A model generated the notes under the pieces. That model was not told where the DNA came from. It ran no database searches and worked only from the letters and a program-made list of their open reading frames with translations. A DNA stretch of 64,000 nt from a virus (taxonomy: Duplodnaviria; Caudoviricetes). Location: IMG/VR virus record IMGVR_UViG_3300029705_000041; one strand, 5' to 3'. How positions within the stretch are numbered: the stretch's first letter is position 1; each line of letters opens with the position of its first letter. Below, piece after piece: positions 1 through 64,000 of this stretch. Made by a program: the position numbers and the translations under genes.

Positions 1-285
1 GTGTGAAATCGTAAAAGACTTTAACGGAGTTTATTATGCAAATATGTTTATCGAAGGTCAAAAGGTGGAAAATTTGCCGGAATATGTTGATTATAATACA
101 TTAAAAGCGGCAATTAGACAAGAGACTGGAGTGGAAATTTTAAAATGTAAAGATATGATTTTTGAGAAGTCCGGAAGAAAATACTATGCTTTTTTAGATA
201 ATACACAAACAAGACCGGATTGCAGAGTAACTTTAAAAGAAAGATTAAACGGATATAAACCAGATTTTAGTTAGGAGTTTATGTT

Positions 286-822
286 ATGGGATATTCAATT
301 ATTTTTGAAACAAAAATTGTAAAATTATCAGATGGTAGAATCATACACTTTGATAGAAGCGGTTGCAATAATGATGATGCTGGAAGAACTAAAGGAGAGT
401 TTACCGGAAAATTATATAATATTGATGATTTTATAAAAAGAGCCGAAGGCTTTAAAAAAGACTCAAAACCAATAAAAGAATCTAATGGTTGGGATTTAAA
501 AATCAATAGCCGCTGTGCAACATATTTTGACTATGGAGAACATCTTTTAAGAATGCTAAAGAGGGCGGAAAACTACCAGGATTTTATATTAAATAGGTAT
601 GTTTCAGCTAAGTATTGTGTTGGCATGGAAATTTTAAAACCGGAATATAAAGTTGTAAACAGAGAAGAATTTCAAGCTTTTATGAGGTCGTTACCGGTCA
701 ATTCTAGCTTGACATATCGAAGAATGATGGAATATCCGGAAGTAACAAAGGAACAAGAAATTATAAAGGCTCTGGAAGCAAATGAGTATATAGAATTTTA
801 TATCGGAAAGACTCATAAATAA
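286..822 (+). CDS. hypothetical phage protein
   Basis: 178-aa ORF with AGGAG RBS; no recognisable motif. Confidence 0.7.
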   Translation: MGYSIIFETKIVKLSDGRIIHFDRSGCNNDDAGRTKGEFTGKLYNIDDFIKRAEGFKKDSKPIKESNGWDLKINSRCATYFDYGEHLLRMLKRAENYQDFILNRYVSAKYCVGMEILKPEYKVVNREEFQAFMRSLPVNSSLTYRRMMEYPEVTKEQEIIKALEANEYIEFYIGKTHK

Positions 823-840
823 ACTCATAAAAATTTTTAA

Positions 841-909
841 AAAATAATTCAGAAAAAGTATTGACAAGTCATAAAAGATGTGTTATAATGATTATAGTAA
901 ATGAGTTAC
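841..909 (+). promoter_or_regulatory. sigma-A promoter of repeated phage family plus GTAA-N5-TTAC box
   Basis: AAAATAATTCAGAAAAAGTA-TTGACA(861)-17bp-TATAAT(884); GTAAATGAGTTAC at 897-909. Confidence 0.85.
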
Positions 910-922
910 GGAGGTAATAACA

Positions 923-1183
923 ATGGATTATATCATTGCAAAGAACACAAAATTAAAAGAGTGGTATGTAAAGAATTTTCCTTCAGATGATGCAGCAGAT
1001 ACCATTAATGAGGAAAAAACCTTTTATGACTTGTTTAAATGCTTAGACCGTCATGGAGAAATATATTCCGAATGTATGGGCGATAGTGTTGACAGCGTTA
1101 TAAGAGAAAGATTGTTTACTAAGTTGGCGGAAATTATGAATGTGACATATGATTATATTTATAATCAGTGGTTAGGAGTATAA
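923..1183 (+). CDS. hypothetical protein
   Basis: GGAGG RBS, first gene after promoter. Confidence 0.7.
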   Translation: MDYIIAKNTKLKEWYVKNFPSDDAADTINEEKTFYDLFKCLDRHGEIYSECMGDSVDSVIRERLFTKLAEIMNVTYDYIYNQWLGV

Positions 1184-1877
1184 GGAAAGGAATTTGAAAA
1201 ATGAAAGAAAAATACAAGGTATTCAAACTAAAAGGAAAAGAACTTTGTGCTTATACTTTAAGAGGCACATTTCCAGGAGAGGAAGAAGCAACAAAAGAGT
1301 TGCTTGCCGGTGAAAATAACTGTAAGCCATCAGATATTTCTGTTTCAATTGAGGAAAGAAATTAATAATATGAGTTTTATAGCTGTTAAAAATAATGCAG
1401 AAAAACTAGAGGTGTAAAAATGGATAGACAGCAACAAATAAATGATTGGATAGAAAGAGGCGGAAAGTTGCGAGAAGTTAAACGATGTGCGTTATACGGT
1501 GATTTTGAATATACAGAAAGAACCATTGTATTAGACGGTGAAACTCATCATATTACTTTTGCAGAAGCCGAGCAAATAAAGAAGATACAGATGCAGAAAA
1601 CATAGATGATAATAAAAAGATAGTTTTATATATACAGGAGGAAATTATGATTAAGTATATAGTAAATGATTATTATGACGAAGATATATCAATAGTGGGT
1701 GGATTATTTGACACACCAGAAGAAGCTTTTGAATGTATGAAAAACGATGTCGAAGAATTCGTTAAAACAGTCAATGCAGATAAATATGATATTGACAAGA
1801 ATAGCGCAACCGTTTATGGAAATGATTCTTGTTATTGGAAAATAAATCCCATTGAAATATAAAGGAGGTATAATGTA

Positions 1878-2225
1878 ATGAGTTGTAAAGCATATAATCC
1901 GGAGCAGAATCCGGAAATAATCACCTATATGAGCTATGGTGAGTGGGAAAATATTAAAGATGAAATGAATGCACGAAGATTATCAAGACTTAACAAGGAA
2001 CGTAGAAGAAAAGCGGTATATTTTAGAAAACAGCATTGCACCGGAGCTTTAATTTTCCTTATTGGGCTGATATGCTTAATAACTGGATGCAGTATTAACA
2101 ATTCAATTCTACAGTATTTTGGCGGAATAATCGGAATTGCCGGATTGTATCTTGTATTAACAAAACAGATGGTATTAGTTGATAATTATTATCTTGAACG
2201 CCAGGATAAAATAAATGAATATTAA
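1878..2225 (+). CDS. small membrane protein
   Basis: two hydrophobic segments; AGGAGG RBS. Confidence 0.65.
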   Translation: MSCKAYNPEQNPEIITYMSYGEWENIKDEMNARRLSRLNKERRRKAVYFRKQHCTGALIFLIGLICLITGCSINNSILQYFGGIIGIAGLYLVLTKQMVLVDNYYLERQDKINEY

Positions 2226-2560
2226 ATTACATATATAAAAAATCAAGGAGAAATATCAATGCCAATAGCCATCTTAATAGGAATCCTTATTATATGGATA
2301 ATTTATAGTATAGTTCAGGGTTGTATAAAAGATACACCAGTAATTAAAGATAAAAACGCTCTGCTTAATAGCTTTGTTGGAAAATCACAAACAGAATGCA
2401 GAAAAATCTTAAAGGAGTATAAAAATGAGAAAAAGATATAGATATTTATTAGAAAAAATTCGAGATGGTTCTGATTGGAAAAAAGGAATGAGGATATGGG
2501 CGGATATGCCCTGTACAGGATGGAGAATTATAGAAAAGATACTAGTTAGGGAGTGAGAAC

Positions 2561-2983
2561 TTGACGATAAAGCAAAGAGTAAAAATAGCTTGTGAAACAG
2601 CAGGAATGAATTTAGGTGATATTGCTTTTAAAATGGGAATGAGTCAATCAACTTTTTCAGTAAGACTCAAAACCGGAAAATTCACAAAAGATGAGTTGAA
2701 GCAAATTGCTGAATTTTTGAACTGTAAATACACATCATATTTTAAATTTAGTAATGGCTCAATTATCAGTGCAAATAGCACTGGAGATGAAATTAAAAAC
2801 GCTTGTGAATATGCGGATATGACTGCTACAGATTTAGGTCGTAAAATGGGAATTACACAGCCAGCAATATCTAGGAGATTAAAGACTGGAAAATTCACTC
2901 ATGATGAACTTAAAATGATTGCTACAATGATAGGCTGCGAATATGAATCTAAATTTGAATTTGAAAACGGTGTACAAATTTAA
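2561..2983 (+). CDS. tandem XRE-type HTH DNA-binding protein
   Basis: internally duplicated unit (KMGMSQSTFSVRLKTGKFT / KMGITQPAISRRLKTGKFT). Confidence 0.8.
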   Translation: MTIKQRVKIACETAGMNLGDIAFKMGMSQSTFSVRLKTGKFTKDELKQIAEFLNCKYTSYFKFSNGSIISANSTGDEIKNACEYADMTATDLGRKMGITQPAISRRLKTGKFTHDELKMIATMIGCEYESKFEFENGVQI

Positions 2984-3231
2984 TAATATATAAATACCAG
3001 GAGGTTTTTATGAAGATAATCGGAATAACGATATTGGTTTTATTTTTGATAATGTTTTTATTTGGAACAGTTAAAGTAAACGGAAAACCAACAAATAATA
3101 TTTTTACAAAGGCTATAGGTGCAGCAATTTATGCTGTGATTTCCGGATTAATTATAGGAATACCCATTTTAGGAATAATTAAATTAATAACTTAAAAATA
3201 AGACAGAAAAAATATAAAAGGAGAATGTGTT

Positions 3232-3582
3232 ATGAAGCTATCAAAGAAATTAACAAAGATGATAAATAAGGCAGAGTTTAAAATTACTTACGAGGATGAT
3301 AATTGTATTAATTTTGAACGTTGGAGTAAAGCCGGACAGGATTTCAGTTTTAGTATTGATACGGAAAATAATCTAGATTCATTCAGAGATAATATATTGT
3401 CTTATTATAATGAATTTGATGTGTCTTATGAAGCATATTTGTGGCTTGATAACACAGGACACGGAACAAACGGAGCGCCGCATGACATGAAAGCTGTTTA
3501 CGAAGATATGGAAGAATGTGAAGGTTTTATTTATGAGCTGTATCAGGTTGTAGATAAGTATATTGATTATATAAGGAGATAA
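3232..3582 (+). CDS. hypothetical phage protein
   Basis: 116-aa ORF with RBS. Confidence 0.65.
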   Translation: MKLSKKLTKMINKAEFKITYEDDNCINFERWSKAGQDFSFSIDTENNLDSFRDNILSYYNEFDVSYEAYLWLDNTGHGTNGAPHDMKAVYEDMEECEGFIYELYQVVDKYIDYIRR

Positions 3583-3829
3583 CTAATTATGGAAAATAAT
3601 ATGGATAAAGTGTGGAAGGCTCTAAACCTAGATATATTTGAAAAATTTAACATGATTCCAGATAGTCCATATGTATTAAACAGGAAGATTATGGAAAAGA
3701 AATTGAAGAATCCATATTATTTTACCGATGAGGGATTAATTAATAGATATGGTGTTTTAGATAATGAGCGCTTACCGGATTTAATTGTTGGAATTATAAA
3801 AATAGAAAAGATATAGGAGGTAGTTATTA

Positions 3830-4606
3830 ATGAAAATTAAAGTGAATGTTGAATACAAAGAGGCTTATTTGCCGCCTAGGTGTAGAAAACTTAGGTATAA
3901 AAATGAGAGCAAGGAAGTGACTTTGAATATTAGGGAAATAACAAAGGATGATGCTCAAATAGCTTTTATTGTACATGATAAAGGACATTGTAAAAAATAT
4001 AATGACTACCATCCTGTTCCGGAAGATGATATTATATATTATTTTTATAAAGGTAAATTATATACTCTTGTAAATTGGAGTGATAAGCATTGTGGAAAAA
4101 CCGGTTTGCTTCCTGTAGAAGAATTGCATTGGTATATCAGAGGACGATATGATTATTGGAATGGTGATTTTGAAGCCAATAAAAAGTATTTTCAGGAGAA
4201 TGCCAGAGAATATTTAATTATTGACGGAAAAGTATATCAGAGAGCCGGAGAACCACGATATGTTGTTAATACATTTGGTTTAGGTCATAATCATGGTGGT
4301 ACTGGAATGTTTGTCGAAGAATTTTATAATCCAAATATTTCAAACGATAATTACTTTTCTGCACTAGACGGAGAACTTGCGGTTGCATATGCAAATAAAG
4401 TTGCTGCTGGGCGTGGAGATACAAATGATGTCGGAAGATTTAAAACAAGTATCGAAACATTAATGCCAGAAGTTGTAAAAGTTAAACCTAAAAAACAGCA
4501 TGGCAAGGGTGATAAATTTATAAATGACTTAGAAAAAGTAATTTCAAAATCAGATAGTGCAGTCGAAGCAGGATTATTATGTATTGCTATGGCTAATTTA
4601 CTTTAA
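3830..4606 (+). CDS. hypothetical phage protein
   Basis: 258-aa ORF with AGGAGG RBS. Confidence 0.7.
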   Translation: MKIKVNVEYKEAYLPPRCRKLRYKNESKEVTLNIREITKDDAQIAFIVHDKGHCKKYNDYHPVPEDDIIYYFYKGKLYTLVNWSDKHCGKTGLLPVEELHWYIRGRYDYWNGDFEANKKYFQENAREYLIIDGKVYQRAGEPRYVVNTFGLGHNHGGTGMFVEEFYNPNISNDNYFSALDGELAVAYANKVAAGRGDTNDVGRFKTSIETLMPEVVKVKPKKQHGKGDKFINDLEKVISKSDSAVEAGLLCIAMANLL

Positions 4607-4813
4607 AAGGGAAGGAGGATAAAAGTATTATGGATAAACAAAATAAGCATCCGTGTTTTGCGGATAAAGGTTTTAGCAGATGTTCTATTCTTACTGTAAA
4701 AAATTGTGAAAAATGTAGCTTTAGAAAAACAATTGAACAGTATAAAAGTGATAGATTAAAGTACCGTGATAAAGAAATAGCTTATCTAGCCAAACACGGT
4801 ATTACATATAGAG

Positions 4814-5269
4814 GTGATTAATATGGCAAGAAGAATTGATGGAACAATTTATATGATTAAGTATCTTAATAGCATGGTGCCTGAATATGTTGAATGTGAA
4901 AATGAAATAGATTTATTTGAATATATAGCGGAAAAACAGATTGCAGGAAATTTGTTTTGTAGCGCTAATGAAATTTGTAAGGATGGTAGTAGACCTAAAG
5001 TTTCTGTTTTAACCAACAAAACATATAAAAATATTTTAAAAGCATTCAAGAATCCGCCGGAAATTATTGTAGAAGAAAATTATTGGCATAATGATAGAGG
5101 CTATCATTACTCATTGACTCCGATAAATGAGAAGGATAGAGAAATTTTATCACAGTTCTGGATAGATACTACATCATTAAAGCGTGCAAGAGAATCAGCG
5201 GAAAAATGGATAAAACGGCATAACCATTTAAAAATTGTTATCAAAAATGAAAAGAGGAAATTAAAATGA
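4814..5269 (+). CDS. hypothetical protein
   Basis: 151-aa ORF overlapping neighbours in operon fashion. Confidence 0.6.
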   Translation: MINMARRIDGTIYMIKYLNSMVPEYVECENEIDLFEYIAEKQIAGNLFCSANEICKDGSRPKVSVLTNKTYKNILKAFKNPPEIIVEENYWHNDRGYHYSLTPINEKDREILSQFWIDTTSLKRARESAEKWIKRHNHLKIVIKNEKRKLK

Positions 5270-6447
5270 AATTTGAATTAAATGCAAAGGAATTTAAAAA
5301 TGCAGCAGACAGAGCTATGGCGGTTATATCCAAGAAACCATCACTACCTGTTTTGGATAATTTAAAAATCACTTCGGGGGACGGAGCTGTAATTATAAGT
5401 GCATCAAACTTGGAAACTTTTGTTGATATTACTGTAGCTGCTCATATTATTGAGCCTGGAGAAGTTTATGTTAATAAAGCAAGTTTAGTAAAAGTATATG
5501 GTTTATCTGATTACATCACCATTGAAGCAAATGATAAAATTTTTAATGTTAAAAATGGAAAAAAGTGTTGTGAGGTAGCAACGGTAAAACTAGAAAAAGA
5601 AGAATACCCAAAAGCTCCGGTTATTGATGACAATGTTAATCGTATTTTTAAAGAATCTGAAAAAGACTTAATTAATGCGTTTATTTCTATGGATTGTATC
5701 AGGGCTAAAAATTCTACAAGACCAATTCTTGAAGGATTTAATATAAATGGAGCAGAAAAAAGAATTGCAGCCTGTGATGGCTTTAGATTGGCTGTTAAAA
5801 GACTTAATGGAGAAATTTTAGATTCCAATTTTAATATTACTATTCCTGGTGATGCTTGTGTAAATTTAAAAAAGATTGGAAACAATAAAAGAGATTATAA
5901 AGTAAATGTTTTTTATGGAAAACCTTCAGGTTGCACGGCTTATTTTGTTTTCTTTAAAGGTGTTGATTTTACATATTGTTGCAGAGTTCTTGAAGGAGAA
6001 TATCTGAATATTTCAAGCGTTATGAAAATAAATAAAACATACTCTTTTGAAATTTGTCCGGAAGAATTGGAGAATATCGCAAAAGAATATTCAAAAGAAA
6101 AAGATTCTCCAATGTATATTATTAAAAATGATAATAATTTGTACACGACAATTATATCAACTACATACCAGACAGCAGATATGCTAGAAAGTGCTGGAAA
6201 AATTGAGAATATGAGTGATGGATATTGTTTTTGTGCTAATCCGGCATATGTAAAAGAAGCAATGAGTTTATTTAAGGAAGATAAGGTGTTAGCTTATGGC
6301 GATGTAAAAACATCTGAAACAACCGGTGGAATGATTTCTCCAATTTGTTTTGAGAATGAAGAATACACAGCTCTTGTACTTCCTGTAAGAGCTACAATGG
6401 AAAGTGTAAAGAATCGCATGGAATTTATCAGCAAACTTCAAAGATAA
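5266..6447 (+). CDS. dnaN: DNA polymerase III beta sliding clamp-like protein
   Basis: 393 aa; KPSLPVLDNL, RPILEG, ACDGFRLA and C-terminal LVLPVR motifs typical of beta clamps. Confidence 0.8.
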   Translation: MKFELNAKEFKNAADRAMAVISKKPSLPVLDNLKITSGDGAVIISASNLETFVDITVAAHIIEPGEVYVNKASLVKVYGLSDYITIEANDKIFNVKNGKKCCEVATVKLEKEEYPKAPVIDDNVNRIFKESEKDLINAFISMDCIRAKNSTRPILEGFNINGAEKRIAACDGFRLAVKRLNGEILDSNFNITIPGDACVNLKKIGNNKRDYKVNVFYGKPSGCTAYFVFFKGVDFTYCCRVLEGEYLNISSVMKINKTYSFEICPEELENIAKEYSKEKDSPMYIIKNDNNLYTTIISTTYQTADMLESAGKIENMSDGYCFCANPAYVKEAMSLFKEDKVLAYGDVKTSETTGGMISPICFENEEYTALVLPVRATMESVKNRMEFISKLQR

Positions 6448-6508
6448 TACAGAAAAAGTCTTGACAAAACACAGAAGGTGTGCTATACTATAATAGTAAA
6501 TTAATTAC
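6447..6508 (+). promoter_or_regulatory. repeated-family promoter plus GTAA-N5-TTAC box
   Basis: CAGAAAAAGTC-TTGACA(6461)-17bp-TATACT(6484); GTAAATTAATTAC 6496-6508. Confidence 0.8.
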
Positions 6509-6536
6509 TATAGTTATGCACACCTAAAAGTTTAAA

Positions 6537-6845
6537 TTGGTGGAGGTGCTGGTATTGTGTAGAAAACCTATAGCAAGTGAATATTTAAAGCTAACAGAAT
6601 TTTGGGATGCAGCAAATCAAGAAACGATTTCAGAAAATGTTAGAAAAGTTTTAGAAGAAAAGATTCCTGAATGTCGAGATAGTTTTAATGCAGTATGGAA
6701 TAAACTAATGGAAATAACAGGTTCTAATAAACATACGGTATATGCGTGGATGAATAAAAGCAGGAATAATGTAAAAGTTCCTTTAATTAAATTGTGCATG
6801 ATAGCAAACGAATTAGATGTAGATGTTCTTGAATTGTTAAAATAA
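6537..6845 (+). CDS. putative HTH transcription regulator
   Basis: HTH-like C-terminus (TVYAWMN...LCMIANELDVDVLELL). Confidence 0.55.
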   Translation: MVEVLVLCRKPIASEYLKLTEFWDAANQETISENVRKVLEEKIPECRDSFNAVWNKLMEITGSNKHTVYAWMNKSRNNVKVPLIKLCMIANELDVDVLELLK

Positions 6846-6856
6846 AATTTAATGGG

Positions 6857-7420
6857 ATGGATAATATGAAAAAATTTAAAACTATACTTATGTTATTTGT
6901 ATTTGTTTGTAGTATTGTATTTATAACTGGTTGTTCTAAGGAAGAAAATATTGTAAAGTATGATATAGAAACAATTGGTATGTATGATACTAAAACAGGT
7001 GTTCTCTTAAAGCTTGGAGATACAAAGAGTACAATAAAAAAATATCTTGGAAATCCGGATGAAACTATCATAAATACAGATAGGTATGATTATTTAAACG
7101 TTGTTTACAATGGAGACAATGAAGTTGTTTCTCTTAACTTAGATAACGTTGTTTATGATGGTGGAAATAGATTTTATATTGCTTCCGGTATTGGCTGCGA
7201 GTCAACTGTTATTGATTTTCAAGAAACTTACAAAGAGTACACAGAAGAAAAAGATAAGTTCAACAGATATGTTTCATCAATTAAGTTGATAAAGGAAAAT
7301 TCATATTACACACCATTAAACGATGAAACAAATACATCAGAGCAAGAAAAGATAAAAATATCTATGCTATATTATGACTATGAAAATATAAATAGCATTC
7401 GCATAGAAAAAATAAAATAA
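6857..7420 (+). CDS. lipoprotein
   Basis: KK + hydrophobic stretch + ITGC lipobox. Confidence 0.7.
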   Translation: MDNMKKFKTILMLFVFVCSIVFITGCSKEENIVKYDIETIGMYDTKTGVLLKLGDTKSTIKKYLGNPDETIINTDRYDYLNVVYNGDNEVVSLNLDNVVYDGGNRFYIASGIGCESTVIDFQETYKEYTEEKDKFNRYVSSIKLIKENSYYTPLNDETNTSEQEKIKISMLYYDYENINSIRIEKIK

Positions 7421-7660
7421 AAGAGGTAATATTATAATGATTAAATTTGCAGTAACACTTACAAAGGGAGATAATAGAAAAGTATTAGAAGTTTGCGATA
7501 CAAAAGAGCAAGCTATGGAAAAAGGTGCAGAATACAGAAAACAATTTTCTATGGATAGCGGTATTTTAAGTTGCATTTCCGCAGAGTTTGATGAAAATAA
7601 TAATCGTACAGATAAGAAATATAATCTGATTCATTCTTGGATTTAAGGAGTGATTAATTA

Positions 7661-8440
7661 ATGGCTAAAAAGAAAGCTGTTCCGGAATTGACACGTGAAC
7701 AGAAAATACAAAAGTTTATAAATGAAGGATATGGAAATTACAAGCCGGAACCAACATATGAATTTAAAATAGGGGATTCGGTTGTAATAGGTAGCCTGGA
7801 AGATGTTGTTATTTGTGATGTGATAAGTGATGGAATATATGAAATTGATTTTACAAGAACGGAATGTAATTATGGTAATCCTATAAAATATCCACATCAA
7901 AAAAGATTTGTTCATTGGTATCAGATAAGATCGGTTAATAATAATACCGTTTCTCTTGTAAAAAATGATGATTTAAGTTTAAGCTTTTCGCAGCAGACAA
8001 TAGAGGGAGCCATCATTCATAGAGCAAACTATTTTGGAATTGATTTCTCCCCCGAATACCAAAGAGATTATGTATGGGATTTGGAAGATAAAGTTGACCT
8101 TATTGATTCTATATTCAATAATATAGAAATTGGAAAATTCGTTTTTATTCATAATCCTTATGGCACAAATGATAATACTTACACTGTTTTGGATGGTAAG
8201 CAGAGAACATTAACATTATTAGCATTTTATGAAAACAGATTTCCGTATAAAGGCTTATATTATAATGATTTAAGTTTTAGGGATAAAGCTCATTTTTTAA
8301 ATTATCGTGTATCAGTATCAGAAGTTGATGAGATTTCCGAAGAACAGATTCTTAGATATTTTATATCATTAAATACAGCAGGGAAAACGATGGATAAAGC
8401 ACACATAGAAAAAGTTCGTAAAATGATTGAAAAGAATTAA
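7661..8440 (+). CDS. DUF262/ParB-like (GmrSD N-terminal type) domain protein
   Basis: PEYQRDYVW, LIDSI, VLDGKQR and LNTAG motifs. Confidence 0.8.
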   Translation: MAKKKAVPELTREQKIQKFINEGYGNYKPEPTYEFKIGDSVVIGSLEDVVICDVISDGIYEIDFTRTECNYGNPIKYPHQKRFVHWYQIRSVNNNTVSLVKNDDLSLSFSQQTIEGAIIHRANYFGIDFSPEYQRDYVWDLEDKVDLIDSIFNNIEIGKFVFIHNPYGTNDNTYTVLDGKQRTLTLLAFYENRFPYKGLYYNDLSFRDKAHFLNYRVSVSEVDEISEEQILRYFISLNTAGKTMDKAHIEKVRKMIEKN

Positions 8441-9217
8441 TGAAAGTGAGAGTTAGATAATGGCAAGAGGAATGGGTACAATATACAAAACAACAAAATG
8501 TATTTGTGATAATCCTGATATGTCAAAGTGGAGTATCGTACACAAAACTACTATAAAATCTGGAAAGAAGTTTGGCAAGGTAAAAGCTCTTGTATATTGT
8601 GAAACTTGCAATCATCAATGGGAAACTTCCGCAAAATACATTGAACAGTTAAAGTGTAGATAAAAAACGAATTTTATATATAAAAATGAGGTTGATAATA
8701 TGGGAATGTGCATTGAAACAACAGGAGTAACCACTTACACTATTCATTTAACAGATGAAGATGTTAAACTTATAAAAGAATGGATAACTCAACATAAAGA
8801 TAATTTGCCATCTTTTAATATGAAAGAAAATGTTGCTTATGCAGCTAAACAATTATATTGCGATGGCAAAATTTCATTCTATGAAGAAAACAAGGCTGTA
8901 GAATCTGATTTTTCTACCGAAAATGTATCATGGAGTGAGTTTGAAAGCAGAGAACCAGAAGAAATTTTAAACTTGTAGAAAAAATAAAGGATGATAATAT
9001 GAGTGCAAAATATAAGTATGATATAACCGGAAGTGCTAACGGAAAGTCAGTAGTTGCTTCATGTGTTGCCAAAGATACTTTTGCTGTATTGCAAATGTTT
9101 AAAGATGCAGGAATATATGTTCATACTATACCGAGCAGAAAACAAGTCCATGCGGATATAGAAATAGGTATTAAATCAGCAAAAGTAATAATGCCATCAA
9201 AATAAAATTTTTTAAAA

Positions 9218-9284
9218 AATAATTCAGAAAAAGTATTGACAAACGAGAAAAGGTATGCTATAATAAGTATAGTAAATGAGTTAC
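9218..9284 (+). promoter_or_regulatory. repeated-family promoter plus GTAA-N5-TTAC box
   Basis: TTGACA(9236)-17bp-TATAAT(9259); GTAAATGAGTTAC 9272-9284. Confidence 0.85.
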
Positions 9285-9302
9285 AGATAAGGAGCAATAA
9301 AA

Positions 9303-11147
9303 ATGATTGAAATTATTTTAAATTCAGAAAAAGACGGTATCGAAATAAAGTTTGATAGTAAACCGGATGGAGCTATACTTAGTGCATTAAAAGAAAATGG
9401 ATTTCGCTGGCATAATCAAAAGAAGGTATGGTATGCAAAGAATACGGATGAACGTATGGAATTTGTCAAACAGCTTGATTCTGAAAAAACAACAACCAAG
9501 GCAGAAAAAGTAAAGATTGCTGAATATGATTTGTGGGAAATGACAAGAGTAAACTCTATCGGAAATAATGTGGATAAAAAGTTAATGACAAAAGAAATTG
9601 CAGCTAAAGTAAGAAAGCATATTAAAGACAGATTTCCGATGTGTCGATTCAGTGTTACAAGCGACTATTCTAGTCTTTATGCAAAAATTTTATCAAGTCC
9701 TTTTGCAAAGGATAGCCAGGAACTTGAAGCGATAGTGGAATATGTATATAGATATGCTGAAAGTTATAAATACTGCACCGATTATAACCCTTATGGTGAT
9801 TATGGTTCTTCTTATAATTTCTTCGGAGTTTATAAGTCAAATATAATTGATTATGAGTATGAGCAAAGAGAAATGACTGTTTCAGAATTAAATATGTCAG
9901 AAATTTTTAAAGCCAAAAAAGAAGAATTTGAAAGACAAGAAAAAATAAGAGAAGAAAAAGAATTTCAGGAACAGTTAAAGAAAAATGAAGAAGCAAGAGT
10001 TGAAGCTGAAAAGCAAAGAAAAATTGATGCCGAGAATCATGCCCTAGTAGAAAATAATATTAGCAAAATTAACACAGTTGATTATTTTGTTCTGGGGGTT
10101 ATTGAGCCTAATTATAATAAGTTGGATTGTGTAGATGATTATTCTGAAATTATAAAAGAAGGCAAATTTAAGACAGTTAATTGTAGAGTTACAAAAGAAG
10201 TTTATCTTACAAAAGAAATGTATGATATATTCAGAAATCAGATGATGGATGATTGGAGTTTCATCGAAGGAACCGGCGGCAGCCAGTGTGATGATTGGCG
10301 CATCAATTCTATGACTGATTATAATATGATGTCAGAACAAGAACGTGAAACTGTTGAATGGTATTCAAATGAGTGTGTTGCAATTTTTTGTGAAGATAAA
10401 TTAATGTTTATCGTAGATGCACAAGGTTATTCTTATTGTAGATATGTGTTAATTTTGGATGAAAAATCAAAAATTGTACCAGAATACAAAGTTCAACAAG
10501 CTATAAGTGAAGAAGAAAGAGAATCATTCAGAGAAAGTGCTGATGTATTAGAGGATGTAAGTGTCGGAATTATTATGAAACATTCATATGGCGATAAATG
10601 GAATACAGAAAAGTTTGATGAATATAAAGAAAAAATTAAGCACTGGATTTATGATAAGAAATTTAAGTTTAATGTCAATATTGTACGAGCAATAACGAAT
10701 GAAGATTTTAAGGTTGCTATGTATAAACTTTTAACCGAAGTCGATGGTATTCAAGAACAATTTGCGATGGCAAACTTGGAAAACGGTCAAAAGATAACCA
10801 TGATTTATATGAGTGATTTTGGCGGAATGGTAACACGTAAAGTTGTTTTCAAATCGTTTACTCCTACAACTTATGCACAGTATGATAATGCTGTTAGATT
10901 AGTAGTCAGACCAGAAAGAAAACGAAATGATTATGAAATGGTGTTTCATAAAGAAGTTATTATTTATAATGGTTGGATAGATTATCCGGAAGATTTGCTA
11001 TGGGAACAGCTTTCTTCTTCAAATGGCATGAGCTGTAAAAGAACCAGGTTTATGTCATGCGATAGAGAACAGTATGATGTTATAATGGATTACTTTGCAA
11101 AGAATGGAATCAAACCCATAATTAATACCTATAAACCTGTCTTTTAA
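9303..11147 (+). CDS. large hypothetical protein, possibly with polyvalent-protein-associated domains
   Basis: 614 aa; LKENGFRW..KKVWY and KEIAAKVRKHIK..FP..FSVTS segments resemble small domains of phage/plasmid polyvalent proteins; central coiled coil. Confidence 0.5.
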   Translation: MIEIILNSEKDGIEIKFDSKPDGAILSALKENGFRWHNQKKVWYAKNTDERMEFVKQLDSEKTTTKAEKVKIAEYDLWEMTRVNSIGNNVDKKLMTKEIAAKVRKHIKDRFPMCRFSVTSDYSSLYAKILSSPFAKDSQELEAIVEYVYRYAESYKYCTDYNPYGDYGSSYNFFGVYKSNIIDYEYEQREMTVSELNMSEIFKAKKEEFERQEKIREEKEFQEQLKKNEEARVEAEKQRKIDAENHALVENNISKINTVDYFVLGVIEPNYNKLDCVDDYSEIIKEGKFKTVNCRVTKEVYLTKEMYDIFRNQMMDDWSFIEGTGGSQCDDWRINSMTDYNMMSEQERETVEWYSNECVAIFCEDKLMFIVDAQGYSYCRYVLILDEKSKIVPEYKVQQAISEEERESFRESADVLEDVSVGIIMKHSYGDKWNTEKFDEYKEKIKHWIYDKKFKFNVNIVRAITNEDFKVAMYKLLTEVDGIQEQFAMANLENGQKITMIYMSDFGGMVTRKVVFKSFTPTTYAQYDNAVRLVVRPERKRNDYEMVFHKEVIIYNGWIDYPEDLLWEQLSSSNGMSCKRTRFMSCDREQYDVIMDYFAKNGIKPIINTYKPVF

Positions 11148-11151
11148 GGAG

Positions 11152-11562
11152 ATGAAAAATATGCCAAGCACACCACTAAAAAGAGAAAAAAGCGGAAGAA
11201 TATTATCTGATAAATATAAATCTGATGATTTAAAGCTATTTGAAGTATTTGAGATATATAAAGATGACTTGCAGAATGAATATGTAAATTTGTATTATGC
11301 TTTATTAGGATGGAAAGATTCACATTTAAGAGAATTATCCAAAGAGCAATACCGGAACCAGGAAATTATTAGTATTACAGATGTAGAAAATCTCTTAAAT
11401 AAATTCTGCAAAAAATTTGAATATGTTGACAAATCAAGAATACGGCTAATTGATAAAAACGATGGCAGTTTTACAATTATTGAAATCGCAGATGATAAAA
11501 AATCAGTGACTTATGAAGGCAGAGTCATTGGTGGACTGGATGAGTTGGAAAAGAGACTATGA
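11152..11562 (+). CDS. hypothetical protein
   Basis: 136-aa ORF with RBS. Confidence 0.55.
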   Translation: MKNMPSTPLKREKSGRILSDKYKSDDLKLFEVFEIYKDDLQNEYVNLYYALLGWKDSHLRELSKEQYRNQEIISITDVENLLNKFCKKFEYVDKSRIRLIDKNDGSFTIIEIADDKKSVTYEGRVIGGLDELEKRL

Positions 11563-12520
11563 AAAAAATTAAACAAATAAATAATCTTATTATTAAAGTA
11601 GATACATCTGAAGGAATTAATTATTTTGGAAGAATATCAGCAAATAAAAATTATAATAAATATTCAGTTTGGACACCGGATGGAATATGTTGGGAAGATG
11701 GTCTCACATTAAAAGAGGCGGAAATTTTTTGTAAAGAAACTAAAGATTTTTGTAGGAGGAAAAGATAATGATTATCAATCATATAGAGGAAATAGAAAAA
11801 GAATTACCACAACTTGCAGAGATTAGAGACACAGATAGCAATAGAGAGTTTGTACCATTTCAGAATTGGAATAACAGACTTAAAAGCATCTCAACAAAGA
11901 ATTTGCGCAAGTATAAAAGTGCATTAACAGGAACTTGTTTGGAGTCATATTTTAGACCTTGCATTATCTGTATTCATCCTGATGATAAATTGATAGAGAT
12001 AAACAAGGAAAAGTATAAGCTGATTCGTAAACACGTGATGTCAGAAGAATATCATAGATAAGGTGACAAAATGGATAAAAATACAATGTATGAAAGAGCT
12101 TATCCAAGACCAGCTAAAGGTGATAAAGAGGGTGAATATAGTTACTTGTTTACAGAATGTGGAAATACATGGTATTCAACTACTAAAAATCCAATGTATA
12201 GAGATAATTGTATTTGCCCTAAATGTCGAAAAATTATTAAGGTCATAATGCCTGGAGGTGAATAGTTGTGAGAGTAAAATATATGACCGTTTATGAAGGT
12301 CAACAGTATAATCTATCACAATATCCAAACTTCCATAAATCGGGAAGTGTAAGAGGTACGAAGAAACAGTTTTACGGAAAAGATGCTCTGATAGTTCGGA
12401 GCAGCAGTTATTATTATAATGTACCGGAAAAAGTTTACAATGCTGCACACTAATCAAAAACTTATATTTTTGCGGCTTATTTGGTTGGTTTAAATACTGA
12501 GATTAGAAATATCTAAGAAA

Positions 12521-12580
12521 GCCGAAATGTGAGAATATTGTTACTCACAAAAAACTATGTAATGGTAATTGTGATTTGAG
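12521..12580 (+). ncRNA. putative tracrRNA/scaffold-leader of CRISPR array 1
   Basis: GCCGAAA-TGTGAG...CTCA hairpin shared with 14169-14218; AACTATGTAAT (12553-12563) is complementary to repeat nt ATTACATAGTT; ends in ATTTGAG. Confidence 0.6.
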
Positions 12581-12802
12581 GTTTTAGAACTATAAGAAAT
12601 TACATAGTTACCAAACGACATATTTGGAGTGCCAAGAAAGATTGATGTTTTAGAACTATAAGAAATTACATAGTTACCAAACACAATGGAGTATTTATGT
12701 GATAAATATAGTGTTTTAGAACTATAAGAAATTACATAGTTACCAAACTATATGTAAACGTTCAATGTTAAAAGTAGCGTTTTAGAACTATAAGAAATTA
12801 CA
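12581..12802 (+). CRISPR. CRISPR array 1: 3 full + 1 truncated 36-bp repeats, three 30-bp spacers
   Basis: repeat GTTTTAGAACTATAAGAAATTACATAGTTACCAAAC at 12581, 12647, 12713; 24-bp partial at 12779. Confidence 0.95.
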
Positions 12803-12825
12803 AAGAGAAAGAAGGTAATAACAAA

Positions 12826-14124
12826 ATGAATGAAACTTGTGTTATTACGAGAAAAGTTAAATTGTTTCCTGTCGGAAATAAAGAAGAAGTTAATCGTGTT
12901 TATAAATATTTAAGGGATGGAATAGAGTCTCAAAACAAAGCGATGAATCAATATATGACTGCATTATATGTAGCAATGATACAAGAAGCAAGTTCGGAAG
13001 AAAGGAAAGAACTTAAAAATCTTTATCAAAGAATCAGCACAAGTAAAAAAGGAAGCGCTTATGATAAAACAATTGAATTTGCTAAAGGACTTCCAATGGG
13101 AGGCTCTATTACAACAAAAGTGAAATCTGATTTTGATAATGCAATGAAAAAAGGTCTTAAATATGGTAGAATCTCACTTCCTTCGTACCGAGACAAAAAT
13201 CCATTGCTTATTCATCGAGATTATGTAAGGCTTCTTGAAACAAACCCTCATTTAAACAATGGGATATATCATAATTATAAAAATTCGGATGAATTTAAAG
13301 AACATTTATATAAAGATGATTTTGAAATGTTCATTAAATTTGCAAATGATATTACATTTAAAGTTATTTTTGGAAATCCACATAAATCAAAAGAATTACG
13401 TTCTGTTTTTGGAAATATTGTGGACGGAATATATAATGTCGGAGGCAGTTCTATAGGAATTGATGGAAATAAGATTATTTTGAATTTATCTATTGAAATT
13501 CCAAAAAAGAAAGTAGAATTATCAGAAGATATTGTTTGTGGAGTTGACTTAGGCATTGCAGTGCCGGCAATGTGCGCTTTAAACACAGATGATTATAAAA
13601 GAATGAGTATCGGTTCGGCAAATGATTTTATTCGAGTGAGAACAAAAATTCAGGCTCAATACAAACGATTGCAAATGAGTTTAAAAAATACTAGTGGTGG
13701 TCATGGTAGAAAAAAGAAATTATCGCCCTTAAATAAATTTAAAGAATATGAGAAAAATTGGGTTAATAATTATAATCATATGGTTAGTCGCAGAGTAGTT
13801 GACTTTGCTATAAAAAATGGGGCAAAATATATTAACATAGAAAACCTTGAAGGATTTGGCAAGTCTAAACATACATATATTTTACGTAATTGGTCTTATT
13901 ACCAATTACAACAAGATATTATTTATAAGGCGAATATGGTAGGCATCGAAGTTAGAAAAGTTAATCCATATCACACTTCTCAAAATTGTAGCTGTTGTGG
14001 TCATTGGGAAGAAGGGCAAAGGCTTGACCAGGCACATTTTGTTTGTGGCTCATGTGGAGCGACACTGAATGCTGATTTTAATGCAGCAAGAAATATTGCA
14101 ATGTCAACAGATTTTATAGAATAA
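12826..14124 (+). CDS. cas12f: compact type V (Cas12f/TnpB-like) RNA-guided nuclease
   Basis: 432 aa; RuvC-I GVDLG, GGHGR, RuvC-II NIENL, WSYYQLQ, Zn ribbon CSCCG..CGSCG, RuvC-III NADFNAARNIA; arrays on both sides. Confidence 0.85.
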   Translation: MNETCVITRKVKLFPVGNKEEVNRVYKYLRDGIESQNKAMNQYMTALYVAMIQEASSEERKELKNLYQRISTSKKGSAYDKTIEFAKGLPMGGSITTKVKSDFDNAMKKGLKYGRISLPSYRDKNPLLIHRDYVRLLETNPHLNNGIYHNYKNSDEFKEHLYKDDFEMFIKFANDITFKVIFGNPHKSKELRSVFGNIVDGIYNVGGSSIGIDGNKIILNLSIEIPKKKVELSEDIVCGVDLGIAVPAMCALNTDDYKRMSIGSANDFIRVRTKIQAQYKRLQMSLKNTSGGHGRKKKLSPLNKFKEYEKNWVNNYNHMVSRRVVDFAIKNGAKYINIENLEGFGKSKHTYILRNWSYYQLQQDIIYKANMVGIEVRKVNPYHTSQNCSCCGHWEEGQRLDQAHFVCGSCGATLNADFNAARNIAMSTDFIE

Positions 14125-14168
14125 TATACATAGAAAACAATAATTTGTAAGTAACGGTAGGTTTTGCT

Positions 14169-14218
14169 GCCGAAAAGTGAGAAGATTAAAATTTTACTCA
14201 TTAAAGCTTGTATTTGAG
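14169..14218 (+). ncRNA. putative scaffold-leader of CRISPR mini-array 2
   Basis: GCCGAAAAGTGAGAAG...TTACTCA...ATTTGAG, homologous to 12521-12580. Confidence 0.55.
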
Positions 14219-14320
14219 GACTTAGAGCGGTATAAAAATACATAGGCACAAAATTAAAAGATGAGGCAATAAAAAAATTAATTGGATTTAGAGTAGTATA
14301 AAAATACATAGGCACAAAAT
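14219..14320 (+). CRISPR. CRISPR mini-array 2: two 36-bp repeats, one 30-bp spacer
   Basis: GACTTAGAGCGGTATAAAAATACATAGGCACAAAAT (14219) and GATTTAGAGTAGTATAAAAATACATAGGCACAAAAT (14285); the latter is 24/36 identical to the array-1 repeat. Confidence 0.75.
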
Positions 14321-14384
14321 CAATGAATTTGTTAAGGTAACAACAATTGTGAAAAATTATAAATACAATTAATTAAAGGTAACG

Positions 14385-14444
14385 CAGAAAAAGTATTGAC
14401 AATGAAAAAGTTTTATGATATACTATTTATAGTAAATGAATTAC
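14385..14444 (+). promoter_or_regulatory. repeated-family promoter plus GTAA-N5-TTAC box upstream of integrase
   Basis: TTGACA(14396)-17bp-TATACT(14419); GTAAATGAATTAC 14432-14444. Confidence 0.8.
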
Positions 14445-14448
14445 TATA

Positions 14449-15432
14449 ATGAAAGAAGGTAAAATTATGGCAGTTGCAACATTAAATCCAATCACAAAAG
14501 AGGAAGCTATCAGAAGTGGAAATATTGTTATGTTATTTCCAAATCAAGTTGCAAAACAAGAAGTAAAGCTAAAAAAAGATGGCACGCCTAAGAATATTAA
14601 ATGTAATAAAGTAAAAGGAAAAAAATCAGAAGTTTATCCTTTTGAAATTCAAGATATTAAAAAAATGATGAGCTATTTTAAAGAAAACGAATTATGGCTT
14701 CATTATTTGATTTTTGTATTAAGTTGCAATATGGCACGAAGAATAAATGATACATTGTCAATTAATTGGGAAAATATCTATAATCCTGAAACCGGCAGAA
14801 TGAGAGCTGATTTATTAGAAATAACAGAAGATAAGACAGATAAATTGGCGAATCCGAGAATTAATTCTGCTTGTCGTGCTGCAATTGAATTGTATATCAA
14901 AAAGACAGGTTGTAATCCTGCAAAAGATAATTATAAAACACCGGTTTTCCTTCAGCTTTCCGGAACGTACAAAGGTAAGGTAATTACAGATGACGGTTAT
15001 CGTAAAGCTCTGAAAAAAGCAGCGAAAGCTATAGGTATAGAATATAATATAGGCACACATAGTCCAAGAAAAAGTTTTGGTATGTTAAACCGTATGTTGC
15101 ATCCTGGAGATTATGATAGCATGGAAATATTGCAATCAATATATAATCATAGTGATGCTAAAACTACAAAACATTATATTGGATTAACTAAACAAAAAAT
15201 CAATAAGTATTACGATGATATGGGAGACTTTTTTGACGATTATATATTTGGGGACAAAGAATATACTTCCATTTCTGAAACTCCAATTATCAGTATTGAT
15301 TCAAATGATTTTAGAGATGTGATTAAAGCTGCATATGAAGCAGGAAGAAATAATTCTGGAGAAGAAGATATTTCAATTCATATTGATGCCATAAATACAA
15401 TTTTAAGCATGGTGGAGCAGCTTGCAAAGTAA
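14449..15432 (+). CDS. tyrosine recombinase/integrase
   Basis: ARRINDTL (R), KT, HSPRK (H-x-x-R), YNHS..TTKHY (H,Y) catalytic set. Confidence 0.9.
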   Translation: MKEGKIMAVATLNPITKEEAIRSGNIVMLFPNQVAKQEVKLKKDGTPKNIKCNKVKGKKSEVYPFEIQDIKKMMSYFKENELWLHYLIFVLSCNMARRINDTLSINWENIYNPETGRMRADLLEITEDKTDKLANPRINSACRAAIELYIKKTGCNPAKDNYKTPVFLQLSGTYKGKVITDDGYRKALKKAAKAIGIEYNIGTHSPRKSFGMLNRMLHPGDYDSMEILQSIYNHSDAKTTKHYIGLTKQKINKYYDDMGDFFDDYIFGDKEYTSISETPIISIDSNDFRDVIKAAYEAGRNNSGEEDISIHIDAINTILSMVEQLAK

Positions 15433-15630
15433 AGGAAAAGATAAAATGTTTGAAGAAATATTAAGCGCAACAAGAACTATAAAAAATCTCCATCCGCAAT
15501 TACGGTATCAGCAGATTATGAGTATAGCTGCAAGTAAGGGCGGATGGGATAATAAAGACTTATTTTATTGTCCTGATGAAGTTCTTCTTAAAGGATTGAA
15601 TAAGTTAATCGAAGAAGAAAATAAAATTTA

Positions 15631-15699
15631 AAAATAATGTAGAAAAAGTATTGACAAATAGAATAAAATGTGATATACTGTCTATAGTAAATGAATTAC
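15631..15699 (+). promoter_or_regulatory. repeated-family promoter plus GTAA-N5-TTAC box
   Basis: TTGACA(15651)-17bp-TATACT(15674); GTAAATGAATTAC 15687-15699. Confidence 0.8.
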
Positions 15700-15806
15700 T
15701 AAATTAATAGAAAGGGAAAAAAGTGATGAAACTATGTAGAAACACAGCAAGGGCTGGATAAGTTAATTTAATATAATATATAAAGCCCTCATAAAATAAA
15801 TATTAG

Positions 15807-16265
15807 TTGACTATAGATTTTCCGCCGTGGCAAGCAGTTTGTTACATAGATGTCACAAAAGGAGCGGATAGTATGTCAAACAACAATGTAATTTCTCGTC
15901 CAAAATGCGGCGAAATCTGGATGTGTAATCTAACTACAAAAGAGGGCAGCATTCAAAGCGGTTATAGACCGGTTTTCATCTTGTCGAATAATAAGAACAA
16001 TACATATAGTCCTACGTTAAACATAATTCCAATAACAAGTAAAATGAATAAACGTAGACTTCCGGTACACGTTGAATTATGGAGCTATCAAGATTATGGC
16101 TTGAAAACACCAAGCACGATGTTGATTGAACAAATTATGACGATTCCGGTAGAGCATCTTGATATGTGTGTTGGACAGATTTCCGACAGCAAGATATTGA
16201 GCAGTATTTGCAAAGCAATCGAAATTCAATTTCCGATTATGCAACTTACATCTATGTGTTGTTAA
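15807..16265 (+). CDS. mazF: PemK/MazF-family endoribonuclease (start probably ATG 15873)
   Basis: GEIWMCNL...GSIQSGYRPVFILSNNKNN..SP..IIPITS...LPVHV...EQI motifs. Confidence 0.85.
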   Translation: MTIDFPPWQAVCYIDVTKGADSMSNNNVISRPKCGEIWMCNLTTKEGSIQSGYRPVFILSNNKNNTYSPTLNIIPITSKMNKRRLPVHVELWSYQDYGLKTPSTMLIEQIMTIPVEHLDMCVGQISDSKILSSICKAIEIQFPIMQLTSMCC

Positions 16266-16344
16266 AAAATGAAAAATAATACAGAAAAATACTTGACAAA
16301 ACATTTAAAAAATGTTATAATGATGGAGAACGGAGGTAGCTGTT

Positions 16345-17331
16345 ATGAAAAAACCAGAGACTACACAAGAATTGTTCAGAGAATTTTTTAAAGATAAAGA
16401 CCCTGAAATAGTTAAAAAAACAAGTATGCAGATTGATAGACCGGAAGTATATGCTTACGAAATGAAGATTGGTAAGCAGCTTATCGAAATGAATGTTGAT
16501 GAGTTATTTGAAATGATACTTTCTTTCAATGATAACAGAAAAGGTGAAGGAAGTGGCTATAGTATAACTTACAATTCATATTTTCAAATTGCTTCCATGT
16601 ATCGCTCTTTGTTTAATTTCTATATTGATAATTATGAAGTTATCAGGAATCCATTTAATGACAAGAGGATGAGAGGAACAGAGGCAGCGGAACGATTGGC
16701 ACAAGGTAAGGAATCTTATACTTGGGAAAAAGTTGAAGAAATTATTCAGACTATTCATAACGAATATGAAGATAATAAAGCTAAATATATTGAATGTATT
16801 ATTCTGCTATATTATAATGGTTTTGCCAAGGCAGAAGAAATTGTTAATTTAACAGAAGATATGATTGATTTTAAAAGTAAGTCCGTTAGACTTCCTGGTA
16901 GAACAATGCAGCTATCAGATAGATGTTTTGAATTACTTACATTCGTTCATAGTCTTACTTCCTTAGAAGGTTGGCGTGGAGATTATTCTGTAGTTGCATG
17001 GCAAGATAAGTATTTTAAATATATTATCAGACCAAAAGAAGAAGCTGCATTTAATGATAGACCAGCGGAAGAAATTGCTAATCTAATTAATCGTAGAATC
17101 TTAACTGATGTAAAGAAAAAATTTGGAGTAGAGATAAATTATCGTATGTTGTATCTGCTCGGTTTTTATGACTACATGGTTAAACAAAAAGGTGAAAGCA
17201 GGACAAAAGAGCTTATTTTAGCTGTGAGAAGTCCGGCAGAAACAGAAGATTTAATTAAGTTAGCAAGAGATTATGGTGTGGTGGCAGAAAATGTCACTCA
17301 TTTAAAACGAATTTTAAGACCATTTATATAA
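16345..17331 (+). CDS. tyrosine-recombinase-fold DNA-binding protein, probably catalytically dead (MrpR/YopR-like repressor?)
   Basis: SAM-like N-terminus (YRSLFNFY..NPF), IILLYYNG box-I-like segment without the catalytic R or H-x-x-R; own promoter at 16293. Confidence 0.45.
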   Translation: MKKPETTQELFREFFKDKDPEIVKKTSMQIDRPEVYAYEMKIGKQLIEMNVDELFEMILSFNDNRKGEGSGYSITYNSYFQIASMYRSLFNFYIDNYEVIRNPFNDKRMRGTEAAERLAQGKESYTWEKVEEIIQTIHNEYEDNKAKYIECIILLYYNGFAKAEEIVNLTEDMIDFKSKSVRLPGRTMQLSDRCFELLTFVHSLTSLEGWRGDYSVVAWQDKYFKYIIRPKEEAAFNDRPAEEIANLINRRILTDVKKKFGVEINYRMLYLLGFYDYMVKQKGESRTKELILAVRSPAETEDLIKLARDYGVVAENVTHLKRILRPFI

Positions 17332-17338
17332 TAATGAG

Positions 17339-17368
17339 TAGGCTGTGTAACAGCAGCCTATCATTTTA
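17339..17368 (+). terminator. intrinsic terminator
   Basis: TAGGCTG...CAGCCTA hairpin followed by T-rich tail. Confidence 0.6.
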
Positions 17369-17652
17369 ACAGTAAAAGCAAGACAGAAAAAGTATTGAAT
17401 ATCAGGAGGTTTTGGGATGGAATTACTTATAAAAAAAGAAAAATATCATAGAGGGAATGATTCTGAATTTTATACAGCGAAAGCGGTATATAATAATATA
17501 AATTTTAATATTACATATGATTGCAAAACAGAAAACATAATAATTCATGAATGGTATAAGTTCAGTAGTATTCAACTTTCTGATATTAGTAAAAAAATCA
17601 AGCTGCATTTCAAAAGTAAGGCAGAAAAATAATTGAAAGGTGGTGTAGAACG

Positions 17653-18309
17653 TTGATAGTTTATATGATTTCCGATGGCAAAGGTACATATCTTAGAAAA
17701 GATTTTGCCGGAAAATATTCTCCTGTACGAAATGAAGCTCTCGGAGATACATGGGAGCAAAGAAGTAAGGCTAAGAATGTTTTAGATAATCAATTAAATA
17801 GAAACATACGGAATCGGTATCATGTTGTAGAAATCGAAATTCCTGATGTCAAGAAAATCGTGAATAATACCGAAACTGTTTCAAAGCATTCTGCTGAAAC
17901 GGTAAAACAAATCACAAATGAAGAAATTGAGGATGACCAGATTGATAAATGGGAAAATGGTATTAATTCTCTTTCAACATTTGTTCATGATTTAGAAGAA
18001 AGAAAAGAAAATCTTAACAATAAGTTAAGTGATGTTGATAAAGAAATAATTGATATACAGCATTACATAGAATTCGGGGGTAATTTTAATGCCTATGAAG
18101 GTTGGTTAGCATTTAGTATGTTACGCCATAGGTTGAGAAAACGCCGAAAAATTAAAAACGAATTACACGTGGTAACACAATTATGTGAATGTAAAATTAA
18201 TTCATCAATGTTATCTAATATAAAAGATGTGATACACGAATTAGATGACAGAGTTTATACACCAAGAAAGTTGACTAACTTATTTGAGAAAGGTGTGAAT
18301 CAGAAATGA
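17653..18309 (+). CDS. hypothetical coiled-coil protein
   Basis: 218 aa, DIQHYIE...RRKIKNE...YTPR. Confidence 0.6.
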   Translation: MIVYMISDGKGTYLRKDFAGKYSPVRNEALGDTWEQRSKAKNVLDNQLNRNIRNRYHVVEIEIPDVKKIVNNTETVSKHSAETVKQITNEEIEDDQIDKWENGINSLSTFVHDLEERKENLNNKLSDVDKEIIDIQHYIEFGGNFNAYEGWLAFSMLRHRLRKRRKIKNELHVVTQLCECKINSSMLSNIKDVIHELDDRVYTPRKLTNLFEKGVNQK

Positions 18310-18770
18310 AAAGAAGAATTAAAATCGAAGATATAATAATTCAGAAACGATTTAAAACCAAAAGACCTGGTAAAGAAAAAATTGAAGAATGTGAAAAATA
18401 TTATAGAGAACATGGCGAAGTCGATAAACTTGTTTTGGTTAATAGAGATAATGTTCTTTTGGATAATTACATAAGATATTTAGTTCTTTTAGAAAACAAT
18501 ATCAAGGAAATTGAAGTTGAAGAAATAGATGTAAACCATTATCATCCGAATACGACATATGTTTATGGATTACATCCGGTTAAAAATAAAGAATACGTAT
18601 GGAGATTGCCTTATAAAGCAGATTTTGCTGATAAAGTAATTCCTGGCAGTAAAGTTTTAGTAAGCACAAATCATGGTGTACAGAAAATCGAAGTAACAAG
18701 AATTGAAACACTTAACATTCCTCCGGTTAATTTACCAATAAAGAAGGTGTTAAGGTGTATCAGCGAATAA
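18306..18770 (+). CDS. hypothetical protein with degenerate ParB-like N-terminus
   Basis: LVLVNRDNVLLDNYIRYL resembles ParB 'LxDGyxR' motif. Confidence 0.45.
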   Translation: MKRRIKIEDIIIQKRFKTKRPGKEKIEECEKYYREHGEVDKLVLVNRDNVLLDNYIRYLVLLENNIKEIEVEEIDVNHYHPNTTYVYGLHPVKNKEYVWRLPYKADFADKVIPGSKVLVSTNHGVQKIEVTRIETLNIPPVNLPIKKVLRCISE

Positions 18771-19626
18771 AAAGAAAACTTGCTGCTTTTAAGTATTACA
18801 TAACTCCAAGGATTCATAGCTTACCACAAGTATATTATATATGTTGGTTAAATAAAGAGTTTTACATATACAAATAGTGAATAAAAATCGGGTTTTATTA
18901 TCAAAAAAGGTGGTTTGTTAAATGGAACAATATACTTTGTTTGGAAGCTGTGAAAAACATAAAAATATCAAATGTAACGTTGACAAAGAAAAGCGGAATT
19001 GGGAAAACGGATTTCAACGGTGGAGCAACAAACAGTTTGAAGATGGAGGAACTCCATTAGGTAAATGCGGTTATGGTTCGATGTGTGATTACTGTGAAGA
19101 TAATTCATATGGTAGACCATGTGTAAGAGCATTAAATGAAATGCTTCGAGTAAAAAGAAAAACACTTGACTATCGTAAGTGTAGTTATCAGGAAGCATGG
19201 GAAGGGATTGATTGAAATTTATATAAATAAAAATCTATGTCCGGTTTGTGGCAGCAAGAATATAAGCATAATTAAAAAATTTATGAGCTGTAGGATAAGA
19301 TGTAATTATTGTTGTCATCATTCGTCAGGAATTACTAAAAGAAAAGCATTAAAAAGATTTTGGCACAAAGCTGTTAATGCGGAATTTTTTGCTATGGAGA
19401 ATGGATAAAACATGAAAAGATGTAAATTTTGTGAATCCACGAATAATGAGTTTATTCCTCTTAATAATACCGTTGATTATAGCGGAATAGAAATTTCACT
19501 TCATAACAAGGGTATGTTGAGATGTAGATATTATGAAGATGAGGGAAATAATTTTAAATCACAAGATATAGTTAATATAAAATTTTGTCCGTTTTGCGGA
19601 AATAAACTAAAAGGAGAGAATGAGAA

Positions 19627-20142
19627 ATGAAAATTTTAATTGTTGTAGATATGCAGCGTGACTTTATTGATGGAGCGCTTGGCACAAAAGAAGCACAGGC
19701 GATAGTTCCAAAAGTTAAAGCAAAGGTAGAAGATTATATTCAAAAAGGATATACTGTAGTTTTCACAAGAGACACACATCATTCCGAATATCTTTCTACA
19801 CAGGAAGGAAGAAAACTTCCTGTTGAACATTGTATTATTAATACTGATGGATGGCAGATATGTGACGAATTAAAGCCATATGCAGAACACATATTTGATA
19901 AAATCACTTTCGGTCATTATGATTTGCCTAAGTATTTACCGGTTGGACAGAACGATGAAATTGAACTTTGTGGATTATGTACGGATATTTGTGTCATTTC
20001 AAATGCTATGCTTATGAAGTCAGTATATACGGAAAATCCAATTATTGTTGATGCATCATGTTGTGCAGGAGTTACACCGGAAACTCATAAAAACGCTTTA
20101 GAAGCCATGAAGATGTGTCAAATTGAAATTATAGGAGAATAA
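19627..20142 (+). CDS. pncA: nicotinamidase / isochorismatase-family cysteine hydrolase
   Basis: VVDMQRDF, TRDTH, PVEHC, K, GLCTDICV motifs; first gene of NAD cluster. Confidence 0.85.
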   Translation: MKILIVVDMQRDFIDGALGTKEAQAIVPKVKAKVEDYIQKGYTVVFTRDTHHSEYLSTQEGRKLPVEHCIINTDGWQICDELKPYAEHIFDKITFGHYDLPKYLPVGQNDEIELCGLCTDICVISNAMLMKSVYTENPIIVDASCCAGVTPETHKNALEAMKMCQIEIIGE

Positions 20143-20147
20143 AAGAT

Positions 20148-20984
20148 ATGATTAAATTAAATGGTGTAGTTATTGAACATAATCATTTTCCGGACGGAAC
20201 TTTGCTATCTAAGTTTCCAAACGATGCTGTCAAGGTTGATAACTGTATAACATGGAATTATGAAAGTGATTCAGAGTTATTTCTTCTTTATTGTTTAAAG
20301 CGAAAAATTGACGATATGAAGAAAGTATTCTACATAAAGACAGTTGTTTTAGATATGCCATATGTTCCGCACGCAAGACAAGATAGGGTAAAAAGAGCAG
20401 AAGATATATTTACATTAAAATATTTTTCTGAAATTATTAATTCATTAAACTTTGATGTGGTATATACTTTAGATAACCATTCGCCGGTGTCAGAAGCATT
20501 AATTAATAATATTACAATTAATAAAGCAGAAGAAAATATTTGTAGCATTATTTCGCATCTAGAAAATCAAGTTTTTGTTGATGGGGAACCGGTTGTTAAT
20601 GTAGATAATGTTGTTGTATTTTATCCAGATACCGGTGCTTATAAAAAGTATAGCGACTTTATTTGCCGCCCTGCTTGTTACGGAATAAAGAATAGAAATT
20701 GGCAAGATGGTAAAATTCTTGGACTTAATGTTATTACAAACGGAATCGACCTAAAGGGTAAAACAATTTTGATGGTTGATGATATTATCTCATATGGTGG
20801 TTCTATGTATTACAGTGCTAAGAAATTAAAAGAACTTGGCTGTGGAGAAATTTATATATATGCATCTCATGTAGAAAATTCTATTCTTGAAGGCGAACTT
20901 ATTAAAAGTGGTTTGTTTGAAAAGATTTATACAACAAACAGTATTTTTACTAAAGAACATGAAAAAATTGAGGTGTTAAAATGA
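20148..20984 (+). CDS. prs: ribose-phosphate pyrophosphokinase family (PRS / Adps-like)
   Basis: FPDG, MPYVPHARQDR, LDNHS, PDTGA, MVDDIISYGGS PRPP-binding motif. Confidence 0.9.
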   Translation: MIKLNGVVIEHNHFPDGTLLSKFPNDAVKVDNCITWNYESDSELFLLYCLKRKIDDMKKVFYIKTVVLDMPYVPHARQDRVKRAEDIFTLKYFSEIINSLNFDVVYTLDNHSPVSEALINNITINKAEENICSIISHLENQVFVDGEPVVNVDNVVVFYPDTGAYKKYSDFICRPACYGIKNRNWQDGKILGLNVITNGIDLKGKTILMVDDIISYGGSMYYSAKKLKELGCGEIYIYASHVENSILEGELIKSGLFEKIYTTNSIFTKEHEKIEVLK

Positions 20985-21550
20985 ATAAGCCATATGATTC
21001 GGGGGTAATATGCGGCAGATTTCATACAGTGCATTTAGGACATGAGAAAATGTTTAATACAGGTTTAATGTTATGTGATAGATTGCTTATCCTTGTTGGT
21101 AGTTCCCAGGAATGCGGAACCGAAAGAAATCCTTTAAATATTAATACAAGAACAAAAATGCTGAAGGAAATATTTGGAGATAATCCTAATGTTATGATTT
21201 ATGGTTTGCCGGATTTGACAAACGAAAATGATATTTGTCCGGAATGGGGTAGATACTTACTTTCAAATGTTGATAGGTATATTTTCAAAAATCCGGAGAT
21301 TATGATTTATGGTAATGACGAAAGTAGAAGTGACTGGTTTGATAAAAAGGATTTAAAATATACATCAGAGTTAATTATTAATAGACATGAACTTCCAATT
21401 TCTGCAACAATGCTTCGTAAGTATATGGCAGAAGATAATAGAAAAGAATGGATGAAATATGTTAATCCAAAACTTCACAAAATGTATGATGAAATTCGCA
21501 GAGAATTAATGACCATAGAATATTATCAAAAACTTGCACAAAAGTCGTAA
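20981..21550 (+). CDS. nicotinamide/nicotinate mononucleotide adenylyltransferase (NadM-type)
   Basis: GRFHTVHLGH (HxGH), GSSQ..RNPL, ISAT motifs. Confidence 0.85.
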   Translation: MNKPYDSGVICGRFHTVHLGHEKMFNTGLMLCDRLLILVGSSQECGTERNPLNINTRTKMLKEIFGDNPNVMIYGLPDLTNENDICPEWGRYLLSNVDRYIFKNPEIMIYGNDESRSDWFDKKDLKYTSELIINRHELPISATMLRKYMAEDNRKEWMKYVNPKLHKMYDEIRRELMTIEYYQKLAQKS

Positions 21551-21565
21551 AGGAGAGAGTAAAAA

Positions 21566-23122
21566 ATGAGTAAAACAAATCCAATGCTTTTAATTGATTT
21601 TTACAAAGCTGTACACGCAGAGATGCTTCCGAAGGGCATTACGAAATCGGTATCTTATTACACTCCCAGAATGAGTAGAGTGAAAAGATGGGATAAGGTA
21701 GTAATGTTCGGATTGCAAGGTTTTATAAAGACATACCTTATTGATTATTTCAATAATGAGTTTTTCAATAGACCTTTTAAAGAAGTGATGTTTGAATATA
21801 AAAGAATTATGGATGCAACCTTGGGTGAAGATACTTATAGTATTAAGAAGATTATTGATTTGCATAAACTTGGATATTTACCAATCGAAATTGTAGCATT
21901 ACCTGAAGGTGCAAGAGTGCCGATGCACGTACCCATGTTCGGAATTACTAATACACATGAAGATTTTGCATGGTTGCCGCAAGCTCTTGAAAGTTTGATT
22001 TCCGCTGAAAGTTGGCATCCGATGATTGCAGCCACAGTGGGATATACTTATAGAGAAGTTGTTAATAAGTATTACGACTTAACTTGTGATGATGATATTC
22101 CGAGAGCTAGGGCGCTTGGTGCATTTGATTTTCGTGGTGAAGAATGCTTGGAGTCAGCAGTAAAAGCTGGTGCCGGTTGGTGTTTATCGTTTTTAAATAC
22201 TGCTACAGTTCCGACTATTCCATATCTTGAACAGAATTATAATTGTGATTGCACAAAAGAAGCCGTAGCATATGGTTCACCATCAACTGAACATTCAGTT
22301 ATGTGTAGTAATTATGCTGTAGACGGAGATGAAGAAACACTGTTAAGAAGATTGCTTACCGAAATTTATCCTAATACAAGTTTTTCTTGTGTATTGGATA
22401 GTTATGATTACTGGAATGTTATTGACAACATTTTACCAAAACTTAAAGATGAAATTCTCAATCATAATGGCTGTATGCTGATGCGTGGAGATTCCGGAGA
22501 TTGTGTAGAAGTTGTAACACAAACCGTATTTAAGTTATGGGAACAGTTCGGCGGTACTATCAATTCAAAAGGTTATAAAGTTCTCAATCCTCATGTTAAG
22601 GCAATTTATGGTGATAGTATTACAATTCAAAGATGTGAAAAGATTTATCAGATTTTAATGGATAATGGATTTGCTTGTTCAAACGTTGCACTTGGTGTAG
22701 GTTCATTCTCTTTTCAGTGCATAGAAGAAGAAAAAGAATTTATTATTTCTTTAAAAGATGGAACAATTGTTGATGAATATATTGAGGGAGAAACAGTGCG
22801 TGTAGCAGCAAATCTCTTATCACCTTTTACTAGAGATACATTTAGTTCTTGTATTAAAGCAACATACTGCGAAATTAATGGAGAACCATATCCTATTTTC
22901 AAAAATCCTAAAGATGGTGGTTTTAAGAAATCTCAAAAGGGATGTTGTGTTGTATGGTGGGATTATGAAAAAAATGAATTTAAACATTATGATGGATATA
23001 CATGGGAAGAAGCAAAAAAAGATTCTATGAATGAATTGCTTACTGTATTCAAGGATGGTATTCTTATCGAGGAACAATCATTGCAAGATATAAGAGGTAG
23101 ATTACACGGAGGCAAGTTTTAA
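21566..23122 (+). CDS. nicotinamide phosphoribosyltransferase family (NAMPT/NadV; Namat-like)
   Basis: DFYKAVH, DFRG, STEHSVM, LDSYD, RGDSG, IYGDSIT, TRDT..KAT, KKSQKG. Confidence 0.9.
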   Translation: MSKTNPMLLIDFYKAVHAEMLPKGITKSVSYYTPRMSRVKRWDKVVMFGLQGFIKTYLIDYFNNEFFNRPFKEVMFEYKRIMDATLGEDTYSIKKIIDLHKLGYLPIEIVALPEGARVPMHVPMFGITNTHEDFAWLPQALESLISAESWHPMIAATVGYTYREVVNKYYDLTCDDDIPRARALGAFDFRGEECLESAVKAGAGWCLSFLNTATVPTIPYLEQNYNCDCTKEAVAYGSPSTEHSVMCSNYAVDGDEETLLRRLLTEIYPNTSFSCVLDSYDYWNVIDNILPKLKDEILNHNGCMLMRGDSGDCVEVVTQTVFKLWEQFGGTINSKGYKVLNPHVKAIYGDSITIQRCEKIYQILMDNGFACSNVALGVGSFSFQCIEEEKEFIISLKDGTIVDEYIEGETVRVAANLLSPFTRDTFSSCIKATYCEINGEPYPIFKNPKDGGFKKSQKGCCVVWWDYEKNEFKHYDGYTWEEAKKDSMNELLTVFKDGILIEEQSLQDIRGRLHGGKF

Positions 23123-23559
23123 TGATTAATGTTTTTGATGGCGAATATGCTTTTTTGAGTAATTTTTATGAGTGTGAAGTTACATACAATGGACTTAGCT
23201 ATAAAAATAGTGAAGCAGCTTTTCACGCACAAAAAACATTGGATGAAACCGAAAGAGAAAAATTCATAAATCTTAATCCGTCTGTTTCAAAAAAGTTGGG
23301 AAGAAAAATTGCTTTGAGGGATGATTGGGAAGATGTAAAAACAAAAATCATGTACGAAATTTGTTATGCTAAATTTTCTCAAAATCCAAACCTTAAAAAT
23401 AAACTTCTTGCAACTGGTGACGAATATCTTGAAGAAGGAACATATTGGCATGACAACTATTGGGGTAACTGTTACTGTGAGAAATGCAAGGATATTAAAG
23501 GCGAAAATAAACTTGGAATGATTCTTATGAAAATAAGAGAGGAATTAAAAAATGATTAA
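23122..23559 (+). CDS. NADAR family protein
   Basis: FLSNFY, SEAAFHAQK, KFSQN, LLATG, WG...GENKLG. Confidence 0.9.
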   Translation: MINVFDGEYAFLSNFYECEVTYNGLSYKNSEAAFHAQKTLDETEREKFINLNPSVSKKLGRKIALRDDWEDVKTKIMYEICYAKFSQNPNLKNKLLATGDEYLEEGTYWHDNYWGNCYCEKCKDIKGENKLGMILMKIREELKND

Positions 23560-24040
23560 GCATATTAAATGTGATATATTTGAATCTGGGGCAGATTATA
23601 TCTGCCACCAGGTCAATTGTCAAGGACAAATGAATTCCGGAATTGCAAAGCAAGTAAAAGATAGATTTCCATGGGTGTATAACAATTATAAAGAATTGTG
23701 CGATAGAGAGTTTAGAAACCCATCTAACTTATTAGGTTTTGTACAGCCGGCAGCACTTGCTAATGGCATAGATGATTCAGATAATCAGACCATAATAATG
23801 AATCTGTTTGCACAAGAAAATTTCGGCTATGATGGTAAATGCTATACTGATTATACTTCTTTAAAGAAATGCTTGGAAATGGTTAAATTAGTTTGCGAAA
23901 GGAAAACTAAAATTGCAATACCATATCTTATGGGATGTCATCGTGGCGGTGGTGATTGGAATATAGTTTACAAAATGATTGAAGAAATTTTTGCAAATAG
24001 TGATTGCGAAGTGTTGATTTGCGAATATAATGGAGGTTGA
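23552..24040 (+). CDS. macro domain protein
   Basis: CDIF, HQVNC.G.MNSGIA, NLFAQ, IAIPY.MGC.RGGGDW. Confidence 0.9.
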   Translation: MIKHIKCDIFESGADYICHQVNCQGQMNSGIAKQVKDRFPWVYNNYKELCDREFRNPSNLLGFVQPAALANGIDDSDNQTIIMNLFAQENFGYDGKCYTDYTSLKKCLEMVKLVCERKTKIAIPYLMGCHRGGGDWNIVYKMIEEIFANSDCEVLICEYNGG

Positions 24041-24134
24041 ATATATATGGGTACATATGTTCTTTTATTTATTTTTGGTGGACTGATAGGCTTTCTTGTA
24101 GGATATAACATAAATCATTAAGAGGTGAAAAAAT

Positions 24135-24896
24135 ATGTTTGATGCAGTAAAAGTAAAAAATGAATGTGTGCAGTGGATTAAAGAGTTTTTTGACAATAAT
24201 GGGAAAGAGTGCAATGCCGTAATAGGCATTTCTGGTGGAAAGGATTCAACTGTTGCAGCCGCACTTTGTGTAGAAGCTCTTGGAAAAGATAGAGTTATTG
24301 GTGTGCTTATGCCAAATGGTGAGCAAAAAGATATTAATGATGCGTTAATGGTTGTGGAGCATCTAAAAATTAAATATACACTTGTAAATATCAATGAGGC
24401 ATACAATGGTTTATTGGATTGTATTGATGATATGTATATTCCGGAAATTGATGGCTATAACGAAATAAAAATATCAAATCAAACTTTGATTAATTTGCCA
24501 CCCAGAATTCGCATGGCAACACTCTATGCCATATCTCAAAGTGCAAATGGTAGAGTTGTAAATACTTGTAATTTATCAGAAGATTGGGTAGGTTATTCTA
24601 CACGATATGGAGATTCAGTTGGAGATTTTAGTCCACTTTCAAAACTAACAAGTGATGAAGTAGTTGCAATTGGTGATGAATGCGGTTTACCATATGAACT
24701 TACACATAAAATACCTTCAGACGGATTGTGTGGTAAGACAGACGAAGAAAATCTTGGTTTTACGTATGAAGTTTTGAATAAATATATTCGCACCGGTGTA
24801 TGTGAAGATGAAAATATTAAGAAAAGAATTGACCGATTGCATAGTATGAATTTGTTTAAATTACAACTTATGCCATGTTTTGAATATGAGGGATAA
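24135..24896 (+). CDS. nadE: NH3-dependent NAD+ synthetase
   Basis: GISGGKDS, RIRMATLY, TCNLSE..VGYSTRYGD, PSDGL..TDEENLG. Confidence 0.92.
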   Translation: MFDAVKVKNECVQWIKEFFDNNGKECNAVIGISGGKDSTVAAALCVEALGKDRVIGVLMPNGEQKDINDALMVVEHLKIKYTLVNINEAYNGLLDCIDDMYIPEIDGYNEIKISNQTLINLPPRIRMATLYAISQSANGRVVNTCNLSEDWVGYSTRYGDSVGDFSPLSKLTSDEVVAIGDECGLPYELTHKIPSDGLCGKTDEENLGFTYEVLNKYIRTGVCEDENIKKRIDRLHSMNLFKLQLMPCFEYEG

Positions 24897-25090
24897 AAAT
24901 GCAAAGAACAATTGAAAATTGCACACTAATAAAGAAAGGTATAAAGCAAGGTATTGGAGAACCAACACGATTTTATAACGTGAATAAATGCGAGGGTTAT
25001 GCAAAAAGCGAAGTTGACGATGAACCTTGTGAACAATGTAAAAAATGTAAATTTTGCATATACAAAGAATATTAAAAAGGAGATGAGAAT

Positions 25091-25954
25091 ATGCCTGTTA
25101 ATGATGAACTTAGTATTAGAATGAAAGGTTTTTACGAAAACATATCAAAAACAAAATTAATGAGAAGAACGCCTGTCGCTATAAGAATAGATGGAAAGGC
25201 ATTCCACACTTTTACAAGAGGAATGATGAGACCATTTGATAATATCCTTATAAAGTCCATGCAGGAAACCATGAAATATTTGTGCGAAAATATTCAGGGT
25301 TGTGTTTTAGGATATACTCAATCAGATGAAATCACGCTGATTCTTGTGGATTACAAGAAAATAGATAGTAGTGCATGGTTTGACTATAAAGTGCAAAAGA
25401 TGTGCAGTATCGCAGCAAGTATGGCTACAATGGCATTTAATAAATTTTTTGAAAAGAATGCAAAAGAAATTATAGAAGTAAATGCTTATGGCTTCCCTTA
25501 TAAACCATTAGAAAAGATTCCGGAAGAAATATATGATGATGAATATATCGAAACTTTGAAAAAAGCTATCGAAAAGGGTGCTATGTTTGATGCCAGATGT
25601 TTTAATATTCCAAAAGAAGAAGTAACGAATTTGATATATTGGAGACAATTGGATGCAACAAGAAATAGTATTCAAATGGTTGGTCAGGCGAATTTTTCAG
25701 ATAAAGAACTTTACGAAAAATCACGCAGCGACATTCAAGATATGCTGATGTTGCAAAAGGGTATAAATTGGAATGATTTTCCTACATACCAGAAAAGAGG
25801 AAGTTGTTGTATTAAGAAGATTATTCAAGATAAACGATTTGATGCAAAAGACGGAGCATATCCGGTTTCAAAGTGGGTAATAGATACCGAAATACCAATA
25901 TTTAAGGGTGATGGCAGACAATATATTGATGAATTAATTTATGTGGGAGAATAA
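25091..25954 (+). CDS. tRNA(His) guanylyltransferase Thg1 family (3'-5' polymerase)
   Basis: RIDGKAFHTFT, YTQSDEI, FDAR, WRQ.DA.RNSI. Confidence 0.9.
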   Translation: MPVNDELSIRMKGFYENISKTKLMRRTPVAIRIDGKAFHTFTRGMMRPFDNILIKSMQETMKYLCENIQGCVLGYTQSDEITLILVDYKKIDSSAWFDYKVQKMCSIAASMATMAFNKFFEKNAKEIIEVNAYGFPYKPLEKIPEEIYDDEYIETLKKAIEKGAMFDARCFNIPKEEVTNLIYWRQLDATRNSIQMVGQANFSDKELYEKSRSDIQDMLMLQKGINWNDFPTYQKRGSCCIKKIIQDKRFDAKDGAYPVSKWVIDTEIPIFKGDGRQYIDELIYVGE

Positions 25955-25957
25955 ACA

Positions 25958-26392
25958 ATGAGTTATAGACGTTTATTTATAATGCGAAAAGATTTGAATA
26001 TGTCTGTTGGAAAATTGCTTGCACAAACTTGTCATTGTGCAGAAGCGTATTGGACAAATGGTTTAAGACAACATTGCAAACTTATAGAAGATGAATCTGT
26101 GTACTCTTGCAATATAACAATATCAAGAGAAATTTTTGAGCAGTATATAAACAATTCTTTCACCAAAACAATTTGTGCAGCAAAAAATAAAAACCACTTA
26201 CTTAAAGCAAAAATAATTGCCGAGGAATTAGGGTTGGAAGAAAATGTTCATTTTGGAATGATTTATGACAATTGTTTAACTGAACTTGAACCGGAAGAAG
26301 AAAATGGAACCACTTTAACAGGAATTTGGTTTAGTCCATTAAATGATGAGATAACACATACAATAAGTAAAAAATATCAATTATATAAATAA
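25958..26392 (+). CDS. peptidyl-tRNA hydrolase Pth2-like
   Basis: RKDLNMSVGKLLAQTCH, K.I, D..LTEL, T.T motifs. Confidence 0.75.
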   Translation: MSYRRLFIMRKDLNMSVGKLLAQTCHCAEAYWTNGLRQHCKLIEDESVYSCNITISREIFEQYINNSFTKTICAAKNKNHLLKAKIIAEELGLEENVHFGMIYDNCLTELEPEEENGTTLTGIWFSPLNDEITHTISKKYQLYK

Positions 26393-26399
26393 TTTTTAA

Positions 26400-26478
26400 A
26401 AAATAATTCAGAAAAAGTATTGACAAATTGATAATGATGTGCTATACTATTTATAGATAAGACAGAAAAAGTCTTGAA
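26400..26478 (+). promoter_or_regulatory. repeated-family promoter driving DGR cassette
   Basis: TTGACA(26420)-17bp-TATACT(26443); second AGACAGAAAAAGTCTTGA copy downstream. Confidence 0.8.
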
Positions 26479-26501
26479 TAAATATATAAAGGAGAAACAA
26501 T

Positions 26502-27107
26502 ATGGAAATTAATGTTATTAATAATGTACCAAATGTAAAAGTTACTGTAAACAAATCAGAGAATGGTTTTGCAATTCTGTTGGCAGAAGAAATTGTTAAG
26601 AAACTCGGAGATGTAAAACCTGGAGAAACAGTTACTCTTGGCAATCGTGAATACATTGTACTTGGTCATGGAGAAGATACAACGGCAGTTATTACAAAGA
26701 ACTTTACAACTGAAATGAAATTTGGTGAAAACAATGATTACAGAGAAAGTAATGTTCGTAAATATTGCAATAATGAATTCTATAAAGAACTTGTAGCAGC
26801 TGTTGGAAGCGAAAATATCATTCAGCATACAGTAAGATTAACAGCGGATGATGGCACAAATAAAGGTGTTGTGTGTAAAGATAATGTGTCTATTCTTACA
26901 ACAGAACTATATCGTAGATATAGAGAATATCTTCCGGCATATGGTGATTGGTGGTGGACAGCTACACCGGTAAATTCTGATGATTCTGATTACTCTCGTG
27001 GCGTTTGCTGTGTCGTTTCCAGTGGTGTTCTTAGCTGGGTTGGCTGTGGCTGTTGCGGCGGTGTTCGTCCGTTTTGTATCTTGAATTCTTCAATCTCAAT
27101 TTCTTGA
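26502..27107 (+). CDS. DGR target protein 1 (CLec-like C-terminal variable domain)
   Basis: WWWTATP...GVRPF; 3' end contains VR1. Confidence 0.9.
   Translation: MEINVINNVPNVKVTVNKSENGFAILLAEEIVKKLGDVKPGETVTLGNREYIVLGHGEDTTAVITKNFTTEMKFGENNDYRESNVRKYCNNEFYKELVAAVGSENIIQHTVRLTADDGTNKGVVCKDNVSILTTELYRRYREYLPAYGDWWWTATPVNSDDSDYSRGVCCVVSSGVLSWVGCGCCGGVRPFCILNSSISIS
26994..27073 (+). repeat. DGR variable repeat VR1
   Basis: 80-bp match to TR with 15 mismatches, all at TR adenines. Confidence 0.95.
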
Positions 27108-27120
27108 ACCAATCAAAAGT

Positions 27121-27486
27121 ATGAGTGAAGATATAAAATTTGAAATAGGAAATAAGGCAGAACAACTATTGTTTAGCGTTTTCGATATAACAACAAATCG
27201 AAATCACTATCCTGTAAAATTCCGGCGCTTATCCGACAAATTACAAGAGTATGCGCTTGATATACATAGCGATGTTTTAGATGCAAATTCATTTAAAACA
27301 GATTCTCCATTACATAAAGCAAAAAGATATGATTTGCAAACAAGTGCTATTACAAAGTGCAATAAATTTTTGAGCTTGACAAAATATAGTTTGCACGCTC
27401 ATTTGATAAGTTTTGCTACAAGTGAATCATGGACTAATTTAGTACATGACATAAAATTTATGACACTTGCCTGGAGGAAGTCCTGA
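27121..27486 (+). CDS. avd: DGR accessory variability determinant (Avd-like four-helix bundle)
   Basis: 121 aa helical protein between target and TR; YP..FR, AN, R..LQ..A, W motifs. Confidence 0.8.
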   Translation: MSEDIKFEIGNKAEQLLFSVFDITTNRNHYPVKFRRLSDKLQEYALDIHSDVLDANSFKTDSPLHKAKRYDLQTSAITKCNKFLSLTKYSLHAHLISFATSESWTNLVHDIKFMTLAWRKS

Positions 27487-27510
27487 TTTGTTTTTAGGCT
27501 ATATGCTGTA

Positions 27511-27590
27511 TCTCGTAACGTTTGCTATGTCAATTCCAATGGTATTCTTAACTGGAATGACTGTGACTATTGCAACGGTGTTCGTCCGTT
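27511..27590 (+). repeat. DGR template repeat TR
   Basis: AAC/AAT-rich copy of VR1/VR2; flanks AGGCTATATGCT (27496) and AGCATATAACCT (27657) can pair. Confidence 0.95.
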
Positions 27591-27680
27591 CTGGTGGATT
27601 TGTGAGGTCTATAAGTTGTTTTTACAACTAAAAGGAGTGCGCCACATCATCAAAAGAGCATATAACCTTTCTCGTATATT

Positions 27681-29123
27681 ATGCGAGATAAATACAAATG
27701 TTTTAGATATATGGAAGATATTAAGAAATTATTAGACTTTCAAAATCTGTATAACTCTTATAAGGTTTCACTTAAAGGAAAAGGCAAAAAGAAAAGTGCA
27801 GCTAAGTTTAGCATTATGGCATTAGAAAATTTATGTTTGATGAAACGTCAGATTATAAATCGAACATATAAAATTTCGCCATATAATGAATTTATAGTAA
27901 GTGAACCCAAAAAGAGAGTTATCAAATCAGGTTCATTCAGAGATAAGGTTTTACAACATTGCCTATGTGATTATGTATTACTTCCCAAAATGAAAGATAT
28001 TTTTATAAAGGATAATTATGCTGGTCAAATAGGCAAAGGAACCTTATTCGGCTTAAATCGTTTGTCAGAAAACTTATCTTTGTTTTATGAAAAGTATGGA
28101 TATGATGGTTTTATATTAAAATGTGATATAACCAAATTCTTTTACAGTATAAATCACAAAGTAATGAAAGAAGCAATTAGCCATTACTTTTCTGATGATA
28201 GCATCCAATGGATTTGTAATTTATTTATTGATAGTGTAGATGGAGATGGTTTACCTTTAGGGAATCAGTGTAGTCAGGTATTTGCATTAATATATTTAAC
28301 TGGATTAGACTACTTTATTACCGAAACTCTAGGATGTAAATATTACGGTAGATATATGGATGATTTTTATTTAATTTCTGATAATAAAGAATATTTACAA
28401 AATGCTTTAAAAGAAATTAAAACATATTTAAAAAGTTTACATTTAACATTAAATCATAAAACGGAAATAGTTCCATTAAAAAAAGGAATTCGTTTTTTAG
28501 GGTTTCATACATACATCACTGAAAAAGGTAAGGTAATAAGAAAGCTAACAGGAGATAATAAAAGGCAAATTAAGAAAAGGCTTAGAAAATATGTAAAGTT
28601 GATTCAACAAGGTAAAATGACGAGAAGAGAGTTCAACGAAAAATACGAAGCATGGAAAAATCATGCATCTCATGGCAACTGTTATAAGTTGATTTGTAGC
28701 ATGGATAAGTTTGTAGAAGAATTATTTGAGGAAAAGAAAATGGAAAAAAGGATTATTATTGCCGGTAGTAGAGATTTTAACGATTATGATTATTTAAAAG
28801 AGTCAATTAATCAATTTATCGAAACCAAAGAAAATATTTGTATTATAAGTGGTGCGGCACGTGGAGCTGATACACTTGGAGAAAAATATGCAGAAGAATA
28901 TAAATTAAAGTTGCAGCGTTTTATTCCGAAATGGGATAAATATGGTCGTGGAGCAGGATATAAAAGAAATCTTGAAATGTTAGAATTTGCAACGCAGCCA
29001 GGAACTGAAGGAATATTAATTGCATTTTGGGATGGCAAAAGTAAAGGAACAAAACATATGATAGATTCTGCTAAAAGAAAAGGTATAATAGTGAAAGTTT
29101 TTGATTTTCAAAAGGAAGAATAA
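27681..29123 (+). CDS. DGR reverse transcriptase with in-frame C-terminal SLOG (DUF2493/YspA-like) domain
   Basis: FRDKVLQH, KCDITKFF.SI, GLPLGNQCSQ, YGRYMDDF, FLGF; from Met354 (28740) IIIAGSRDF..SGAARGAD..RN..AFWDGKSKGT. Confidence 0.9.
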   Translation: MRDKYKCFRYMEDIKKLLDFQNLYNSYKVSLKGKGKKKSAAKFSIMALENLCLMKRQIINRTYKISPYNEFIVSEPKKRVIKSGSFRDKVLQHCLCDYVLLPKMKDIFIKDNYAGQIGKGTLFGLNRLSENLSLFYEKYGYDGFILKCDITKFFYSINHKVMKEAISHYFSDDSIQWICNLFIDSVDGDGLPLGNQCSQVFALIYLTGLDYFITETLGCKYYGRYMDDFYLISDNKEYLQNALKEIKTYLKSLHLTLNHKTEIVPLKKGIRFLGFHTYITEKGKVIRKLTGDNKRQIKKRLRKYVKLIQQGKMTRREFNEKYEAWKNHASHGNCYKLICSMDKFVEELFEEKKMEKRIIIAGSRDFNDYDYLKESINQFIETKENICIISGAARGADTLGEKYAEEYKLKLQRFIPKWDKYGRGAGYKRNLEMLEFATQPGTEGILIAFWDGKSKGTKHMIDSAKRKGIIVKVFDFQKEE

Positions 29124-29126
29124 ATA

Positions 29127-30188
29127 ATGATAAAATTTATAGACAAGAAAAATCGTTTTGTGGAATTATTTAATCCCGAAACTGGATTTTATGTAAGGAG
29201 TGGAGTATATGATACAAATGGAAATGATACAGGTGTAGACCCATTTATGAGATGCTTCCCTTCGTTAATAGATATAGGAATAATGCAAAGGTGTGTATGT
29301 GCAAAAAATTGCAATGTAGATTGTTACCAGAAAGCAATAGACCGTTCCGGAAATAATATGAGTATTGCTGATTATGAACTGATTATGCAACAGTGTGAAA
29401 GAAAGGTTTTACAAGTTGCATTAGGGGGAGCTGGAGATGTAGATACACATGAAAACTTTGAAGAAATTTTAAAGTTGACAAGAAAATATAACATTATTCC
29501 TAACTTTACAACTTCTGGAATAGCAATGACACCTGAAAAAGCAAAAATTTGTAAAAAATATTGTGGAGCAATCGCAGTAAGTGAACATAACGCTGAATAT
29601 ACAGATAAAGCTATAGATATGCTTCTTGAAGCAGGAGTCAAAACAAATATTCATTATGTATTAAATAAAAAAACTATAGATGATGCGATATTTAAACTAA
29701 AGACAAATGGTTTTAAAAAAGGTATAAATGCAGTCGTGTTTTTATTATATAAACCAGTTGGATTAGGAAAAATAGAAAATATTCTTCTTCCGAATGAGAA
29801 GGTAAGGGAATTCTTTTCAGTAATTGATAATTATAAATTTCATCATAAAATTGGCTTTGACAGCTGCTCATGTCCTGGCATTGTTAATTATACTTCCAAA
29901 ATTGATTTTCAGAGTTTGGATTATTGCGAAGGCGCAAGACACAGTATGTATATAGATGCCAACTTAAATGCAATGCCGTGTTCTTTTGCAAATCAGAATC
30001 CATCGTATTTTGTAGATTTACGTAAATATTCAATTCAAGAAGCATGGGATAGTAAGATATTCGAGCAATTCAGGCATTCATTAAGAAATTCTTGCTTGAA
30101 ATGTAAAGACAGGGTAACTTGTGCAGGAGGATGCCCTATTTGTAGGGAAGTTGTGCTTTGCGATAGAGAAGAAAAGGAATTGATATAA
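29127..30188 (+). CDS. radical SAM protein with SPASM/twitch-like C-terminus
   Basis: CAKNCNVDCYQ (CX3CX3C variant), ALGGAG, C-terminal CEGA..PCS..CxxC...CAGGCP. Confidence 0.85.
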   Translation: MIKFIDKKNRFVELFNPETGFYVRSGVYDTNGNDTGVDPFMRCFPSLIDIGIMQRCVCAKNCNVDCYQKAIDRSGNNMSIADYELIMQQCERKVLQVALGGAGDVDTHENFEEILKLTRKYNIIPNFTTSGIAMTPEKAKICKKYCGAIAVSEHNAEYTDKAIDMLLEAGVKTNIHYVLNKKTIDDAIFKLKTNGFKKGINAVVFLLYKPVGLGKIENILLPNEKVREFFSVIDNYKFHHKIGFDSCSCPGIVNYTSKIDFQSLDYCEGARHSMYIDANLNAMPCSFANQNPSYFVDLRKYSIQEAWDSKIFEQFRHSLRNSCLKCKDRVTCAGGCPICREVVLCDREEKELI

Positions 30189-30358
30189 TGGAAAGGCTTA
30201 CATATAAATCACAAATGGGAGATTATGGTTCAGCAAAAGATTTTACAAATGAATTTGAAGAAAAATGTGCTTTAAGAAACGCATTAGGTAAATATGAAGA
30301 TTTAGGATATACGCCTGATGAATTGAAAAGGTTTTTACCAGAAACAAAGGAGTAAGAA

Positions 30359-31003
30359 ATGAAGAAAAAGTTGATTATAGTAATGATATGTGTTTGCATA
30401 TTAGCATTAATATCATCAATTTGTTTTGGATTACAAAATGATGAAAAAACAAAGAATTCCGGTACAATTAAAATATCCGCAAAAGAAGATTTTACATATA
30501 TTCCAAATGAACAGAGAGTTATATACGTTTCAGAAGAAGATGTAAAAATAAATAAGATAGAGTCCGAAAATCCAATAGAACCTGTCGAAGTTCAACAACC
30601 TTCAGAAGCCAACTTGGTACAAAGTTTAGATTTTGATGCCGAAGAAGCTCAAATGTTAATGAAAATAGCTATGGCAGAAGCTGGCGGAGAAGGAAGGGAA
30701 TGCATGGCTTTAGTTATGCTCACGGTATTAAACCGTACATGGTCTGATAAATTTCCTAATAGTATATATAATGTAATACATGAAGTAAATAATGATGGCA
30801 CGTATCAATTTACACCGGTTTCTAATGGAGCTTATGCGGCAGCTGTTCCTAGTGAAGAATGTAGAGAGGCATTGGATTTAATTATGAATGGTTGGAATGA
30901 AAGTCAAAATGCTTTATATTTTGAAAGTTGTTCAGGAAGTTCTTGGCATAGTAGAAATCTTCAATTTTTATATCAATGCGGGAAAATGAGATTTTATAAA
31001 TAA
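30359..31003 (+). CDS. SleB/Hydrolase_2-family cell wall hydrolase
   Basis: N-terminal TM; AMAEAGGE, VLNR, FPNSI..VI, QFTPV, ALYF. Confidence 0.85.
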   Translation: MKKKLIIVMICVCILALISSICFGLQNDEKTKNSGTIKISAKEDFTYIPNEQRVIYVSEEDVKINKIESENPIEPVEVQQPSEANLVQSLDFDAEEAQMLMKIAMAEAGGEGRECMALVMLTVLNRTWSDKFPNSIYNVIHEVNNDGTYQFTPVSNGAYAAAVPSEECREALDLIMNGWNESQNALYFESCSGSSWHSRNLQFLYQCGKMRFYK

Positions 31004-31016
31004 TGAGGTATTACAT

Positions 31017-31448
31017 ATGAAAATAAGAACAGATTACGTTACAAATTCGAGTAGCAGCAGTTATGTAATTGCATATAGAACTTTACCGGAAATTGACGAT
31101 GAAACATTAAAGAAATATCCATTTTTAAAAGGGTATAACAAATTAATTGAAAAAATCTTATTAACTGCCGGAGACGATGAAACATCTGCTGGAGAAATAT
31201 TTAAAACCCAAGAAGAATGGGATAAACATATTATTAGTTATTACGGCTATAGGGATAATGATACGGTTGAAAAGATTATCGAAGCAGGAGAGTATAGCAA
31301 AGAAAGATATGAAAAATCAGTACAATGTTTTGAAAAAGGATTAAGAATTCTTGAAAAAAGTGTTGATTACAGCAATACATACTTTGGAGAAATGATTGAA
31401 GAACTTGCCAAAGATGAAGAAAATTTTGTAATATTGGATAGTGATTAA
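31017..31448 (+). CDS. hypothetical protein with MKIRTDYVTNSSSSSY N-terminus
   Basis: N-terminal motif shared with next two ORFs. Confidence 0.8.
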   Translation: MKIRTDYVTNSSSSSYVIAYRTLPEIDDETLKKYPFLKGYNKLIEKILLTAGDDETSAGEIFKTQEEWDKHIISYYGYRDNDTVEKIIEAGEYSKERYEKSVQCFEKGLRILEKSVDYSNTYFGEMIEELAKDEENFVILDSD

Positions 31449-31450
31449 TT

Positions 31451-31930
31451 ATGAAAATTAGAAATGATTTTGTAACGAATTCAAGTAGCAGTAGCTTTAT
31501 TTTGGGATTTACTTCTTCCGAAAACATAAATGAAGAATTATCAAGAGGATTCCCAGCAAATAACAGCGAACAATTTGAAACCGTTTTAAAAGATGTTGAA
31601 AATGCAGAGCAGTTTGATAAAGATGAAGCTATTAAACGTATTCGTGAAGAAATGAAATATCATGCCAGGTGGTCAGTTGAAGAAGTATATCGCAGAAGAA
31701 CAGGCTGTTCATATATTGATGCAATAGACTACGTGGAAACAGAAAAAGGTAAAAAAGAAGTAGAAGATTACCTTGAAAAGATTGTAAGTGATGTAGTTTC
31801 TAATATGAATGGCAAATCTATTTTTGTAGAACTTTCTTATTCAGATAATGATGGAAGTTATTATAGTGAATTAGAGCATGAAATTATGCCGGATATTGAA
31901 TCTACAATGATTAGTATGAGCCATCATTAA
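31451..31930 (+). CDS. hypothetical protein with MKIRNDFVTNSSSSSF N-terminus
   Basis: shared N-terminal motif. Confidence 0.8.
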   Translation: MKIRNDFVTNSSSSSFILGFTSSENINEELSRGFPANNSEQFETVLKDVENAEQFDKDEAIKRIREEMKYHARWSVEEVYRRRTGCSYIDAIDYVETEKGKKEVEDYLEKIVSDVVSNMNGKSIFVELSYSDNDGSYYSELEHEIMPDIESTMISMSHH

Positions 31931-31942
31931 GGAGGAATTTAT

Positions 31943-32398
31943 TTGAAATACAGAAAAGACTATGTAACTAATTCAAGCAGTTCAAGTTATATATGTGATG
32001 TTTGTGGAGATGAAGATTCCGGAATGGATTTGAGCATTTCTGATGCAGGAATGGTAGAGTGTGTAAATTCCCATACCGTGTGTACTTGTCATTTACTACC
32101 TAGACCAAATAAGAAAACAATGATTGAAGCTGTTCTGAATAAAAAATGGAATGAATATACAGAAGAAGAATTGCAGAAGATGGATGAAGATGAGTTATTT
32201 GATGATGTATTGACAGAAAGTGGAGATTATGAGATTCCGGCATCTATGTGTCCAATTTGCCAATTCCAGGAATATACATATGATGATATGCTTAAATATT
32301 TATTAAAGAAATACAACCTTTCTGATAAAGCAGTTCTTGAAGAAATAAAGAGCAAATTCAAGACATATGAAAACTTTTCAAAATTTATTAAAAAATAA
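31943..32398 (+). CDS. Cys-rich hypothetical protein with MKYRKDYVTNSSSSSY N-terminus
   Basis: shared motif; CDVC, CVNSH..C, CPIC; TTG start after AGGAGG. Confidence 0.8.
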   Translation: MKYRKDYVTNSSSSSYICDVCGDEDSGMDLSISDAGMVECVNSHTVCTCHLLPRPNKKTMIEAVLNKKWNEYTEEELQKMDEDELFDDVLTESGDYEIPASMCPICQFQEYTYDDMLKYLLKKYNLSDKAVLEEIKSKFKTYENFSKFIKK

Positions 32399-32440
32399 TT
32401 CAGAAAAAGTATTGACAAATAAAATAAAGCGTGATATAAT
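32392..32440 (+). promoter_or_regulatory. repeated-family promoter for RNA cluster
   Basis: TTGACA(32412)-17bp-TATAAT(32435). Confidence 0.85.
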
Positions 32441-32571
32441 AAGAATGTAATCAAACAAAGAACATTGAGTAGTGAGTAAAAAGCCATATTGATTATGCTG
32501 CAACGTACAAACGCTTATGAGGGTGTAACCCAGAACTGTCCGTACAACAGTAAAGCGTGTAGCAGAGATTA

Positions 32572-32645
32572 GAAGTCTGGTGTAGGTGGAAAGCACGCTG
32601 GCTATTGGAGCCGGAGGGTTTAGGTTCAAGTCCTAAAGATTTTGA
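32572..32645 (+). pseudogene. degenerate tRNA-like element (Gln/Pro-like loop TATTGGA)
   Basis: good T arm TTAGG-TTCAAGT-CCTAA and anticodon stem CTGGC/GCCGG, but A33, irregular D arm and no CCA. Confidence 0.45.
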
Positions 32646-32797
32646 GCAAAAAGAAAATCTCTTAAAAGTATGATATATGAAAAAGTGGTGTAAAAAGAAT
32701 AGCAAGTAATTAGAATAGATAATTGTTGGTAACGAATGCGCATCGGAATCCAACCATCACTCCAATAGGTGAGAGACCTATTGCTCAATGTATATAT

Positions 32798-32873
32798 TGT
32801 GGTGTAGCCAAGTGGTAAGGCACAGGACTTTGACTCCTGCATTTCGTTGGTTCGAGTCCAACCACCACAGCCA
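32798..32873 (+). tRNA. tRNA-Gln(TTG)
   Basis: cloverleaf, loop CT-TTG-AC, encoded CCA. Confidence 0.92.
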
Positions 32874-33048
32874 AGGAGATACTTGACTTACTATTTTCAA
32901 AGCACTCCTTAAAGGTTACGAAAATAGCGTTTTCAATAACGAGATGATTGTGATTTGTTTAGACGTATTTATTTAATATAAAGAAAATCGTGTGAGGGCT
33001 TTCGAGATTTGCGTAGAAAACACATTAAACCGGAAATCTTATAAAAAT

Positions 33049-33125
33049 GGGAGAGTAACGATAATTGGAAATCGCCTGGTCTCCAAAACCATGGTACGTA
33101 GGTTCGATTCCTACTTCTCCCGCCA
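33049..33125 (+). tRNA. tRNA-Trp(CCA)
   Basis: loop CT-CCA-AA, T arm GTAGG-TTCGATT-CCTAC, CCA end. Confidence 0.88.
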
Positions 33126-33128
33126 TAT

Positions 33129-33223
33129 GGAGTTATAATCCTAATTGGTAAGGAAATTGTTTGCTAAACAATTAGTAATCGGTGAAAATCGGTGTTTCGG
33201 TTCGAGTCCGAATAACTCCGCCA
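33129..33223 (+). tRNA. tRNA-Ser(GCT)
   Basis: loop TT-GCT-AA, long variable arm, CCA end. Confidence 0.9.
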
Positions 33224-33226
33224 TAT

Positions 33227-33302
33227 GCACCAGTAGTTCAAAGGATAGAATGACCGGCTACGAACTGGTTGGTTGTAGGTTCGATTCCTACCTGGTGTGC
33301 CA
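33227..33302 (+). tRNA. tRNA-Arg(ACG)
   Basis: loop CT-ACG-AA, CCA end. Confidence 0.9.
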
Positions 33303-33573
33303 TAGCTTATTAGGCTAGAATGCATCATCCTTCTATTAAAATTATAATGGGTATAAAAGTAAGATGCAAAAATTCCCTAAAGTAAGCTAAAAAATTAAAA
33401 GGTGGCTAATTATAATCATCCTTCTATTTTAAGAGGTTCAATCCCTCTCTCTGAATTGGTTATTTATTAGATTATATAATATCCACCAATCTTATTTAGG
33501 CTATGTGGCAGCTTCCTTCTATAAAAAACATACATGAAGAATATTAAAAGATAAGTTGCCACAATTTCCAAAA
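33303..33573 (+). ncRNA. ATCCTTCTA-scaffold RNA units 1-3 (33303-33389, 33401-33487, 33495-33573)
   Basis: each: outer stem-GGCTA-inner stem-(A/T)TCCTTCTA-cargo-inner stem'-AAT(A/T)T-CC-outer stem'; inner stems TGCATC/GATGCA, TATAATC/GATTATA, TGTGGCAGC/GTTGCCACA. Confidence 0.75.
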
Positions 33574-33595
33574 CAAAGAAAAGGAGTATAAAGAA

Positions 33596-35818
33596 ATGTT
33601 TGAAGTAAATGAAATTTTGCTAAGAAGAAAGAATAAGGTAATTCTTGCTGAAGGTAATCGGGATTATGTAACAACCAAGACAGAAAAAGCAATGGTTGTA
33701 TCTATTGCAAAGAATATCGAGGCATATGGTTTTACTTTTTCGCCCGAAGTTTTAAACATTTTACTTACATTCACAAGAGATGAAATCGAAGCGTTTTATA
33801 AGGAATTAATTCCTAAGTTGAAAAAACTTGTTGGAGCAGATAAAGAGTATTATCCTATGTACCCTAATTTTCCGCAGCAAGTAATGGAAGCATCGGACAT
33901 TGAATTGTTCGTAAATGCAATACTTCATTATTTTACATTTGGTCAGTGGATGCCGGAGTATGAAAAAGATGAACGTTTACCACTGTTTGATAGTAATAAA
34001 ATGACTGTTTTATCTGTAGGAAATGCCTCTGATGTTATGGATATTCTTAGTAATTTGGTAAGCAGTAAAACATCGTTATCAGAACAGGACAAATGTGATG
34101 TTGAAACAATTATCAAAACATATCCTGAATATCACAAATATCTTCCGGATGAAATTCCTCTGAAGGAAAATGTAGCTTTAATAGGAAAGATAATTCTTGA
34201 AGAAGCTCCTATAAAGAAAGCAAGCTATATTCAAAAATATTATAAAACAGCAACAGATGTATTAAGACTTGTTACTTGTTTATCAGATGGAGATATAAGT
34301 TTGGCAACAAGAACAAAGTACAGAAGTTTAAAACGTGCTGAACGAAGAATGATAATGGATTTACTTGCTGGATGTGGTAACATTATCGAAGATTTATTTA
34401 GATACCATTATCAGTGGATTCGTGTCGGAGAAATCATTCATCCTTTTGAATATAAAGCTGCTAAATATAATAGCGTTAATGATGCATTTAAAATTCTTAG
34501 AGAAGATAATAAACCTTTGATGTTTGGTGGAAAGGTGCAAGCTGCAATTTTAGCAAAAGATATGAAAACAGCAGCAACCCTACTTAAAGAACGTCCAGGT
34601 GAATTTGCAAGACAGCTTGATAAAGTTATGAGAGATGCATCGGATAAGAATTATATTTTGAATTGCTTTAAAGCTGTAGCAAATGACATTTCTACTCCGG
34701 TTCTTCTTCAAGTAAGACAACATTTCCAGGGAAGAAATAATCAGAATCCAATCAGAGTATTTTTCCCAAAAGGAAATTTGGCAAGAGCAATAGTTATTCC
34801 AAATGAACTGGTTGAGATTGAAGATAGATATTGTAAGTCAATTGTACAAATCTGTGAAAATGCTCTTTTAGAAAATTATAAGAGTAAGGATTACATGGGT
34901 AAAGTATATATTGACAGTGAATTGAAAAATTATATTGTTCCATTCAATCAGAGAAGTGCAAGTAGTGCAAATAAAATCATAATCAGAGGTAGCCAGGTTC
35001 CTATTAAAGAGGACGCAACCGCTGTAAGAGGATTTATTTGGTGGACAAATATGGATAGCCATAGCTACGGTAGTAGAGTTGATATAGATTTATCTGCTGC
35101 AATTTATGATGAGAATTGGAATTATGTAAGTCATGTTTCTTATACAAATTTGAGAGATAAGAACTTACAAGCATTTCATTCCGGAGATATTACTGATGGT
35201 GGAAATGCTAATGGTAAAGGTGTTGCGGAATTTCTTGATGTAAATATAGATGCCGTAGCGAAAAGAGGAAGATATATTGTATATCAGGTTTATAGCTTTA
35301 CAGGGCAGAAGTTTTCTGATATGCCAAATTGTAGATTTGGTTGGATGGAACGTGAAGATGTTGCATCTGGAGAAATTTTTGAACCAAAAACTGTTGCTAT
35401 GAGTCTTGATGTTACTTCTGAAAGTACCGTGGCAATACCGGTAATATTCGATTGTAAAGAACGTAAGTTCATTTGGTGTGATATGAACCTTGGCATTAAT
35501 GATACAAGTAGAAGATGCAGAGGAAATAACCTGGAAAGTAATTTATCAGGTGTAACTGCAACTTGTTATGCTATGACACATTTAAACAAAGCAAATATTT
35601 ATGATTTGGTTAGATTAAATGTAGAAGCAAGAGGTTTAATTACAACCAATAGAAATGAGGCTGATATTATTTTTAGTAATGATACAACTATACCTGTAGA
35701 GGTAGTAGAAGTTGAAGATGAAATTACAAAAGAAAAGAAATTCGTTCAGCGTGAAAGAAATAATGTTCCGATTATAACTGCATATGATGCAGATTATTAT
35801 ATGGGACAGTTGCTATAA
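33596..35818 (+). CDS. 740-aa protein, long helical N-terminal region plus C-terminal TerD-like domain (possible Ro60/TROVE-like RNA-binding protein)
   Basis: VDIDLSA..YD, HSGDITD, AEFLDV TerD-like motifs; YPNFP, RPGEFARQLD; TROVE-like assignment inferred from context only. Confidence 0.6.
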   Translation: MFEVNEILLRRKNKVILAEGNRDYVTTKTEKAMVVSIAKNIEAYGFTFSPEVLNILLTFTRDEIEAFYKELIPKLKKLVGADKEYYPMYPNFPQQVMEASDIELFVNAILHYFTFGQWMPEYEKDERLPLFDSNKMTVLSVGNASDVMDILSNLVSSKTSLSEQDKCDVETIIKTYPEYHKYLPDEIPLKENVALIGKIILEEAPIKKASYIQKYYKTATDVLRLVTCLSDGDISLATRTKYRSLKRAERRMIMDLLAGCGNIIEDLFRYHYQWIRVGEIIHPFEYKAAKYNSVNDAFKILREDNKPLMFGGKVQAAILAKDMKTAATLLKERPGEFARQLDKVMRDASDKNYILNCFKAVANDISTPVLLQVRQHFQGRNNQNPIRVFFPKGNLARAIVIPNELVEIEDRYCKSIVQICENALLENYKSKDYMGKVYIDSELKNYIVPFNQRSASSANKIIIRGSQVPIKEDATAVRGFIWWTNMDSHSYGSRVDIDLSAAIYDENWNYVSHVSYTNLRDKNLQAFHSGDITDGGNANGKGVAEFLDVNIDAVAKRGRYIVYQVYSFTGQKFSDMPNCRFGWMEREDVASGEIFEPKTVAMSLDVTSESTVAIPVIFDCKERKFIWCDMNLGINDTSRRCRGNNLESNLSGVTATCYAMTHLNKANIYDLVRLNVEARGLITTNRNEADIIFSNDTTIPVEVVEVEDEITKEKKFVQRERNNVPIITAYDADYYMGQLL

Positions 35819-35825
35819 AATATAT

Positions 35826-36382
35826 TTCGGCTGGGACTACTCATCCTTCTAAATGCTGCGTAGCATCAAACTTTTAATTTGACCAAGAGTAGAAAATATC
35901 CGAATATTAAAAAAATATAAAAATAATTCAGAAAAAGTATTGACAAATACAAAAAACTATGCTATAATGTAATTACAGTAAAAGTTCGGCTGATAACACT
36001 CATCCTTCTAAGCCTTGAATAAGGAACATACTGCTAATATGATTAAAGAGTGTGAAATATCCGAATATTATAAAACCATAATCGGCTAATAAGTTTCATC
36101 CTTCTACGTATTTTTAATCCTTGTGTTATGGGTTCGAGTCCCATCCATATCGGTGATATGGTAGCTCAACAGGTAGAGCAAAGGCAAGTTGGAAACTTAA
36201 ATATCCGATAAAAATAAAGCAGAAAAAGTATTGAACAAATTTCGGCTGTAGGAATTCATCCTTCTAATATACATAATTCCAGGCTGCAAGTGTAGGTTCG
36301 ACTCCTGCTATCGTGCATATGTGCGATATAGCCAAACGGTAAGGCGGCAGCATATAAAAAAAGAATTCAAAATTTCCGAAAT
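35826..36382 (+). ncRNA. ATCCTTCTA-scaffold RNA units 4-7 (35826-35904, 35985-36065, 36081-36209, 36239-36382); units 6-7 contain circularly permuted tRNA domains
   Basis: TCGG-CT...CATCCTTCTA...AAAT(A/T)TCCGA in all four; co-varying inner stems CTACTC/GAGTAG, ACACTC/GAGTGT, AAGTTTC/GAAACTT, GAATTC/GAATTC. Confidence 0.85.
35919..35968 (+). promoter_or_regulatory. repeated-family promoter inside ncRNA array
   Basis: TTGACA(35940)-17bp-TATAAT(35963). Confidence 0.85.
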
Positions 36383-36394
36383 GAGGTATAACAA

Positions 36395-37156
36395 ATGGCA
36401 AGAAAAATTAAAAACCAGTCAATTAACAAGACAGAAAAAGTATTTATAGAGAAATTTCAATCTTTATGTTATACAAGAAGTTCTTGGGAGGTTTGGGCTG
36501 ATTTTATAACAGCTACAGCTTGTGCAATCGCAAACTCTATTGACAAAGAATCAGAACAGTTTGAAAAAAGAGAAAAAGAATATGCTCAATGCATTGAAAG
36601 ACTTGGAGGTTTGCAAACTCCGGCAGAAATGCTTGGTATAATTACTATGGCTCTTGAAGAAAATCCGGAACAAGATTTCTTAGGTGGTTTATTTATGAAA
36701 CTTGAATTAGGAAATCATTGGAAAGGACAATTCTTTACACCATATTGTGTATGTAAAACCATGGCTGCTATTAATTCTTATGAGCTTGAAGAAACTATAC
36801 AAAATAAAGGCTGGGTTTCAGTAAATGATTGTGCTTGTGGTGCTGGAGCAACTTTGATAGCAATGGCAAACACCTTAAAAGAACATGAAGTTAATTATCA
36901 AAATCACGCCTTATTCGTGGCACAAGATATAGACAGAGTTGCAGGATTGATGTGTTACATTCAGTTGTCATTACTTGGATGTCCAGGATATGTTGTAATA
37001 GCCGATTCACTTACAAATCCGATTGTTGGAAGTGTTTTAAGACCGGCACAAAAAGAGAATCAAGAATTCTGGTTTACACCAATGTATGCATCAGATGTAT
37101 GGCACTACCGTAGATTATACAACATGATGGATTCAATACTATTTGGAAGGAATTAA
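36395..37156 (+). CDS. N6-adenine methyltransferase-family protein (SAM-binding half)
   Basis: GQFFTP, DCACGAG, AQDID; no NPPF/DPPY motif seen. Confidence 0.7.
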   Translation: MARKIKNQSINKTEKVFIEKFQSLCYTRSSWEVWADFITATACAIANSIDKESEQFEKREKEYAQCIERLGGLQTPAEMLGIITMALEENPEQDFLGGLFMKLELGNHWKGQFFTPYCVCKTMAAINSYELEETIQNKGWVSVNDCACGAGATLIAMANTLKEHEVNYQNHALFVAQDIDRVAGLMCYIQLSLLGCPGYVVIADSLTNPIVGSVLRPAQKENQEFWFTPMYASDVWHYRRLYNMMDSILFGRN

Positions 37157-37343
37157 CAAGATGAATTATAAATTTATTTGCCCGAAATGTGGTGCTAATA
37201 AAGAAATTCAAATGCCTATTTCAGAATATACCGGAGAAGGTCATATTTGTGAATGTGGAGCTGAATTAAAACGTGACCCTCAATCATTTTGTTGTAGTTA
37301 CGAAGCTAAATGTGATGGGTTTTACGGAAAAACTTCAAAGTGA
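37143..37343 (+). CDS. FmdB-like zinc ribbon protein
   Basis: YKFICPKCG...CECGAELKR. Confidence 0.65.
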   Translation: MEGINKMNYKFICPKCGANKEIQMPISEYTGEGHICECGAELKRDPQSFCCSYEAKCDGFYGKTSK

Positions 37344-37488
37344 TAAATAACTTAAAACCTTACCGATGTCATATTTTTTTGTTCATGTTTTTGTTTGTTG
37401 TTAATGTTGTCCATTTTTTCTCCGCATCGGTTAAAACGTAAATCTGTAAAGTTTATTCGTTAAAAGGTCTTTACAGTTATATATATAA

Positions 37489-37573
37489 GCGGATATGGCG
37501 GAATTGGCAGACGCACAAGATTTAGGCTCTTGCGCAGCGAAGCGTACAGGTTCGATTCCTGTTATCCGCACCA
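37489..37573 (+). tRNA. tRNA-Leu(TAG)
   Basis: GGCGGAATTGGCAGACGC D arm, loop TT-TAG-GC, long variable arm, CCA. Confidence 0.9.
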
Positions 37574-37576
37574 TAT

Positions 37577-37652
37577 ACGGATGTAGCTCAATCGGTAGAG
37601 CAGATGACTTTTAATCATCAGGTAGTGAGTTCGAGTCTCATCATCCGTACCA
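37577..37652 (+). tRNA. tRNA-Lys(TTT)
   Basis: loop CT-TTT-AA, CCA. Confidence 0.9.
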
Positions 37653-37725
37653 GATGTCAGGTAGCGCCTGACTGATGTGAGAGTGAGTCGGCAATCCTCA
37701 CAAAGAATGAAAATGGTCACTGAAA
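37653..37725 (+). ncRNA. structured ncRNA candidate directly after tRNA-Lys
   Basis: hairpins GTCAGG/CCTGAC and TGTGAG/CTCACA followed by AAGAATGA. Confidence 0.45.
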
Positions 37726-37821
37726 ATTTATAAAGTTATCAAGAAAGTTATGTTAAATAGAGTGTGGTATAATAAGGGATAATTTTTATAAAACAATCTA
37801 AGTGGCAAACCGACCATATAT

Positions 37822-37908
37822 GCCGCTATGGTGGAATTGGCAGACACAAGGGACTTAAAATCCCTCGGTAGAAATACCGTACCGGTTCGAGTCCGGTTAG
37901 CGGCACCA
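37822..37908 (+). tRNA. tRNA-Leu(TAA)
   Basis: loop CT-TAA-AA, variable arm, CCA. Confidence 0.92.
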
Positions 37909-38400
37909 GAATTGTTGCAGATGCGAATATAGGCGGTACTTAATTCATAGGCATTCAGTGCATATATCGTTAGCACACTCCGTGGGAACTGCTCCTATAG
38001 CTGATGGTTCCTTGCAACATCTACACGAATAAGAAGAAGCAAACTCTCTGCTAATGGTGAAATGATATATCTGTTAGCCGTACTAATACGTATTAGGTAT
38101 TTGTGTAGCGTTATAATCCTACCAACACGTTAGATTGGGGCAAGTATAATAGCGGATTAATATAGATAATGATTTGTAGCATAATGGATTTAGCAATTTA
38201 TTGTATTGGTGGCAAATATTATACATTTGTTGTCGGCTACACGGCGATAATCAATACGATAATGAGCGACAGTTTTTATTACCGGTTAAAGTTTTTGAAT
38301 TTGAGGTGAGGCATAATAATTTTGTGGAGTGGCTATGTAGACCAACTAGCAGTGTCTAAGCATAGAGTAGGATTTGATTGCTTTAGCCGGAATAAAAATT
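37909..38400 (+). ncRNA. large multi-domain structured ncRNA candidate (~490 nt)
   Basis: no + strand ORF of 60 aa or more; successive long-range helices between two tRNAs. Confidence 0.6.
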
Positions 38401-38408
38401 GCTTATAT

Positions 38409-38485
38409 CTGGATATAGTTCAGTTTGGTAGAATGCGTGCTTTGGGAGCATGAGGTCGCAGGTTCGAGTCCTGTTATCCAGACCA
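38409..38485 (+). tRNA. tRNA-Pro(TGG)
   Basis: loop TT-TGG-GA, CCA. Confidence 0.9.
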
Positions 38486-38674
38486 AGCCATTTGAGATTG
38501 TACTTCATCCTCTTAGTGCAATCAAGGCGAATAGAGGTAGACACCTGGGAGAGACTGGCGATAAGATTAAAGTTAGAATCTATAAAAGTTATTGGTATTT
38601 AGTATTGCAGTCGAGAGCAACCAAATATTAGAGATACTGTGCTGAACCAATATTATTTATCAATAACTACAAAT

Positions 38675-38748
38675 GCGGATATAGTTTAATGGCAAAACAC
38701 CTGATTTCCAATCAGAAGTTGAGGGTTCAATTCCCTTTATCCGCTCCA
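38675..38748 (+). tRNA. tRNA-Gly(TCC)
   Basis: loop TT-TCC-AA, U discriminator, CCA. Confidence 0.9.
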
Positions 38749-38930
38749 TTTTCCTTATATGTTTAAATATCAAAACTTAATCGACATATGAAAAAACTTT
38801 AGGCAAGGTTTGAGGTAGATAAAAATAATGACCTGTAAGTATAATTATTTTCCTATGCCTTGATTATTCAAAGTATTATTTAACCGACAAGGTATAAAGG
38901 TTTTATAGAATAATCAAACACGTGTCATAT

Positions 38931-39014
38931 GCTGATGTGTCGGAACTGGCAGACGAATTGGATTCAAAATCCAACGGTTTAACCGTGTGGGTTCAAGTCC
39001 CACCATCAGTACCA
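38931..39014 (+). tRNA. tRNA-Leu(CAA)
   Basis: loop TT-CAA-AA, variable arm, CCA. Confidence 0.88.
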
Positions 39015-39076
39015 TGAAATTATTGTACAATATTTTAAATGTTAAAGAAATGAGAATTTTTTGGAGGAAGAATAAC

Positions 39077-39796
39077 ATGGGCGAAAGAAATTTTAGTGAG
39101 TTTTTTGGAAATACACCTGTAGTTGTACAGCGTGAAAAATCTACAAATGGATTACTAGAACATTCGTTAAGAATGGGTAGTCTAGTTTGTGATGGTTGTG
39201 GTATAGAACCAAGACATCTCTATTTGAAATCATTAGCAAAGGCTTTGCCTTTTGAATTTACAACAGAAGTTCCTATTGATGCAAAAACATTTGTTGATAT
39301 TGATGGCGGAAGGATTATGGCGAAAATTTGCAAGAATGGTTTTGTATCGAAAACCGTTTCTGTTATGCCTGACATCGTAAATGTTCGTATCGGGGGTAAC
39401 GAAGTTAATAAAGTTGTATTTGTGGATTTTGCTGACAGAACAACGGAAAAAGCAGTTCTTAGCGAAGATGATACTTTTTCACTAGAGCAGGGAATTTCAA
39501 TTTGTATTACAAAGAAATTGCTCAACGATAAGTGTGGTGCCGGCAGTTCAATGTATAATAAAATTATCCAGAGAGCTTTAAAGGTATTTGACACAAAGGA
39601 AAAGAAAGAAATTGCTAAAGCTACAGAAAAAGAAAACGAAGAAAAGAAATTTGCAAAAATCAAAGCAAAGAAAGAAGCAAGAAGAATTAAGCGTGAAGAA
39701 GCTGAACGTGAGCGCCAGATTGAGATTCAAAAGGAAGCTTATCTAAGAGCTATGCGTGAGTACAATAATGGTACAGAAACCGAGCAGAATAAATAA
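39077..39796 (+). CDS. hypothetical protein with C-terminal coiled coil (start likely ATG 39077)
   Basis: GGAGG RBS before 39077; the longer called ORF overlaps a tRNA. Confidence 0.65.
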   Translation: MGERNFSEFFGNTPVVVQREKSTNGLLEHSLRMGSLVCDGCGIEPRHLYLKSLAKALPFEFTTEVPIDAKTFVDIDGGRIMAKICKNGFVSKTVSVMPDIVNVRIGGNEVNKVVFVDFADRTTEKAVLSEDDTFSLEQGISICITKKLLNDKCGAGSSMYNKIIQRALKVFDTKEKKEIAKATEKENEEKKFAKIKAKKEARRIKREEAERERQIEIQKEAYLRAMREYNNGTETEQNK

Positions 39797-39810
39797 TTAA
39801 CGCTAATTAC

Positions 39811-39841
39811 AGGGAGTAGGTGCATTTATCTGCTCCCTTTA
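39811..39841 (+). terminator. intrinsic terminator
   Basis: AGGGAGTAGGT...ATCTGCTCCCT hairpin plus T tract. Confidence 0.65.
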
Positions 39842-40067
39842 ATGTTTTTTGGAGGTTTTATGAAAATAATTAAAAACGGAGATATGCAGAAATTAAAAAT
39901 GACAAAGCATTTTTCTTGTAAAAAATGCGGTTGTGTTTTTGAAGCGGACAAAGATGAGTATAAAAGTGGTTCTCAATATAATGAAACTTATTATTTTTGT
40001 AAATGTCCATTTTGTTCCGAAACGGTGTATGTGAATAATTAAATACAATAATAAGAAGGTGAAGTAA

Positions 40068-40640
40068 ATGAGAATTGCTTTAACAGGTCATAGACCACAG
40101 AGATTATTCGGCGAAGATTTAGACAATGAAAAATGGCAAGCAATAAAACGCTGGATTCAAAAAAAATTATTGGAAAATCATTGCACAGTTGCTTACTCCG
40201 GTATGGCATCGGGTAGTGATATGTTGTTTGCACTGGCAGTTAAAGAATTAAAAGAAAAAGGAAATAATATAAACCTAAAATTAGTATTTCCTTGCAAAAA
40301 TTATGGAAGCAAATCCAAAGATAAAAAGTATTTGCAGTGGCGTAGAGAAATTATAAAAGCAGCAGACGAAGAAATATACATACATGAAGAATGGTGTAAA
40401 ACAGCAGATGATGATAGAGATAAGTATATGGTAAAACATTGCAATGCTCTTATAGCTATTTTCGATGGAAATAATGTTGGTGGAGTATATAACACCATAC
40501 AATATGCTAAAAAAGATAATAAATCTATAATTTATTGTCCGGATAAACTAGTCAAGAAAAGAAATGAAATAAAGGTCTTGGTATTCAATAATTATGGTGC
40601 TAATGTAGTACCTTCAGCACTAAAAAAAAGTTATGGATAA
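40068..40640 (+). CDS. SLOG family (YspA/DUF1273-like) protein
   Basis: ALTGHRP, SGMASGSD, RDKYMV, AIFDG..GG.YNTI.YA. Confidence 0.85.
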   Translation: MRIALTGHRPQRLFGEDLDNEKWQAIKRWIQKKLLENHCTVAYSGMASGSDMLFALAVKELKEKGNNINLKLVFPCKNYGSKSKDKKYLQWRREIIKAADEEIYIHEEWCKTADDDRDKYMVKHCNALIAIFDGNNVGGVYNTIQYAKKDNKSIIYCPDKLVKKRNEIKVLVFNNYGANVVPSALKKSYG

Positions 40641-40897
40641 GAATGCATTTCCTAAAAACAGAATTGGAAAAGTTATCGAATATATAGAAAGTAATTACAA
40701 GCCAATATCAAATGAAGATGGTATAGTACAATATAATGTGAAAACCAATAAAGAGCAAAGTTATTTTTGTATAAAAACAGTTGATATTTCAAGACCTTGG
40801 AAAATCGAAGAATATGATGGTGCGGAATATATTCAATATTTAGACATTGTAACAATAGATAAAGAATTGAATTATTGTAATTATAAGGAGTAAAACT

Positions 40898-41659
40898 ATG
40901 ATTTATATAACAGGAGATTGTCATGCAGATTGGAGAAAATTTTCTACTGAATCTTTTCCGGAACAAAAAGATATGACAAGAGATGATTTTGTAATTGTAT
41001 GTGGAGATTTTGGCTTATGGCATGATAATTCAACAGAACAATGGTGGTTTAAATGGTTTGAAGAAAAGAACTTTACACTGTTATTTGTTGATGGAAACCA
41101 CGAAAATTTTGACAGGCTTTATGGCGATGAGTTTGAAGTTGTTGACTTTCATGGTGGCAAAGCTCATAAAATTCGAGAAAATATTTACCATTTAATGAGG
41201 GGTTATATATTTGAGTTAGAGGGTAAGAAATTTTTTGCTTTTGGTGGAGCAAGCAGCCATGATATTAATGATGGTATTTTAAACCTTGAAGATTACAATA
41301 ATGAAAAAGAATTAATTAAAACATATAACAGGCTTACCAGAGCCGGTAAGTTAATAAGAATCAATCATTTATCATGGTGGCAAGAAGAAATGCCAAGTAA
41401 TGATGAAATGGAATTGGGGAAACAGAATCTTGCTGATAATGGCAATAAAGTGGATTATATTATTAGTCATTGTTGCCCTCAAACGGTAGCAGCATTACTA
41501 TCTAGAGGATATTATAAAGCTGATAAACTCACAGATTATTTTAATGAGATAAAAGAAAATACTTCATTTAATAAATGGTTTTTCGGTCATTATCACGATG
41601 ACACACAAATACTTGAAAACTTTATTCTTCTATATCATCAGATTATAAGAATTATTTAA
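40898..41659 (+). CDS. calcineurin-like metallophosphoesterase
   Basis: GDCH, CGDFG, DGNHEN, GHYH. Confidence 0.88.
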   Translation: MIYITGDCHADWRKFSTESFPEQKDMTRDDFVIVCGDFGLWHDNSTEQWWFKWFEEKNFTLLFVDGNHENFDRLYGDEFEVVDFHGGKAHKIRENIYHLMRGYIFELEGKKFFAFGGASSHDINDGILNLEDYNNEKELIKTYNRLTRAGKLIRINHLSWWQEEMPSNDEMELGKQNLADNGNKVDYIISHCCPQTVAALLSRGYYKADKLTDYFNEIKENTSFNKWFFGHYHDDTQILENFILLYHQIIRII

Positions 41660-41985
41660 AATATATTTAAGTTGGAGGTAAAAATAATGGATGCTAAAGC
41701 AGAAAATAAAATTGAAGAAGCTTTAAAAGAGCAATTACATAAATCATATTTAAGAGGACTTGCGGTTGGTGGAAAAAGTTTTATCGGAGTTATATATGAC
41801 ATTATTGTAAAAGATAAAAAACAGAGGATTAATCCTGCGAAAACACTTATGAAAATCGAAAGTTCATGTAAAAGAATGTTAGATGTTTCAGACAATTATG
41901 ACAAGAACACTTTAACAGAAAATATAATCGAAGCTGTAGAACGAGAAAAAAGTAAATACGAAGGAGATAAGCAAGGAGAATAATT

Positions 41986-42582
41986 ATGGGAAAAATGTTT
42001 TTTATTTCTGATTTGCATTTTGGTCATAAAAATTGCCTGGCTTTTGACAACAGACCTTTTAAGGATATTGAAGAACATGACTCAATGCTTATAAGGATGT
42101 GGAATAATGTTGTAGGAATAGACGATGATGTATGGATTTTAGGAGATATTAGCTGGCATAATGCAACTAAAACAATTGAAATTTTTAAACAGCTTAACGG
42201 AATAAAGCATTTGTGCAGAGGAAATCATGATTCTAAGTTGTTGAGAAATAAGCAAGTACAAGAGCTATTTGTTGAAATATGTGATTACAAAGAAATTCAG
42301 TTAGATAACAAGTATGGAATTGTTTTAAGTCATTATCCAATACCTTGTTATAATCATCATTATTATGGTTGGTATCATTTATACGGTCATGTACATACAA
42401 GTTTTGAATGGAATATGATGGAAAGAAACCAATATGAAATGATTGCTTTGTATGATAAAGAAAGCCATATGTATAATGTTGGCTGCATGGTTCCATATAT
42501 GGGTTTTACCCCCAAGACTCTTGAAGGAATTGTAGAAAGTTATACGAAATATAAAGAGAGAATTGGAGAAAATATGAAATGA
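41986..42582 (+). CDS. calcineurin-like metallophosphoesterase
   Basis: SDLHFGH, LGD, GNHD, HYP, HLYGHVH. Confidence 0.88.
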   Translation: MGKMFFISDLHFGHKNCLAFDNRPFKDIEEHDSMLIRMWNNVVGIDDDVWILGDISWHNATKTIEIFKQLNGIKHLCRGNHDSKLLRNKQVQELFVEICDYKEIQLDNKYGIVLSHYPIPCYNHHYYGWYHLYGHVHTSFEWNMMERNQYEMIALYDKESHMYNVGCMVPYMGFTPKTLEGIVESYTKYKERIGENMK

Positions 42583-43220
42583 ACGAAAAAGAATACATAG
42601 AAAAAAGTGAACTAATTGAGAATCTTAATATTTTTGCTCCGGAACATTACACTAATTTAATCAATCAGCTTATCGTAAAACATCCTGCGGCAGAAGTCAG
42701 AGAAGTAAAACATGGATATTGGCTTTTGCTTGACGAATGTTCAAATGAGGGAGTATATTGCTCTGTTTGTAGTAAGAAAGTATATAAGAAAGAATATGCG
42801 AATCAAAAAATCAAATCAAAATACTGCCCGAATTGTGGAGCAATAATGGATTTAGTAAAAGACAATTCTACCGAAAATGCAAGATTGAGTGCTTTAATTG
42901 CGGATTATGAAGTAAAATCCGAAAGTTTACCATTTTATATAGGAAGCCTTTCAGAATATTTATTAAGTAATGGAGCAATATTACCACCTGTAGTTATTGG
43001 TCAAAAAGTTTATACCATATTAGGTCAGAAAAAACATCCTAAAGAATGGGAAGTTATAGGTGTTTGGCATAGCAAAGATGTAGAACATTCTTCGTTTCAT
43101 GTTTGCTGGTATAAAGATAAAAATAACTTCGCAACAGCAGCCTTTAATTATAATGATATTGGCAAGATTGTATTTTTATCAGAAGCAGAAGCGATGCAAA
43201 AATTTTCTCATAAGGTTTAA
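42579..43220 (+). CDS. hypothetical protein with Zn ribbon
   Basis: CSVC...YCPNCGAIMD. Confidence 0.6.
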   Translation: MNEKEYIEKSELIENLNIFAPEHYTNLINQLIVKHPAAEVREVKHGYWLLLDECSNEGVYCSVCSKKVYKKEYANQKIKSKYCPNCGAIMDLVKDNSTENARLSALIADYEVKSESLPFYIGSLSEYLLSNGAILPPVVIGQKVYTILGQKKHPKEWEVIGVWHSKDVEHSSFHVCWYKDKNNFATAAFNYNDIGKIVFLSEAEAMQKFSHKV

Positions 43221-43233
43221 GGAGAATTTATTT

Positions 43234-43599
43234 ATGACATATAATGATACTATAAGTTGGATTGATGTAAATGAGAGCTTACCTAAAGTTGAAGAACGTG
43301 TCTTAGTTTTGATTTGCAGACATAGCAATTATACTAATAAAGATTATAAGATAGTTACTTGCGCAATATATGAAGATGGAACTACAGACATAGAAAATAG
43401 TTGTTGGGATTGTGATTCTGATTCGGCTAATTATGATAAAGAAACTGATACGTGCTATATCCCAAAGGGATGGTATGAGTTTCATGAGTATGGAGATACA
43501 GAAAATGATGGTATAGGATTTATTTCTCAATCTGAAGGTAATATTACTGATACAGTCACACATTGGATGTCTTTATCGAAGTTTGTAAAGGAAGTTTGA
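43234..43599 (+). CDS. DUF551-like protein (start likely ATG 43234)
   Basis: WIDVNESLP...VTHWM. Confidence 0.6.
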   Translation: MTYNDTISWIDVNESLPKVEERVLVLICRHSNYTNKDYKIVTCAIYEDGTTDIENSCWDCDSDSANYDKETDTCYIPKGWYEFHEYGDTENDGIGFISQSEGNITDTVTHWMSLSKFVKEV

Positions 43600-43608
43600 G
43601 ATAATATT

Positions 43609-43989
43609 ATGATATATACAAGTTATTATGCAAAAATTAAAAAACTACCAGAGGATGTTATTCCGGTATCAATTGCTGGCAAAGCACCAAAAGGATTCAA
43701 GGGAATCCAATATAAAAAATTAGCACCTAAATATTCGTTTTTCTCTGTTTGGAAAGAAAATCATGACAATGAATATTATATTAAACATTTTAATGAGGAA
43801 GTATTAGCAACTCTTGATGTAAAACAAGTTATTAGTGATTTAGAAAGTTTTAAAAAAGATGAAAATTCTAAAATTGCATTGATATGTTATGAAAAATCAG
43901 AGGACTTCTGCCACAGGCATTTAGTAGCATATTGGTTAAAATGTAACGGATATGAGTGTGAGGAATATAAGGAGGATATACATGGATGA
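43609..43989 (+). CDS. DUF488-like protein
   Basis: IYTSYY, LAP, ALICYEK..FCHRHL. Confidence 0.7.
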   Translation: MIYTSYYAKIKKLPEDVIPVSIAGKAPKGFKGIQYKKLAPKYSFFSVWKENHDNEYYIKHFNEEVLATLDVKQVISDLESFKKDENSKIALICYEKSEDFCHRHLVAYWLKCNGYECEEYKEDIHG

Positions 43990-46051
43990 GATATTAGAAC
44001 TTGTCAAATTATTAAATACATACAGAGATTCTTATTATAATGATAATATAAGTTTGGTAAGCGATAAGGAATACGATTTGTTATTTGATAAACTTGTCGC
44101 TTTAGAAAAAACAACCGGAATTGTGTTTGCAAACTCTCCAACTGCGACAGTAGGATATACAGTAGTAAGTAAGCTAAAAAAAGTTAAACATAACCATCCG
44201 CTTTTATCATTAAACAAAACAACGGAAATTGATGAATTTTCAAAATATTTTGAAGGAAAGAAAACTGTGGTTATGGCAAAAATGGACGGTCTTACTTGTT
44301 CATTGACGTATAAAAATGGAGAACTTGTTTTAGCAGAAAGTCGTGGAGATGGACACACCGGAGAAGATATTACACATAATGCATTAACATTTGTTAATAT
44401 TCCAAAGAAAATTCCGTATAATGGAGAATTGGTTATTGATGGAGAATGTATCATTGATTATGAAACTTTTGATAAAATAAACACTCCACTTATTGAAAAA
44501 GCGACTAAAGAAGCTGAAAGTTTAGGATTAAAAGGAAAAGAATTTAATGAATACATAAGAAAACATTCTTACGCCAATCCTCGTAATTTGGCAAGCGGCT
44601 CGGTACGTCAATTAGACAGTAATGTTGCAGCAACAAGAGAACTAAAGTTTATTGCATGGAAGTTGCATGAGTCAAAAGATGTTAATGGAGAACAAACAAG
44701 CTATAGTAATTTTTATACTGTTGGTTTTAGACTTCTTCATGATTTAGGGTTTGAAATTGTTCCTCATGTTGTTATAAATGCTGAAAATGTAACTTCAAAA
44801 TTTATAGAAGAAAATATTGAGAGTATCAGAAACGAATGTAAAAAAGTTAAATACCCAATTGACGGAGCGGTTGGAACATTTGACGATGTGGATTATGGGT
44901 TAAGTTTAGGTGCCACAGGACATCATCCCAAACACTCATATGCTTTTAAGTTTTATCAAGAAAACACAGAAACTATTCTGGAGGATATTGAATGGAGTAC
45001 AAGTAGAACAGGGTTAGTCAATCCTGTGGCTATAGTAGAACCTGTAGAAATTGATGGCACAATTGTAAGCAGAGCAACTTTGAGTAATGTAAGTATTATA
45101 AAAGATTTACAGCTCGGAATTGGCGATAAAGTTACAATGATTAAAGCAAACCAAATCATTCCTAAAATCACAAATAATCTAACTCGTAGTGATACATATA
45201 TTATTCCAACAGAATGCCCTTGTTGCAAGAGTACGCTTATTACTAAGAATGATAATGGTAGAGAAATGCTATATTGTACAAACAATAATTGTTTGGATAG
45301 AAAACATGATAAAATATCTAATTTTGCTTGTAGAGATGGTATGAATATAGTTGGTATATCAGATGAAAGATTGAAAACATTAATGAAATTAGGATTCATA
45401 ACTGATTTTGAGAGTTTATACTTCTTAGAACGACATCGTACAGAAATTGAAAAAATAGATGGTTTTGGAAAAACAAGTGTAGATAATTTACTGAAGGCAA
45501 TTAATGAAAGTAAAAATTGTAAATTTGTCAATGTTTTAGTTGCTATTGGTATTCCAGGCATAGGGAAGTCAAGTGCTAAATCACTTGCGAAATACTGTGC
45601 TTTTGTAGAATCAAATACAACAGCTGATAAAAAGATACTTGGAACATTTATTGAAATGGCAAAAAATAATTTCGATTGGACAGAACTTGAAGATGTTGGT
45701 GAAGTAACAAGCAATGGAATTAACCAGTATGTCAAACAAAATGTAGACGAATTATCAGCACTAATTCCAATTTTGAATATTATTGATGATACTACAACGG
45801 TTGCGGCAGAAAATATTTTTGGTGGTAAAACATTTTGTATTACCGGAAAACTTATTCATTTTTCTAATAGAGAAGCATTAGTTGAAGAAATTGAAAAATA
45901 TGGTGGAAAAGTGGTTTCAAGTGTTACTGCAAAAACAAATTATTTAATTACAAATGATAAAGAATCAGGAAGTAGTAAAAATAAAAAGGCGGAACAATAT
46001 GGAACATTAATAATTTCAGAAGAAGAATTCATACAATTATGTAAGAAATAA
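43982..46051 (+). CDS. ligA: NAD+-dependent DNA ligase (start likely ATG 43982)
   Basis: KMDG adenylation motif, SRGDG.GEDIT, NPRNLASG, Zn finger, HhH, BRCT C-terminus. Confidence 0.95.
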   Translation: MDEILELVKLLNTYRDSYYNDNISLVSDKEYDLLFDKLVALEKTTGIVFANSPTATVGYTVVSKLKKVKHNHPLLSLNKTTEIDEFSKYFEGKKTVVMAKMDGLTCSLTYKNGELVLAESRGDGHTGEDITHNALTFVNIPKKIPYNGELVIDGECIIDYETFDKINTPLIEKATKEAESLGLKGKEFNEYIRKHSYANPRNLASGSVRQLDSNVAATRELKFIAWKLHESKDVNGEQTSYSNFYTVGFRLLHDLGFEIVPHVVINAENVTSKFIEENIESIRNECKKVKYPIDGAVGTFDDVDYGLSLGATGHHPKHSYAFKFYQENTETILEDIEWSTSRTGLVNPVAIVEPVEIDGTIVSRATLSNVSIIKDLQLGIGDKVTMIKANQIIPKITNNLTRSDTYIIPTECPCCKSTLITKNDNGREMLYCTNNNCLDRKHDKISNFACRDGMNIVGISDERLKTLMKLGFITDFESLYFLERHRTEIEKIDGFGKTSVDNLLKAINESKNCKFVNVLVAIGIPGIGKSSAKSLAKYCAFVESNTTADKKILGTFIEMAKNNFDWTELEDVGEVTSNGINQYVKQNVDELSALIPILNIIDDTTTVAAENIFGGKTFCITGKLIHFSNREALVEEIEKYGGKVVSSVTAKTNYLITNDKESGSSKNKKAEQYGTLIISEEEFIQLCKK

Positions 46052-46060
46052 AAAAATATT

Positions 46061-46110
46061 AAAAATAATTCAGAAAAAGTATTGACATAAAAACAAAAGT
46101 ATGATATAAT
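46061..46110 (+). promoter_or_regulatory. repeated-family promoter
   Basis: TTGACA(46082)-17bp-TATAAT(46105). Confidence 0.85.
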
Positions 46111-46316
46111 GTGTAATGAAAGATAAAGAAGTGAGCTTTAAGAAATATCTTTTTTATCTTTCAAATTACACATATAATCCTCCTAATTAGATGTTTTTCA
46201 TAAAAATAAACGTGAAAGTGTTTGTGTAATGAAAATATAAAGTGCCTATTTAGGAGAGTTAGTGAGTACATAAAAAAGATATTTTATCAACAGAAAAAGG
46301 TATTACGGTATTAAGC

Positions 46317-47201
46317 TTGTTTGATGGAATATCATGTGGTAGACTTGCATTAGAAAGAGCCGGAATTAAAGTTGCTAAATATTATGCAAGCGAAATTAAG
46401 AAAAGTGCTATAGAATTAACGCAACAACATTTCCCTGATACAATTCAAATAGGAGATGTAACAAAAGTAAATTATCAAAATGGAATCTTAAATACAGAGA
46501 ATGGTTCATTCAACATAGGAAAAGTCGATTTGCTAATTGGTGGAAGTCCTTGTCAGAATTTTAGTTTGGCAAGAGCTACAGACCGATTGAAAATAGATGG
46601 ACTTGAAGGAGATAAATCTAAGTTGTTCTATGAATATTTAAGATTGAAGAATGAAATTAATCCAACTTATTTCTTGTTAGAAAATGTTAAGATGAAACAA
46701 GAATCAGAAAATGACTTAAATACCTATATGGGAGTCAAAGGATTACATATTAATTCGTCTTTGGTAAGTTTTCAGAATAGACCTAGAATATATTGGTCAA
46801 ACATACCAGGTATCATGATTCCGGAAGATAAAAAAATAAGTTTCCAAGATTATAAAGATACAGATTTTGATTATTGTAAGCAGTTTAAATTACCTGATAC
46901 ACCATCAAGAAGAAAATATTGGAGAGATGGAAAAGGCAATAACAGTGCAACAGGCGGTTGTGCTAATGTTACATATGCAGATAAAATAAAAACCATTACA
47001 AGAAAACAAGATAGGTCTCCGAACAGTGGGCTTATAGAGTTTGATGGATTCTGTAGATTTTTAACACGTAGAGAAATCGAATTAGCACAAACTTTGCCAA
47101 TTGGATATACTGATACGTTGAGCTATAACCAGATGCAAGATGTATGTGGAGATGGCTGGACAGTAGATATTATTGCACATATATTCAGTTTCTTAAAATA
47201 A
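46317..47201 (+). CDS. C5-cytosine DNA methyltransferase
   Basis: (VLSL)FDGI, GGSPCQ, LLENV, QNRPR, GDGW; true start unclear. Confidence 0.88.
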   Translation: MFDGISCGRLALERAGIKVAKYYASEIKKSAIELTQQHFPDTIQIGDVTKVNYQNGILNTENGSFNIGKVDLLIGGSPCQNFSLARATDRLKIDGLEGDKSKLFYEYLRLKNEINPTYFLLENVKMKQESENDLNTYMGVKGLHINSSLVSFQNRPRIYWSNIPGIMIPEDKKISFQDYKDTDFDYCKQFKLPDTPSRRKYWRDGKGNNSATGGCANVTYADKIKTITRKQDRSPNSGLIEFDGFCRFLTRREIELAQTLPIGYTDTLSYNQMQDVCGDGWTVDIIAHIFSFLK

Positions 47202-47670
47202 GACAGAAAAAGTAAAAAAGGTGATTATCAATGAGCATATGTAGAACTTGTGAAAATGTCGGAGTTACACAACCATATGGAATCATGTACTGCAATGCAA
47301 AACCAGAATGGCACTGCCACTGTTTTTGTGGATATTCAACTGCTAAAGGAAATATATTCTGTGGAGATGTATATGATTGTTCAAATTATAAAAAAGTTTC
47401 AACAGATATTGCCGAAAGGATAAAAAAGCATGAATGAATTTTTAGGAATAGATATTTCAACATTACCCGAAAAAGATGTGGAAGTATTAATTGACATTGT
47501 TCCAAAAGTTAAATGTAAAAATAAATTATTGCAAAAGATTTTCACTAAATTATTTGGATATAAACCAATATATGAAATCCGTAAAGCAAAGGTTTTAGAA
47601 ATGAAATCAGAAGATTGTAAATTTAAAACAGGAAATATAACAATAGACATGAAAAATGGAGAGGTAATTA

Positions 47671-49068
47671 ATGAAGGAATATGATGTAGTTATTATAGGT
47701 GGCGGTATTAGCGGTTTAATGGCTGCCTATGAATTACGAAGAAATAACAACGATATAAACATTGCTATCGTTGATAAGGGAAAATCTTTAGAAAAACGTG
47801 TATGTCCTGCATCTGGCAAGAAATCATGTGTAAAATGTGATTTATGTTCTATCACAAGTGGATTTGCAGGAGCTGGCGCTTTTTCGGATGGAAAGTTTAA
47901 TTTAGGCACAGCATATGGTGGAACATTGGGAGAAGAACTCGGCGAAGATTTGGCAATAAGCTATATCAACAGAGTTAATGATATTCTTGACATATTTACT
48001 CCGGAAGATGTTGAAATAAATACATATGGAACAGATGAAAAATTAAAATATAAATGTTTGCAAAACAATTTGCAATTGTTAGATATGAATGTCAAGCATC
48101 TTGGAACCGACAATAATTTTATTATAATGATAAATTTAATATATTGGCTTGATAATCATTACATTGATATGATTTCTGAATGTGAAATTAATGATATTGT
48201 TACTGATGATAGTCAGAAATATAAGTATATATTATCTGCTACAAATGAAGAAATGTTTTCTTGTAATCATGTAATTATTGCCACCGGCAGAAATGGTGCA
48301 GAATTCGTAGAGAAGATTTGTAATAAATTTGAGGTACCAATGACATCTAATGCAGTGGATATTGGAGTCAGAGTTGAGATGAAAGATGCGATTTGGAAAG
48401 AGTTTTCTTCAAGAATATATGAACCTAAAATTTTATATCGAACTAAAACTTTTGAAGATAATTGTAGAATGTTTTGTTTTAATCAAGGTGGAAAGGTTAG
48501 TGCCGAAAATAATGAAGGTATAATTACTGCAAATGGACATTCTTTTGCAGATGCAGATAAGAAAACAGATAATTGTAATTTTGCAATTCTTTCATCAATT
48601 AAGTTTACTGAACCGTTTGATAAACCAACTCAATATGCTAAAAGCTATAGTCAGATGGCAAATATAATTGGTGATGGAAATGTTATCGTTCAGCGATTCG
48701 GAGATTTAATCAGAGGCAGAAGAACTAATGATAAAAGATTAGAGCAAAATACTGTCCACCCAACACTCAAAGCTACTGCTGGAGATTTATCGTTAGTATT
48801 ACCATATAGAATTCTTAACAACATTATTGAGACAATATATGCTTTAGATAAAGTGGCTCCAGGAACAGCGAATGATGATACATTACTTTATGGATGTGAA
48901 GCAAAATATTACTCAACCAAACCAAAACATAACGGAGATTTTATGATTGAAGAAAATATCTATCTTATTGGTGATGGTTCAGGAATTTGCAGAGGATTAA
49001 GTCAGTCTGGAGCAATGGGAATATATGTTGCTAAAAAAATTGGAGGATATTATGAAAAAGATATGTAA
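47671..49068 (+). CDS. FAD-dependent oxidoreductase
   Basis: IIGGGISG Rossmann motif, GAGAFSDGK, ATGR, GDGSG..RG. Confidence 0.85.
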   Translation: MKEYDVVIIGGGISGLMAAYELRRNNNDINIAIVDKGKSLEKRVCPASGKKSCVKCDLCSITSGFAGAGAFSDGKFNLGTAYGGTLGEELGEDLAISYINRVNDILDIFTPEDVEINTYGTDEKLKYKCLQNNLQLLDMNVKHLGTDNNFIIMINLIYWLDNHYIDMISECEINDIVTDDSQKYKYILSATNEEMFSCNHVIIATGRNGAEFVEKICNKFEVPMTSNAVDIGVRVEMKDAIWKEFSSRIYEPKILYRTKTFEDNCRMFCFNQGGKVSAENNEGIITANGHSFADADKKTDNCNFAILSSIKFTEPFDKPTQYAKSYSQMANIIGDGNVIVQRFGDLIRGRRTNDKRLEQNTVHPTLKATAGDLSLVLPYRILNNIIETIYALDKVAPGTANDDTLLYGCEAKYYSTKPKHNGDFMIEENIYLIGDGSGICRGLSQSGAMGIYVAKKIGGYYEKDM

Positions 49069-49366
49069 TATAAGTTTGATTTTAATTTGTATCATTTTAA
49101 TCTTGACCGGATGTGGAAATAAGAGTGTAGAAGTTAATGTAGCTGGTAGTGAAAATAATAAAATTACGTTGAGCAGTAACAATTTAGTAAGTATTGTTTC
49201 ACGAAAATTATATTATGATACTAAAACAAATATTGTATATTGGTGGAATGGAGTTTTAACTAACACGGATGCATCGACAACTCCTACTCCGTATTATGCA
49301 CCAAATGGATTGCCGTATAAATATAATCCTAATACTAATACATTAGTAGAAATTGCAGCGGAATAA
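49025..49366 (+). CDS. lipoprotein
   Basis: MKK..LILTGC lipobox. Confidence 0.7.
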   Translation: MLLKKLEDIMKKICNISLILICIILILTGCGNKSVEVNVAGSENNKITLSSNNLVSIVSRKLYYDTKTNIVYWWNGVLTNTDASTTPTPYYAPNGLPYKYNPNTNTLVEIAAE

Positions 49367-49380
49367 AAGGAGTAATTTAG

Positions 49381-50589
49381 ATGACTTCTGATACTCATAC
49401 ATTTCCAAAAGGAAAAATGTTTTTCTTTGTATATCAAAATGATGTTTCTCCATTAAAAGTTTATAATGAGAATCCTGATGTAAAAGTATGCGAAGATAAA
49501 CTTATTATAAACAAATTAAAAAAAGGAGTTAAAGATATGCCATATTATTATAGTAACGAAATTGTATTCAGAGGGCATCCCGATAAGGTTTGTGACCAAA
49601 TAAGCGATGCTCTCCTTGATGAATTTTTAAAACAAGACAAAAATAGCAGATGTGGAATCGAAACTGTTGGTGGCAAAGGTAAAATCTTTATTACCGGAGA
49701 AGTTACATCCAATGCGGAAGTTAATGTAGAAAATGTTGTAAAATGTGTCCTTGAAGATATTGGATATAATACTGATTATGAGATTATCAATAATATCGGA
49801 CAGCAATCACCAGATATAGCACAAGGTGTAGATATTGGTGGAGCAGGAGACCAGGGAATGATGTTTGGATATGCTTGCCGAGATACTGAAAGATTTTTGC
49901 CGACAGCAATGGTTATTTTACAAGAGTTATCAAGAACTTATGATGCTCTTTGTAGAAAAGACAAAAGATTTTTACCGGATGGCAAAGCTCAAATTACCGG
50001 ATGTTATGATGATAATAGAAAATTATTATCTATTAAGGATTTTACGATTTCTTATCAGAACACAGAGGTTGAAAGAGAAAAAACCGATAGTATTTTAATT
50101 GAATATGCAACAAATATTTGCAAACGATTTGGCATTAATTTAATTGAAAGTTTCCATATCAATCCTACCGGAAAGTTTTTAATAGGCGGTTTTGATGGCG
50201 ATGCAGGATTAACAGGAAGAAAGATAGTAGTTGACAATTATCATTCATTCGCAAATGTAGGTGGCGGAGCTTTTTCGGGAAAAGACCCCACCAAGGTTGA
50301 CCGTTCAGCAGCATACAAAGCAAGACAACTTGCGATTGAATGTCTTACAGAACTGCCGGATGTTAATTGGTGTGAGATTCAGTTATCTTATGCTATTGGT
50401 ATGGAACTTCCACTCGGTGTATATGTAAGAACTGATAAAGGTGTTTTTGAAAGTAAATATTGGATTTACAATGAATGTACACCTGAAAGAATTATCGAAG
50501 ATTTGAAATTGAAAAATGTTACATATTATGAAACTGCAAAGTTTGGACATTTTGGAGATGAAAAATTTTCTTGGGAAAAGAAGGTGTAA
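49381..50589 (+). CDS. metK: S-adenosylmethionine synthetase (alternative start 49537)
   Basis: GHPDKVCDQISD, QSPDIAQGV, GAGDQG, DGKAQ, GLTGRKI, GGGAFSGKDPTKVDRS. Confidence 0.95.
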   Translation: MTSDTHTFPKGKMFFFVYQNDVSPLKVYNENPDVKVCEDKLIINKLKKGVKDMPYYYSNEIVFRGHPDKVCDQISDALLDEFLKQDKNSRCGIETVGGKGKIFITGEVTSNAEVNVENVVKCVLEDIGYNTDYEIINNIGQQSPDIAQGVDIGGAGDQGMMFGYACRDTERFLPTAMVILQELSRTYDALCRKDKRFLPDGKAQITGCYDDNRKLLSIKDFTISYQNTEVEREKTDSILIEYATNICKRFGINLIESFHINPTGKFLIGGFDGDAGLTGRKIVVDNYHSFANVGGGAFSGKDPTKVDRSAAYKARQLAIECLTELPDVNWCEIQLSYAIGMELPLGVYVRTDKGVFESKYWIYNECTPERIIEDLKLKNVTYYETAKFGHFGDEKFSWEKKV

Positions 50590-50808
50590 AATGATGGAAC
50601 AAAACTTTTACAAAGAAGCTTCCGAATTACAAGAAAAATATCAAGAGCTAATAGATAAAAGAAAATTAACTAAAAAAGCTATATGTGATTTATGTATTCC
50701 TTTTCGTGATAAGTATAATTTAACAGACTTGCAGACTTTAAGGATTGCAAGAAAAGAAATGGATTTATCGGAAATGGTAGTCCTTGTAAATAAAGGCGGT
50801 ACAGAATA

Positions 50809-51147
50809 ATGCCATATGTAGATACAGACTTATTAAAAGAGAATTTTATAAAAATGTTAAACGAATATGATGGTGTAACGGTGTCTCTTTCAAAAATTGC
50901 GGTAAGCATTGGTCAGGTTATTGCAAAAACTCCTGTCATGCAGGAAAAGTGGATAAATGTGAAAAATGAATTACCCAAAAATAATGAAAGAGTATTGGTA
51001 GCACTATCGCAAGATATAGCAATGACTTACACAAACATTGATACAGATAGAATAGAGAATGGTAAATGGGTAAGGTGGAATAAACGTGTAACACATTGGA
51101 TGCCTTTACCGGAATTGCCAGAAGAAAGTGAGGTGAGGGAAAGATGA
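50809..51147 (+). CDS. DUF551-like protein
   Basis: WINVKNELP...VTHWMPLPELP. Confidence 0.7.
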   Translation: MPYVDTDLLKENFIKMLNEYDGVTVSLSKIAVSIGQVIAKTPVMQEKWINVKNELPKNNERVLVALSQDIAMTYTNIDTDRIENGKWVRWNKRVTHWMPLPELPEESEVRER

Positions 51148-51416
51148 AAGTAGCAATTAATTTAAACACCATTACGGATATTGAAAAGTTTACAGCATTA
51201 GTACAAACCGTTAAATCAGATGTTCGTCTTACAGGCAAAGATGAAAACGGAAATGACTGGAATTTATCTGCGAAGTCTTTACTTTGTTCTATTGTAGTTT
51301 CGACAAAACTGCAAAAGGATAGAGAACATACGGCTCATGAAGTGGATTGGAATACTATCTATTGTGAGTGTGAAGAAGATATTTACAGTTTAATCCAAGA
51401 TTATGTTAAAGTTTAA
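51144..51416 (+). CDS. HPr-like protein lacking His15
   Basis: F...V....SDV.L...AKSLL resembles HPr Ser46 region. Confidence 0.5.
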   Translation: MKVAINLNTITDIEKFTALVQTVKSDVRLTGKDENGNDWNLSAKSLLCSIVVSTKLQKDREHTAHEVDWNTIYCECEEDIYSLIQDYVKV

Positions 51417-51568
51417 AAATAAGACAGAAAAACAATAAATAAAATGTTGTTTTTATTGTCTGACTAATAAAGTACCCTTATTTGAGGGTTAAATAAAGAA
51501 ATTTACGTTACTTATAAGGGAGTAAAAAGTTTTGTTAGCTTTTAAGCTCCCTAAATCGGAGGTTATTT

Positions 51569-52384
51569 ATGAGTGATAAAAACAACACTTCAATACAGCA
51601 TAGTTATGAGCTTGTTAATTTCTGCGAATTCGATAGATTTGCCGAACAAAGTTACTGCGCTGTACATGGAGTTGATAAAAACTTAAATCTTGGCGATATT
51701 ACAAAGGTTGACGAAACAAAATTAAAACCATTTAACATGATTTGTGGTGGCTCACCTTGCCAGGATTTCAGTGTTGCCGGAAAGCAAAAAGGAAGTGTTT
51801 GGATATGTCAAGATTGCCTAGATGACAATGGTATGCCCTTTGAGTACAATCCTTTAACTGTGCATTACACCAAAAGGAGTAAATGTCCTCATTGTGGCAG
51901 CGAAAATATAGACAAATCTAGAAGTTCATTACTTGTTGAATGGTTAAGAGTTATACAGGCTAATAAGCCAACATGGGGAATTTACGAAAATGTAAAAAAT
52001 ATCGTGGGAAAATCATTTGAAATGACATTTAAAATGTTTATAGATGAATTACACGAATATGGCTATAATACTTATTTTAAAGTTTTAAATGCTAAAGATT
52101 ATGGTATTCCTCAAAACAGAGAAAGAGTTTACTTAATTATTATTTTAAAAGAGTTTGATAATGGAAAATTTAAGTTTCCTGAAGGATTTGATAATGGAAT
52201 CAGATTAAAAGATATGCTTGAAGATGAGGTTGAAGAAAAATATTACATAAATACTCCTAAAGCACAAGAGTTAATAGATGATTTAATCAAGACCGGAAAA
52301 CTTGATAAGACAATCTCTAATACTGTTCGTGCAGGGGGGAGAGGTTCAGTAGACCGACATCAATGGGATATGGTTCAAGTTTAA
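51569..52384 (+). CDS. C5 DNA methyltransferase, N-part (motifs II-VIII, no motif I)
   Basis: FCEFD, GDITK, GGSPCQDFS, YENV, PQNRER; Zn-ribbon insertion. Confidence 0.85.
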   Translation: MSDKNNTSIQHSYELVNFCEFDRFAEQSYCAVHGVDKNLNLGDITKVDETKLKPFNMICGGSPCQDFSVAGKQKGSVWICQDCLDDNGMPFEYNPLTVHYTKRSKCPHCGSENIDKSRSSLLVEWLRVIQANKPTWGIYENVKNIVGKSFEMTFKMFIDELHEYGYNTYFKVLNAKDYGIPQNRERVYLIIILKEFDNGKFKFPEGFDNGIRLKDMLEDEVEEKYYINTPKAQELIDDLIKTGKLDKTISNTVRAGGRGSVDRHQWDMVQV

Positions 52385-52641
52385 TTAACACAGCTTTATT
52401 TTCTAAACAGTGCAGCAAATTCGATAAAGAAATTAATGTGGCTAATACATTACTCGCAAGAGATTATAAAGGTTTTGGAAATCAAAGTATGAACGGTGTA
52501 ATCCAATATCACAAAAAGATGGAGTAGCTTAATGAATAAATTAATTCAAATAGGAAACATGAGAACTGATTCTGAAAATTTTAAAAATCCTCAAACTGGC
52601 AGAGTATATTCTATCCAAGGTCTTGCACCTACATTGAATAC

Positions 52642-53127
52642 TTGTCAGGGGGAGACAGACAACCAAAAATAATAGTTAAGGTGGATAAAAAAATGAAAAT
52701 GATATGTGAAAGAAGAATGGATGAGGGATTGCGTACATTTAAAAATGATGTTGTAGGCACCATCAGAACCATAGATTCGGGGGGAGACAAAAGAGTGATT
52801 GAAAACAAAAAAGATGATAGTGGTTATCGTATAAGAAAATTGACTCCACTTGAATGTTGGAGATTAATGGGATTTTCTGATGAAGATTTTTATAAGGCTA
52901 AAGCTGCTGGAGTTAGTAATTCGCAATTATATAAACAAGCCGGTAATTCAATTGTTGTCGATGTACTTTATTACATATTTAAAGAATTGTATGATGCAAT
53001 GCCATATTTATTTGACGATTTAAAAGTTGGGAGTTATTTTTCTGGAATTGGAGCTTTTGAGAAAGGTCTTGACAGATTATATGAGGGTATTAATTCCGGA
53101 AATTTTATCAAACCGCAAGTAATATAA
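52642..53127 (+). CDS. C5 DNA methyltransferase, C-part (TRD, motifs IX-X, then motif I)
   Basis: RKLTPLECWRLMGF, QAGNSI, then SYFSGIGAFEKGL. Confidence 0.85.
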   Translation: MSGGDRQPKIIVKVDKKMKMICERRMDEGLRTFKNDVVGTIRTIDSGGDKRVIENKKDDSGYRIRKLTPLECWRLMGFSDEDFYKAKAAGVSNSQLYKQAGNSIVVDVLYYIFKELYDAMPYLFDDLKVGSYFSGIGAFEKGLDRLYEGINSGNFIKPQVI

Positions 53128-53243
53128 CGAATACTTGCGGGGGAGAAAAATCATAATTTATGATGATTATAATTCCAATATCAGAAAAGAACAAAATACT
53201 ATGGGTACTTTAACTACCAACATAGGTCATAGTTCTTTGAGGA

Positions 53244-53658
53244 ATGCTTATAAAATCATCGAAACTAAAAGTAATAATGAATAAAAATAACAATCTTAAT
53301 AATACTAAACCAGTTCTCGTAGGGGGACTTGGGAAAATCAACTTTGGAAAACAATATCGTCAAGGAAATAGAGTATATGATTCCAGAGAAATAGCAATGT
53401 GTTTAACGGCACAGCCTTTAGGTAATGCTGGTGGTTACAGTTATTTATATGTTGTTAAAGCAAGATAACTATAGCTATGTTGCAGTTTTAAAATATCAAA
53501 GAACAGAATATGGAAAGCAAATCCGAAAGGCTTATGAATCTGGAATGATAAAAGAAAAGAGATGCAATATGCGAGAGGTAGTACCTCGGACAGATGGTAT
53601 TTCAAATACATTAACAACAGTATTAAAGGATAATTATGTAATTGAAAAACGGAGATAA
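53244..53658 (+). CDS. two short ORFs resembling stand-alone MTase target-recognition domains
   Basis: QGNRVYDSREIAMCLTAQ and DGISNTLTTVLKDN TRD-like motifs. Confidence 0.55.
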
Positions 53659-54183
53659 ATGAAAATGGAAAATATACGAAAAGATTTAATTGATAAAGAG
53701 TTGAAAAGAGGTAATAAATCTTCACAATTTCATTATCAAAAATTGTCTAATAAATTTTTGGATTGGCTATTCAGACATTATTATACTCTTGAATTAACTG
53801 AACATTTTTATGATAGTGAACCGGATATACCGGTTGAATGGCAAGAGAGAAATGAAACTGGATATATTTGGGATGACAAAGAGTTTAGAAAACTTTGGCG
53901 AAAATTATGCGAAGAACATGAAGAAAAAAGAATTCAATTTTGTAATTGGATAGAAGTATTTGGCAGAGGTATTTGGTTTATGAGCCAAAAAACTGTAGAT
54001 AAGATTTCTAAAGATTATTTAAAAAGAATTCGTTCAGTTCCAATAAAGCGTAGAAAAGAAAGAATTTATTTGGCACAGGAAAAAGATTACATTTTCATTT
54101 ATTGGTATTGCAGAGACATTGAAAAGATAGACATTTGGTGGATTATGAAAAAGAAAACAAGTGAAAGAAGGAGAAAAGAATGA
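53659..54183 (+). CDS. hypothetical protein
   Basis: 174-aa ORF. Confidence 0.55.
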   Translation: MKMENIRKDLIDKELKRGNKSSQFHYQKLSNKFLDWLFRHYYTLELTEHFYDSEPDIPVEWQERNETGYIWDDKEFRKLWRKLCEEHEEKRIQFCNWIEVFGRGIWFMSQKTVDKISKDYLKRIRSVPIKRRKERIYLAQEKDYIFIYWYCRDIEKIDIWWIMKKKTSERRRKE

Positions 54184-54407
54184 GAGACACAAAGACTTCA
54201 AAAACTAAAAAAGTGCTACAGCATTTACAAAAGTATGGTTCTATCACAAGTTGGGAAGCCATCAATAAATATGGTGCAACAAGATTAAGTGCTATAATTT
54301 TTAATCTTCGTAAAAAGCATCGCATTGAAAGTGTAAGTCAGATTTTTACTGACCGATATAAAAATCAGTCTACTTTTGCAAAATACATATATTGTGGAGA
54401 AAGATAA
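54180..54407 (+). CDS. winged-HTH protein
   Basis: VLQHL..GSIT.WEA...RLSAIIF.LR. Confidence 0.7.
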   Translation: MRDTKTSKTKKVLQHLQKYGSITSWEAINKYGATRLSAIIFNLRKKHRIESVSQIFTDRYKNQSTFAKYIYCGER

Positions 54408-54428
54408 ATAAATAGGAGGAATTTAACT

Positions 54429-54974
54429 ATGAAATGGAAATTGACACTAATTATCGTATGCATTGTAATTGCCGTTGTTTTGGCTTTTATATTTGGGTTC
54501 CAGGGAGTTCAAAATAAGGCAATATCATTTGAAGAACAGATAAGTACAGCACATTCAGAAATAAAAGTACAAGAAAAGCGCAGAGCTGATTTATTACCTA
54601 ATTTGGTTGATTGTGTAAAAGCTTATGATGAACATGAATATCAAACTTTGATGGATGTTATTAACGCAAGAGGCACAATATCAGATGCATCTGTTAATGA
54701 AATCCAAACAATGATAAATGCAGTTGCAGAAGCTTATCCGGATTTAAAAAGTAGCGATAATTATAAAGAGTTAATGAATGAACTTGCAACCACAGAAAAT
54801 TTAATTGCAAATTACAGAAGCAACTACAATAGTTGGGTTAAAAAATATAATCAACATATACGTAAGTTTCCTAATAAACAGATTTTGGGTTGTTTAGGAT
54901 ATGAAGATGCAAATTATACATACTTAGATTATAATGTATCATCTGATGCACCAACAAATTTATTTGATAAATAA
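54429..54974 (+). CDS. lemA: LemA family protein
   Basis: N-terminal TM; RRADLLPNLV, EAYPDLK, EN.IA..R.YN, FP. Confidence 0.9.
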   Translation: MKWKLTLIIVCIVIAVVLAFIFGFQGVQNKAISFEEQISTAHSEIKVQEKRRADLLPNLVDCVKAYDEHEYQTLMDVINARGTISDASVNEIQTMINAVAEAYPDLKSSDNYKELMNELATTENLIANYRSNYNSWVKKYNQHIRKFPNKQILGCLGYEDANYTYLDYNVSSDAPTNLFDK

Positions 54975-55716
54975 AGGTGCTGCTATGGAAATAACAAAAA
55001 GAGAAGTTTTATTTAGTATCATCATTATTAGTATAATGCTTTTATTTGGTTTTGTTATATCGGATAATATTAATGATTCTTTAATGAACGAACAGCAAAA
55101 ATATAATACAGCATTGCAAGTTAATGAAGATAAAGATTTATTTCAATACGGTATGCGTACTAATGTCGGAAATGCTTTTGTATATGGACATTTAAAAGCT
55201 TTAGACACAGTATCATATGAAGAATTATCGGATGATTATTCATATGTAAAAAAAGTAAAAGAGCGATATACTAGGCATACACGTACAGTAACAAAAACCA
55301 AAACAGTCAATGGTAAAACAAAAACATATACAGATACAGAGGTCTACTGGACTTGGGATGAGATAGATAGTTGGTCAAAAAAGTCAAAAAAAATATCTTT
55401 TCTTGATGTAGAATTTGAATATGAATCTATTCCATTTCCTGCAAGTAGTTACATTACAACGATAAGAGAATCATCTCGCATTAGGTATGTTTATTACGGA
55501 ACAGGTAAAGAGTTTAAAGGGACATTATATACACAGTTAAAAAACAACACCATAAATGAAACAAAATTTTATCTAGACAAAACAATAGAAGAAACTTTAG
55601 ATTATCTTAAATCAAATGTTAAACTTGTTTTATTCTGGACAATATGGATTATATTAATCATAGCCGCAGTTGTTATATTTTATTATATTGACAACAGATG
55701 GCTTGAAGATAAATAA
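54934..55716 (+). CDS. membrane protein partnering LemA
   Basis: N- and C-terminal TM segments. Confidence 0.65.
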   Translation: MYHLMHQQIYLINKGAAMEITKREVLFSIIIISIMLLFGFVISDNINDSLMNEQQKYNTALQVNEDKDLFQYGMRTNVGNAFVYGHLKALDTVSYEELSDDYSYVKKVKERYTRHTRTVTKTKTVNGKTKTYTDTEVYWTWDEIDSWSKKSKKISFLDVEFEYESIPFPASSYITTIRESSRIRYVYYGTGKEFKGTLYTQLKNNTINETKFYLDKTIEETLDYLKSNVKLVLFWTIWIILIIAAVVIFYYIDNRWLEDK

Positions 55717-55736
55717 TAAGAAAGAGGTAAAGTATT

Positions 55737-56348
55737 ATGAATGAAATGTTTAATGGAATGTTTGGCAAAGTGGCTAACGGTATGTGCCGTTTGTCTATGA
55801 ATGGTGGAATTGCAGTAAAAACTACAAACGGTTATAAAACTTATGATTTGAAAAAGAATAGACTGACAAATTGTAATAATTTTGTATTCAATATTGGAGA
55901 GGAATTCTTTTTCGTAATTCCTACAAATAAAGTTGAACCTGGCGATATTATTATAGTTTCCGGAAAACCAAAATGTGTAATTTCAAGTGATAAGTCAACA
56001 ATTACAGTAATTAATTATGAAGATTCTGTTGTAGAAAATATCCTTCCGGAACGTCATGTGTTTATGGGAAATACATATTTTTATGGCAAAATCGTGTCAA
56101 TGTTTGGTTCTAATTTCATGAAAGGCAAAAAAGGTATGAGTAAAATGATGTCATATATGATGATGTCTGAAATGATGAAAGGTTCCGGAACTCATAATGA
56201 TAACTCTAACAATATGTTTGCAAATATGGCTATGATGTCAATGTTTGGTGGAAATGGTTTCTCTGATATGTTTGATGGCGTTTTTGAATTTGCAGAAAAC
56301 GAAGATGAAACCAATGACGAAGAAAATGTAGATAATACGGAGGAATAA
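55737..56348 (+). CDS. hypothetical protein with Met-rich C-terminus
   Basis: MMSYMMMSEMM tract; first gene of vWA-PurA trio. Confidence 0.7.
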   Translation: MNEMFNGMFGKVANGMCRLSMNGGIAVKTTNGYKTYDLKKNRLTNCNNFVFNIGEEFFFVIPTNKVEPGDIIIVSGKPKCVISSDKSTITVINYEDSVVENILPERHVFMGNTYFYGKIVSMFGSNFMKGKKGMSKMMSYMMMSEMMKGSGTHNDNSNNMFANMAMMSMFGGNGFSDMFDGVFEFAENEDETNDEENVDNTEE

Positions 56349-56352
56349 GATT

Positions 56353-57213
56353 ATGGGATATGGTTCGTGGTCAAGTAAAGATTTTACAGAGTATTCAACC
56401 TCTGTTCGTGGCAGAAGTGTTACAAAAGACGGTACATTGTGTTCGTCTTATAGTGTTCAAGATTTGTTTACTTCAAAATATATTCAGCCAGAGTTGAATC
56501 CTCATAATGTTATTCGTGAATGCTGTGATTCTACAGACCATCCAAATACAATTCCGGTTATTTTGGCTTTGGATGTTACTGGAAGTATGGGAAGTGCCGC
56601 AGCGGAAGTAGCAAAGAAATTGAATACAGTCATGACTAAGTTGTATAAGAAAGTTGCCGACATTGAATTTATGGTTATGGGAATCGGCGATTTAGCATAT
56701 GATAGCGCTCCGATTCAGGCATCACAGTTTGAGGCTGATATAAGAATTGCAGAACAGCTTGACAAGATTTACTTTGAAGCTGGTGGCGGCGGCAATAATT
56801 ACGAATCTTATACGGCTGCATGGTACTTTGGATTACGCCATACAAAGCTTGATTGTTGGGAAAGAGGTAAAAAGGGAATTATAATCACAATGGGTGATGA
56901 GCCTTTAAATCCATATCTTCCCAAAAATCCTTTGAGTGCAGTTACCGGAGATTCTTTGCAGGGCGATGTAGAAACAGAAAGTTTATATAAAGCTGCTTCG
57001 GATAAATTTGATATTTACCATTTAGCAGTAAATGATAGTGCAACAAGTTATCGTTGGTATGATAAGAGCATTAAAGATAGTTTTGGAAAATATTTAGACG
57101 AAAATCATCTTATTACAGTTTGTCTTGATAATATAGCAAATACTATTGTAAATATTGTATGTAAAGCAAAAGATGAAGCAGTGGTAAGTACAAATACAGA
57201 AATTTCTTGGTGA
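56353..57213 (+). CDS. vWA domain protein
   Basis: LDVTGSMG MIDAS, GGGGN..ESY, GDEP. Confidence 0.85.
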   Translation: MGYGSWSSKDFTEYSTSVRGRSVTKDGTLCSSYSVQDLFTSKYIQPELNPHNVIRECCDSTDHPNTIPVILALDVTGSMGSAAAEVAKKLNTVMTKLYKKVADIEFMVMGIGDLAYDSAPIQASQFEADIRIAEQLDKIYFEAGGGGNNYESYTAAWYFGLRHTKLDCWERGKKGIIITMGDEPLNPYLPKNPLSAVTGDSLQGDVETESLYKAASDKFDIYHLAVNDSATSYRWYDKSIKDSFGKYLDENHLITVCLDNIANTIVNIVCKAKDEAVVSTNTEISW

Positions 57214-57219
57214 TGAATT

Positions 57220-58425
57220 ATGAATAAAGTTGATATTAAAATTGTTATAGGTAGTAATTATGGAGATGAAGGAAAGGGTCTAGCCACTCATTATTTTTCT
57301 CAAAATGCTAAAAGAGAATGTAAAAAATGCTTAAACGTAATGTTTAACGGTGGTTGTCAAAGAGGGCATACTGTTGAATTAAAGAATAACACAAGACACG
57401 TTTTCCATCATTTTGGTTCAGGAACTTATGATTCTGCTCATACATATTTTGATAGTAACTTTATGGTGAATCCGATATTTTTTATAAAAGAATATGTAGA
57501 ACTTTACAATTCGGGAATAAATCCAACTTGTTTTATATCTCCGGATTGTAGAGTTTCTACACCATATGATATGCTTATAAACCAGGTTGTTGAGAGAGAA
57601 AGAAATAAAAACAAACATGGTTCTTGTGGATTTGGCATATATGAAACACAGCAGAGATATAAAAATAGTAAATATAATTTAACATTTTCTCAAATGGTTA
57701 ATTGCACAAATGAAGAATTAAAAACATATTTAACCAATATCGCAAATGATTATGTATATAAAAGAATTAAAGAATATAACATAAAGTGTGTTTCAAATGA
57801 AATTAAGCTTATATTAAATTCTGAAATATTAATAACAAACTTTATTAATGATTTCAGAGAAATGGTTTCTATTGTTCATCAGAAGCAATTTGAAGAATTA
57901 ATGCATAGTTATAATGTTATTATTTTTGAAGGTGCGCAAGGTTTAGAGTTAGATGAGGATAATATTAAAGGATTACCACATTTAACACCTAGCAAAACTA
58001 CTTCGCAGCTACCTTTAAAAAGAGTTCAGAATTTACAAAATAAAAACATTGAAGTGTGTTATATTACAAGGTCATATTTCACGAGACATGGTGCCGGTAA
58101 ATTTCCTACAGAATGCAATAAAAGTTGTATTAATAATTGCATTGAAGATATAACAAATGTAAACAATGAATTCCAAGAATCTATACGATATGGATTGTTT
58201 GACAAAATAGAATTTGCAAACAGAATTACCACTGATACAAGTATATCAAAACAAATATATACGGACTATACAACATCAGTATTTGTTACGCATCTTAATT
58301 ACACTAATGGAGATTTAGCAGGAAATTGTACTTTGAATGATATAATAAATATGTTCGATAAAGCATATCTTTCTGATTCTAAATATTCGGAAGATGTGAA
58401 AATGGAGGAAAACAAATGGCGATAA
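57220..58425 (+). CDS. adenylosuccinate synthetase-like protein
   Basis: GSNYGDEGKG, GHT, HGSCG.GI, FEGAQG..LD, TRHG.G. Confidence 0.85.
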   Translation: MNKVDIKIVIGSNYGDEGKGLATHYFSQNAKRECKKCLNVMFNGGCQRGHTVELKNNTRHVFHHFGSGTYDSAHTYFDSNFMVNPIFFIKEYVELYNSGINPTCFISPDCRVSTPYDMLINQVVERERNKNKHGSCGFGIYETQQRYKNSKYNLTFSQMVNCTNEELKTYLTNIANDYVYKRIKEYNIKCVSNEIKLILNSEILITNFINDFREMVSIVHQKQFEELMHSYNVIIFEGAQGLELDEDNIKGLPHLTPSKTTSQLPLKRVQNLQNKNIEVCYITRSYFTRHGAGKFPTECNKSCINNCIEDITNVNNEFQESIRYGLFDKIEFANRITTDTSISKQIYTDYTTSVFVTHLNYTNGDLAGNCTLNDIINMFDKAYLSDSKYSEDVKMEENKWR

Positions 58426-59195
58426 TAGGTTCGATAATAGGTGATATTATCGGTTCTCAATATGAATTCAAATTACCAGACAATTTTAATCCGAAAAATG
58501 CAGAACTTTTTTCTGATAAATGTAGATTTACCGATGACACTGTAATGAGTTTAGCTACAAAATATGCAATTATTAATAATAAATCATTTGCAGAATCATA
58601 TCAATTGTTTGGACGTAAATATGAAGAAGTAGGATATGGTGGATTTTTCAGAGCTTGGATTTTTGAAGATAATCCACTTCCATACGGAAGTTTTGGAAAT
58701 GGTTCAGCTATGAGAGTTTCTTATGTTGCAGACCATTTTAAAAGCCAAAAAGCTGTTATTGAATACGCACGAAAATCAGCAGAATGCACACATAATCATG
58801 CTGAAGGTATAAAAGGTGCAGTAGCAACCGCAATGTGTATATGGATGGCTAAAAAAGGATATACAAAAGCTGATATATATGATTATGCTATAAAGCAATA
58901 TCCGGCAACTGATTATATGTACAGTCCTGAATATAGTATTGATTCCATCAAAGAAAAATACAAATGGAGTGATACTTGTCAAGATAGTGTTCCTGTAGCG
59001 ATAAGATGTGTCCTTGAAGCAGATAATTATATTGAATTTATAAGAAATGTATTTAAACTAAAATGTGATATGGACACGATATGTGCTATCGGCGGAGGAA
59101 TAGCAGAGGAACTGTTTGGTACAACAGGACTTGATAATGATGCTGTTTTAAAACAATATTTAACAGAAGATTTATATAAACTTTGTATGAATTAA
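58416..59195 (+). CDS. ADP-ribosylglycohydrolase
   Basis: GDIIGS.YEF, FTDDT, GNGSAMR, TH, DMDT.AI.GGIA. Confidence 0.9.
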   Translation: MAIIGSIIGDIIGSQYEFKLPDNFNPKNAELFSDKCRFTDDTVMSLATKYAIINNKSFAESYQLFGRKYEEVGYGGFFRAWIFEDNPLPYGSFGNGSAMRVSYVADHFKSQKAVIEYARKSAECTHNHAEGIKGAVATAMCIWMAKKGYTKADIYDYAIKQYPATDYMYSPEYSIDSIKEKYKWSDTCQDSVPVAIRCVLEADNYIEFIRNVFKLKCDMDTICAIGGGIAEELFGTTGLDNDAVLKQYLTEDLYKLCMN

Positions 59196-59217
59196 AGTAA
59201 CCAGAAAGGAATATATA

Positions 59218-59970
59218 ATGAATAATATAATTTACACTCCCCCCGACATAAATGATAGGATAAAATTGTTCAATAAGGATTGTTTAGAGCAAATGAAATT
59301 AATACCGGATGAAAGTATTGATTTAATTGTAACCGACCCACCATATAGAACAACATCAAGAGGGAATGCCGGAAATAGTGGTGGAATGTTACAGAAAGAT
59401 ATAAATAAAAAAGGTCAAGTATTTGCTTTTAATAATATAAATTGCGATGAATATGCTCCTGAATTTTACAGGATTTTGAAAGATGGCAGCCATTGTTATG
59501 TTATGACAAATCATGTGAATTTAATACATATGTTAAATGTTTTTACAAATAGTGGTTTTCATTTTATAAAGTCTTTGATATGGGATAAGGGAAATAAAAT
59601 TATGGGGCAATATTATATGTCGCAGTTTGAATATATTTTATTTTTTAGAAAAGGTAAAGGTGTACGAATAAACAATTGTGGAACAAGTGATATATTAAAA
59701 GTTCCTAATATAAAAACAAAAAATTTTGAGGGTAAAAATTTACATGATACCGAAAAACCTGTTGAACTTATGGAGATATTAATAGCTAATTCCTCAAAAG
59801 AAAATGGCACTGTATTAGACCCTTTTATGGGGATTGGAAGTACCGGAATCGCTTGTAAAAATCTAAATCGGTTGTTTATAGGAATTGAGATAGATAAGGG
59901 TTATTATAATGAAACACAAAAAAGATTAATAAATAATTCAGAAAAAGTATTGACAAATGACATAAAATGA
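59218..59970 (+). CDS. N4/N6 DNA methyltransferase (beta class)
   Basis: TDPPY, H.TEKP, LDPFMGIGST. Confidence 0.9.
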   Translation: MNNIIYTPPDINDRIKLFNKDCLEQMKLIPDESIDLIVTDPPYRTTSRGNAGNSGGMLQKDINKKGQVFAFNNINCDEYAPEFYRILKDGSHCYVMTNHVNLIHMLNVFTNSGFHFIKSLIWDKGNKIMGQYYMSQFEYILFFRKGKGVRINNCGTSDILKVPNIKTKNFEGKNLHDTEKPVELMEILIANSSKENGTVLDPFMGIGSTGIACKNLNRLFIGIEIDKGYYNETQKRLINNSEKVLTNDIK

Positions 59971-60003
59971 TATACAATATATACAAGACAGAAAAAGTCT
60001 TGA
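59931..60003 (+). promoter_or_regulatory. repeated-family promoter upstream of DGR target 2
   Basis: TTGACA(59950)-17bp-TACAAT(59973) and AAGACAGAAAAAGTCTTGAA, same layout as upstream of target 1. Confidence 0.75.
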
Positions 60004-60147
60004 AAGAGGTGTAAGAACAATGATAGAAGAAAACAATTGTTGTGTAATGTGCGGCAATATTATTCCTGAAGGAAGTCATTGTTGCTCTTTATGTAATTCA
60101 AAATACGATGATTCAGTTATTGTGTTTGTAAAAAAGGAGAAAAGAAT

Positions 60148-60816
60148 ATGTTCTTTGCTAAAAAGAATAAAAGAGAGGATATTAAAAAGATGAGAATTAC
60201 AGTTGACAATGCAAATTTCGCAATAGAAAATGGCAAATTAATTATTGATATAAACGCCACGGATATTGAAGCTCTTATCAGAAATGGCAAAGTCCCGCTA
60301 GGAACACTAAAACCTAAAGACATCTTTAAAATAGATGATAAAGAGTTTATTGTATTAGACAAAAATGAAAACGGAGTAGTTATTATCAGTAAAGAATTTA
60401 CGCATTCAATGAAGTTTGGAGAAAATGCAGATTGGAAACAGAGTGCCATTAGAAAAAAATTGAATGGAGAATATCTGAATGAAATTGCAAAATCTGTCGG
60501 TGAAAATAATATTAAAATTATGAACAGAGATTTATTATCTATGGATGGACTTGATGATTATGGCGAATGTGAAGATAAGATTAGTCTCTTAACGATGGAT
60601 GAGTATAGGAAATACCATAAAATACTCGGAGTAAATAAGAAATATAACGATTGGTGGTGGACTATCACTCCTGCATCAACTCCGCAAAATGGATATTCTC
60701 GTTACGTTTGCTGTGTCCGTTCCTATGGTGTTCTTGGCTGGCTTGGCTGTGACTGTTGCGACGGTGTTCGTCCGTTTTTGACCCTTGATTCTTCTGTCTT
60801 AGTTTCTTTAAACTAA
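60148..60816 (+). CDS. DGR target protein 2 (remote paralogue of 26502-27107)
   Basis: MKFGEN, WWWTITP...GVRPF; contains VR2. Confidence 0.9.
   Translation: MFFAKKNKREDIKKMRITVDNANFAIENGKLIIDINATDIEALIRNGKVPLGTLKPKDIFKIDDKEFIVLDKNENGVVIISKEFTHSMKFGENADWKQSAIRKKLNGEYLNEIAKSVGENNIKIMNRDLLSMDGLDDYGECEDKISLLTMDEYRKYHKILGVNKKYNDWWWTITPASTPQNGYSRYVCCVRSYGVLGWLGCDCCDGVRPFLTLDSSVLVSLN
60697..60776 (+). repeat. DGR variable repeat VR2
   Basis: 80-bp match to TR with 13 mismatches, all at TR adenines. Confidence 0.95.
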
Positions 60817-60817
60817 T

Positions 60818-61261
60818 TCAAAATAAATAGTTATCTATCCAATTTTTAAATTGTGATAAAACTTTAACTTCTAAAGTAGATGTGCAAAAAGCATTTCGTG
60901 TTAATAACATTTTATATCGTTCAAAACGCTTATGACATAATTCGATTGGCAATTCGGTAATTCGATTGATTTCAGCAGCGTTTGTGATTTTAAAAGATTT
61001 TAAGATTATCATTGGCGAAAGAATTCTTATTGCTAAGATTTTACTAAAAGAATCATTATATCCAAAAAGTTTTAATATGTTTTTTGATACTATTAATGTA
61101 TTTTCATATCTACTTTTTGAAGCATCAATCAGTGTTTCAAAATTATATAAGGCAGCAATTTTACTAATGTCTACCGGTAAACTTTTGATATTGGCATCAA
61201 TAAGTAAATCCCATGCAAGATTTCTTATATGTTTGTATTGTTGTTTATCCAAAAAAATCAC
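60818..61261 (-). CDS. degenerate ImmA/IrrE-like protein
   Basis: LPVDI..IA and LAIRILSP segments, no HEXXH. Confidence 0.5.
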   Translation of the reverse strand: MIFLDKQQYKHIRNLAWDLLIDANIKSLPVDISKIAALYNFETLIDASKSRYENTLIVSKNILKLFGYNDSFSKILAIRILSPMIILKSFKITNAAEINRITELPIELCHKRFERYKMLLTRNAFCTSTLEVKVLSQFKNWIDNYLF

Positions 61262-61299
61262 CTCTTTGAATATAATATTTCCAAAGAGATGATAATTTA

Positions 61300-61905
61300 T
61301 TAGTGTTTAGAGTTGTAAGCTCTTACCATATCATTTTCCCAGGCTGTCTTAACTCTTGTATGTAACCATTTGATATATTGTTTATATCTATATAGTGAGG
61401 CTTCGCTAGATAAACCAAATATATTCTGTATATCAATAGCTGATTGAATATTCAAAAGTTTAAAAAGAGGAAATGGTGCCAAAAGTGTTGCTGCAAAATA
61501 ATCTGCTTCTGCTTCATATTCAGAATTAGAATTTTTTGCTAAATTGTTTTCTGATAATTTTGCATATGCAGAAAAAGCTAAGTGCTGGCAAATTACATGA
61601 CCTATTTCATGTGAACAAGTCCAACGTTGCCGCCCAATATTATTATTACCTTCAGTAGATTGATTACATAATATTAAATACCTGTTTTGAAGTATATCGT
61701 AATGAGTACATCCGGATTTGCTCTCACATATTTGTATAACATCCTCTATGGAACAATTGCTAATTTGAGCAAATTTTTGATATGACATATATTTACAATC
61801 AGGTATTAGTTTTAGCACTTCGTTTATATTTAAAGGGAAAGAAATAGTGGGAAGCATTAAATATATGTTTAATACTTGATTATTTATATAAGCGTACCTA
61901 ATCAT
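61300..61905 (-). CDS. ImmA/IrrE family metallopeptidase
   Basis: RQRWTCSHEIGH, EAEADYFAATLLAP. Confidence 0.9.
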   Translation of the reverse strand: MIRYAYINNQVLNIYLMLPTISFPLNINEVLKLIPDCKYMSYQKFAQISNCSIEDVIQICESKSGCTHYDILQNRYLILCNQSTEGNNNIGRQRWTCSHEIGHVICQHLAFSAYAKLSENNLAKNSNSEYEAEADYFAATLLAPFPLFKLLNIQSAIDIQNIFGLSSEASLYRYKQYIKWLHTRVKTAWENDMVRAYNSKH

Positions 61906-62267
61906 TTATTATTCTTATCCTCCTGTTGGTCTGAAAAAGCGTATTCAAAACCAAGCTTTAACATTTGCATCATTTTTTCTCTGTCATGTGCAGTCATCTT
62001 TTGTCTTGCACGTTGAAAAGAAATAATATCTTCATCACCGATGATTTCAGAAATAGAACTCTCAATATCTGAACGACCAAGTAAATAATCAATAGACACA
62101 TCGAAATAGCTGGCTACTTTAATAATTTTGTCAACAGAGGGAGAACTTACCTTTTCCCATTTTTTTATAGAAGAATTACCGAATCCCAAATCTGATTCTA
62201 ACTTAGTTATAGTAATTCCATGTCTGTTACATAATTGTTTTATTCTTTCATATAGAATACTAGCCAT
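61902..62267 (-). CDS. XRE/Cro-CI HTH repressor (ImmR-like)
   Basis: classic HTH_3 with VSIDYLLGR. Confidence 0.9.
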   Translation of the reverse strand: MASILYERIKQLCNRHGITITKLESDLGFGNSSIKKWEKVSSPSVDKIIKVASYFDVSIDYLLGRSDIESSISEIIGDEDIISFQRARQKMTAHDREKMMQMLKLGFEYAFSDQQEDKNNK

Positions 62268-62424
62268 ATTAAAAACTCCTTACAAAAATATCGGTCAAAT
62301 TTTCTAAAAAGGTATTGACAAACAGAAAATAATCTGCTATTATATTATCAGACGAGATAATATGACCTTTTTTAAAATATTATATATAAAATTTTCTATT
62401 TTGTCAAGATGTAAGTAAGAAAAA

Positions 62425-63459
62425 ATGGAGGAAAACATGAATATTGTACAAATTAACGAAGCAATTAAAGCTCCTGAATATGATTTTTTGAGAAATGATA
62501 AGAACCTAGGAGAAAATATTATTTTGCTAGGATTAGGTGGTAGTCATGCATATGGAACAGAGAATGAACACAGTGACCTTGATATTAGGGGGATAGCAAC
62601 AAATAGCAAACGCAACATTTTAATAAGAAAAGATTTTGAACAAGTAGTAGAACGAGAGACCGATACTACTATATATTCATTTGAAAAGATAGTTAAATTG
62701 TTATGCGAATGCAATCCGAATACAATTGAAATTTTAGGATTGAAACCGGAACATTATTTATATTTGTCACCCATCGGAAAAGAGTTACTTAAAAATAAAC
62801 ATCTTTTTCTATCAAAAAGAGCAATTCATTCATTTGGTGGTTATGCTAATTCTCAATTGAGAAGAATGGAGAATAAGTCAGCCAGATTAGTAGACCAAAC
62901 TAAGATGGAAGAAAATATCTTAAAAAGTATTCAACACGCAGATGTGGATTTCCGCAATAAGTATTTTGATATGCCGGAAGATAGCATAAAATTATATGTG
63001 GATGCATCTAACCAAGAAGAATATGATTCTGAAATATTTATGGATGTTACATTAAAACATTATCCATTAAGAGATTATAGTGCAATGTGGTCTGAAATGA
63101 ACAATATTGTTAAAGCATATTCAAAATTTGGAAAAAGAAATCAAAATGCAGTTGAGCATAATAAACTTGCAAAACATATGATGCATTTGGTTAGATTATA
63201 TCTTATGTGTTTTGATATATTAGAAAATGGTGAAATTGTTACTTATAGAGAAAAAGAGCATGATTTTCTAATGTCTATCCGAGCTGGCAAATATCTAGAT
63301 GAGCAGCGCCAACCAACTCCGGAATTTTATAAAATAGTAGATGAATTAGAAAAGAAACTAGAATTATTAAGTGCAAAAACAGACTTGCCGGAAAAAGTTG
63401 ATATGAGAAAGATTAATGATTTTGTTATGAGTGTGAACGAAAAAATTTGCATGAGATAA
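62425..63459 (+). CDS. DNA pol beta superfamily nucleotidyltransferase
   Basis: GGSHAYGT..SDLDIRG, NPN.IE.L, KHMMHLVRL. Confidence 0.85.
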   Translation: MEENMNIVQINEAIKAPEYDFLRNDKNLGENIILLGLGGSHAYGTENEHSDLDIRGIATNSKRNILIRKDFEQVVERETDTTIYSFEKIVKLLCECNPNTIEILGLKPEHYLYLSPIGKELLKNKHLFLSKRAIHSFGGYANSQLRRMENKSARLVDQTKMEENILKSIQHADVDFRNKYFDMPEDSIKLYVDASNQEEYDSEIFMDVTLKHYPLRDYSAMWSEMNNIVKAYSKFGKRNQNAVEHNKLAKHMMHLVRLYLMCFDILENGEIVTYREKEHDFLMSIRAGKYLDEQRQPTPEFYKIVDELEKKLELLSAKTDLPEKVDMRKINDFVMSVNEKICMR

Positions 63460-63481
63460 ACAGATAGGAGAGTGAATGTAA

Positions 63482-64000
63482 ATGGAAAGAAATGAAATTA
63501 TGAATTCTATTGCTCTGAAAAAAAGGTTTTGCAAAGATTGTAATTTGCCAATTACTGTTTTTGATAATCCGTATTTTCACGAAAGATTATGTACATTAGA
63601 CATAATGTTTGAATGTGTTGATAAATTTGAAGATTTTTGCGAAGAATTAAAAAGATTTAATAATGAGCAGGAATATTTTGAATTTTATAATGGAGTAAAG
63701 GATGCCGTTATTGATTATATTAAAAACAACGATAGTTACATAAAGTTTTCAAATGAGGAATTTAAAATTGAAACAGAATATAATAAACGAAATCTATATG
63801 TAGAAGAAAATGATGATAGAACATTTATTTCTTTAGATATGAAAAAAGCCAACTTTTCAGCATTGCATTATTATTCTCCGGAAATTTTCAGAAACTGTTC
63901 GACCTGGGAAGATTTCATGCAAACTTTTACAGATTGCAAACATATTATCGAAAGCAAATATATTCGTCAAGTAATCATGGGAGCTTGCAATCCTAAAAGA
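63482..64000 (+). CDS. hypothetical protein, truncated by window end
   Basis: AGGAG RBS, frame open to end of window. Confidence 0.55.
   Translation, partial: MERNEIMNSIALKKRFCKDCNLPITVFDNPYFHERLCTLDIMFECVDKFEDFCEELKRFNNEQEYFEFYNGVKDAVIDYIKNNDSYIKFSNEEFKIETEYNKRNLYVEENDDRTFISLDMKKANFSALHYYSPEIFRNCSTWEDFMQTFTDCKHIIESKYIRQVIMGACNPKR

Follow-up and report, generated by a model that had tools for sequence, protein, structure and literature searches.

A phage-borne type V-F CRISPR module with type II-A-like arrays: possible acquisition of spacers in trans through host enzymes

How could a phage with a CRISPR nuclease and changing spacers, but with no detected adaptation genes, fill its arrays? 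This question is raised by a locus of a gut-type phage, located within the 64-kb stretch of DNA analyzed here (the window), whose elements lie on the + strand in the order tracrRNA-1, array 1, cas12f, tracrRNA-2 and array 2, a layout that is probably co-transcribed. As already noted in a preliminary description of this DNA, a 432-aa RuvC protein with the catalytic residues D, E and D is flanked by two arrays, both of them combining 36-nt repeats with 30-nt spacers (three in the first, one in the second) and both directly preceded by ATTTGAG (12574-12580 and 14212-14218). Mini-array 1 (12581-12814) comprises three identical repeats (12581-12616, 12647-12682 and 12713-12748; chance expectation, 0), with G as the first base, C as the last and GTTT...AAAC as ends, three spacers (12617-12646, 12683-12712 and 12749-12778), and a fourth, degenerate terminal repeat copy (12779 to approximately 12814) that overlaps the ribosome-binding site of cas12f. 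Mini-array 2 (14219-14320) consists of two imperfect repeats (14219-14254 and 14285-14320; 33/36 identity to each other), which start with GACT/GATT and end with T, not C, and of a single spacer (14255-14284); the DNA 3' of its last repeat could serve as an extra guide. The exact array repeat was absent from the JGI metagenome collection and from IMG/VR, and no nucleotide relative of the window was present in the phage collection searched.

With regard to the effector, the cas12f product (P0001; 12826-14124) harbors the RuvC motifs GVDLG (D241), IENL (E339) and NADFN (D417) together with a zinc ribbon, CxxC...CxxC, spanning C388-C410 (CxxC at 388 and 407), all of which have identical counterparts in the alignment with PDB 8hr5. 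The protein in 8hr5 is, we presume, CnCas12f1. The PDB matches (8hr5, 1.4e-78; the Cas12f entries 9nzo/9nzr, 2e-65; 7wju, 1.6e-42) and the match to Pfam PF07282 (4.4e-22, 78 bits; cut-off 26) bear out the initial view of the nuclease as Cas12f-like, and its length falls within the small size that defines Cas12f, about 400-700 aa. Among NCBIfam models, guided_TnpB was the sole one above its cut-off (165 bits; cut-off 100); a Cas12f2 identity was rejected, the corresponding model scoring 115 bits versus a cut-off of 450. Judged by these sequence comparisons, P0001 is a Cas12f1-type nuclease. Contigs encoding an identical protein stem from ERZ27248306 and JGI 3300024269/3300024270, and the variant stems from ERZ27236857. 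Of the features that define type V-F, the RuvC D/E/D triad split by inserts, a C-terminal TNB zinc ribbon, kinship with Cas12f, an adjacent array with variable spacers and a tracrRNA anti-repeat were found, whereas the cas1, cas2 and cas4 genes proper to type V-F1 were found neither in the 64-kb window nor in 10 related viral records. It is very probable that the locus constitutes a working V-F module with tracrRNAs.

Both tracrRNA-like scaffolds were delineated on the + strand by covariance-model matches. Scaffold 1 (12472-12580), which is also supported by covariation, is composed of an extended stem 1 (12472-12524), a stem 2 GTGAG/CTCAC (12529-12533/12544-12548) and the anti-repeat AACTATGTAAT at 12553-12563, complementary to repeat positions 19-29, followed by a variable linker and the terminal ATTTGAG. 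Scaffold 2 (14144-14218), which is kept with two substitutions in the related phage L069, has its stem 1 at 14155-14172, a stem 2 from GTGAG at 14177-14181 and a shortened anti-repeat joined directly to ATTTGAG; non-standard pairs make up 4/9 of this anti-repeat, which is weak. The covariance model R1 matched positions 12496-12620 (E 3e-16) and 14144-14258 (E 6.5e-17), and its matches in the 64 kb were confined to the DNA beside the two arrays. Across 16 loci, 92% of the cells were paired and compensatory changes were observed in 12/20 pairs, a result reached by 0/500 shuffles; between the anti-repeat and the 3' part of the repeat, 5/9 pairs showed compensatory changes. An unconstrained search for the longest anti-repeat duplex gave no significant result in this AT-rich DNA, and the anti-repeat assignment rests on homologous position and covariation. 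That the anti-repeat pairs with the last third of the repeat, on its 3' side, is strongly supported and corresponds to Cas12f guides, in which the repeat precedes the spacer. Each array 'leader' is, as far as its sequence and predicted folding indicate, mainly a tracrRNA gene on the same strand, and since each scaffold abuts the first repeat, the first unit nearly amounts to a natural single guide.

The content of the arrays differs between near-identical phages. In L069, whose Cas12f is 99% identical, array 1 contains one spacer only, unlike those of the window, and array 2 contains a different 30-nt spacer together with five repeat substitutions, its repeat ending in C where that of the window ends in T. 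Two further related loci, L020 and L022, have one spacer in common, with newer spacers toward the leader; this second comparison provides the leader-proximal turnover for which the preliminary description had suggested looking. Its statement that the window lacks cas1, cas2 and cas9 also stood: no homologues of Cas1, Cas2, Csn2 or Cas4 were detected there in a phmmer search whose queries were 308 ORFs taken from cas loci of types II-A, I-B and I-C, and no ORF exceeds 740 aa, therefore leaving no Cas9. Similarly, Cas1 was detected neither in 10 related IMG/VR viral records, three of them estimated to be at least 95% complete, nor within 10 kb at 12 related loci. As the window represents only 64 kb of the genome, cas1 and cas2 could lie elsewhere in it.

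Arrays at 15 related loci are likewise built of units of approximately 66 nt, and 39 of their 43 spacers measure 30 nt (three have 31 nt and one has 29 nt). A TTTGAG leader end, a GTTT...AAAC repeat of 36 nt and 30-nt spacers are the rule among the relatives of this Cas12f; being common to the whole clade, the II-A-like design is not peculiar to this phage. Within the leader, positions -6 to -1 (TTTGAG) are conserved, in contrast to positions -12 to -7 and the linker, which are variable both in length and in sequence, so that the leader-repeat junction looks selected at the sequence level. Array-less cassettes with fused guides (L003, L016 and L025) are devoid of the junction, and L009 retains a TTCAGAG remnant. 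In real II-A arrays beside csn2 in Lachnospirales, TTGAG was present at the leader end in 20/24 cases, repeats were 36 nt long with the form GTTT(G/T)AGA...AAAC, and 87% of the units measured 66 nt; the spacer-length distribution of the clade arrays equals that of these II-A arrays. Consequently, of the earlier claim that the 36/30 geometry and ATTTGAG are II-A hallmarks untypical of Cas12f, the match to II-A held, and the second half did not, the design being the rule in this clade.

ATTTGAG/GTTT has been defined as the junction of II-A Group 1 (PMC5382924), and adaptation there needs only 10 nt of leader and one repeat (Wei et al. 2015, as cited in PMC5382924). Of the Group-1 characters, the window has ATTTGAG abutting the array and the 36-nt repeat with 30-nt spacer, displayed fully by array 1, but not the adjacent cas9-cas1-cas2-csn2 operon. 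A search of the window for the anti-repeat of a Cas9-type tracrRNA, complementary to the repeat's 5' half, returned only the opposite strand of the arrays themselves. The highest identity of the phage repeat to any II-A repeat was 27/36; identities were far above an interior-shuffle null, in rows that are non-independent and with the reverse complement scoring equally. Since this interior similarity is independent of orientation, it gives no ground for calling the phage and II-A repeats homologous, and a claim of whole-repeat homology was not upheld. The proposed comparison with II-A arrays (24 real ones) thereby upheld the junction, the ends and the 36-nt length, but not the repeat as a whole. 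A search of 401 Lachnospirales genomes yielded no array whose repeat is nearly identical to that of the phage.

In order to reconcile these observations, we favor the view that a II-A module of the host carries out adaptation in trans, which is the best reading because of the clade-wide II-A-like design, the change of spacers and the lack of any Cas1 found. The phage would carry a type V-F (Cas12f1-like) module, with no adaptation genes found, whose nuclease, presumably a dimer, would cut DNA that matches the 30-nt spacers beside a 5' PAM, its likely targets being competing mobile elements. The arrays appear to retain Group-1 integration signals (the TTTGAG leader end, the GTTT...AAAC 36-nt repeat and a 30-nt spacer ruler), from which it follows that a host II-A Cas1-Cas2-Csn2(-Cas9) complex would most likely insert new spacers in trans, during infection. 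Selection would then act in favor of those spacers happening to carry a Cas12f PAM; most spacers acquired in this way would be useless to Cas12f, because II-A adaptation selects a 3' Cas9 PAM and not the required 5' PAM. We consider it probable that spacers are gained in trans through some host integrase; that this integrase is of type II-A, a proposal based on sequence likeness, we regard as an even bet.

The original idea that the phage borrows host II-A adaptation is therefore backed by Group-1 signals and by turnover where no Cas1 was detected, but not by any link to a II-A host. Relatives of this Cas12f were carried by 4/401 Lachnospirales genomes, and no match to Csn2 was obtained in these four (base rate, 30/401); likewise, Cas9 had no match in three assemblies carrying a relative, which brings the bacterial assemblies without a Cas9 or Csn2 match to seven. 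The spacer searches called for at the outset did not yield a protospacer either. Those of the window arrays gave chance-level matches only in the phage collection (E at least 0.1), the L019 and L013 arrays gave none there, and exact 22-24-mers of six spacers retrieved from IMG/VR nothing, or the array itself only. All 43 spacers lacked a protospacer in every related locus retrieved; matches of the window array in the 401 Lachnospirales genomes were at chance level, the two examined falling in coding DNA, and 297 II-A spacer units had no real match in the phage loci.

The alternative that survives best, which we judge unlikely though to be taken seriously, accepts a genuine Cas12f module and considers its II-A-like design inherited or convergent, with no present II-A link; spacers would be supplied by a different integrase that measures out 36/30 units (a Cas1-Cas2 of V-F, II-C or another type, encoded by phage or host), or the arrays would diversify mainly by recombination among co-infecting relatives. 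GTTT...AAAC ends are indeed present in several CRISPR types, and the L104 cassettes, whose spacer measures 24 nt and which lack TTTGAG, also speak for this explanation. Recombination of cassettes fits the joint change of repeats and spacer between array 2 and its L069 counterpart as well as de novo acquisition does, but new spacers are not creatable by recombination. In the same vein, the seven assemblies without Cas9 or Csn2 matches and the II-A similarity that is equal in either orientation agree with an inherited or convergent design, whereas near-complete related phages without any Cas1 and a spacer-length distribution equal to that of II-A arrays do not. Furthermore, TTTGAG directly precedes the repeat and is conserved although the sequence around it varies, and it is this motif that defines II-A Group 1 (PMC5382924), which again favors the II-A adaptation reading.

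A second explanation, which we regard as improbable, is that the arrays act mainly on the Cas9 system of the host, their II-A-mimic repeats serving as RNA decoys (anti-CRISPR-like) or loading Cas9 with phage guides, with Cas12f as a second user or unrelated. Phage mimicry of host CRISPR repeats is a known counter-defense idea, and the repeat, in its 5' half, and the leader end do look like those of II-A arrays; however, the top identity to a II-A repeat stops at 27/36, no Cas9-type anti-repeat was found in the window, and cas12f invariably accompanies the arrays. Guide RNAs that silence host CRISPR were proposed as a possibility by Al-Shayeb et al. 2020 (PMC7162821), but covariation links the anti-repeat of the adjacent tracr scaffold to the 3' portion of these repeats. 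Finally, a TnpB/omega-RNA transposon-type element with repeats as decayed guide cassettes is highly improbable: the guided_TnpB match, an omega-RNA-like scaffold 3' of the gene and the fused single-guide cassettes of relatives are outweighed by characterized Cas12f nucleases as best structural relatives, by regular 36/30 arrays, and by several spacers that change between near-identical phages in place of the one fixed guide of IS200/IS605 elements, which is accompanied by TnpA or IS ends; no TnpA was found among the called neighbors.

Compared with known systems, the locus resembles type V-F1 Cas12f (PDB 8hr5; Al3/Os/Rh Cas12f, PDB 9nzo-9nzt and 8j3r; PMC13186708) in several respects (E-values 1e-78 to 1e-41): the size (415-508 aa), the RuvC D/E/D residues and the zinc ribbon agree, the tracrRNA has an anti-repeat matching the 3' portion of the repeat, and the origin is a gut metagenome. 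It differs in being carried by a phage and in having a tracr-array cassette on either side of the gene, with the tracr running head-to-tail into the array in both. Phage V-F variants with compact arrays and no Cas1, Cas2 or Cas4 have been described (Al-Shayeb et al. 2020, PMC7162821), and the use of host Cas proteins was suggested there where phage repeats resemble host repeats; in that study, the shared repeats belonged to effector-less phages, whereas here a V-F effector of the phage's own coincides with II-A integration signals. With arrays of II-A Group 1 (PMC5382924; Wei et al. 2015, PMC4330368) the locus shares the ATTTGAG/GTTT junction, 36-nt repeat, 30-nt spacers and degenerate leader-distal repeat, but it has no nearby cas9, cas1, cas2, csn2 or Cas9-type tracrRNA, its leader is a putative Cas12f tracrRNA gene, and its guide runs repeat-spacer, not spacer-repeat.

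Precedents for filling an array across types exist, since a VI-B array is filled using II-C Cas1 (PMC8092290) and type IV-A3 plasmid systems are reported to acquire spacers in trans (bioRxiv 10.1101/2023.06.23.546257). As described in those sources, an effector locus without cas1/cas2 relies on a co-resident adaptation module of another type to fill its array, the two having repeat length and motifs in common, as would occur here; those cases, unlike ours, are experimental and lie within the genome or plasmids of one cell, whereas the present one involves an infecting phage, V-F with II-A, and comparative evidence. A link between V-F and II-A was not reported in the literature searched, outside which Al-Shayeb et al. 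2022 (Cell) falls. If true, host adaptation enzymes would load spacers into the nuclease system of an infecting phage, across types (V-F effector, II-A integrase), which would extend known in-trans adaptation (VI-B/II-C, IV-A3/host) from the genome of one cell to the phage-host boundary and explain by what means the many phage CRISPR loci without cas1/cas2 keep current. On the practical side, the locus provides natural fusions of tracr and repeat, compact in form, for the members of a Cas12f nuclease family of 420-450 aa.

Bacterial relatives show arrays built like those of the I-C or I-B system resident in their own genome, a pattern that, by analogy, supports host-matched adaptation. A broader scheme can tentatively be drawn from it, in which a mostly phage-borne Cas12f clade would have dropped its own adaptation genes and its arrays would copy the integration signals of the current host module (II-A in most phages, I-C in G284 and I-B in G287), host Cas1-Cas2 would immunize the phage against competitors, and every repeat newly adopted would be followed by co-evolution of the tracrRNA anti-repeat. 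In G287, anti-repeat pairing over 9 nt is suggestive only, and the repeat of the array beside the relative is identical at 27/29 positions to that of the I-B array in the same genome. The G284 protein (53% identical) is nested within the II-A-style clade (support 97/96) and is accompanied by the same tracr scaffold (R1 match, E 4e-4); its array has 33-nt repeats of the form GTCGC...GAAAAG and 34-35-nt spacers, and 22 kb away the genome holds a complete type I-C locus.

In order to characterize the effector, the product of the cas12f gene (432 codons; 12826-14124, plus strand), P0001, was compared with known nucleases. Residues D241, E339 and D417, together with a CxxC...CxxC ribbon, aligned to the equivalent motifs of 8hr5, which bears out the complete RuvC catalytic triad attributed to this 432-aa protein in the preliminary description. 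Its nearest solved structures were characterised miniature Cas12f nucleases (8hr5, 1.4e-78; 9nzo/9nzr, 2e-65), with further matches to 8j3r (8e-44) and 7wju (2e-42). A Cas12f1-like TNB domain was also detected (PF07282, 4e-22), and, among the NCBIfam models, guided_TnpB was passed (165 bits, cut-off 100) and no named Cas12 model was. More than 1,500 proteins matched P0001 at E <= 0.001, the best 120 of them with 62–99% identity over most of the length. Most relatives came from metagenome assemblies, several being located on phage-like contigs that reach 596 kb in length, and one cluster carried a Caudoviricetes label given by its source. In relatives on phage-like contigs of 115–597 kb, an RVT_1 reverse transcriptase and a tRNA-like sequence were present just 5' of cas12f (L010 8572-9678; L007-L012 8326-9471), and on one of these contigs a second TnpB (368 aa, HTH_OrfB_IS605) was inserted immediately 5' of the gene.

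Upstream of cas12f, a structured non-coding, tracrRNA-like scaffold (12472-12580, plus strand) precedes mini-array 1 (12581-12814, plus strand), which comprises three identical 36-nt repeats, three 30-nt spacers and a degenerate fourth repeat entering the ribosome-binding site. Downstream, a second scaffold copy (14144-14218, plus strand) precedes mini-array 2 (14219-14320, plus strand), with two imperfect repeats and one 30-nt spacer. The scaffold is a conserved module, which lies 5' of the first repeat and shares its strand in the window as well as in 15 related cassettes; these 16 sequences were aligned. From 5' to 3', it consists of a 6-bp stem (consensus CGGTAG...CTGCCG) and AAAG, then a second stem (GTGAG...CTCAC) whose loop varies greatly in length, and then TAAAA, an anti-repeat of 9–12 nt, a variable linker and TTTGAG. 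Paired cells amounted to 92% in the alignment, compared with 79% in shuffles and 27–47% with partners slid; changes on both sides were observed in 12 of the 20 pairs, including five of the nine anti-repeat:repeat pairs, and none of 500 shuffles attained any of these measures. The scaffold and the covariation between anti-repeat and repeat therefore indicate a guide read as repeat and then spacer, as in type V. Judged from the sequence, the "leader" of each array is a predicted tracrRNA gene, and the first unit of each array would be close to a natural single guide.

A covariance model of the scaffold built from this alignment (R1) gave strong matches in the 64-kb window only at 12496-12620 and 14144-14258 (E ~1e-16), with one further weak match (E 0.005) within array 1. 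The anti-repeat of cassette 2 is shortened (by eye, eight pairs with a 2-nt bulge; four of the nine model pairs non-standard), and the predicted activity of this cassette is therefore less certain. In some relatives (L003/L016/L025 and L009), array-less fused cassettes were found that have lost the junction and, of the repeat, the 5' two thirds. The first three represent a Roseburia sp. 1XD42-69 scaffold, called a provirus by IMG/VR in the case of L016, in which fused tracr-guide cassettes alone flank cas12f on either side and an array is missing. A metagenome contig (L104 1-2160, minus strand) carries three tracr-repeat cassettes in tandem, the repeat lying directly 3' of the anti-repeat without TTTGAG and one spacer having just 24 nt. 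We are highly confident that the module is a type V-F system with fused tracr-array cassettes; phage-borne V-F systems, and phage CRISPR loci without adaptation genes in general, have already been described (PMC7162821).

As stated in the preliminary description, ATTTGAG lies directly 5' of the first repeat in both arrays. We compared this design with 24 type II-A arrays located downstream of csn2, from a sample of 401 Lachnospirales genomes. Their leaders ended in TTGAG in 20 cases (mostly ATTTGAG) and in ACGAG in four; their repeats were all 36 nt long, started with GTTTG or GTTTT (one with CTTT) and ended mostly in AAAC or AAGC, and 66-nt units represented 87% of all units. This agrees with the Group-1 junction, defined as ATTTGAG/GTTT by Van Orden et al. 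2017 (PMC5382924), a paper in which Wei et al. 2015 is cited as showing that one repeat and 10 nt of the leader end are enough for adaptation. Among Cas12f proteins 49–82% identical to P0001, 13 of 16 junctions, read by eye, had TTGAG and the remaining three differed by one base, repeats were 36 nt long, and 39 of 43 spacers had 30 nt (three had 31 nt and one 29 nt). The II-A-like design is real and common to the Cas12f clade, and, with such repeats and spacers across it, the earlier claim that this geometry is not typical of Cas12f loci fails for this clade. Yet another geometry within the clade was seen in a relative 53% identical (L023 2429-2894), with repeats of ~30 nt, spacers of 35–37 nt and an array that begins ~180 nt 3' of the tracr match.

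Leader positions -6 to -1 are conserved in the Cas12f loci, whereas positions -12 to -7 and the linker vary in sequence and length. [quoted passage not shown] This pattern suggests that selection, and not inheritance alone, has kept the TTTGAG junction motif. Consensus repeats of both groups were identical at 22 of 36 positions, and mean identity was well above an interior-shuffle null, the rows being related to each other; since, in addition, II-A repeats scored equally against Cas12f repeats in reverse complement (19.7 vs 19.0 of 36), our claim is limited to the ends, the junction and the geometry being shared and does not extend to whole-repeat homology.

With regard to spacer turnover, three contigs of other samples were identical to the window across the locus. 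In the near-identical phage L069 (Cas12f 99% identical to P0001, flanks nearly identical), array 1 has a single, different spacer compared to three in the window, and the array 2 spacer also differs, all of them being 30 nt long. Two further loci, L020 and L022, have one spacer in common (two mismatches), which is the leader-nearest in L022 and the most distal in L020, behind three others, an order that polarised, leader-end insertion would be expected to produce. The leader-proximal turnover that the preliminary description proposed to look for in related phages is supported by this pair. Array 2 of the window and that of L069 differ in their repeats as well as in the spacer, which fits cassette exchange by recombination; such exchange probably contributes or may even dominate. 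No protospacer was found in the phage collection, IMG/VR (exact 22–24-mers of six spacers), the fetched loci or the 401 Lachnospirales genomes.

A search with 308 query ORFs from II-A, I-B and I-C loci detected no Cas1, Cas2, Csn2 or Cas4 in the window, which also contains no ORF of Cas9 length and no Cas9-type anti-repeat, in agreement with the lack of cas1, cas2 and cas9 noted initially. Cas1 was not found in 10 IMG/VR records with relatives, three of them estimated as at least 95% complete (202, 159 and 163 kb), or within 10 kb of 12 assembly loci. Spacer adaptation is probably provided in trans. Such cross-type adaptation has been demonstrated for VI-B with II-C (PMC8092290), adaptation in trans is reported for plasmid type IV-A3 systems in a preprint (bioRxiv 10.1101/2023.06.23.546257), and the idea of phages with host-like repeats using host Cas proteins is already present in PMC7162821.

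Three Lachnospirales genomes contain more distant relatives, and in each of them the gene-adjacent array follows the build of the class 1 system resident in the same genome. The G284 relative (L075, G284:C8; 53% identical) shares the tracr scaffold (R1 E 4e-4), and its anti-repeat, at the homologous position, can form a 12-nt pairing (two G-U) with a 33-nt repeat that starts with GTCGC and ends with GATGAAAAG, in units of 67–68 nt. The same contig holds, at a distance of 22 kb, a complete type I-C locus (Cas3, Cas5c, Cas8c, Cas7, Cas4, Cas1) with a 33-nt repeat (GTCGC...TTGAAAT) and the same unit length. In G287 (L077, G287:C21; 47% identical over the C-terminal 264 residues), the Cas12f-side repeat matches the I-B array repeat of the genome at 27 of 29 positions and the leaders are similar; tracr pairing was without statistical support. 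The unit in G067 (L076, G067:C1) is ~66 nt (by eye, 30-nt repeats and ~36-nt spacers), about the same as in the Cas1-linked array of that genome. In a maximum-likelihood tree, midpoint-rooted with G067 and G287 as a long outgroup pair, the G284 protein was nested (97/96 support) in a clade whose other array-bearing members are mostly II-A-style, which suggests that the type of array has been switched. This pattern is expected if the effectors depend on whichever adaptation module is at hand.

The initial interpretation of a hybrid locus, in which host type II-A Cas1-Cas2-Csn2 is borrowed for acquisition and the phage's own type V effector interferes, was upheld in part: the II-A signals, the turnover and the failure to find adaptation genes favour it, but the design is clade-wide, and Cas9 and Csn2 were not seen alongside relatives. 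Searches for Cas9 gave no match in the three relative-bearing assemblies that carry a name, namely Roseburia sp. 1XD42-69 and one MAG each of Lachnoclostridium and Erysipelotrichaceae. In Roseburia, a type I-C-like array is present in the genome, and the cassettes of the phage copy are all array-less. Among the 401 Lachnospirales genomes, the 30 with Csn2 and the four with a Cas12f relative did not overlap, although four cases say little. Furthermore, II-A acquisition selects the 3' PAM of Cas9 and not the 5' PAM of Cas12f, and a borrowed machinery would therefore be wasteful unless offset by selection or a relaxed PAM. That the donor machinery is II-A is, in our judgement, an evenly balanced proposition. 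A literature search that did not extend to Al-Shayeb et al. 2022 (Cell), the publication closest to this topic, found no report of Cas12f arrays with II-A integration signals.

The window itself is phage-like, with long ORFs all on one strand, a G+C content of 30–31% and PHROG matches to a DNA-polymerase processivity factor, an NAD-dependent ligase, an integrase and a MazF-like protein. Directly 3' of the CRISPR module, a tyrosine integrase (phrog_216; 14449-15432, plus strand), with a near-consensus promoter 5' of it (14396-14424; TTGACA-17-TATACT, TG upstream), and a MazF/PemK-like toxin (15807-16265, plus strand) were identified, and this trio was seen again in the relatives L001 and L009. 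Finally, a 401-aa protein (57220-58425, plus strand) matched phrog_1211 (E 1e-55), annotated as '2-aminooxy adenylosuccinate synthetase' (PurZ-like); the phage DNA may thus contain 2-aminoadenine in place of adenine, possibly affecting nuclease targeting.

Follow-up and report, generated by a model that had tools for sequence, protein, structure and literature searches.

Two candidate guide RNA scaffolds, each apparently matched to its own mini-array, flank a Cas12f1-type gene of a gut phage

Cas12f1 of type V-F1 is an asymmetric homodimer that assembles on a single guide RNA. The core of this guide RNA consists of stem 1, a pseudoknot and the repeat:anti-repeat stem 5 (PMC12255294). In the characterised V-F1 systems, cas12f1 and the array have the tracrRNA gene between them, and the tracrRNA appears as an RNA of its own alongside crRNAs of 40-50 nt (PMC8548392; PMC10090079). 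Within the Cas12f1 clade, fusion of the tracrRNA to half a repeat has re-created a single guide, and whole scaffold-guide units have been duplicated (PMC10691335; PMC13472631); the RpoE-linked dead Cas12f carries such a tracrRNA-half repeat fusion (PMC10691335). On the side of the transposon-borne relatives, the 3' end of the prokaryotic omegaRNA scaffold forms a pseudoknot next to the guide (PMC13565253). The TranC systems are described as transposon-CRISPR intermediates whose lineage comes from the IS605/IS607 TnpB proteins and which use reRNA and CRISPR RNA (PMC13565253; 10.64898/2026.03.27.714800).

The locus considered here lies in a window of 64 kb (the whole stretch of DNA that was analysed, to which all positions refer unless a related locus is named). 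The window is AT-rich (30% GC) with a positive GC skew throughout, the long open reading frames of the examined region all lie on the + strand, and the sequence resembles a section of a large phage genome. Two clusters on the + strand between 32572 and 39014 hold ten tRNA genes (Gln x2, Ser, Arg, Leu x3, Lys, Pro, Gly); tRNA gene clusters are typical of large phages. The segment from 12.4 to 14.4 kb contains, in this order, a non-coding structured stretch, array 1 (12581..12814), a cas12f1-like gene for a 432-aa protein (P0001; 12826..14124), a second structured stretch, array 2 (14219..14320) and an integrase gene; the arrays and the cas12f1-like gene are on the + strand. Array 1 has 36-nt repeats at 12581, 12647 and 12713 with three 30-nt spacers, and a fourth, degenerate repeat (12779) extends into the ribosome-binding site of the gene; array 2 has two repeats (14219-54 and 14285-320) and one 30-nt spacer (14255-84). 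The spacers of the two arrays, with their four and two repeats, are unrelated, and the family as a whole keeps to repeats of 36 nt and spacers of 30 +/- 1 nt. An Rfam scan of 11000-16000 returned only noise and matched no known RNA family. A promoter-like motif, CAGAAAAAGTATTGAC, occurs in ~17 strong copies in the window; combined with a TG-extended -10 box it has 19 copies at three mismatches or fewer, against 1.9 expected, all of them on the + strand (positions including 850, 9225, 14385, 15640, 26409, 32401, 35929, 46071 and 59939). It is probably the promoter family of the phage.

The protein encoded between the two arrays is matched end to end by the PADLOC profiles for Cas12u3 (3e-115; residues 6-431 against 2-392 of 398) and Cas12f (3e-113), and it also matches the Pfam domain Cas12f1-like_TNB (4e-22) and guided_TnpB, a broad NCBIfam model (165 bits against a cut-off of 100 bits). 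Its best solved relatives are 8HR5 (1e-78; a 497-aa chain deposited as 'Transposase'), which we take to be CnCas12f1, Al3Cas12f (9NZO) and RhCas12f (9NZP). The RuvC triad D241/E339/D417 and the zinc-finger cysteines are invariant among 17 homologues; the protein unites the length of V-F1/V-U3 effectors (~400-550 aa), a TnpB-like RuvC of the D-E-D kind, a zinc finger and a full-length profile match. Judged from these features, the 432-aa gene product is a full-length type V-F1 (V-U3) Cas12f1. It has more than 1,500 homologues, which stem mostly from gut metagenomes and viral contigs. Close relatives are syntenic in related phages, where they stand beside integrase and PemK genes, and the flanks of the loci examined contain no called tnpA; the window itself holds one such gene and only the two cassettes. 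Given the single syntenic place and the lack of a nearby tnpA, the gene is a domesticated type V-F1 effector rather than a mobile TnpB.

An earlier, sequence-only reading of the locus had pointed to a leader-like motif that stands ahead of both arrays and doubles as a tracr- or omega-like scaffold. The motif is present at the positions then given, in two copies that align: copy 1 (GCCGAAATGTGAGAA...TTACTCAC...TTGTGATTTGAG) at 12521-12580 and copy 2 (GCCGAAAAGTGAGAA...TTACTCAT...TTGTATTTGAG(G)) at 14169-14218, each ending right at repeat 1 of its array. While these positions stand, the 5' limits need to be moved, as the element is larger and covers ~12473-12580 and 14155-14218. In cassette 1, stem 1 (12473..12524) pairs CGGCUU at 12473-78 with AAGCCG at 12519-24 in both the covariance-model alignment and the centroid fold, and its loop contains the pseudoknot sequence UUUGG (12480-84) followed by a 36-nt insertion. 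The stem 2 hairpin (12529..12548) pairs GUGAG at 12529-33 with CUCAC at 12544-48. The anti-repeat AACUAUGUAAU (12553..12563) is complementary to 12599-12609 of repeat 1 and to the corresponding stretches of repeats 2 and 3. The junction ATTTGAG (12574..12580) lies directly 5' of repeat 1 (ATTTGAG/GTTT), and the repeat tail CCAAA (12611-15) pairs with the stem-1 loop. Cassette 2 has the same parts: stem 1 (14155..14172; CGGUAG at 14155-60 with CUGCCG at 14167-72), a pseudoknot loop UUUUG (14162-66) identified by the covariance-model alignment, the fold and covariation, a stem 2 hairpin (14177..14201; GUGAG at 14177-81 with CUCAU at 14197-201) that is extended in the fold, an anti-repeat GCUUGUAUUU (14206..14215) that overlaps the ATTTGAG junction (14212-18), and a repeat tail CAAAA (14249-53) that pairs with the cassette 2 stem-1 loop; all these features are on the + strand. 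The 36-nt insertion of copy 1 contains no match to a promoter consensus, and the idea of a promoter within it was dropped for this reason.

The minimum-energy folds of both window cassettes contain stem 1, stem 2 and a helix between the anti-repeat and the repeat in cis, with z-scores of -2.8 and -2.6. The TGAG/CTCA hairpin that had been noticed at the outset is part of both folds, as GTGAG/CTCAC in copy 1 and GTGAG/CTCAU in copy 2. The 11-nt anti-repeat attributed to copy 1 also proved correct, since AACTATGTAAT matches the reverse complement of ATTACATAGTT in repeats 1-3 without a mismatch; its pairing sites occur only four times in 64 kb (the anti-repeat and the three repeats), compared with 0.1 expected by chance. 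For copy 2, by contrast, the short TGTATTT match previously described understates the pairing: in the predicted fold, in which the minimum-energy and centroid structures agree, GCUUGUAUUU at 14206-15 forms 10 bp rather than 7 with AAAUAC[AU]AGGC at 14236-47, in a helix that has one G-U pair and a bulge of 2 nt. A further hairpin 5' of stem 1 is clear in the relatives L002, L115, L026 and L028 (L numbers denote related loci) and weak in both window copies; in cassette 2 of the window, the 5' hairpins of the relatives are reduced.

A covariance model from homologous loci had been named as a check on the sequence-only reading, and such a model (R1) was built from a seed of nine cassettes from which window copy 1 was left out. 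R1 recovered copy 1 with 69.8 bits (E 4.5e-11) over 12466-12616, including the 36-nt insertion in the stem-1 loop, which excludes chance for this copy, and scored copy 2 at 96 bits; over the window it found no further site beyond these two copies, apart from the repeats themselves. Across 84 related loci, R1 detected 43 cassettes beside homologous genes, every one of them on the strand of the Cas12f gene, and the element is conserved. At least two cassettes are present in 10 loci, mostly flanking the gene on both sides, and L002 has four. From 5' to 3', the scaffold of the relatives consists of stem 1 (CGGnnn-AUUUkG-nnnCCG), an AAnn linker, stem 2 (GUGAG-loop-CUCAC), AAAA, the anti-repeat, a short linker that ends in AUUUGAG, and the first repeat with its ATTACATAG core. 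This core pairs with the anti-repeat, and the last bases of the repeat (CAAAA, CCAAA, CUGAA etc.) are complementary to the stem-1 loop.

Covariation was counted in the covariance-model alignment, as MAFFT, applied to 15 first cassettes, misaligned two that carry stem-1 insertions. Among 41 distinct sequences, 96.9% of the cells are paired and double changes occur in 21 of the 25 pairs; none of 500 shuffles matched the observed values, and slid partners were paired in 34-50%. Five of the six pairs of stem 1 and all nine pairs of the anti-repeat:repeat helix covary, and it should be noted that the alignment was fitted to the modelled stems 1-3, so that the pair counts for these helices are inflated in favour of structure. 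The pseudoknot helix, which is absent from the R1 model, is exempt from this effect; it is 92.7% paired, and four of its five pairs covary. At least six loop:tail codes exist (UUUUG:CAAAA, UUUGG:CCAAA, UUCAG:CUGAA, UUUGA:UCAAA, UUUUA:UAAAA, UGUGA:UCACA), and the scaffold stems are conserved while the loops vary freely. Since the covariation extends to a pseudoknot that was not modelled, these comparisons provide strong evidence that the 'leader' and the repeat form one RNA structure. Covariation and folds thus bear out the proposal of a structured tracr- or omega-like scaffold that pairs with its own repeat ahead of each array, and we hold it to be highly probable that the duplicated 'leader' is a Cas12f guide scaffold, equivalent to a tracrRNA. 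In the mechanism that we envision, this scaffold would comprise stem 1, stem 2 and the anti-repeat, possibly with the weak 5' hairpin ahead of them, and it would hold the repeat at two points, the anti-repeat gripping the ATTACATAG core and the stem-1 loop the spacer-adjacent end of the repeat through the pseudoknot.

Other readings of the element have to be weighed against this one. It could be an ordinary CRISPR leader, with promoter and adaptation signals, that was copied along with the array and whose RNA structure has no function; its ATTTGAG/GTTT boundary is the known leader-repeat junction of type II-A systems (PMC5382924), and spacers do differ among phages whose effectors are identical or 99% identical. 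A leader of this kind offers no account of compensatory changes in 21 of 25 pairs, among them long-range pairs to the repeat tail, or of stems that are kept while loops drift, and no sigma-70 consensus better than 9/12 occurs in or just before the element, so that we give this reading hardly any weight. An equally small chance attaches to the right-end omegaRNA of a mobile IS200/IS605-type TnpB with arrays that are incidental tandem duplications. Cassette 2 does sit just 3' of the gene, in the position of an omegaRNA, the guided_TnpB model is passed well above its cut-off, and relatives are labelled 'transposase' in their sources; against this stand the end-to-end fit to the Cas12u3 and Cas12f profiles, the regular 36/30 geometry of arrays with unrelated spacers, and the one syntenic place beside integrase and PemK genes without a neighbouring tnpA call in any of the loci examined. 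A regulatory or decoy RNA, acting as a self-guide against the cas12f promoter or ribosome-binding site or as an anti-CRISPR mimic of the repeats of a host system, is very unlikely as well. It would draw on the degenerate fourth repeat of the window, which overlaps the ribosome-binding site, on a single upstream repeat in L024 that runs directly into ribosome-binding site and start codon, and on the resemblance of the repeat ends to type II-A repeats, but the catalytic residues of the nuclease are all present and invariant, scaffold and cognate repeats covary in the fashion of a guide RNA, and the spacers turn over like those of immune arrays. In L024 (1357-1500), the 'guide' position of the single upstream repeat is taken by the ribosome-binding site and start codon of cas12f; this cassette and the fourth repeat of the window hint at a possible link between guide cassettes and effector expression.

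Set beside the characterised V-F1 systems, a Cas12f guide scaffold ahead of each array finds its closest counterpart there. The effector belongs to the same family, end to end, as 8HR5, RhCas12f (9NZP), Al3Cas12f (9NZO), SpCas12f1 and AsCas12f1, an array adjoins the effector gene in the window and in most relatives, and the locus is without adaptation genes of its own. Next to the array lies what appears to be a tracrRNA-type scaffold with an anti-repeat, and its predicted stem 1 and pseudoknot at the spacer-adjacent end of the repeat follow the published design (PMC12255294). The order of cassette 2 is canonical, given that the V-F1 tracrRNA lies between cas12f1 and the array (PMC8548392), whereas cassette 1 is unusual in its upstream position, since almost all conserved Cas12 arrays lie downstream (PMC10691335). 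The locus differs in having a second scaffold-array cassette upstream of the gene with its own co-evolved code; in addition, the scaffold extends only ~75-110 nt before the repeat, in contrast to 153-169 nt for the tracrRNAs of SpCas12f1 and AsCas12f1, and abuts the first repeat via ATTTGAG, the arrays are limited to 1-5 repeats, and a gut phage carries the system.

The sequence-only reading had also suggested that such a guide might be an intermediate between the TnpB omegaRNA and a tracrRNA:crRNA pair; taken in an evolutionary sense, this probably has the direction reversed. V-U3/Cas12f1 profiles fit the protein end to end, and most of its relatives carry arrays: in 63 genome loci with relatives at ~30-65% identity, arrays are the rule, usually downstream of the gene, with a period of 61-76 nt (typically ~66) and up to at least 15 repeats. 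On this sequence evidence, the phage family appears to sit within the CRISPR-associated clade, a cis-fused, omega-like state is more likely derived than ancestral, and the mini-arrays and omega-like single guides have more likely arisen by secondary reduction, as has been described for the RpoE-linked dead Cas12f (PMC10691335). There are likenesses to TnpB omegaRNAs (e.g. ISDra2): one scaffold lies 3' of the gene, the 3' end forms a pseudoknot beside the guide (PMC13565253), and the one-repeat or short-hairpin cassettes of relatives resemble omegaRNAs. In contrast to the OMEGA TnpB of IS200/IS605 elements, the window locus has no transposon context, possesses true spacer-repeat arrays (L004, L012 and L002 include the form that lacks them) and carries a scaffold upstream of the gene too. 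With TranC (Jin et al., Cell 2025, PMID 41027434), the locus shares an effector of TnpB size, small arrays, some of which occur in phages, a guide that is interpretable as an omegaRNA divided into tracr and crRNA, and a presumably similar working mode; it differs in a protein that fits Cas12f1/V-U3 profiles rather than a TnpB lineage and in distant relatives with larger arrays. The RpoE-associated dead Cas12f and the 'omega-like arrays' of Cas12f1/V-U40-43 (PMC10691335; PMC13472631) are similar in their scaffold-repeat fusion and unit duplication, but the window nuclease has an intact catalytic triad, full 36-nt repeats have been kept and the spacers turn over.

In the window, the code of cassette 1 is UUUGG:CCAAA with the anti-repeat AACUAUGUAAU, and that of cassette 2 is UUUUG:CAAAA with GCUUGUAUUU; the two codes differ and each is self-matched, so that each scaffold fits its own array better than the other. 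Pseudoknot codes differ between cassettes in eight of the ten distinct multi-cassette loci (window/L001, L002, L022, L024, L033, L034, L043 and L115; the exceptions are L012 and L038). This comparison supports the view that the two copies would be functional paralogues, each co-evolved with its own array, and one Cas12f protein evidently accepts several pseudoknot codes. A single nuclease would in this way be fed by two co-evolved guide channels. The explanation as a whole, a V-F1 Cas12f1 whose guide scaffold stands before each mini-array, can fold in cis and serves two matched channels, appears likely to us, though a shade less assured than the nature of the scaffold taken by itself; it draws on sequence, conservation, covariation and protein family, and it infers co-transcription, folding in cis in vivo, loading of Cas12f and targeting of DNA. 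That one gene stands between two cassettes, each matched to itself, suggests that at the pseudoknot the protein recognises RNA shape rather than sequence, a property that would bear on the building of orthogonal guide sets, and the compact scaffold, with pairing rules that can be read from covariation, may inform guide design for nucleases of 425-450 aa. No new category is opened, as Cas12f1 is already known to have both this RNA design and the gene-tracr-array order; the RNA is real, conserved and of a familiar kind, with a layout in two cassettes as its unusual feature, and the locus offers a well-documented natural case of a Cas12f tracrRNA-type scaffold that is physically joined to its array. 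In L002, four cassettes (1948-2066, 2878-2951, 4342-4470 and 6393-6468) surround one cas12f gene over a span of 4.5 kb, and two of the four are of the short-hairpin, omega-like type; in this relative, guides are therefore multiplexed by the copying of whole cassettes as well as by arrays.

Whether scaffold and repeat act as one molecule or as two is a separate matter. Anti-repeat and repeat 1 are separated by a linker of only ~3-17 nt on the same strand, and in a scan of 12000-14600 the interval between scaffold and repeat showed neither a terminator-like site nor a strong promoter consensus, while sigma-70 matches in or just before the scaffolds did not exceed 9/12. The predicted folds of both cassettes, in which the anti-repeat:repeat helix closes in cis, also favour one molecule. 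Copies of the phage promoter motif flank the Cas12f block at 9225 and 14385 with none between them, and we infer that the whole block is probably one transcript. With so short a linker and no strong promoter or terminator consensus in it, a read-through transcript should fold in cis, and it would then constitute a natural single guide in which scaffold, repeat 1 and spacer 1 are joined; for repeats 2 and 3, pairing with a scaffold would have to take place in trans or once the transcript has been processed. Among relatives, the forms extend from one-repeat, omega-like guides to arrays of five repeats; cassettes with a single repeat occur in L002, L024 and L004, a short closing hairpin replaces linker and repeat in L004, L012 and L002, and such cassettes can act only as single guides, in cis. 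The prediction that a cis scaffold-repeat 1-spacer 1 guide is a functional species therefore has, in our estimate, slightly better than even prospects. Its main competitor, to which we accord a smaller though appreciable share, is a classical tracrRNA that works solely in trans, is cut from the array (e.g. at the anti-repeat:repeat duplex) and serves all repeats equally, so that its position would have no meaning. Separate tracrRNAs and short crRNAs are what characterised V-F1 systems with the same gene-tracr-array order yield (PMC8548392; PMC10090079), for which reason cis linkage could be a precursor state only, and repeats 2 and 3 retain full complementarity to the scaffold. Such a tracrRNA, however, would have no second repeat to serve in the one-repeat and short-hairpin cassettes of L002, L004, L012 and L024, only one scaffold is present per array transcript, and no strong promoter or terminator consensus parts scaffold from array.

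The boundary between scaffold and array deserves separate consideration. ATTTGAG/GTTT is the leader-repeat junction of type II-A group 1, in which the leader end and the first repeat are required for spacer integration (PMC5382924). In the window, ATTTGAG at 12574-80 is followed by GTTTTAGA and at 14212-18 by GACTTAGA, so that the group-1 junction is combined with a 36-nt repeat in both cassettes; across 29 cassettes the junction is exact in 13, [AG]TTTGAG is present in 17, and most of the remaining cassettes come close to the exact form. The AUUU of the junction can also pair with AAAU of the repeat in the folds, and an RNA-based reason for its conservation is accordingly conceivable. Among these 29 cassettes, the final base of the junction changes in step with the initial base of the repeat: most have GAG|G, and L024, L026, L025, L043 and L118 have GAC|C.

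Spacers are entirely different between L118 and L120, whose effectors are identical, and between the window and L001, whose effectors are 99% identical, and Cas1 is absent from five related viral records, one of them 95% complete. This combination fits loading by host machinery, and it suggests that the spacers are acquired in that way. A type II-A locus proper would have cas9-cas1-cas2-csn2 at its side, and no Cas1 is present among the genes flanking the locus. In five bacterial genomes that carry relatives, a search with the TTTGAGGTTTTAGA junction uncovered no host II-A array; the single exact match was the cassette itself, and matches were no commoner than those of a reversed-pattern control. 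We put forward only tentatively, as an unlikely but consequential idea, that the scaffold is dual-purpose, the loop between anti-repeat and repeat 1 being at the same time a II-A junction at which host Cas1-Cas2-Csn2 inserts spacers into a single-guide gene. If so, each acquisition would place the newest spacer in the cis position and move older ones into trans, and cassettes with orthogonal codes would be two independently loadable guide channels for one nuclease. As for targets, no significant protospacers were found in GenBank phages for the arrays of relatives and window array 1, or in IMG/VR for the first 20 nt of the three array-1 spacers, and ~50 family spacers compared with all collected family loci and the window gave self-matches only.

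Scaffold and repeat sequences also vary in copy number among relatives. An anti-repeat unit, CTATGTAAA, is repeated four times in tandem (the last copy partial) in L118 and L119 (L118:2540-2680) and twice in L120 (L120:2540-2662); as its copy number differs despite an identical effector, the scaffold linker itself is unstable. In a 75%-identical relative (L122:1120-1200), the upstream array ends in three tandem copies of CTAACATAGTAACCAAAC, the 3' part of the repeat, before the start of the gene, and this looks like slippage of the handle-encoding half.

What the first reader, a model, noticed from the sequence alone, without database searches (positions are those of the whole stretch)
35826..36065. 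Scaffold units presenting isolated anticodon stem-loops
Seen: unit 4 cargo contains TCAAA-CTTTTAA-TTTGA, a 5-bp stem with the canonical tRNA-Lys(UUU) loop, identical to the loop of tRNA-Lys at 37577. Unit 5 contains CATA-CTGCTAA-TATG, a Ser(GCU)-type loop. Unit 2 carries a lone T arm (AGAGG-TTCAATC-CCTCT). Known: tRNA-Lys(UUU) is the target of PrrC and PARIS, and tRNA-Ser of some retron and TA toxins. Inference: these are anticodon-loop decoys for abortive-infection tRNases.
Basis: partly seen in the sequence, partly recalled or inferred. Interest (0 to 1): 0.75.

Follow-up and report, generated by a model that had tools for sequence, protein, structure and literature searches.

The report
Phage handle RNAs displaying anticodon-arm mimics
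Two ~80-nt phage RNAs each carry a look-alike of a tRNA anticodon arm (Lys-UUU, Ser-GCU) on a conserved handle beside a Ro60-shaped TerD protein; related phages keep the mimicry, so it is selected, probably as bait for proteins that read or cut anticodon loops.

Summary
Units 4 (35825-35905) and 5 (35984-36066) are two of seven RNAs flanking a 740-aa gene.

- **Unit architecture:** outer stem P1, internal loop, 7-bp stem P2, a CAUCCUUCUA core kept in almost every unit, then a variable cargo.
- **Cargo here:** a small hairpin stacked on an anticodon-like arm, UCAAA-CUUUUAA-UUUGA in unit 4 and CAUA-CUGCUAA-UAUG in unit 5.
it passes. Among 149 distinct short cargos from 81 loci, only 7-nt loops are clearly over-represented (39 against 16.6±3.8 in shuffles). 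YU-NNN-R loops number 25 against 2.7±1.6.
- **Conservation:** CUUUUAA recurs in 20 loci with five covarying stems, and once more in the cultured Xanthomonas jumbo phage XacN1.
- **Other loops seen:** they match Pro, Cys, Thr, Ser, Phe, Tyr and Met tRNA anticodon loops.
- **Partner protein:** a C-terminal TerD fold and an N-terminal ring whose best PDB matches are Ro60. It has no TROVE sequence signal.
- **Relation to Y RNAs:** the handle lacks the Y-RNA GNCGAA motif and is absent from Rfam 15.

My reading is a Y-RNA-like particle whose RNAs display tRNA parts. The anticodon-nuclease decoy role is plausible but untested. The scan has noted this RNA-protein pair before in at least 16 other genomes.

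The parts
35825..35905 (+). Unit 4 RNA. P1 35826-35830/35900-35904; P2 35836-35842/35887-35892; core CAUCCUUCUA 35842-35851; hairpin 1 35853-35866; Lys(UUU)-type anticodon arm 35866-35882.
   Evidence: Sequence; coordinates; the minimum-energy fold gives P1, P2, hairpin 1 and the anticodon-like hairpin; covariation in 17 homologous units.
35984..36066 (+). Unit 5 RNA. Core 36001-36010; hairpin 1 CCUU-GAAU-AAGG 36013-36024; Ser(GCU)-type anticodon arm CAUA-CUGCUAA-UAUG 36027-36041.
   Evidence: A homologous unit with CAAA-CUGCUAA-UUUG lies at L005 4902-4982.
35940..35968 (+). Perfect sigma-70 consensus promoter (TTGACA, 17 nt, TATAAT, with a TG extension) between units 4 and 5. It would start transcription a few bases before unit 5.
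   Evidence: It lies within a promoter motif found 11 times on the + strand of the window.
33596..35818 (+). Gene for the 740-aa partner protein. The N-terminal helical ring has Ro60 as its best structural match; residues 473-660 are a TerD fold.
   Evidence: AlphaFold2 model pLDDT 89. TerD Z 15.6. Ro60 matches: 9l5y Z 8.8 over 265 aa, 2nvo Z 8.7 over 242 aa, 1yvp Z 6.7 over 286 aa. No Pfam TROVE hit. Handle units flank homologues of 37-69% identity in 69 of 80 loci.
33309..33573 (+). Units 1-3 upstream of the gene (33309-33381, 33400-33488, 33495-33573). Unit 2 carries a lone T arm at 33432-33448.
36080..36381 (+). Units 6 and 7 (36080-36210, 36240-36381). Same handle; the cargo is a back-to-front tRNA body (T arm, acceptor stem closed by a short loop, D arm), as in YrlA.
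   Evidence: Rfam YrlA RF02553 partial match at 36120-36183, 40.2 bits, E 3e-6, below the gathering score of 69; parse.
37577..37652 (+). Phage tRNA-Lys(UUU). Its anticodon loop CUUUUAA is the one copied in unit 4.
33129..33223 (+). Phage tRNA-Ser(GCU), loop UUGCUAA. It has the same anticodon as unit 5 but differs at position 32.

Best explanation
Units 4 and 5 are small non-coding RNAs of a phage 'handle plus cargo' family built on the plan of Y RNAs.

**The handle.** It consists of P1, an internal loop CUR-NN / AAAUUU, a 7-bp P2 closed by a conserved C-G pair, and a single-stranded AUCCUUCUA. It is the likely binding site of the neighbouring 740-aa protein, which has a Ro60-shaped ring and a TerD domain.

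**The cargo.** In these two units it is a short hairpin stacked on a 5-bp (unit 5: 4-bp) stem with a 7-nt loop that copies the anticodon loop of tRNA-Lys(UUU) or tRNA-Ser(GCU). The particle therefore displays an isolated anticodon arm.

**Proposed mechanism.** The displayed arm is bait for a protein that recognises that anticodon loop. The most likely target is a host tRNA-cutting defence nuclease. The arm would soak it up, or tether it to the Ro-like protein, while the phage's own tRNAs keep translation going.

**Shown by computation:** the RNA structure, the linkage to the protein gene, and selection on loop size and loop sequence.

**Inferred:** processing of the units out of tRNA operon transcripts, binding of the handle by the protein, and the identity of whatever binds the anticodon arm.
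For: **Structure.** P1, P2 and the anticodon-like stem covary: 92.7% paired against 64% shuffled, and slid controls give 28-48%. In a fixed register, P2 pairs at 0.92-0.99 per position over 84 distinct units.

**Linkage to the protein.** GGCU-N11-UCCUUCU units flank the gene in 69 of 80 loci whose protein is only 37-69% identical. My parser accepts 83% of cores in these loci, against about 8% of chance pattern matches elsewhere. Variant handles sit beside the homologues in the cultured phages XacN1 (26% identity) and Weasels2 (34% identity).

**Mimicry.** Among hairpin loop lengths of 3-10 nt, 7 nt is the one clearly over-represented (39 against 16.6±3.8, shuffle maximum 28). Those loops are anticodon-type (25 against 2.7) or T-loop-type (4 against 0.05). 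CUUUUAA occurs in 20 loci with 5 fully complementary stem variants. It occurs again as UUCA-CUUUUAA-UGAA in the first unit upstream of XacN1 ORF396.

**Family frame.** Sister units carry YrlA-like tRNA bodies. Ro60 structures are the two best of 48,161 chains for the N-terminal domain, and the only matches that align more than 240 residues. Bona fide Ro60 structures differ from each other by 5.8-6.5 A rmsd (PMC12135203).

**Context.** The units lie inside phage tRNA operons on the same strand. A tRNA-Lys(UUU) gene often ends 1-5 nt before the first unit.

**Plausibility from the literature.** Phage tRNAs counter tRNA-Lys-cutting PARIS (PMC11464382). A phage Ro60/Y-RNA particle has been proposed to hijack host PNPase against defence (PMC12135203).
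Against: - There is no expression, binding or cleavage data.
- The Ro60 match is middling for a helical repeat protein (Z below 9), and there is no sequence signal for TROVE.
- The handle lacks the GNCGAA motif through which known Y RNAs bind Ro60 (PMC4201824).
- Only 24 of 66 parsed loci have a strict anticodon-type unit, and most short cargos are something else. Display of anticodon arms is therefore one option of the system, not its essence.
- PrrC is reported to depend on wobble-base modification (my own knowledge). A mimic would need to be modified, which is unknown.
- I identified no RNA-repair or defence-related gene by Pfam in the flanks I scanned.
- The 17-unit alignment was chosen for having such loops, so U33 and R37 invariance in it is circular. 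The unbiased counts carry that point.
Confidence: 0.5

Rival explanations
1. Y-RNA-style adaptor with no decoy role. The handle binds the Ro-like protein, and the tRNA-part cargos recruit or gate ordinary tRNA-handling enzymes (modification, processing, PNPase-type decay or repair) for RNA quality control during infection.
For: Known Y RNAs tether Ro60 to effectors, and YrlA is a substrate of tRNA enzymes (PMC4201824). The phiLo Ro60 and its Y-like RNAs form a complex with host PNPase (PMC12135203). Sister units carry whole tRNA bodies or lone T arms, which are not nuclease targets in any obvious way. The anticodon identities are mixed: Lys, Ser, Pro, Cys, Thr, Phe, Met.
Against: No single tRNA enzyme reads all these anticodon loops. 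There is no PNPase or repair gene next to the locus here. The heavy bias to Lys(UUU), in 20 of the 24 loci that have such a unit, fits a specific target better than general quality control.
Confidence: 0.25
2. Relic cargo. The variable region is filler that arose from pieces of neighbouring tRNA genes. The 7-nt U-turn loop is kept because it is a stable, compact cap, not because it imitates a particular tRNA.
For: The units sit among tRNA genes. Many short cargos have no tRNA-like feature. A-U-rich 5-bp hairpins are common in this genome.
Against: The whole 7-nt loop sequence, not just its size, is held fixed (CUUUUAA in 20 loci and in XacN1) while the stem changes on both sides. The stems differ from those of the phage's own tRNA-Lys, so these are not recent copies. 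Loop positions 32, 37 and 38 follow the cognate tRNA, for example G37 in the Pro-type UUUGGGA loop.
Confidence: 0.1
3. Pairing riboregulator. The exposed anticodon triplet pairs with a codon-like sequence, for example the specifier codon of host T-box leaders, and so interferes with host aminoacyl-tRNA synthetase regulation.
For: A relative of the protein is named from a Ruminococcus record, which hints at a Firmicutes host. T-box control is common in Firmicutes (my own knowledge). The anticodons seen (GGU, GCA, GAA, GCU, GUA) are those that read typical specifier codons (my own knowledge).
Against: These are simply the standard bacterial anticodons for those amino acids. The same Lys-type unit occurs in a Xanthomonas phage, and T-box leaders are rare in that host group (host-group point from my own knowledge). 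An anticodon arm without the tRNA elbow binds T-box Stem I weakly (my own knowledge).
Confidence: 0.05
4. Parts of working split or permuted tRNAs. The anticodon-arm units and the tRNA-body units are cut and joined to make functional tRNAs.
For: The two cargo classes are complementary halves of a tRNA, and they sit side by side.
Against: Every unit closes on itself through its own P1 and P2, so nothing guides joining in trans. No bulge-helix-bulge or intron signature is seen, and Rfam gives no tRNA call across these units above threshold. ARAGORN calls none of them. The phages already encode full tRNAs with the same anticodons.
Confidence: 0.03
5. Chance hairpins in A+T-rich intergenic DNA.
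For: There are 86 hairpins of the generic kind on the + strand of the window. The folding z-scores of single units are only -1.1 to -1.6.
Against: Enrichment over shuffles, covariation and conservation down to 26% protein identity all argue against it.
Confidence: 0.02

Closest known systems
YrlA/YrlB-type Y RNAs with Ro60 (Rsr) of bacteria and phages (Rfam RF02553; Chen et al. 2014, PMC4201824; Thermus phage phiLo Ro60-Yrl, PMC12135203, PDB 9l5y)
   Same: - Small RNAs closed by a 5'/3' stem.
- Encoded in tandem next to the gene of a ring-shaped helical protein.
- One module imitates tRNA; units 6 and 7 match the YrlA tRNA-like module.
- Several different RNAs per locus.
- Also found in tRNA-rich phages.
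   Different: - The handle has no GNCGAA/CGAA motif. It has GGCU..(A)UCCUUCUA..AAUUUCC instead.
- No match reaches the Rfam gathering score.
- The partner has no TROVE sequence signal, and a TerD fold lies in its C-terminal half where Ro60 has its vWA domain.
- There are 5-9 RNAs per locus rather than 1-2.
- The cargo of units 4 and 5 is an isolated anticodon arm, not a T/D/acceptor body.
Deinococcus radiodurans Yrn1
   Same: It was modelled with a possible 'anticodon arm' with a 5-bp stem on a Ro-binding RNA (PMC4201824).
   Different: The Yrn1 loop has 6 nt and copies no particular anticodon loop. Here the loops have 7 nt, with U33 and R37, and are identical to specific tRNA loops.
Phage tRNAs that counter tRNA-cutting defences (for example T5 tRNA-Lys against PARIS, PMC11464382)
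   Same: A phage-encoded RNA with the tRNA-Lys(UUU) anticodon arm, located in a tRNA cluster, in a possible conflict over tRNA cleavage.
   Different: Those are complete, chargeable tRNAs that replace the cut host tRNA. Units 4 and 5 have no acceptor end, T arm or D arm, and cannot be charged.
Viral tRNA-like structures (plant virus 3' TLS and similar)
   Same: RNA mimicry of tRNA by a virus.
   Different: Those imitate the acceptor/T half, act in cis on the genome and can be aminoacylated. These are free-standing small RNAs that imitate only the anticodon arm.

Membership tests
YrlA-type Y RNA (Rfam RF02553) | Reaches the Rfam gathering score (69 bits). | tested here: not met
   Units 4 and 5 give no match even at E up to 10. 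Unit 6 gives 40.2 bits, for the tRNA-like module only (model positions 23-85 of 114).
YrlA-type Y RNA (Rfam RF02553) | GNCGAAN0-1G motif near the 5' end, the proposed Ro60 contact (PMC4201824). | tested here: not met
   The consensus of the 5' side over 84 units is NNNNGGCUR..., with no conserved CGAA. The CGAA in the 3' strand of P1 in the window's units lies at covarying positions and is absent from most homologues.
YrlA-type Y RNA (Rfam RF02553) | tRNA-like domain with a T arm, a closed acceptor stem and a D arm. | tested here: not met
   It is absent from units 4 and 5, which have hairpin 1 plus an anticodon-like arm only. It is present in sister units 6 and 7.
YrlA-type Y RNA (Rfam RF02553) | Encoded within about 2 kb of a Ro60/Rsr (TROVE) gene on the same strand. 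| tested here: inconclusive
   The neighbouring protein has no Pfam TROVE hit, alone or across 42 homologues. Ro60 structures are nevertheless the best structural matches of its N-terminal domain (Z 8.8 and 8.7, over 265 and 242 aligned residues).
tRNA anticodon stem-loop (as a structural mimic) | A 5-bp stem closing a 7-nt loop. | tested here: met
   Unit 4 has 5 bp and a 7-nt loop. Unit 5 has 4 bp plus an A.A and a 7-nt loop. The 7-nt loop is the length class clearly enriched in homologues. The stem covaries.
tRNA anticodon stem-loop (as a structural mimic) | Y32, U33 and a purine at 37, conserved in homologues. | tested here: met
   20 of 24 7-nt-loop hairpins in the close set, and 25 of 39 in the wide set, fit YU-NNN-R, against 1.1 and 2.7 expected. 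Part of the remainder are T-loop type (4 in the wide set).
tRNA anticodon stem-loop (as a structural mimic) | Loop identical to that of a real tRNA of the same system. | tested here: met
   The unit 4 loop equals the loop of the phage tRNA-Lys at 37608-37614. The unit 5 loop CUGCUAA differs from the phage tRNA-Ser(GCU) loop UUGCUAA only at position 32.
Functional tRNA gene | Cloverleaf with an acceptor stem, D, T and anticodon arms, detected by tRNA finders. | tested here: not met
   ARAGORN and the Rfam tRNA model call nothing in 35825-36066.
Decoy or sponge of anticodon nucleases (PrrC, RloC, PARIS AriB, VapC-type and others) | Is bound or cut by the nuclease and protects tRNA or the phage. 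| not testable with these tools
   This needs cleavage and competition assays and phage genetics.

The most novel reading that the evidence does not exclude
A widespread, undescribed phage ribonucleoprotein uses one protein-binding handle to display interchangeable tRNA parts: anticodon arms of chosen tRNAs, T arms, or whole tRNA bodies. The parts would form a bait set against tRNA-targeting immunity. The anticodon-arm RNAs would either soak up anticodon nucleases or act as sentinels whose cleavage is sensed by the Ro-like/TerD protein.
Probability: 0.3. Interest if true: 0.9.

Novelty: new variant of a known kind. Interest (0 to 1): 0.72.

Why it matters
Ro60/Y-RNA particles are conserved from bacteria to humans. 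What the tRNA-like module of bacterial Y RNAs is for remains an open question.

This related system has several properties that make the question testable:
- It is very common. The protein family has 2,974 clusters at 50% identity.
- It splits the tRNA mimic into separate, swappable modules.
- It keeps exact copies of particular anticodon loops.

That points to anticodon-reading proteins as partners. It also links the particle to the current picture of phage-host conflict over tRNA cleavage.

The system occurs in cultured phages: Xanthomonas phage XacN1 has a Lys-type unit, and Rhodococcus phage Weasels2 has a variant handle. Binding, cleavage and plating experiments are therefore feasible.

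If the bait idea is right, it would be a new class of RNA-based counter-defence. The modular handle could also serve for displaying RNA baits.

Tried and rejected
**Searches that found nothing**
- Rfam at E up to 10 over 35800-36420 gave no family for the handle or for units 4 and 5. I considered known self-cleaving ribozymes and none matched.
- blastn of 33300-36400 against cultured phage genomes gave no match.
- Sequence searches for TROVE/Ro60 found nothing. These were Pfam on the protein and on 42 homologues, and phmmer/hmmsearch against PDB sequences.
- Foldseek against the PDB found only the TerD domain. Ro60 appeared only with the aligner that compares against every representative chain.
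- Five literature searches in the held library found no description of this handle or of a TerD/Ro-like partner. One paper lists highly expressed candidate structured RNAs in gut phages of Blautia and Ruminococcus (PMC10690425). I could not check whether any of them is this family.

**Tools unavailable**
- No whole genome is held for this window.

- My first collection scan used the wrong spacer (N10 instead of N9). It returned mostly chance matches. I reused these as a false-positive control for my parser, which accepted about 8% of them.
- The first two versions of the parser mis-set the 3' ends of long units, so I revised it.

**Ideas dropped or left open**
- Conserved neighbours: the methyltransferase-like gene after the array is kept in only 7 of 80 loci.
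- RNA-repair neighbours in this window: none identified in the flanking ORFs scanned.
- Pairing between the invariant core and the cargo: RGGA 4-14 nt after the core is enriched (27 against 11.4) but is far from universal.
- Hairpin 1 was left out of the pair count because MAFFT put it in different registers.

Full report
**What is at the coordinates**

The stretch 35826-36065 holds two complete small-RNA units and a promoter between them.

Unit 4 (35825-35905) has these parts:
- P1: UUCGG (35826-35830) pairs with CCGAA (35900-35904).
- P2: ACUACUC (35836-35842) pairs with GAGUAG (35887-35892).
- Core: CAUCCUUCUA (35842-35851).
- Hairpin 1: AUGCU-GCGU-AGCAU (35853-35866).
- Anticodon-like arm: UCAAA-CUUUUAA-UUUGA (35866-35882), abutting hairpin 1.

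Unit 5 (35984-36066) has the same handle. Its hairpin 1 is CCUU-GAAU-AAGG (36013-36024) and its arm is CAUA-CUGCUAA-UAUG (36027-36041).

The CUUUUAA loop is identical to that of the phage tRNA-Lys(UUU) at 37577-37652. ARAGORN and the Rfam tRNA model call neither unit a tRNA.

A perfect sigma-70 consensus promoter lies at 35940-35968, just before unit 5. A second one, at 32412-32440, heads the upstream tRNA cluster, units 1-3 and the protein gene.

**Is it more than chance?**

On its own, it is not. The + strand of this A+T-rich window contains 86 hairpins with a 5-bp stem and a YU-NNN-R-N loop. The folding z-scores of the single units are weak, at -1.1 and -1.6.

The case rests on relatives. 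I fetched 13 loci by close protein similarity and then 80 loci with an alignment query. Their protein identity to the window's protein is 37-69%.

Units of the form GGCU-N11-UCCUUCU flank the protein gene in 69 of the 80 loci. A parser that requires P1 and P2 pairing accepted 278 of 335 such cores there, giving 201 distinct cargos. It accepted about 8% of chance pattern matches elsewhere in IMG/VR.

The hairpin statistics are as follows.

| Set | Distinct short cargos | 5-bp stem with 7-nt loop | Shuffles | YU-NNN-R loop | Shuffles |
|---|---|---|---|---|---|
| 14 closest loci | 56 | 24 | 6.5±2.3 | 20 | 1.1±1.0 (max 5) |
| All 81 loci | 149 | 39 | 16.6±3.8 (max 28) | 25 | 2.7±1.6 (max 8) |

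In the wide set a further 4 of the 7-nt loops are T-loop-like (UUCRA), against 0.05 expected. No other loop length from 3 to 10 nt stands out in the same way.

The loops copy real anticodon loops:
- CUUUUAA (Lys), in 20 loci with five fully complementary stem variants
- CUGCUAA (Ser)
- UUUGGGA (Pro, with G37)
- CUGCAAA (Cys)
- CUGGUAA and UUGGUAA (Thr)
- CUUGAAA (Ser)
- CUGAAAA (Phe)
- CUGUAAA (Tyr)
- CUCAUAC (Met)

An alignment of 17 such units gives 92.7% paired cells for P1, P2 and the anticodon-like stem. The partner-shuffled value is 64%, and sliding the partner gives 28-48%. The covariation score is 0.759 against 0.197 (0 of 500 shuffles reach it). All five pairs of the anticodon-like stem change on both sides.

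I chose these 17 units because they have such loops. The invariance of U33 and R37 in that alignment is therefore circular. The unbiased counts above carry that point.

The window has seven units: three before and four after the ORF at 33596-35818.

The consensus anatomy over 84 distinct units is as follows:
- P1 of 4-5 bp ending in GG/CC. The variable positions pair at 0.94-0.96, against 0.46-0.65 with shuffled partners.
- An internal loop, CUR-NN on the 5' side and AAAUUU on the 3' side.
- A 7-bp P2, pairing at 0.92-0.99, closed by a conserved C-G.
- A core: A, then UCCUUCU (fixed by my search pattern), then a well-conserved A.
- The cargo.

Units 6 and 7 carry a back-to-front tRNA body. Unit 6 matches the tRNA-like module of the Rfam Y-RNA-like family YrlA (40.2 bits, E 3e-6, below the gathering score of 69). 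Unit 2 carries a lone T arm.

The handle itself is in no Rfam 15 family. It lacks the GNCGAA motif that marks Ro60-binding Y RNAs (PMC4201824).

**The partner protein**

- The protein family is very large: 2,974 clusters at 50% identity. Pfam has no model for it. Some sources name members 'TerD family protein', one of them from a Ruminococcus record.
- The AlphaFold2 model is confident: pLDDT 89, pTM 0.86.
- Residues 473-660 are a TerD fold (Z 15.6).
- Folded alone, the N-terminal domain has Ro60 structures as its two best matches among 48,161 chains. These are phage phiLo 9l5y (Z 8.8, 265 residues) and Deinococcus Rsr 2nvo (Z 8.7, 242 residues). Xenopus Ro60 1yvp scores Z 6.7 over 286 residues. 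Most other matches in the list cover about 100 residues or fewer, and none approaches 240.
- These Z values are not decisive for a helical repeat protein. Genuine Ro60 structures differ from each other by 5.8-6.5 A (PMC12135203). No sequence method sees TROVE.
- I therefore treat 'Ro60-shaped' as likely and 'Ro60 homologue' as open.

**Context**

The locus sits inside the phage tRNA cluster on the same strand. In many relatives a tRNA-Lys(UUU) gene ends 1-5 nt before the first unit, and successive units are only 5-15 nt apart. This suggests that the units are cut out of tRNA operon transcripts by the tRNA-processing machinery. That step is an inference.

**Reach**

tblastn finds homologues of the protein in cultured phages.

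In Xanthomonas jumbo phage XacN1 (26% identity), three units with the UCCUUCUA core lie just upstream of ORF396. The first one displays UUCA-CUUUUAA-UGAA, again the Lys loop.

In Rhodococcus phage Weasels2 (34% identity), four units follow gp266. They have a variant handle (GGMUYAAR..UUACUUC). One of them carries a tRNA body.

**How it most likely works**

Shown by computation:
- a structured handle under selection;
- tight linkage to one protein family over deep divergence;
- cargos that are tRNA parts;
- selection on the exact anticodon loop sequence while the stems drift.

Inferred:
- the protein binds the handle, as Ro60 binds the Y-RNA stem;
- the cargo points outward and engages a factor that recognises that tRNA part.

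For units 4 and 5 that factor must read the anticodon loop. The best-known readers in phage-host conflict are anticodon nucleases, several of which target tRNA-Lys(UUU). PARIS is one (PMC11464382); PrrC and RloC I cite from my own knowledge. The strong bias of the displayed loops to Lys fits this.

I put 0.5 on 'protein-bound bait for an anticodon-reading factor', with the nuclease decoy as its leading form. I put 0.25 on a Y-RNA-style adaptor for housekeeping tRNA enzymes. Smaller weights go to relic cargo, codon or T-box pairing, split tRNA parts and chance.

**Comparison and novelty**

It works like a Y RNA, but it fails the membership tests for YrlA on the motif, the Rfam score and, for these two units, the tRNA-like domain.

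The closest precedent for an anticodon arm on such an RNA is the 6-nt-loop arm modelled in Deinococcus Yrn1 (PMC4201824). Isolated, sequence-exact anticodon arms on a common handle are not described in the papers I could search.

I class it as a new variant of a known kind.

Earlier notes of this scan describe the same RNA-protein pair on this genome and on at least 16 others, and reach similar readings. I reached mine before reading them, and I tested the shared claims here.

Noticed in passing
window 851-59958, + strand (for example 32402-32420, 35930-35948, 36221-36239): The 19-nt motif AGAAAAAGTATTGACAAAT, which contains a -35 box, occurs 11 times, all on the + strand, against 0.09 expected. 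It is probably the phage's own early or middle promoter class. The copies at 32402 and 35930 each lie within a perfect TTGACA-17-TATAAT promoter.
   Followed up: partly
L286 (Xanthomonas phage XacN1) 2455-2531, 2674-2766, 2774-2842: Three handle units with the UCCUUCUA core lie upstream of ORF396, the 26%-identical homologue. The first unit displays UUCA-CUUUUAA-UGAA. Between the first and second units there is a consensus promoter and an odd tRNA-like sequence (about 2590-2668) that I did not examine.
   Followed up: partly
L285 (Rhodococcus phage Weasels2) 4922-5272: Four units lie downstream of gp266 with a variant handle (GGMUYAAR-N6-UUACUUC ... CGCUCRCC). The third (5078-5202) carries a YrlA-like tRNA body. 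The record leaves this 390-nt stretch unannotated.
   Followed up: partly
window 33049-33122: The Rfam tRNA model calls a tRNA here (45.6 bits) that ARAGORN does not list.
   Followed up: no
window 37909-38408: About 500 nt between tRNA-Leu(UAA) and tRNA-Pro hold only one short ORF (38201-38359, 52 aa) and give no Rfam match at E up to 1. This may be a structured RNA in the tRNA cluster.
   Followed up: no
L012 463-862; L218 1873-2184: ARAGORN calls tmRNA genes inside the tRNA clusters of two related phages, a few kb upstream of the handle-RNA array.
   Followed up: no
cargo start of many units (for example L003 6999-7078, L001 5523-5658): RGGA lies 4-14 nt after UCCUUCU in 27 of 201 distinct units, against 11.4±3.1 expected. 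In those units the invariant core could pair with the cargo (UCCUU/AAGGA). The motif ACAUAA is also enriched in cargos (16 against 6.2±2.2).
   Followed up: partly
window 36395-37156: A 253-aa protein with a partial N6_Mtase match (PF02384, E 3.8e-9; phrog_5696) follows the array. Within the 3-kb flanks it is conserved in only 7 of 80 related loci.
   Followed up: partly
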